Positions 1-20,000 of a stretch of 20,000 bases of DNA are shown piece after piece. Source of the DNA: an uncultured virus (IMG/VR IMGVR_UViG_3300047157_000144) (Duplodnaviria > Heunggongvirae > Uroviricota > Caudoviricetes); IMG/VR virus record IMGVR_UViG_3300047157_000144; one strand, written 5' to 3'. Numbering within the stretch: the first letter of the stretch is position 1; each line of letters opens with the position of its first letter. The notes beneath the pieces were generated by a model that was not told the DNA's origin, searched no databases, and saw nothing but the letters and a program-made list of their open reading frames with translations. The position numbers and the translations under genes are program-made.

Positions 1-792
1 AGAACATATATTAGTCATATGAACTTTTAAACTATTAGCTTTATATGCTTTAGGATTTGCTTTATTAGTATTACCTTTAAACATTATATAAGGTTCACCT
101 GTAGCTTTTCTTTTCTGTAACAACTTACTCCATTTAGCTCTAGCATCAGGCTGTCCCTCTTCAAGTCTTCTCATAAACTTATCACCGATAATTGCACATT
201 GATGTAAATTTAATGATTGTCTATTAACATCACCTTTAGGTTCTCTAATTTCTAACCAATCTAAAAAGTCTGGGTGATCAATGTTTATATTAACAGATGC
301 AGCACCTCTTCTAACTGATCCTTGATTTGTAGCAAGTATAGTTGAATCATATATCTTACAGAATGGTACAACACCATCTGAAGTGCCATTCCCCGCTATA
401 GTAGCACCAGCTGGTCTAATCATATTTACACCAAGACCTACACCACCACCGTGTTTTGCAAGCAACATCATTTCGAGATTCTTATTACCTATATCCATAA
501 TGCTATCAGCAACATCGATACCAAAACAACTTATAGGCAAACCTCTATCAGTTCCAGTATTTGATAATACAGGCGAAGCTAAACAAAGCCACCCTTTCCA
601 TATATAATCAAAAAACTTATCTGCAAGTTCAGGTTTATACAATCTTCTAGCGACCGCGTTAGAAACTCTCCTGTAAGCGTCTTTAGGTGATTCGCCTTGT
701 AATAGATAACCACCAGCTATAGTCTTCTTATACACGTCCGTATCGCCCCAGGAGGGGTAGTCTACACCTTTCTTCCAATCGTTATTCCACAT
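1..792 (-). CDS. nrdA: Ribonucleotide reductase class I alpha subunit, N-terminal part (runs off window start)
   Basis: Manual translation from ATG at 792: MWNNDWKKGVDYPSWG...SPVLSNTG...LPISCF...GGGVG...NQGSVRRGA...TGEPY...MTNICS. The SC and NxC(xE) catalytic motifs are present, and the gene lies downstream of nrdB. Confidence 0.95.
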   Translation of the reverse strand, partial: MWNNDWKKGVDYPSWGDTDVYKKTIAGGYLLQGESPKDAYRRVSNAVARRLYKPELADKFFDYIWKGWLCLASPVLSNTGTDRGLPISCFGIDVADSIMDIGNKNLEMMLLAKHGGGVGLGVNMIRPAGATIAGNGTSDGVVPFCKIYDSTILATNQGSVRRGAASVNINIDHPDFLDWLEIREPKGDVNRQSLNLHQCAIIGDKFMRRLEEGQPDARAKWSKLLQKRKATGEPYIMFKGNTNKANPKAYKANSLKVHMTNICS

Positions 793-982
793 CTTCTTGT
801 TTTTCTTTCATTTGTTCTTCTAATTTCTTAATAGCTTCATCATAATCTGGCATATTTTTAATAGTTTGTAAAGTGCCAACCGACAAATCTCTAAGATTAG
901 TTAATTCCTGTAGAACACCCTGCATTAAAGCGCCAAGCTGTTCTATTTTTTTCCTCATTATTATTAGTTCTGATTCTTTCAT
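782..982 (-). CDS. Hypothetical coiled-coil protein (66 aa)
   Basis: ORF track; tightly packed, overlaps nrdA start. Confidence 0.7.
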   Translation of the reverse strand: MKESELIIMRKKIEQLGALMQGVLQELTNLRDLSVGTLQTIKNMPDYDEAIKKLEEQMKEKQEDVE

Positions 983-987
983 ATTTA

Positions 988-1167
988 TTATTTAATTCCG
1001 CAAGACGTAGTTATTAAGTGAACTACTTCATTTACGCACTCTTCGTTATCCACATATCTATTGCATTTTTCAACAGCGTATGTTTCAATTGTTTTTAAAT
1101 CACATTCAACTTCTGTTTTACTACAGCTTATTAAAGCTAATAGTAATAGACTACCAAATATCCTCAA
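988..1167 (-). CDS. Small putative lipoprotein (~59 aa, TTG start)
   Basis: MRIFGSLLLLALISC gives a signal peptide plus lipobox, and AGGAG lies 6 nt upstream of the TTG. The longer ORF-track version (to 1338) overlaps nrdB extensively. Confidence 0.55.
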   Translation of the reverse strand: MRIFGSLLLLALISCSKTEVECDLKTIETYAVEKCNRYVDNEECVNEVVHLITTSCGIK

Positions 1168-2119
1168 AATCTTCTCCTTCGTTTGCTTTAGAATAGTCAG
1201 TAGGCCTGATAGCAAAAAAATCGGTGTGAGTAACACCCCCAGTAAGATGATAAAACCAATCCAAAGTACTAGCGCTGGTTGCATCAAATCCAAAATGATT
1301 TGCTTCGTTTGTGTAACCGAGTTCAACGATTTTTTCATTTGCTCTTTTCTTTATAAAGTTTTTTAAATCTTCTTTCTTTAAATTTTCTATATCACCTTGT
1401 TCAAACATTTTATCGATATATTTTAATTCAAGGTCTACCATTATATCCGCAGCTTCAAGAACATGATCTTTACAATCTTCTTTTAGGTTTGGTGTTTCTT
1501 CACACATATGTCTAAACAATTGACAACCCATTTTTGAATGTAATGATTCATCTCTTACTGACCATTTCATTTGCTGGCCAATACCTTTAAGTAAGTTTCT
1601 AAGCTGAAAGCTATATAAAACAGCAAAAGCAGAGTATAACGAAACACCTTCAGCAAAAGCGCTAAAGACTGCCAAACTTTTGGCAATACCAATTTTATCT
1701 TTTCCTTCATAAGCAACTAAATTATCAAACCTGTCCGCTGTAGCTGGTTCATGTAAGAATGCTTCAAAGTCTTCAAGACCTAAAGTTTCATTCAAATATG
1801 AATACGCAACCGCGTGCACGGTTTCTTGTGAGCCAAATATCATGGCCATTTGTTTTATTTCATGTTTAGGAAACCAGTTTACTACATTTTGTGTCCAGTA
1901 ATCTGATACAGCACATTCTGTTTGTGCAAATCCTAATAATATATTACCAACTAAATGCTTTTCAGATTCAGTTAATCTTTCATTCCAATCTTTTACATCT
2001 CCAGACATACTAATTTCTGTGTGCAACCAAAAAGCTTGCGCTTGTGGTAACCAACCTTCGTTATAGTATTCTGGATAATCAAAAGGTTTGTATGCTACTC
2101 TTTCATCAAATAATCCCAT
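1151..2119 (-). CDS. nrdB: Ribonucleotide reductase class I beta subunit
   Basis: Ferritin-like dimetal motifs ETVHAVAYS, AEGVSLYSAF, RDESLH; FW near N-terminus; DFF near C-terminus. Confidence 0.96.
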   Translation of the reverse strand: MGLFDERVAYKPFDYPEYYNEGWLPQAQAFWLHTEISMSGDVKDWNERLTESEKHLVGNILLGFAQTECAVSDYWTQNVVNWFPKHEIKQMAMIFGSQETVHAVAYSYLNETLGLEDFEAFLHEPATADRFDNLVAYEGKDKIGIAKSLAVFSAFAEGVSLYSAFAVLYSFQLRNLLKGIGQQMKWSVRDESLHSKMGCQLFRHMCEETPNLKEDCKDHVLEAADIMVDLELKYIDKMFEQGDIENLKKEDLKNFIKKRANEKIVELGYTNEANHFGFDATSASTLDWFYHLTGGVTHTDFFAIRPTDYSKANEGEDFEDIW

Positions 2120-2120
2120 A

Positions 2121-2270
2121 TTAATCTTCTTTATCGTGTTTAATTATTTCTAAAGCTATATCTACAAACGGTAGATAAAGCACGTGTGAAACTACATCAT
2201 CTAAATCATACGATCTAATTCCTATAAGTATTCCTGGATATAAGCCTATAGATATTCTCCATACTTTCAT
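2121..2270 (-). CDS. Hypothetical protein (49 aa)
   Basis: Manual ORF MKVWRISIGLYPGILIGIRSY...; fills gap, ATGA overlap with upstream ORF. Confidence 0.65.
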   Translation of the reverse strand: MKVWRISIGLYPGILIGIRSYDLDDVVSHVLYLPFVDIALEIIKHDKED

Positions 2271-2407
2271 ATTCTGCCTTGACCCTTATAAGCCTTTTTG
2301 TAATTCCTACTTGACTTAACATTACTTGTTTTTGTTTTTGCGTGTATACCTTTTCTCCTAATCTTTTTTCTTTCTTGGAGTACAGACATCATTCCATTTC
2401 TAGCCAT
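2267..2407 (-). CDS. Small basic protein ending KKAYKGQGRI (46 aa)
   Basis: Manual ORF MARNGMMSVLQERKKIRRKGIHAKTK...; overlapping start/stop with neighbours. Confidence 0.65.
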   Translation of the reverse strand: MARNGMMSVLQERKKIRRKGIHAKTKTSNVKSSRNYKKAYKGQGRI

Positions 2408-2567
2408 AAACTTCTATATTATATTTTTTGTGAATCTCTATAAGCTCATTCCACCTAAGAAAGCCCCTGTTAATAGCCCACTTAATATGTTTTTCAACTT
2501 GTCTTTCTTTGTATTTTAATCTTGCTATTTTCTTTTGTTTCTCAGTATTTCTATAACCCTGTCGCAT
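2400..2567 (-). CDS. Hypothetical protein (55 aa)
   Basis: Manual ORF MRQGYRNTEKQKKIARLKYKERQVEKHIKW...; fills the gap, overlapping the endonuclease 3' end. Confidence 0.5.
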   Translation of the reverse strand: MRQGYRNTEKQKKIARLKYKERQVEKHIKWAINRGFLRWNELIEIHKKYNIEVYG

Positions 2568-2983
2568 TCTTTTTGGTTTTGTGGTTTAAAAAGAGTATAA
2601 CTAGGAAACTGCTCGGTAACTAATTTCTTAAACAACTTCCATCTAATAGGAAATGATTCATTAGGTCTACCTTTAGTTTCTATTATAAAGTTTTCACCAA
2701 TAAAATCTGGTGTGTACTTTATAGGTAATATTCTTTTTTCACCTCTGTTCATAAATTCGCCCTTTGAGTTTGCCTGTCTTTCATAAACTTCATTTTCAAA
2801 ATGAAATCCATTTAATAAAACAAAAGTTTCACCCTCGTACTTAGCTTTAATTTTTGCTTTTTGTAAAGCCATATACATATACTTTTCCAATCCTGAGGCA
2901 AAATTATGTCCATCATAACTAATTTTCCTAGATTGTACTGGCCCTCTTTTTTTCTTAGGGGCCTTCTTCCTTTTATAAAACAT
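2525..2983 (-). CDS. T7 endonuclease I-like Holliday junction resolvase
   Basis: FASGLE, YTPDF and IIETKG motifs (PD-(D/E)XK). Confidence 0.85.
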   Translation of the reverse strand: MFYKRKKAPKKKRGPVQSRKISYDGHNFASGLEKYMYMALQKAKIKAKYEGETFVLLNGFHFENEVYERQANSKGEFMNRGEKRILPIKYTPDFIGENFIIETKGRPNESFPIRWKLFKKLVTEQFPSYTLFKPQNQKECDRVIEILRNKRK

Positions 2984-3219
2984 TATTCTTTTGCTTTAAG
3001 ATCTCTTAAATAACATTCTTCAATTTCACTTTTTAATGCTTGTCTTGTTTTTTCTATATAGTTGACAGCATCCATTAACTCTTCTTGTATGTGTTGAAGC
3101 CATGTATCTAGTGGTTGGTCATCTTTATGTAAAGTAACGCCGTACTTTTTATAACCTACATCAGATCTGTTAATAAACTTTTTTACTACTGATTCTATAA
3201 TCTTATCTCTTATTTCCAT
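2983..3219 (-). CDS. Phage protein, possibly small all-alpha NTP-pyrophosphatase-like
   Basis: RSDVGYKKYGVTL...WLQHIQEELMDAVNY with an EExxD acidic helix. Confidence 0.6.
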   Translation of the reverse strand: MEIRDKIIESVVKKFINRSDVGYKKYGVTLHKDDQPLDTWLQHIQEELMDAVNYIEKTRQALKSEIEECYLRDLKAKE

Positions 3220-3220
3220 A

Positions 3221-3979
3221 TTAGTCTTTTACAAATGTTCCGTTTACCATTCTCCCAGTTCTACCAGAAATCTCATCATAAGCAGACTGCATACAAGTTT
3301 CAATTGAAACACCGTTGAGTTCGGCGAGATTAGTAAGAACAACAACGCTATCACCAATAGCATCGATAACACCTTCTTTATCATTGTTAAGAAGGGATTG
3401 CGATAATTCCCCTGTTTCTTCATATAATTTTATTAATTGTGTTTTAGCATCTCCTTTATCTAAGATACCTTTTTCTTTGGCCCATTGCCTTATAAGATCA
3501 AATAACTCAACTTTACCATGTTCTGGTTTAGCTTTGAATGCTTCATAAAAAGCTTTGTTATAAATATAAGTTCTGTCTTTGTCATACATAGACTTATATG
3601 AATTAGCTAGTATCCATTGAATTTGCTCTTTCTGTATTTTAAAATCACCTAATGGCGTTTGCCAACTTAACCCTATGTTTTTTTCGAGCATATCTTTAAG
3701 CCCTTTCTTTTTGCATGGGAATGTTGAGGTTTGCTCTGTTGCATTTATTTTCATTTTTTTATTTACTAAATTTTTATATAATGTTCTATCTACTTTGTAC
3801 CCATAAAACTTTTGAAGCTCTATTTCTCGCTTTGATATATAATTAATATCAGACGAAGAATCTAGAACTTCATATTCCCCAGGCTTATAGCCCTGCACAA
3901 GCGTAACTCTATTATTTAAATCACGTGTTACACCGATTTTTTTATTAGGTATATGATAAATATAATATATTTCTTCCAT
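3221..3979 (-). CDS. Multidomain protein: GIY-YIG-like N-terminus, central domain, C-terminal MazG-like pyrophosphohydrolase
   Basis: C-terminal QLIKLYEETGEL...DAIGDSVVVL...AYDEISGRTGRMVNGTFVKD (MazG-like); N-terminal YYIYHI...KIGVT. Confidence 0.75.
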   Translation of the reverse strand: MEEIYYIYHIPNKKIGVTRDLNNRVTLVQGYKPGEYEVLDSSSDINYISKREIELQKFYGYKVDRTLYKNLVNKKMKINATEQTSTFPCKKKGLKDMLEKNIGLSWQTPLGDFKIQKEQIQWILANSYKSMYDKDRTYIYNKAFYEAFKAKPEHGKVELFDLIRQWAKEKGILDKGDAKTQLIKLYEETGELSQSLLNNDKEGVIDAIGDSVVVLTNLAELNGVSIETCMQSAYDEISGRTGRMVNGTFVKD

Positions 3980-3986
3980 ATTTTTT

Positions 3987-4820
3987 TTATTTTCCTACAG
4001 ATAATTCTGCTTTAATAGCAGGACTGTGATTATATCCTTCTAATGTTATAGTATCTTTATTAGGAAGGAATACAAAATCATTTGCACCTTCTCTTAATTT
4101 TATACCGCCCCATTCCATTTTTAGTTTGGGTAAATCGTATTGCTTTGCAGCAATATACTCTTCTGCTTGTTTTAAATGATTGTTATATAAATGACAATCG
4201 CCTAAGCTAGCAATAAGAGTTCCAGCTTCATAACCTGCACCGTCTGCTATCATTTCTAATAACAAGCCATACATAGCTATATCATATGGTAATCCTAGAA
4301 ATACATCTGCACTTCTTTGTTGCCACATTAAGTCCAGTTTACCATCGTTATAAAATAACTGGAAGTTATAATGACAAGGAGGGAGTACCATATCGTGAAG
4401 ATCAGAAACGTTCCAAGCTGATACCATGAGTCGTCTACTGGTGGGATTTTCCCTAAGCTCCTGAAGCACCACTTGTAATTGATCGATGCCATTAGCATGA
4501 CGCCACTGGTGACCGTATACGGGACCAAGTTTTCTATCAGTCCTACCAGATCTTTGGTAATCAGGAATCCAATACTTGACACCGTTATCAATAAGATAGT
4601 CCAAGTCGCTTCTGCCTTCGACAATCCAAAATAATTCTGTTTTTGCATGATTAAATATAATTTTCTTTTTTGTTAGTAAAGGAAACCCAAGCTTCATATC
4701 GTGGTATAACATTCTACCAAATACAGCTCTTGTTCCTGTTCCAGTCCTATCTTCTTTAGGTTTACCTCCGTGTAATATACCGGACATTAAACCTGTGTAT
4801 TCATCTTCTATATTTCTCAT
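3987..4820 (-). CDS. thyA: Thymidylate synthase
   Basis: DRTGTGT, LGPVYGHQWR, SRR, LPPCH, QRSADVFLGLP, GDCHLY motifs. Confidence 0.97.
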   Translation of the reverse strand: MRNIEDEYTGLMSGILHGGKPKEDRTGTGTRAVFGRMLYHDMKLGFPLLTKKKIIFNHAKTELFWIVEGRSDLDYLIDNGVKYWIPDYQRSGRTDRKLGPVYGHQWRHANGIDQLQVVLQELRENPTSRRLMVSAWNVSDLHDMVLPPCHYNFQLFYNDGKLDLMWQQRSADVFLGLPYDIAMYGLLLEMIADGAGYEAGTLIASLGDCHLYNNHLKQAEEYIAAKQYDLPKLKMEWGGIKLREGANDFVFLPNKDTITLEGYNHSPAIKAELSVGK

Positions 4821-5082
4821 AATAGTACATACATGTTTTATACATCATTTGTTTGCATTCCACAGCCTTGTAGGACTCTGGAGATACATTTACTTTTTCT
4901 CCTTTTTTATAAGGGCCAATAATTACGGTTATATACCATTCTTTTGGTGCAGCACCTGTTGATATAGGCTGGTAAGATATTCTAATATTATTTCTAATAC
5001 AGAAATCATGAGCTGCTCTTTCTTCTGTTGTAGGAAAGTAACTGCCCATAATAGACTTTTTACGTTTTCTACCAACGTCCAT
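4801..5082 (-). CDS. Hypothetical protein (start 5082 or 5103)
   Basis: ORF track. The 5103 ATG abuts the GATAAT box of the promoter-like motif, so 5082 is a plausible true start. Confidence 0.65.
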   Translation of the reverse strand: MDVGRKRKKSIMGSYFPTTEERAAHDFCIRNNIRISYQPISTGAAPKEWYITVIIGPYKKGEKVNVSPESYKAVECKQMMYKTCMYYYEKYRR

Positions 5083-5103
5083 TGCATTTACTGTTCCTGC
5101 CAT

Positions 5104-5134
5104 ATTATCTTATTTAGTTCGTATTTGTTACGTA
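5104..5134 (-). promoter_or_regulatory. Repeated phage promoter-like motif, copy 1
   Basis: TACGT-AACAAA-TACGA-N9-GATAAT, directly after the primase-helicase stop. Confidence 0.75.
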
Positions 5135-6856
5135 TCATTCCCAAGGCATTATAGTATTTTCTGGTATAGGTTCTGAATGTGGTATATAACAACCAGACTT
5201 AGGTTCCCAAGTAAAGAATGCTTCTCCTCCGTTTTCACCTAAATTTTGAAACTTAACTTTTAATACTTTTATCTTTGTTGTTTTCTTTTCATAATCTCTA
5301 TGAACTAACAAACCGTGATAACTAGCATCATACCATTCACCTCCACCTTTAATGTTATACATCGTAGGCTCTTCAATTTTACCATTAGAATCTTTATACA
5401 TTTTAGTTGGGTGAGCAACTATTATAACTAGTACATCATATTTTTTAGCAAACATTTCAATTTTAGTTAAGTATTCTAATGTGTATACATTAACATCACC
5501 ATTGTTAGAATCTAAATCTCTAACTTTATTAAATGGATCAATCACAAGGCATTTAATACCTTTACGTTTTACAAGCTCAGCACCTTTCTTTAATACTGAA
5601 TCTAATGTATAACGTTCCATATCGATAAAATAAAAGTTATCGTTTATATATTCTGTTGTTTGTTCCCATTTGTCTTTACCAATATCAGATTTAGATGGCA
5701 TACCTTGCCAAGCTTTTCTCATTAGTTTATGGGCGTGTAAATAAGTGGGTGCATTTTCTGGTGATGCAAAAGCTGTCTTCCAGCTGTATTGTTGATTATA
5801 ACCTATTACCATTTGATCTACAAAATCTGATTTACCAGAAGATGGTATACCTGTAACAGTTATAAACTGTCCTGTATATGTAGAAAATATATCATCAAAG
5901 TTACGTAAACCTATTTGAAATCCTGGTTTAAAACCGTTTTCAACAAAGTCTACAACATCGCCTTCAATATCTTTAAAGGTTGTAACATTTTCAAGTGGCA
6001 CAGGACTAGATTTATCTATAACCTGTTTTAAAGAATCAACTCCATATTTAATTAAATATTCATTTGCGTCTTTACAATCTTTAAAAGAAGTTGTATAGCA
6101 AACCTCAGCACCTAGTCTTCTTATAAGCTCGTTTTTTAAAGCTACGCCTGGCTCATCGTTATCAACAGCTATGATTATCTTTTCAATGTTTGTAAAGTAA
6201 TCTATACAGTTATCTAAGTAATCTAAGTTGTTTGTGCCTAAGGTTGCGCCGTTTGGAACTGAAATAGCATTTGGTATACCTGCTTCATGCAAAGCTAGTA
6301 CATCAATTTCACCTTCAGTTATAACACAAAAAGAATGGCCTACAATAGCATCAATATTATAAAATACTTTTTCAGCACCTTTATAAAGCTTGAAGTTCTT
6401 GCGGCCATCTCTATACTTAATGTTGATGAGCTCACCACCCATCATATAATTAAATTTAATTGTGTTCTCCTCTTTAGAAGATTGTGGCATAAACTCAGGA
6501 CCCTCGGAAACATTTAAGTCTTCAAGAGTCTTCTGAGATATACCTCTACTATTAAACCACTCTACAACTTTTGAACCTACTGGTTTGTGGGTTTTAGCAG
6601 AAAAGTCGGGGCGAACATAAACCTTATCGCTTGTTCCTTTTCTTTTAAAAGTATGTAGCTGAAATGATGTATTACAATTATGACAAGTACCTAATCCTCT
6701 CTCCCAATCATAAGAAGCACACTTTTTCTTTTTATTCTCAGACTTTCTTGTGTGTGAACATAGAGGGCATGTACCTTCAGGTGCACCTACTTTTAAGTCG
6801 TGTTGATTAAATTGGTCGATCTGGAAACCATTGATTTCCGAATTATTTACTTGCAT
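5135..6856 (-). CDS. DNA primase-helicase (T7 gp4/Twinkle-like)
   Basis: Zn finger CPLC...CHNC, TOPRIM (TEGEID, DND), SF4 Walker A GIPSSGKS, Walker B LVIDP. Confidence 0.93.
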   Translation of the reverse strand: MQVNNSEINGFQIDQFNQHDLKVGAPEGTCPLCSHTRKSENKKKKCASYDWERGLGTCHNCNTSFQLHTFKRKGTSDKVYVRPDFSAKTHKPVGSKVVEWFNSRGISQKTLEDLNVSEGPEFMPQSSKEENTIKFNYMMGGELINIKYRDGRKNFKLYKGAEKVFYNIDAIVGHSFCVITEGEIDVLALHEAGIPNAISVPNGATLGTNNLDYLDNCIDYFTNIEKIIIAVDNDEPGVALKNELIRRLGAEVCYTTSFKDCKDANEYLIKYGVDSLKQVIDKSSPVPLENVTTFKDIEGDVVDFVENGFKPGFQIGLRNFDDIFSTYTGQFITVTGIPSSGKSDFVDQMVIGYNQQYSWKTAFASPENAPTYLHAHKLMRKAWQGMPSKSDIGKDKWEQTTEYINDNFYFIDMERYTLDSVLKKGAELVKRKGIKCLVIDPFNKVRDLDSNNGDVNVYTLEYLTKIEMFAKKYDVLVIIVAHPTKMYKDSNGKIEEPTMYNIKGGGEWYDASYHGLLVHRDYEKKTTKIKVLKVKFQNLGENGGEAFFTWEPKSGCYIPHSEPIPENTIMPWE

Positions 6857-6880
6857 ATAGTTTATTTCTTGTTGTGGTTC

Positions 6881-7192
6881 TTAAAATGGTAAATCATCTT
6901 GTGCAACCTGCTGCTTTGGCGCCGCTGCTTGTTGCTGATTATCCCTTGGTACAGGCTGTGGAAATTCTCCATCAGTCCATACAATAGTAGCATTACCTAG
7001 AAACGTTCTAGGCTCCTTAGCTTCTCGCTCTTCCTTAGACTGAGCAATAGCTACTGGTCCGTGATTACCATAGGCATCAACATCATTATTTACAGTAATA
7101 GTGATCGGTAGATACTGACCCTTTTTACCTTGAATAATTCTTGACTTATCTATAGCAGTAAGGTTTATACTTGTTTTAATAATTCCAGCCAT
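6881..7192 (-). CDS. Putative single-stranded DNA-binding protein
   Basis: Beta-rich N-terminus, Q/A/P linker, acidic DDLPF tail; located between recombination genes and primase. Confidence 0.7.
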   Translation of the reverse strand: MAGIIKTSINLTAIDKSRIIQGKKGQYLPITITVNNDVDAYGNHGPVAIAQSKEEREAKEPRTFLGNATIVWTDGEFPQPVPRDNQQQAAAPKQQVAQDDLPF

Positions 7193-7195
7193 TTC

Positions 7196-7363
7196 TTAAT
7201 ATGTTTGTAATTGTGAAAACATTCTTTGTAATTGACTTCTATTAGCGCCAGTTGCGCGTCTTAAATTGTCAACAGCTTTTACATGCGTTTGATTGCTGTA
7301 AAAGTTTTTCTCACTTGTTGTTACTCCTGTAACGCTACAAGTTCTTTTCTTTGTTCTTGCCAT
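7196..7363 (-). CDS. Hypothetical protein (55 aa)
   Basis: Manual ORF MARTKKRTCSVTGVTTSEKNFY...; exactly fills the gap. Confidence 0.7.
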   Translation of the reverse strand: MARTKKRTCSVTGVTTSEKNFYSNQTHVKAVDNLRRATGANRSQLQRMFSQLQTY

Positions 7364-7372
7364 AATATTAAA

Positions 7373-8116
7373 TTAAAGTGTTTTAGTTAAAAAAAATTGC
7401 GATGGATCAAAGCCATCTGTTTTAAAGAATAGTTCATATGATTCAGTAGCTCTAAGAACTTTATCTCTACCTGATTCATAGAATTCATCCGAACAATCAA
7501 ATATTCCTATTTGATGTGTTGTCTTATCCATTACGATAAATAACATATCATAACCAAACATCTCTTTATAGATATAAGCCTGACTGTCATAATTATATTT
7601 ATTTGCTGACCATTTAAATTTACTTACATCAGCACTGGTCTTGAGGTCTATAATAAGTTGCTCGTCCTCATTTATTATATCGGCTTTTCCTTTCCACATG
7701 TTACCGAACAATCTTACTATCCCGGGTTGTTCGTATTTGACACGTGCGCCTTTTCTTGAACCTCGTATATAATCTTTACATACATTGTTCTTTAGCAACT
7801 TTTCTCGCATTAATTCAATTTTGTCTGCTTCATGCTGAAGTAAACATAATTCACCCTCGGAAATTTCCTTATACTTTTTTGTATTTCTTGTAGAAGATTC
7901 GATGATTTTAAAATTATCAATCTTATCTGGTTCAAGTATACTAGTATGGAAATAACCCCCAACTAAAAAAGCAGAGCTCATAGGTGAGGGTGCTTTAAAG
8001 CTTAGTGGGTCTTTTAATAACGCGGATATGTCTGAGTTACTTAAATATTGCTTGCCAAACTTACCATAATAATGGTCGTCTGATTTAAGTTTTTCTAAGA
8101 CTTCGTCTTTTGTCAT
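7373..8116 (-). CDS. PD-(D/E)XK exonuclease (exonuclease VIII/DUF3799-like)
   Basis: LSNSDI, G..FHTSILEP, KGKADII, IIDLKTS, YDSQAYIY motifs. Confidence 0.85.
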   Translation of the reverse strand: MTKDEVLEKLKSDDHYYGKFGKQYLSNSDISALLKDPLSFKAPSPMSSAFLVGGYFHTSILEPDKIDNFKIIESSTRNTKKYKEISEGELCLLQHEADKIELMREKLLKNNVCKDYIRGSRKGARVKYEQPGIVRLFGNMWKGKADIINEDEQLIIDLKTSADVSKFKWSANKYNYDSQAYIYKEMFGYDMLFIVMDKTTHQIGIFDCSDEFYESGRDKVLRATESYELFFKTDGFDPSQFFLTKTL

Positions 8117-8650
8117 TTATAGTGTTGTTAATGATTTTTCTTGTTCAGGTGTCATAGTATACTTCTTTTTAATTTGAGCAACTTTGCCTCCTGACTTAAC
8201 ATATTCTTGAGCTTGTTTTAATTGAGCTGATGTCATAGTAGTAGCCGAAGCACCGTGTGTATTTGTAGCATCGGAATCTGCAGTGTCATCAATTAGCAAT
8301 AAATTACCTAAAGCATATTTCTTACCATAAGATGATGCGGAGCCAAATTGCTGTGGTGTTTGCATACCTTTCTGATTAAGATCCACACCTACAATAGCTG
8401 TTGCTGATATAAATGCTTCGCTTTCAGTGTCGTGAATTTGTGCTCTTGTCTCTATTACAGGAACAGTCAAATTTGACATTTGAAATTGCTCGTGAACAAC
8501 AAAGTATACTTTATACTTTTCATTGTACGGTTTTAATGCTTCAAGAATATCTTCGGCGGATCTGAAGTTGTACTTGCCGAAGGAGTTGTAACGTGATTTC
8601 TTACTTTTGAACTCTTTTTGTATTAAACTTAATTTTTGATATATTGTCAT
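8117..8650 (-). CDS. ERF-family single-strand annealing protein
   Basis: N.FGKYNFRSAEDILEALKP and QQFGSASSYGKKYALGNLLLIDD motifs. Confidence 0.88.
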   Translation of the reverse strand: MTIYQKLSLIQKEFKSKKSRYNSFGKYNFRSAEDILEALKPYNEKYKVYFVVHEQFQMSNLTVPVIETRAQIHDTESEAFISATAIVGVDLNQKGMQTPQQFGSASSYGKKYALGNLLLIDDTADSDATNTHGASATTMTSAQLKQAQEYVKSGGKVAQIKKKYTMTPEQEKSLTTL

Positions 8651-8685
8651 TGTCTATATATATTATTACGTGTTTTGTTAAAATG

Positions 8686-9009
8686 TTAATTTCCAAGCTT
8701 ATAGAATAACCAAGCTTGTTGTGATCTTGGCTTTGTTACTACTAAACTTGTGTTCCCAATGTGAAACAATAAGTCATACTCATCGTTTACATCTGTTCTG
8801 ATTACTCTTAACTCACCATCAACTATTTCTAGTTTACCTTGAGCTAATATCCCTTCTGTACTTCTCCTAGTGAATGTATCATTAGGTTGAATTATTAAAA
8901 GTTCTTGATCTAGGTTATACCAATTGCCATATAATTCTGGCGGAATTGAATTTGATTGCGTATAGCAAAAGCTAGTTGCCATCAAAAATGTAATTATTAA
9001 TTTTCTCAT
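8686..9009 (-). CDS. Secreted beta-rich (lipocalin-like) protein
   Basis: N-terminal signal peptide, LYGNW (GxW) motif, beta-strand pattern. Confidence 0.55.
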   Translation of the reverse strand: MRKLIITFLMATSFCYTQSNSIPPELYGNWYNLDQELLIIQPNDTFTRRSTEGILAQGKLEIVDGELRVIRTDVNDEYDLLFHIGNTSLVVTKPRSQQAWLFYKLGN

Positions 9010-9761
9010 AAAAAATCTAAGACTTGTGATTTGTCAACGTTTTGCACCAATTTATCTATTGCGTCTCTTTTAATTTGTGAGACTCGAACATAATTAGCGG
9101 TGCCTTCTATATTAAGTTCAGCTGCTATTTGTTTAGCAGTCATTTTATCACAGTCGAGCCCATAGCTCATACGTAGTACATCATATTCTCTTTCTAATAG
9201 ATTTGTCTTCATAAGACCCAATAGATATTTATTAATTATATCTATATTGTATTTCTCTGATTTATCCTCAATCTGCATTACAGAGTTGTCTTCATCATTT
9301 TCATATTCAATATCTATACTAGAAAATATACTGTTAAAAAACATTTGCACTATCATCTTATCTCCACCGTCTGATTTTCTAATTTCATTAAGCTTGTATT
9401 CGGGGATCCTCATGTTACCTCGATTAATATCAATCTCTCTTCTTATTGATCCTCTTATACGTTTCGACAAAAACGATTTAAGCGTTTTCTCAGGGTGCTC
9501 AGATTCATTAACAACACTCCAATCTATTCGATCGACTGCGTAAATTAAACCTTCTGCTCCTGATTGCAATAAATCATTTATACTTAGAACGCCGGAAGCT
9601 TGGTCTGAAGTAGAAAACGAGCGCGCTACGGACTCGACTAATTCTAAATTTTCAATTATAATGTTATCTCTCTCTGAGTATTTACCCTTTGAGGCTAAAT
9701 TTAAACTGTCTTCTAAATCAAGTTTCCACCTGACATAGTTTTGGACGTTATATCTTTTCAT
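9006..9761 (-). CDS. Phage-encoded sigma70-family RNA polymerase sigma factor
   Basis: Region 2 (NLELVESVARSF, DLLQSGAEGLIYAVDR), MRIP, region 4 HTH (EREYDVLRMSYGL...QIAAELNI...RVSQIKRDAIDKL). Confidence 0.88.
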   Translation of the reverse strand: MKRYNVQNYVRWKLDLEDSLNLASKGKYSERDNIIIENLELVESVARSFSTSDQASGVLSINDLLQSGAEGLIYAVDRIDWSVVNESEHPEKTLKSFLSKRIRGSIRREIDINRGNMRIPEYKLNEIRKSDGGDKMIVQMFFNSIFSSIDIEYENDEDNSVMQIEDKSEKYNIDIINKYLLGLMKTNLLEREYDVLRMSYGLDCDKMTAKQIAAELNIEGTANYVRVSQIKRDAIDKLVQNVDKSQVLDFL

Positions 9762-10368
9762 TTAAAAGTGTTTTTTCTCTAACTAATCCATTACTTATAT
9801 TTCTATAAATAGTTCTCGTCGAGACGTTTAAAATAGTTGCTATCTTTTTTATTGTTATCTTTTGTTTGTCATCATTAATTGTTAACATAGCTTCATATAT
9901 ATCTTCTGGTGTAGCTTTTTTCTGTTTACCAATTAACTTACCTATTATTTGTTGTTTTTGTTTTGTATTTAATCCTGAATTATCTCTAAAAATAACTTTT
10001 CTAGCTTTATTTTTAGGTCTGTCATTATCGAAATCTATTAATGAAACTTCATTAATCATTTTATCAATAATATCTGTAGGACAATTGAATGTTACATAGC
10101 CATTGCTTTTGTTTGCTACAAATCTTGCTAGCGTGTTAAATTGTAAGTGTGTCATTTCTTGATTCAAGTAATACAGTACAATTAAGTGCCACTTCAAAGA
10201 TTTATATGTAGTTATCTTAGCTTTGCTACGAAATAGAGCATAACATTCAAACGTTCCATGTTCATAATACCAACCCCAATTGTATTGTTTTGTAGGTATA
10301 TCATCAACTGGATCACGTCTATATAATATTCTATTGTCGTTTAAATATTTCAAATTTCTTTCAAACAT
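9748..10368 (-). CDS. DNA-binding protein with C-terminal HTH
   Basis: ITIKKIATILNVSTRTIYRNI helix-turn-helix. Confidence 0.75.
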   Translation of the reverse strand: MFERNLKYLNDNRILYRRDPVDDIPTKQYNWGWYYEHGTFECYALFRSKAKITTYKSLKWHLIVLYYLNQEMTHLQFNTLARFVANKSNGYVTFNCPTDIIDKMINEVSLIDFDNDRPKNKARKVIFRDNSGLNTKQKQQIIGKLIGKQKKATPEDIYEAMLTINDDKQKITIKKIATILNVSTRTIYRNISNGLVREKTLLNEKI

Positions 10369-10614
10369 TTATTTTTTCATAAAAGTGATTAGCTTTAAAT
10401 ATTTTTTATATCTTTCTATATTAGATGATAATAAAACTAATCTATTTACTTTGTTGTTTAATTTTATTCCTTTAAGTTTATGTAATTCCATAGACTCATT
10501 TGTAATTTCAGAATGCAAATCATATAATCTTTGACCAACAAATCTTAAATGTTTTTGTTTTCTTGAATAAAGATCGTGTTTATTTCTTATGTTATGTATA
10601 AATTCTAAAACCAT
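10369..10614 (-). CDS. Hypothetical basic protein (81 aa)
   Basis: ORF track, operon packing. Confidence 0.6.
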   Translation of the reverse strand: MVLEFIHNIRNKHDLYSRKQKHLRFVGQRLYDLHSEITNESMELHKLKGIKLNNKVNRLVLLSSNIERYKKYLKLITFMKK

Positions 10615-10715
10615 AAATTATTTATTATAATACAGAGAGCAATAAACGATATAGCTATAATCCAAAGGGGTACACCAATATAAATTAAAACTCTATTTAA
10701 CTTTCTTTTTTGCAT
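10605..10715 (-). CDS. Small single-pass membrane protein (36 aa)
   Basis: Manual ORF MQKRKLNRVLIYIGVPLWIIAISFIALCIIINNLWF. Confidence 0.5.
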   Translation of the reverse strand: MQKRKLNRVLIYIGVPLWIIAISFIALCIIINNLWF

Positions 10716-10777
10716 ATCGTTTATTCGGTTTGCTACTCTGCTGTTGTTTTTTTATTTTATCTCTAATTCCAAATATA

Positions 10778-11272
10778 TTATATGAAACTAGGTGCTTGTA
10801 AATGCGGTTGCTCATCTTTTATTGTTACTTGTTTTTTATCGTTAATATAATAATTCCAGTATGCTTTAGATGAATGATTTTCAACTTTATATTCATCAGG
10901 CATACATTGAGGTGGTTGTGTGAAAGGTGTATTATCAATATATAAAGGCGGTGTGTATAGCACGTCTCTACACTTTTCAATAGTAAGATGCGTTCTACCG
11001 TATCTGTTAGTATACTCATCACCCAGCGCCATCATGTACTGATATGTCCAATTGTAATTGTCTAAGCCTGAACGCACCCATATTGTTGACGGGTGGTTTA
11101 CATGCGCTTTCTTATAAGGAACATAACTAGTATCATACTCATAATCTTCTCCGATCACATGATGTGCAGTACAAAGCATTTGGGCAGCTTCCAACGGCAT
11201 TTTAACAACATGTCTGTTGTAATGATATTCAGCAGCTTTTACTGGGTCTGGGTGTAAGTAAAATATATTCAT
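10778..11272 (-). CDS. Pyrimidine dimer DNA glycosylase/endonuclease V-like protein
   Basis: MNIFYL..DP...A......HVVKMPLEAAQMLCTAH, HVNHPSTIW, EYTNRYGRTH, PQCMPDEYK. Confidence 0.75.
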   Translation of the reverse strand: MNIFYLHPDPVKAAEYHYNRHVVKMPLEAAQMLCTAHHVIGEDYEYDTSYVPYKKAHVNHPSTIWVRSGLDNYNWTYQYMMALGDEYTNRYGRTHLTIEKCRDVLYTPPLYIDNTPFTQPPQCMPDEYKVENHSSKAYWNYYINDKKQVTIKDEQPHLQAPSFI

Positions 11273-11421
11273 TAGTGGTTTATTATTTTAAATTCTTTAT
11301 CATTTGATAACATCCATGTTTTATCTGAATGACTATCAACATGATTCATAACTTCTGTTTGGCTTGATACATTATGTATATGTATATGACCAGTTGTAAA
11401 ATTTAGTATTGTTAATTTCAT
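11272..11421 (-). CDS. Hypothetical protein (49 aa)
   Basis: Manual ORF MKLTILNFTTGHIHIHNV...; TAATG coupling to the next gene; starts just downstream of motif copy 2. Confidence 0.65.
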   Translation of the reverse strand: MKLTILNFTTGHIHIHNVSSQTEVMNHVDSHSDKTWMLSNDKEFKIINH

Positions 11422-11429
11422 AGGTTATT

Positions 11430-11460
11430 ATTATCTAAGGTTATTCGTATTTGGTACGTA
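11430..11460 (-). promoter_or_regulatory. Repeated motif copy 2
   Basis: TACGT-ACCAAA-TACGA-N9-GATAAT. Confidence 0.75.
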
Positions 11461-11461
11461 C

Positions 11462-11701
11462 TTAATCTGATACTGTTAATTTACATTGACCATTGCAATT
11501 ATCCATTTGGTCATATAAAGCTTTGCATTCATCTTCAAGCATTTGAATATGTTCCTCCATTGCTTTGATTCTTTGCTCTTGATATGTCATGAGTGATTCC
11601 ATACTGTAGTAATTATTAGGGTTAGTATTATTGTTTTGATTATGTAAATTATATATAATAAGATCTCCATCTGTTGTTATATTAAATTTCGGGATATTCA
11701 A
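11462..11701 (-). CDS. Hypothetical protein with coiled coil (start uncertain)
   Basis: ORF track. Confidence 0.55.
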   Translation of the reverse strand: MNIPKFNITTDGDLIIYNLHNQNNNTNPNNYYSMESLMTYQEQRIKAMEEHIQMLEDECKALYDQMDNCNGQCKLTVSD

Positions 11702-11867
11702 TTTTTTGTATTTTTAGTTTACCTTTATTATTTTTTTCACTGTAATATATAGCTGTAATTTGATCGCCATACTTTTTAAGCAATTTGATTTGCTCATCAG
11801 TAAATTCAAAGTTTAAGTTGAATGAACTTACACCTTGCCTTCCATTTGTATTTAAAAACATCATCAT
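11682..11867 (-). CDS. Hypothetical protein (61 aa)
   Basis: ORF track; follows tRNA. Confidence 0.6.
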   Translation of the reverse strand: MMMFLNTNGRQGVSSFNLNFEFTDEQIKLLKKYGDQITAIYYSEKNNKGKLKIQKIEYPEI

Positions 11868-11881
11868 AATTTATAATTTAG

Positions 11882-11953
<72 letters not shown>

Positions 11954-11960
11954 AAGTTTA

Positions 11961-12131
11961 AGGAACAGAACCCCATCAGTATCTGAAGCACGCTGGAAGC
12001 TTGGGAGCCGCAACCTAAGGATTGCCTATTGGATCTTACACCCTAATATTATTAGAGCAGGATGTGGGTGATTCTGGCATTACCTTTTTATTGCACCGTT
12101 TTGTAATCAAACCGCCAGACAAATCCCGCTC
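11961..12131 (-). ncRNA. Putative structured ncRNA of unknown family
   Basis: GC-richer intergenic island with nested helices GAGCGGGAT/ATCCTGCTC, TCTGGC/GCCAGA and GCAATC/GGTTGC; G-U pairs favour the minus strand. Confidence 0.6.
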
Positions 12132-12146
12132 ATCTAAAATAAATAA

Positions 12147-12365
12147 CTAACCTAAAATAAAGTTATTTTTAATATGTTTGTTAAAGAATTTACCGATCGA
12201 ATAACTGTTTCTCATTTTTTGAAACAATCTAACTGGTATATCTTTGTATAAATAATTTGTATCGTTTTGAAATTTAACTAATAAATTTCTTTGTTCTTTG
12301 TAGTATCTCATAGATTGTATTGCTGTTGAGTCTACTGTTATAAAATCGTATTTAATTTTTCTCAT
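12147..12365 (-). CDS. KTSC domain protein
   Basis: VDSTAIQSMRY...LLVKFQNDTNYLYKDIP...SIGKFFNKHIKNNF. Confidence 0.9.
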   Translation of the reverse strand: MRKIKYDFITVDSTAIQSMRYYKEQRNLLVKFQNDTNYLYKDIPVRLFQKMRNSYSIGKFFNKHIKNNFILG

Positions 12366-12382
12366 GTTGTTTTGTTTATTAT

Positions 12383-12413
12383 ATTATCTATTTGTTATCG
12401 TATTTGTTACGTA
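12383..12413 (-). promoter_or_regulatory. Repeated motif copy 3
   Basis: TACGT-AACAAA-TACGA-N9-GATAAT; contains the stop of the 12407..12643 ORF. Confidence 0.75.
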
Positions 12414-12643
12414 CCTTTGGTTATATCTTTTCTAAAATTATCATTATTCCACATATAATCACCAAATTCCTCACGCTTTTGTAAAATCCAATCTTCTTGG
12501 TTTTTAAATTTATCTATTATTTCTATAGCTTCAATTAATGAGTCTACTGTATGAGCTTCACTACCCCATATATTTATATGTCTTGCAACATATTTATCTT
12601 TATGTACTGGGTGTTTTTTTACACTCCAGTTTTCGCCTTCCAT
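12407..12643 (-). CDS. Hypothetical protein (78 aa)
   Basis: ORF track. Confidence 0.7.
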   Translation of the reverse strand: MEGENWSVKKHPVHKDKYVARHINIWGSEAHTVDSLIEAIEIIDKFKNQEDWILQKREEFGDYMWNNDNFRKDITKGT

Positions 12644-12653
12644 ATTTCAGGAT

Positions 12654-13034
12654 TTACTTTTTCCATAGCTCTTGTAGTTTTTCGTTAGTTAATTTATATA
12701 TAGCTTGTATATTATCGTCAGTATGTATAGCATGGTCAAGTGCCCAGACTCCTGCTTGTTTCCAAGAGTCAGGTCTTGTACCAAATTCCATATCTATTTC
12801 AAATATATCATAGTCAAGGTTGTCAACAATTTCTTTGCACTTGTTATTGCCCATTGTATAATTGTCAACCCAGTATTCAATTAATTGCATGACGTAATCT
12901 TCCTCAACTACAAATTCATTTACAACTTCACCCGCTACACCTTCCTCATATTCAAGTACCATTTCATCTGATACATCTTCAATTAAATGATCGGAGTACT
13001 CTTTTGTCCAGTATCTGTATTTAGCTTCATCCAT
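12654..13034 (-). CDS. Highly acidic protein, candidate Ocr-like DNA mimic
   Basis: About 31 D/E versus 11 K/R in 126 aa; early-region location; faint by-eye resemblance to T7 Ocr. Confidence 0.5.
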   Translation of the reverse strand: MDEAKYRYWTKEYSDHLIEDVSDEMVLEYEEGVAGEVVNEFVVEEDYVMQLIEYWVDNYTMGNNKCKEIVDNLDYDIFEIDMEFGTRPDSWKQAGVWALDHAIHTDDNIQAIYKLTNEKLQELWKK

Positions 13035-13266
13035 CGTATCTATTATAATCTACAAGATTTTTTAAAATCTCTACGTTAGACATTTCTTTAGCTGGTACAA
13101 CTTCAGTATCTTCAGTTTCAATTGAATGTAAATAAGCAGTTTCATACTTATCTGGATTATCTACAAATAATGAAATTACATCTAATGTATCTTCCTCATC
13201 AAGAGTACTAAAACCAAATTCAGATTTTAGTTCATTTGCCATATGGTCTAATATACCTTCAAGCAA
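13027..13266 (-). CDS. Acidic hypothetical protein (start uncertain)
   Basis: ORF track. Confidence 0.65.
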   Translation of the reverse strand: MLEGILDHMANELKSEFGFSTLDEEDTLDVISLFVDNPDKYETAYLHSIETEDTEVVPAKEMSNVEILKNLVDYNRYDG

Positions 13267-13300
13267 TTTGTTATCGTATTGTTGTGAATATTTGTCATAA

Positions 13301-13483
13301 TTATATTTTTTCTTTTAATTGTTGTCTAATCATTTCATATACAGTTTCAGTATATTCAATTTGTTTTTCTTCTGTAAGGTCTAAACCTTTTGATTCTCTA
13401 TAAAAATCTATTGTATCTAAGATTTCCATTTCAATCATATCTATAAGACTACTGACGCAATCTTCAAAATCTATTTGTTTCAT
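13301..13483 (-). CDS. Acidic hypothetical protein (60 aa)
   Basis: ORF track; downstream of motif copy 4. Confidence 0.7.
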   Translation of the reverse strand: MKQIDFEDCVSSLIDMIEMEILDTIDFYRESKGLDLTEEKQIEYTETVYEMIRQQLKEKI

Positions 13484-13513
13484 ATTTATTTATTTTAGTT
13501 ATTAATTTATTAT

Positions 13514-13544
13514 ATTATCGGTCTACTGTCGTATTTGTTACGTA
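13514..13544 (-). promoter_or_regulatory. Repeated motif copy 4
   Basis: TACGT-AACAAA-TACGA-N9-GATAAT; contains the stop of the 13538..13756 ORF. Confidence 0.75.
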
Positions 13545-13756
13545 TTATCTTTATAGTATCCTAATTGATATTTGCATAAAATCTCATCACCAATTCTTTG
13601 GATATGTTTTTCAATACTGTCATCAATTATAGAATGTATAGCACTTTGTACTGAGCCTGTATAGTCTCTGTATTCATCAACTGTATATTCAGCCATGAGT
13701 TGACCGATCGTTTCAATCAACTCATTTTTTTCTATTTGTATTAATTCTTTATCCAT
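13538..13756 (-). CDS. Acidic hypothetical protein (72 aa)
   Basis: ORF track. Confidence 0.7.
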   Translation of the reverse strand: MDKELIQIEKNELIETIGQLMAEYTVDEYRDYTGSVQSAIHSIIDDSIEKHIQRIGDEILCKYQLGYYKDNT

Positions 13757-13758
13757 GT

Positions 13759-14238
13759 TTATACAGTATGTAATTTTTCAAAAGATGATAGCTTGTGATA
13801 CCCAAAGGTCATAAAGTACTCATCTTCAAATATCATTTGCTCACCTTCATAATTAGGATGGTATATTAAATCCTGTTTACCTGTTGGATAAAATGTTGAT
13901 GATGTCCACTCTTTAATGTTGTAACCAATACATTCTTGTTCGAGTTCCATACATAGTATAGTCAATTTATCTTCAAGTATTTTTCGATCGGATAAAGGCA
14001 TATGTTCAACCTCAATTCCATCTTCATCTTTAAAGGTTTCAATATTACCATAAAAGCTAAATGCAATATAAAATGATTTTTCGATTTCATCATTGTATGT
14101 ACCATCAAATTCAAACATAGCTTTAACTATGTTACCACTTCCGCCATCAAATCTGTTTTTAATTTTTTCTCTGACGTGGTTTAAATCATGGTAAGCATAT
14201 CTATATCCAGAAGTTTTAGAGTGTCTGAGCTTTCCCAT
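13759..14238 (-). CDS. Hypothetical protein (159 aa; possibly N-terminally extended via slippage from ATG 14303)
   Basis: ORF track; frame stays open upstream through an A9 run. Confidence 0.7.
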   Translation of the reverse strand: MGKLRHSKTSGYRYAYHDLNHVREKIKNRFDGGSGNIVKAMFEFDGTYNDEIEKSFYIAFSFYGNIETFKDEDGIEVEHMPLSDRKILEDKLTILCMELEQECIGYNIKEWTSSTFYPTGKQDLIYHPNYEGEQMIFEDEYFMTFGYHKLSSFEKLHTV

Positions 14239-14315
14239 GTTTCTTTTTGAACCAACATTTAATTCGACGGTCCAATGTCTACTTGTTTCTTTTTTTTTGT
14301 CATTAGTTATTTATT

Positions 14316-14450
14316 TTAGTTATGATTAACATTGTAGTAAAAGATTTCAGAAAAGAATTCAATTAATTCATTTTTAGTTTTGAATTCATATGAGTTAGAA
14401 TTATTACTTGTTTACTTTTCTTTTATTAAATTGTATTTTGTATATTTCAT
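14316..14450 (-). pseudogene. Small ORF interrupted by an in-frame TAA (14412-14414)
   Basis: MKYTKYNLIKEK*TSNNSNSYEFKTKNELIEFFSEIFYYNVNHN*; sits directly downstream of motif copy 5. Confidence 0.45.
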
Positions 14451-14468
14451 TGTTATTTATTTTATATT

Positions 14469-14499
14469 ATTATCCTATTGTCATCGTATTTAATACGTA
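14469..14499 (-). promoter_or_regulatory. Repeated motif copy 5
   Basis: TACGT-ATTAAA-TACGA-N9-GATAAT; contains the stop of the 14490..14636 ORF. Confidence 0.75.
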
Positions 14500-14636
14500 C
14501 TCCACATAAATTCATTTAAGTCATTAACTGTTAAATCATGAGGGTGTTGTTTACCATTCAATAGTAAATCATCCATTACTATCCATTGGTCTACTCCGTG
14601 ACGTGTACAAACGTCTATAAATTCTATTTTTGTCAT
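14490..14636 (-). CDS. Hypothetical protein (48 aa)
   Basis: Manual ORF MTKIEFIDVCTRHGVDQWIVMDD...; TAATG coupling. Confidence 0.65.
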   Translation of the reverse strand: MTKIEFIDVCTRHGVDQWIVMDDLLLNGKQHPHDLTVNDLNEFMWSTY

Positions 14637-14809
14637 TATATTTCGTTTAAGTCTTTTTTAGTTATATAGTCTTCCACTTGTTCCATGAGTTGTATAGCAT
14701 GGTTTTTACTGTTGGTCATATCCATTAATCTGGACATTATTGAGCTCATAGGATTTAATTCATAAAGCCTATAAAAGTATTCTAGTTGTTGTTTTGTTAG
14801 TTGTTTCAT
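14636..14809 (-). CDS. Hypothetical protein (57 aa)
   Basis: Manual ORF MKQLTKQQLEYFYRLYELNPM... Confidence 0.65.
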   Translation of the reverse strand: MKQLTKQQLEYFYRLYELNPMSSIMSRLMDMTNSKNHAIQLMEQVEDYITKKDLNEI

Positions 14810-14810
14810 T

Positions 14811-14975
14811 TTAATCTAGGTTTAACATTGAGTCTAAGGTTCTTATTATTTCATTTCTTAAATAGCTTCTTTGGTTTTCATTTAAGCATTTAAAAGTATC
14901 TGTATCTATATTAGAACAAGCAATTGAGTCAACTACTTTTTCTAGTTTGTCTATTTGTTTAAAGTTTATATACAT
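14811..14975 (-). CDS. Hypothetical protein (54 aa)
   Basis: Manual ORF MYINFKQIDKLEKVVDSIAC...; downstream of motif copy 6. Confidence 0.65.
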   Translation of the reverse strand: MYINFKQIDKLEKVVDSIACSNIDTDTFKCLNENQRSYLRNEIIRTLDSMLNLD

Positions 14976-14992
14976 AGTTATTTATTTATTAT

Positions 14993-15023
14993 ATTATCTT
15001 AAGTTAATCGTTTTTGTTACGTA
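14993..15023 (-). promoter_or_regulatory. Repeated motif copy 6
   Basis: TACGT-AACAAA-AACGA-N9-GATAAT (one mismatch); contains the stop of the 15017..15244 ORF. Confidence 0.72.
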
Positions 15024-15244
15024 CTCAATTTTGACCATTCATCAAAGTAGTCTCCAAAGTCATTTTCTGAAAAATCATAATACTCCATTGACCATCTTTT
15101 TAACTGGTCATAAGTTCCCTCAAATGTAATACAGTCCGTATTTTTTAAAGAATAAAAGTTAATCATTTTCAAACCAAAATTGCTAAATGTTTCAAATATT
15201 ATCATTGGTTCAACTACATCAAATTGTAATTCATATAATTTCAT
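15017..15244 (-). CDS. Acidic hypothetical protein (75 aa)
   Basis: ORF track. Confidence 0.7.
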   Translation of the reverse strand: MKLYELQFDVVEPMIIFETFSNFGLKMINFYSLKNTDCITFEGTYDQLKRWSMEYYDFSENDFGDYFDEWSKLST

Positions 15245-15335
15245 AATTAGTTATTTTAAAAGGTTATTATTTATTTGTTAGTAAAAAATAGTCTGTAGGT
15301 ATTACTCAAGGTCTCAAGTTGTGTTTACACAAAAA

Positions 15336-15383
15336 TGTGACGTTAGGTATTATAATATTAATAAGTAAGTTTCTATTGTCATA
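15336..15383. repeat. Long-spacer imperfect inverted repeat, copy A
   Basis: TGTGACGTTAG-N26(AT-rich)-CTATTGTCATA; paralogous to 18013..18059. Confidence 0.6.
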
Positions 15384-15397
15384 CTTTTTACATATAT

Positions 15398-15494
15398 ATT
15401 ATCCTATATCAATTCGTATTTTCCGTTCTTTTTATATTCCGAGCGAAGCGAGGGGCTAATCTTATATTATCGGATAAGTCTCGTAACCTCCGTT
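15398..15494 (-). promoter_or_regulatory. Two variant motif copies (15398-15427, 15466-15494)
   Basis: Both read AACGGA-N3-TACGA-N9/10-GATAAT on the minus strand. Confidence 0.5.
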
Positions 15495-15609
15495 TTGCTA
15501 TACATGCTATACATAATTAGGCCCATTCACCCGTGACTACATATCTCATTGAGATACTGTTTCTGGGTTACTAAGGGTTATCCTAATTAATGAACTTAAA
15601 AACTAACTA

Positions 15610-16182
15610 TTATTTATTTACTGGTCCACCACCGCGAACCTGCTTAACATATTTAGCTCTTGACCATCTGTATTTCTCAGGGACATCAATTCCACATCCC
15701 TCAAGATATTGCCAGTTAAGTACAAAGCCATCAGTTTTTGTATTTGTTTCTTCAGTGAATATTTTAATATATTCTTTTTGGTATTCTAAGGATTTTCTAA
15801 GCATATCTAATATACTAGATTTGTAACCTATTATATCGTAGTTGGATTTATTAAATCCTATTAGTACACCCTTCTTTTGATCTTTAAGCCATCTAGTTCT
15901 TGACTTAACTTCTTCAAGTACAATATCTCTATTAGTATGCCATTCATAATCTGGATCCCATGTTGAGTCTTTATCTATTGTATTCCATATATCTTCGATA
16001 CTTTTACCATCATAGTTTGTGACTTGTAAATCACCTCCGTATGAATCATCCCAACAGTTACATATCTTTTTATTATCAAAGTATACATCCCATTCTTGTG
16101 ATGGTCCATCGTGTCCACGCATTGTTTTAATGTTTTTTGCAGTAGCGCGGTTGTAAAATTCTTTTAATGTTATTTTATTCAT
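15610..16182 (-). CDS. Hypothetical protein (190 aa)
   Basis: ORF track; downstream of the motif copy at 16219. Confidence 0.8.
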   Translation of the reverse strand: MNKITLKEFYNRATAKNIKTMRGHDGPSQEWDVYFDNKKICNCWDDSYGGDLQVTNYDGKSIEDIWNTIDKDSTWDPDYEWHTNRDIVLEEVKSRTRWLKDQKKGVLIGFNKSNYDIIGYKSSILDMLRKSLEYQKEYIKIFTEETNTKTDGFVLNWQYLEGCGIDVPEKYRWSRAKYVKQVRGGGPVNK

Positions 16183-16218
16183 AGTTATTGTTTTTAGTTA
16201 TTATTATTAATCGTATTT

Positions 16219-16254
16219 ATTATCGTTAGTTAATCGTATTCGTGACGTATAGCA
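16219..16254 (-). promoter_or_regulatory. Repeated motif copy 7 (extended TGCTA-TACGTC subtype)
   Basis: TGCTA-TACGT-CACGAA-TACGA-N9-GATAAT. Confidence 0.75.
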
Positions 16255-16255
16255 T

Positions 16256-16474
16256 TTACATCTCATGAGTTATATCGATCGGGTCGTATGTTCTTTGTAC
16301 CGTTTCGTAATCATACACATTATGTACATATGTATCTGCTTGATTATCCATTTGCCTAGCAAAGGTTAGAGCTTTCTTTTTAGTGTCAAACTCGTAGTGT
16401 TCTTCTGTATAGTTTCCTTCGGGCCAGCCAACATTACATCTGACTTCGACCCAGTAATTAAATTCTGATTTCAT
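16256..16474 (-). CDS. Hypothetical protein (72 aa from MKSEF)
   Basis: ORF track, start re-assigned to follow the stop of the upstream ORF. Confidence 0.7.
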   Translation of the reverse strand: MKSEFNYWVEVRCNVGWPEGNYTEEHYEFDTKKKALTFARQMDNQADTYVHNVYDYETVQRTYDPIDITHEM

Positions 16475-16475
16475 A

Positions 16476-16637
16476 TTATTTATTTTGATCATTGTTAGCA
16501 TTGTGTTCATACACTTCAGTCAACTGACATATTGCAATCATTATTTCTTGCATTTCAATTATAGTCGTTGCTAAATCGTCTTTATCCCAAGACATTAAAT
16601 TATCGTAATCATACCATTTGTGGTTTTTCATTTCCAT
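16476..16637 (-). CDS. Hypothetical protein (53 aa)
   Basis: Manual ORF MEMKNHKWYDYDNLMSWDKDDLATT... Confidence 0.6.
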   Translation of the reverse strand: MEMKNHKWYDYDNLMSWDKDDLATTIIEMQEIMIAICQLTEVYEHNANNDQNK

Positions 16638-16639
16638 AG

Positions 16640-16837
16640 TTATTTTATTTTATTAGTTAGTAATTCTTTTGGCATTAAGTTATTTGCTTCTAAAGCAATC
16701 GCTGTATTTAACATATCTTTTTCGATTTGTTCATTTTCTTTTTTATAAAGATTATGTACTTCCAGTACTGATTTTCCTGGATTGTTTTTCATTATTGTAT
16801 AGAATCTATTAAATTCTTTTTTAGGTATATGTTTCAT
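16640..16837 (-). CDS. Hypothetical protein (65 aa from MKHIPKK)
   Basis: ORF track; the longer start lies inside the promoter motif. Confidence 0.7.
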   Translation of the reverse strand: MKHIPKKEFNRFYTIMKNNPGKSVLEVHNLYKKENEQIEKDMLNTAIALEANNLMPKELLTNKIK

Positions 16838-16858
16838 AGTTATTGTTTTTACATTTAT

Positions 16859-16894
16859 ATTATCATTATTCAATCGTAGCTAAGACGTATAGCA
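16859..16894 (-). promoter_or_regulatory. Repeated motif copy 8 (extended subtype)
   Basis: TGCTA-TACGT-CTTAGC-TACGA-N9-GATAAT. Confidence 0.75.
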
Positions 16895-16940
16895 AAATTA
16901 TGAACGCCACTCCTGGGAGCAGAAAGATCAGAGCTTCCAT
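16866..16940 (-). CDS. Putative 24-aa hydrophobic membrane peptide
   Basis: MEALIFLLPGVAFIILLYVLATIE; TAATG-coupled to the upstream stop. Confidence 0.45.
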   Translation of the reverse strand: MEALIFLLPGVAFIILLYVLATIE

Positions 16941-17137
16941 TATACGTCAGCTTTTAAACCTTCCCACTTGCTGTGTGAGTAGTACTTGTTATTATTGTGA
17001 TATGTCCACAGTGCGCTTCTGCTATAGCTTGGTTTAGTACTGGATTTCATTCTGTCCGTAGTTCCGAACGTGATCCTCTTGTTAGTCCACGTATTCTGTA
17101 GTTTTACTTTCTTGCGTAATTTTTCTAGTTTAGTCAT
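16940..17137 (-). CDS. Basic hypothetical protein (65 aa from MTKLEKLRKK)
   Basis: ORF track; the longer start runs through the tRNA-like element. Confidence 0.65.
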   Translation of the reverse strand: MTKLEKLRKKVKLQNTWTNKRITFGTTDRMKSSTKPSYSRSALWTYHNNNKYYSHSKWEGLKADV

Positions 17138-17155
17138 AATAATTGTTTTTAAGAT

Positions 17156-17206
17156 TAGAACGCGTGGCGGGAGTCGAACCCGCACCTTAGTACCGTAGCA
17201 CGCGCT
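17156..17206 (-). ncRNA. tRNA-like minihelix (acceptor stem + T-arm, no D stem or anticodon arm)
   Basis: GCGCGTG-[CTACGGTACTAAGGT]-GCGGG-TTCGACT-CCCGC-CACGCGT-T-CTA. Confidence 0.7.
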
Positions 17207-17229
17207 GTTGTTCATGAACCGAACTTTAA

Positions 17230-17454
17230 TTAATCAACATAGTCAAAGTCAAATTCTTGTTTGTAATAAAGATTATTTATTTTTACAAAGTTTGGTAAGA
17301 ATGAAGTTGTATGAAATTTATTAGATAAGTTAAGTAATTTTTGAGTTTTATTATTTAATTTAGTAAGAATTTCAAGTTGAATTATTTGTTTATTTTTTGA
17401 TAAAGTTGAAATTGTATAAGTTTGTTTTGATTTATTATATTTAATTTTTTGCAT
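17230..17454 (-). CDS. Hypothetical protein (74 aa)
   Basis: ORF track; downstream of the motif copy at 17481. Confidence 0.65.
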   Translation of the reverse strand: MQKIKYNKSKQTYTISTLSKNKQIIQLEILTKLNNKTQKLLNLSNKFHTTSFLPNFVKINNLYYKQEFDFDYVD

Positions 17455-17480
17455 TGTAATTATTTTTAAAGTTCATATAT

Positions 17481-17516
17481 ATTATCTAAATGACATCGTA
17501 TTAAAGACGTATAGCA
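17481..17516 (-). promoter_or_regulatory. Repeated motif copy 9 (extended subtype)
   Basis: TGCTA-TACGT-CTTTAA-TACGA-N9-GATAAT. Confidence 0.75.
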
Positions 17517-17586
17517 AATAGGATCCGGGGTTATTTGGAGAGCGTTGAGCTGGTGTTGCTCCGCTCCCACGGTCCCCGTCCCGACC

Positions 17587-17661
17587 CTACTCGTCCGACC
17601 CGTACAAGTGGTCATCACCGTAAGTCATGTCAATCAGTGCATCAATATCGTGTTCTTCCAT
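17587..17661 (-). CDS. Putative 24-aa acidic peptide
   Basis: MEEHDIDALIDMTYGDDHLYGSDE; AT-rich leader, preceded by a degenerate motif copy at 17689-17720. Confidence 0.45.
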   Translation of the reverse strand: MEEHDIDALIDMTYGDDHLYGSDE

Positions 17662-17694
17662 AGTATAGTATTAGTGTTATACGGTAATATTATC

Positions 17695-17945
17695 ACGACC
17701 AGACCGTGCACCACGGCGTACAGACCAGACCAGACCCACGATCACACGAAGCCAGCAACGGCAATGCACCGGAGACACACAACACACAGCAACACACGAC
17801 CAGGACCAGACACACGACAGCGTGAAACACGCAACACACAGCAGCAACACCAAACAAACACAGTAACACACGGCACTAACACACACAGCAAAAGGCAAAA
17901 CATCTGGGCAAAACCAGGGTAAACAGGGCCCCGTAGGGGTAAAAA
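17695..17945. repeat. T-depleted AC-rich low-complexity tract at the strand switch
   Basis: Only 4 T in 17761-17900; ACACACAGCA at 17782, 17834 and 17881; GACCA repeats. Confidence 0.75.
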
Positions 17946-18012
17946 AAGTCGTTCCGGTATGAGGCGGTGTCACGTAAAATGTATATATAACATTTCAGTT
18001 CTATACATCTTA

Positions 18013-18059
18013 TACGACATTAGCTTATATAATATATTAAATAGGAATCTATTGTCATA
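18013..18059. repeat. Long-spacer imperfect inverted repeat, copy B
   Basis: TACGACATTAG-N25(AT-rich)-CTATTGTCATA. Confidence 0.6.
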
Positions 18060-18093
18060 TTAAAAAAAAATTTTACGGCGTAATTAATATATT

Positions 18094-18324
18094 ATGAAAC
18101 AGAAACTTAGTAAGAAGGCCTTGCTCGCTAAACGCAAGAGAGATCTAGCTTATGCTCTAACTCCTAGAAGAAGAAAAATGAAAGCGGAGAACCAAAGAAA
18201 GAGGAGAGCAGCGATTAAAGCAGGTAAGAATATTAAGGGTAAAGATTACGATCATAACACTAAACGTTTCATATCTGTAAAAAAGAACAGATCAAAAACA
18301 AAGACGACAAACAACACGATGTAA
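18094..18324 (+). CDS. Small very basic protein, possible minimal HNH-like motif
   Basis: K/R-rich; GKDYDH...KKNRS. Confidence 0.65.
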   Translation: MKQKLSKKALLAKRKRDLAYALTPRRRKMKAENQRKRRAAIKAGKNIKGKDYDHNTKRFISVKKNRSKTKTTNNTM

Positions 18325-18354
18325 GTCTTTATAGTAATATATAAATTTAATTAA

Positions 18355-19917
18355 ATGGAATTCAATAACCCAAGTGAGATAGTAAAGAACCTGTCATTCG
18401 GAACGGATGCAAGGGAAAAAATAATGAAAGGTGTCCTCAAACTGACGGATGCTGTAGAATCAACTTTAGGTGCATCGGGAAAATGTGTCATATATGAAGA
18501 TGCGTTAGGTAAACCTGTAATCACCAAAGATGGTGTAACTGTTGCAAACTCTGTTGTACTATTAGATCCCGTGGAAAACATAGGGGCTACGCTTATTAAA
18601 GAAGCAGCACAGAAAACAGTAAAAGAAGCTGGAGATGGAACCACTACCTCGACTGTCCTAGCTTCAGCCATCTTAAAAGAATGTGACAAGCATGCTGATG
18701 TAGATTTAAGATACATTAAACAAGGTATAGCGAAGTCAAAGAGTAAGATACTAGACTATTTAGAGAAAATAAAAATAGAGGTATCAGATGAAATGTTAAA
18801 CAGCGTCGCAGCGATCTCTGCAAATAACGACACCGATCTTGGAGATATAATAGCTGACGCTTATAAAAAAGTCGGTAAAGATGGTGTTGTACTGATGGAG
18901 GAATCTGACGACGAGACCACGTACGTTGAAATCGTAGATGGAGTACAATTCGATTCAGGACTCAAATCGCAGCACCTTATTACTGACAAAGAAAAGAGTA
19001 AAGCTGAACTTGATAATCCATATGTGCTTATAGTAGCCTCAGAGGTACCGAATGTAAGAAAGATACAAGCAATACTAGAACACGTTATAAAAGAGAAGAG
19101 GAGTCTGCTTATAGTAGCGCAGCTCGATCAGCAACCTTTATCTGCTCTTATAATGAATAAAGTAAAGGGTAACATTAAAGTGAATGTAGTGGATGTGCCC
19201 GGGTTTGGCGCGACCAAGCAAGATACGATAGAAGATTTAGCGACAATAACCGGAGCAAAAATAATTTCCGAAGATCTCGGAGATGATATGGATTTAATAG
19301 ATCCTAGTTGTTTAGGTGAAGCAATAAAGTCGGTTACAGATGATAACAATACAGTCATCACTATAAAAAAAATGCCGCAAGCGGCATATGATAGAATCGA
19401 TGCAGTTAAAAAGAAGATCGCAGAGGAAAAGAACGGGTTTATTAAAAAGAAGCTTGAACAACGACTCGCAATGTTATCAGGAGCTGTTGGTGTTATAAAA
19501 GTTGGTGCTAATAGTAAAGTAGAGCTAAAGGAAAAGAAAGACAGGGTGGAAGATGCAATATATGCGACAAAAGCAGCCCTAAGAGAAGGAATAGTTCCCG
19601 GAGCTGGTATAGCGCTCCATAACGCAGCCGATACGGTAAAGACAGATGTTGTTACTGAAAGAATATTATTAGACGCTGTAAAAGCTCCATATAAGACCAT
19701 ACTGGCAAATGCTCATATAGCGTACGGACCAAATATGAAAGAAGGCCACGGGGTAAACGTTGTAACAGGTAAAACTGTTAACCTAATTAAAGAAGGTATT
19801 ATAGATCCAGTGTTAGTTACTAAAACAGCATTAATAAATGCAATAAGTGTAGCAACAACTATATTATCAGCAGATTGTGTAATTTCAAATATAAGAATAA
19901 ATGAAAGCGGTAAATAA
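18355..19917 (+). CDS. groEL: Chaperonin GroEL (phage-encoded)
   Basis: ITKDGVTVA, AGDGTTT, DGVQFDSG, KKDRVEDA, GIVPGAG, GIIDPVLVTK; no GGM tail. Confidence 0.96.
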   Translation: MEFNNPSEIVKNLSFGTDAREKIMKGVLKLTDAVESTLGASGKCVIYEDALGKPVITKDGVTVANSVVLLDPVENIGATLIKEAAQKTVKEAGDGTTTSTVLASAILKECDKHADVDLRYIKQGIAKSKSKILDYLEKIKIEVSDEMLNSVAAISANNDTDLGDIIADAYKKVGKDGVVLMEESDDETTYVEIVDGVQFDSGLKSQHLITDKEKSKAELDNPYVLIVASEVPNVRKIQAILEHVIKEKRSLLIVAQLDQQPLSALIMNKVKGNIKVNVVDVPGFGATKQDTIEDLATITGAKIISEDLGDDMDLIDPSCLGEAIKSVTDDNNTVITIKKMPQAAYDRIDAVKKKIAEEKNGFIKKKLEQRLAMLSGAVGVIKVGANSKVELKEKKDRVEDAIYATKAALREGIVPGAGIALHNAADTVKTDVVTERILLDAVKAPYKTILANAHIAYGPNMKEGHGVNVVTGKTVNLIKEGIIDPVLVTKTALINAISVATTILSADCVISNIRINESGK

Positions 19918-20000
19918 TTACATAATAATAAAAGGTATAAAAGAAGAAAAGAAAACCGACTCTGGTTTTATTATGAAAGATGATAAAGCTGAGTTTAGGT
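19901..20000 (+). CDS. groES: Co-chaperonin GroES, N-terminal part (runs off window)
   Basis: MKAVNNYIIIKGIKEEKKTDSGFIM resembles the GroES N-terminal strand and mobile loop; overlaps the groEL stop. Confidence 0.75.
   Translation, partial: MKAVNNYIIIKGIKEEKKTDSGFIMKDDKAEFR

Follow-up and report, generated by a model that had tools for sequence, protein, structure and literature searches.

A cassette of small structured RNAs beside an initiator tRNA gene is exchanged among closely related phages

The window analysed here, a stretch of 20,000 nucleotides, is AT-rich phage DNA (32% GC) whose ORF translations include a ribonucleotide reductase and a thymidylate synthase. It also carries genes for a primase-helicase, ERF, a sigma-70 region 4 protein, a pyrimidine-dimer glycosylase and GroEL. 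The nearest match of the primase-helicase is in Cellulophaga phage phi10:1 (43%), with other Bacteroidota phages also close, and related phage records are 59-65 kb long. Part of the stretch is present in 20 sequencing runs from 10 studies, 8 of these runs being on record as RNA, and the labelled runs that hold it are marine or aquatic. The source is probably a marine phage of about 60 kb with a host among the Flavobacteriaceae; GroEL-bearing phages of marine Flavobacteriaceae are on record (PMC5332604). The RNA cassette described below lies in the early region of the phage.

The minus strand of the window holds other non-coding stretches as well. One, at 17680-17950, is G/T-rich and repetitive, lies between divergent gene blocks and is possibly near a genome end or origin. 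At 17155-17206 there is a tRNA-like minihelix with a 7-8 bp acceptor-like stem and a perfect T arm, in which about 15 nt replace the D and anticodon arms; ARAGORN missed it and Rfam matches it in part to tmRNA, while its sequence is identical in G001 and G010, so that it offers no covariation. A second intergenic folded RNA, at 15515-15585, has a folding z of -2.51 and no Rfam match, and its inner hairpin is kept in G010 via several compensating changes.

The interval of interest, 11961-12131, is read on the minus strand and has a KTSC gene on one side and a tRNA-Met(CAU) on the other. The KTSC-domain protein (12147-12365, minus strand; 72 aa; Pfam PF13619, E 2.8e-16) has matches in PDB entries 7x8c and 4rgi and in the C-terminal domain of 8wiv. 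The tRNA gene (11881-11953, minus strand; ARAGORN, Rfam 65 bits) does not encode CCA. In its Rfam alignment positions 1 and 72 do not pair, A11 pairs with U24 and the anticodon stem has three G-C pairs; by the identity rules of initiators, the tRNA-Met(CAU) at 11953-11881 is of initiator type. On its 3' side lie A-rich sequence and an ORF. At least 3 alleles of this tRNA occur, with compensated anticodon and T stems (the window compared with L002 and L003).

A promoter-like motif, YACGA-N7-10-GATAAT, mostly with ACGT before it, lies at 12383-12412 on the minus strand and is repeated through the window, with 10 copies, all on the minus strand, compared with a mean of 0.14 and a maximum of 1 in 100 shuffles. 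The copy at 12402 stands 37 bases ahead of the KTSC start and the next downstream copy is at 11449; from its position we infer that the motif at 12402 marks a transcript start. Because this motif is present and no terminator-like site was found in 11400-12500, co-transcription of the KTSC gene, the RNA units and the tRNA-fMet, as the earlier note had proposed, is probable on sequence grounds.

The earlier note had read the interval as a single structured RNA of about 170 nt. As a whole, the 171 nt fold no better than shuffled sequences (z +0.67 on the minus and +1.42 on the plus strand), and the separate modules defined below give z values of -1.98 (A; 8/200 shuffles as low), 0.06 (B) and 0.67 (C). 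Searches with Rfam 15 over 11950-12150 returned best scores of 12-14 bits (E 4.7-6.5), below the gathering score; across 11 loci only tRNAs passed, and none of the modules A, B and C had a family match. Since the region folds like its shuffles and Rfam offers no match, a comparative test was needed, and the case presented here is built on covariation rather than on energy.

Homologous loci were gathered in two ways: three IMG/VR relatives were found via the KTSC protein, and 46 metagenome loci via a 21-base pattern taken from the shared core of the relatives. With the window added, the set amounts to 53 placements, in which the 5' part, which we call module A, occurs as 17 distinct sequences; all homologues of the module belong to two narrow lineages. 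Wider searches did not extend this distribution. Pattern scans of viral contigs returned the same 3 family contigs alone (3/38, 3/6 and 3/19 matches), and 15 pattern matches in genome contigs included no full match (best 22.9 bits). The covariance model of A, R1, had no match in 7 more distant phage records, and in 151 Bacteroidota-centred genomes it gave just 24-29-bit matches in 4, which were taken as chance after inspection. Comparison by blastn with annotated phages and plasmids gave only tRNA matches or chance fragments.

Module A is a 77-nt RNA (12055-12131, minus strand) whose 5' and 3' ends pair with each other. The complementary strings that the earlier note had listed are present on the minus strand where it placed them, and both of the 5' helices it proposed are kept: P1 (12131-12123/12063-12055), with two-sided changes at 7 of 9 pairs, and P2 (12119-12114/12078-12073), with such a change at 1 of 6 pairs, in 4 of the 17 sequences. 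Within these lie the pair G12120-C12066, helix P3 (12112-12109/12101-12098) and a pseudoknot missed by the earlier note, PK2 (12097-12093/12071-12067). Two-sided changes affect 3 of the 5 pairs of PK2 (U-A to C-G, G-C to C-G and A-U to C-G); taken alone, this pseudoknot yields 2 tree events where 0.42 are expected (P 0.06), and the last pair of the window's copy is mismatched (C-U). Overall, the 30-pair structure is paired in 96.9% of alignment cells across the 17 sequences, with two-sided changes at 11 of its 30 pairs; none of 500 shuffles scored as high and no slid register came close. On a tree made from the same alignment, compensating changes of a pair share a branch 10 times, where 1.63 are expected from randomly re-paired variable columns (0/20,000). 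These results bear out the earlier view that the region is a real non-coding structured one outside Rfam. Its choice of strand is likewise upheld: one-sided changes in A yield G-U pairs on the minus strand, on which the tRNA and the promoter-like motif also lie.

Not every part of A carries equal weight. A further possible pseudoknot, PK1 (12107-12103/12083-12079), is drawn from complementarity, shows no two-sided change and is broken by an A-C pair in 4 of the 17 sequences; we regard it as weak and only possible. P3 and its loop are invariant, but since the search pattern dictated columns 20-40 of the alignment, this carries no weight. Two elements outside that pattern are more informative: the 3' strand of P2 is invariant or compensated in 17/17 sequences, and the A-rich linker (12092-12084) is invariant from 12091 on in all 17, which suggests that the linker makes tertiary contacts. 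The module has no T-loop and is not tRNA-like in appearance. Its order of strands is that of the catalytic domain of RNase P (P1-P2-P3-P4...P2'-P4'-P1'), a domain also marked by the conserved CR-I and CR-V sequences; A was rejected as an RNase P RNA, having no Rfam RNase P match and a length of only 77 nt.

Downstream of A the window has two further modules. Module B (12018-12044, minus strand) is a 27-nt hairpin with an asymmetric internal loop, made of an outer stem (12044-12040/12022-12018) and the inner pairs 12035/12024, 12032/12025 and 12031/12026. Module C (11962-12015, minus strand), a swappable 3' domain, is a three-way junction with closing pairs 12015-12014/11963-11962, a first hairpin (12013-12008/11996-11990), a second hairpin (11985-11979/11971-11966) and kissing loops that join 12005-12002 with 11975-11972. 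All cells of the B fold are paired (100%; 2 of 8 pairs with two-sided change; 9 distinct sequences), and the C fold is paired in 96.6% (3 of 15 pairs with two-sided change; 0/500 shuffles as high; 6 distinct sequences), values that come from a thin set of 6-9 sequences and from folds drawn from the sequences on which they were scored. The window's copy of C is one base short in hairpin 1, where MAFFT misregisters it. Pattern scans for C gave 9 matches, of which 2 were family members and the others looked like chance; a strict B pattern matched in 0/201 genomes, and a looser one gave 3 matches in 5 genomes against 4 for a reversed control.

This partition differs in several respects from the 3' domain as it was drawn before. 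The CCCA/UGGG pairing is kept, as a loop-loop contact and not as the helix closing a junction. Two hairpins assigned to 12001-11987 and 11986-11976 have 80% of cells paired, with 30/500 shuffles as high, and give way to the C fold above. A hairpin at 12025-12010 spans the boundary between B and C: its 6 pairs, wobble pairs included, are possible in all 10 B+C loci counted, but only 1-3 of the 6 in the 13 loci with another domain after B, so that it may at most be an alternative conformer.

A single RNA of 170 nt would have to be joined by the pseudoknot proposed between 12070-12066 and 12043-12039. All pairs of this knot form in the window and in 6 further loci. However, B supplies the 3' strand of the knot, and B is found in just 23 of 50 loci, being absent in the other 27 (2 of them truncated); within the 23, all five pairs form in 7 loci, four in 12 and three in 4, so that the knot drops to 3-4 of 5 pairs in 16/23. 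Both knot strands have better covarying partners, and a change of U12040 to C is compensated by 12022 inside B. We consider the single-RNA reading extremely improbable. The interval 11961-12131 instead comprises at least two structured RNA units, each folding separately, and we hold this anatomy of the cassette with high confidence.

The distribution of the units across loci shows the cassette to be modular. The 50 loci comprise the window, the three IMG/VR relatives, G001 and 45 metagenome loci, many of them near-identical; L073 and duplicate copies were left out. The order A-tRNA occurs in 14, A-B-C in 11, A-B-short hairpin in 7, A-B-C2 in 5 and A-C3, with yet another domain, in 2, while 2 loci are truncated and A has no tRNA-Met within 340 nt in 9. 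C is thus present in 11/50. The nearest record, G001, in which 80% of the words of the window recur, has C replaced by C2. The tRNA is retained whether B and C are present or not, and A also where the tRNA is missing. After B there invariably come two bases, a variable domain and a conserved A-rich tail, UUAAAY (11956-11961 on the minus strand of the window), which is present after C, C2 and the short hairpin alike; given this fixed order, and since C is never seen without B, B plus its 3' domain may be a single RNA. Contigs from 2 of 4 RNA-labelled runs join 12043 to 11951 across a 91-base gap. The contigs of these 4 runs span coding genes too, and the same deletion of B and C is found in 14 metagenome loci; we read the join as a strain variant and not as splicing. 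The locus is, in sum, a cassette of small RNAs beside the initiator tRNA whose units are exchanged among close relatives.

Further structured domains occupy comparable places in related loci. C2 (L061 712-770, L056 1602-1660, L069 337-395) folds over 58 nt into a cloverleaf-like shape; of its two 7-nt loops, one is T-loop-like and the other could be taken for a CAA anticodon loop; on this modelled fold it is a possible tRNA decoy. An additional domain of about 140 nt stands ahead of the tRNA in two loci (L050 1126-1267, and L056), and the second lineage has additional hairpins after A, which end in a T-arm mimic (L067 1630-1775; also L063, L066 and L076). More distant relatives have other structured RNAs 0.8-1.1 kb upstream of KTSC, in a similar place (L098 3825-3968, L101 6740-6965, L099 6237-6430), two of them ending in T-arm/acceptor mimics. 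The three arrays folded do so strongly (z -2.2 to -4.6) and have no Rfam match; those of L098 and L101 have two units in common and differ in the third. RNAs of about 90 nt with an acceptor stem, G3-U70 and a T arm are also present (L098 3970-4062, L099 6428-6520); that of L098 has z -2.86, and neither of the pair reaches an Rfam gathering score. They look like a tmRNA reduced to its tRNA-like domain, with the reading frame missing.

The proximity of the KTSC gene raises the question of whether its product belongs with these RNAs. A begins 16 nt after the KTSC stop in 44/49 loci, and the domain has been described as RNA-binding (PMC7824862); in three distant relatives a different RNA array lies about 1 kb from KTSC. 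These points would suit a dedicated ribonucleoprotein in which KTSC binds one of the RNAs. Against this, the 44 adjoining loci are one clade, and in the other 5 of the 49, all of one phage lineage and on short contigs, A has no upstream KTSC. In 4/4 near-complete distant relatives KTSC is followed by protein genes and A was not found; moreover, PMC9503650 describes KTSC as DNA-binding. As judged from these sequences, a KTSC ribonucleoprotein is quite unlikely. The five loci and the four relatives also mean that the link between KTSC and A is not obligate and, with the 9/50 loci lacking tRNA-Met, they speak against an obligate KTSC-RNA-tRNA module.

The same adjacency could mean that the folds work in cis, stabilising the KTSC message and the precursor of the tRNA or marking where they are processed, and do nothing once released. 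Knotted folds can block exonucleases, A stands 16 nt past the KTSC stop in most loci, and the stretch lacks a terminator-like site. In the second lineage, however, A lies directly behind the phage's own repeated promoter-like motif (5 loci), that is, at the 5' start of the transcript. The pairing of A's 5' end with its 3' end, the keeping of the tRNA with or without B and C, and the keeping of A without the tRNA also weigh against a cis role, which we judge unlikely.

Another way for the modules to serve the precursor would be to cut it, with module A or B-C acting as a self-cleaving ribozyme, either HDV/theta-like or of a new class. A is compact and pseudoknotted with invariant unpaired bases, as small ribozymes are, and theta ribozymes are tRNA-linked in phages of Bacteroidota (PMC10879173). 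The same paper places the theta cut at the tRNA 3' end, whereas the modules here are 5' of the tRNA. No Rfam ribozyme family matched up to E 10, and the minus strand has no hammerhead core words. The strand order of C recalls HDV, a likeness that the earlier note had raised and itself doubted for want of canonical helices, but the part at the P3/L3 position is a variable insert of a few to about 50 nt (6 variants). The middle pair of the hairpin proposed as HDV P3 is broken in 4 of 6 C sequences, and the C alignment has no conserved C before the 3' pairing strand or G-run. A home-made HDV descriptor, used with no positive control and positive in 1/30 shuffles, gave 0 matches in the window stretch and 11 relatives. 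HDV and theta features are thus missing, as the earlier doubt had it, and its suggestion of a processing element finds no counterpart among the tRNA-processing ribozymes of known type. We rate self-cleavage as improbable.

In viral contigs, the structured matches of the B pattern outside its own family were all at the 3' end of one TnpB gene family (6 of 14 matches, all of one lineage), where the omega-RNA is encoded. A set of 60 TnpB loci was gathered and reduced to 33 distinct 3' ends. The motif stem/GU(A/C)AG(A/U)C/hairpin/GCN/stem was found in 15/33 of these ends and in 0/95 upstream controls, with 0.37 expected from shuffles, a count that is partly fitted because the structure-aware pattern was refined after those ends had been viewed; a stricter first version, a regular expression, matched 6/33. 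B of the relatives matches the motif; the copy in the window, with one U too many, falls outside the strict pattern. By chance the motif arises about once per 20 kb here, and it occurs inside coding sequence of the window and in L102/L103; the latter copy was rejected as an RNA element, lying inside the primase gene. From its position we infer that the motif corresponds to stems 2/3a of the ISDra2 omega-RNA, a region that contacts the RuvC domain (PMC10097598).

This likeness, with the enrichment of the motif at TnpB ends, could make B (with its 3' domain) a functionless relic of an IS200/IS605 omega-RNA. Yet only the 27-nt element is common to the two: B comes without a TnpB gene, a recognisable transposon end or a guide, and an inspection by eye of its surroundings found no conserved omega-RNA scaffold, terminal hairpin with end pseudoknot or guide. 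The TnpB domain PF07282 was found in none of 5 records of related phages, of which 4 are 90% complete or better, with the positive control detected in 8/14 genomes. Both stems of B are kept by compensation, and a relic would leave A unexplained. We consider a relic very improbable; the internal loop of B may instead be a reusable RNA module rather than a mimic.

The reading that we favour, at a probability of about 0.45, is that the cassette encodes stable trans-acting small RNAs of the phage, comparable to rnaC and rnaD of T4, which host nucleases would release and which may serve as protein-binding decoys. One transcript from the motif at 12402 would carry KTSC, A, B-C and the tRNA-fMet. Host tRNA-processing nucleases would then free the units, with RNase P cutting at the foot of each closing helix and 3' trimming following; this is proposed because each unit has a U-rich leader, a helix start and a short U/A tail like that of the tRNA. 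On such features, release as separate stable RNAs is rather likely. Once free, the RNAs would work in trans: their compact shapes would bind host proteins and divert them, possible targets being translation-targeting or RNA-guided defence nucleases. A decoy role would account for units whose structure is strongly constrained and which are nevertheless quickly gained, lost and swapped. The sister domains look like mimics, C2 being cloverleaf-like and the distant relatives having T-arm/acceptor mimics; the decoy role itself we put forward tentatively.

A bolder reading would make the cassette an RNA-only counter-defence kit, with A a new double-pseudoknot class having its own activity, catalytic or ligand-binding, and B a free omega-RNA junction, the one gripped by TnpB/Cas12-like nucleases, that jams RNA-guided defence or host regulators. 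We think this improbable as a whole. With its 77 nt, its pseudoknot and its place outside Rfam, A may reasonably be considered for a new class of ribozyme or aptamer; an omega-RNA-like junction standing alone in a phage that lacks TnpB would suggest that RNA can inhibit RNA-guided nucleases.

Structured RNAs of phage intergenic or tRNA regions are already represented by GOLLD, ROOL and IMES (Rfam 15) and by the csRNAs of PMC10690425. The modules share this setting and match no Rfam 15 family, GOLLD, ROOL and IMES included. Supplementary files 3-6 of PMC10690425 gave no match, and a prior automatic prediction among its csRNA alignments is possible. Outside those alignments, no description of these RNAs or of a KTSC-RNA-tRNA module was found in the literature searched. 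Theta ribozymes resemble the modules in being small, pseudoknotted, near tRNA genes and in phages with predicted Bacteroidota hosts (PMC10879173). They carry G1 at the cleavage site and a catalytic C as the first base of J4/2, whereas the modules lack both the conserved 3-bp P3/L3 and a catalytic C at position 1 of J4/2.

The closest precedent is the pair of small RNAs that lie between and after tRNA genes of T4 with spacers of a few bases, rnaC (species 1) and rnaD (species 2; AF158101 70908-71171). They are described as small stable RNAs of the T4 tRNA cluster with unknown function in PMC3014915 and PMC9697503, and a convergent rnaD SNP during host adaptation is reported in PMC12685909. Such RNAs in phage tRNA operons have been known for decades without a function. 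The present locus is a natural series of presence, absence and swaps, its RNAs are short and easy to make, and their folds are backed by covariation, all of which makes the question of function testable. Like rnaC and rnaD, the modules probably sit within a tRNA transcription unit with short spacers. The A model R1, the only one compared, had no match in the rnaC/rnaD locus; rnaC ends in a T-arm-like hairpin, whereas A is pseudoknotted and has none. Unlike rnaC and rnaD, moreover, the units here are exchanged among close relatives, and they are new RNA families inside a known kind of locus.
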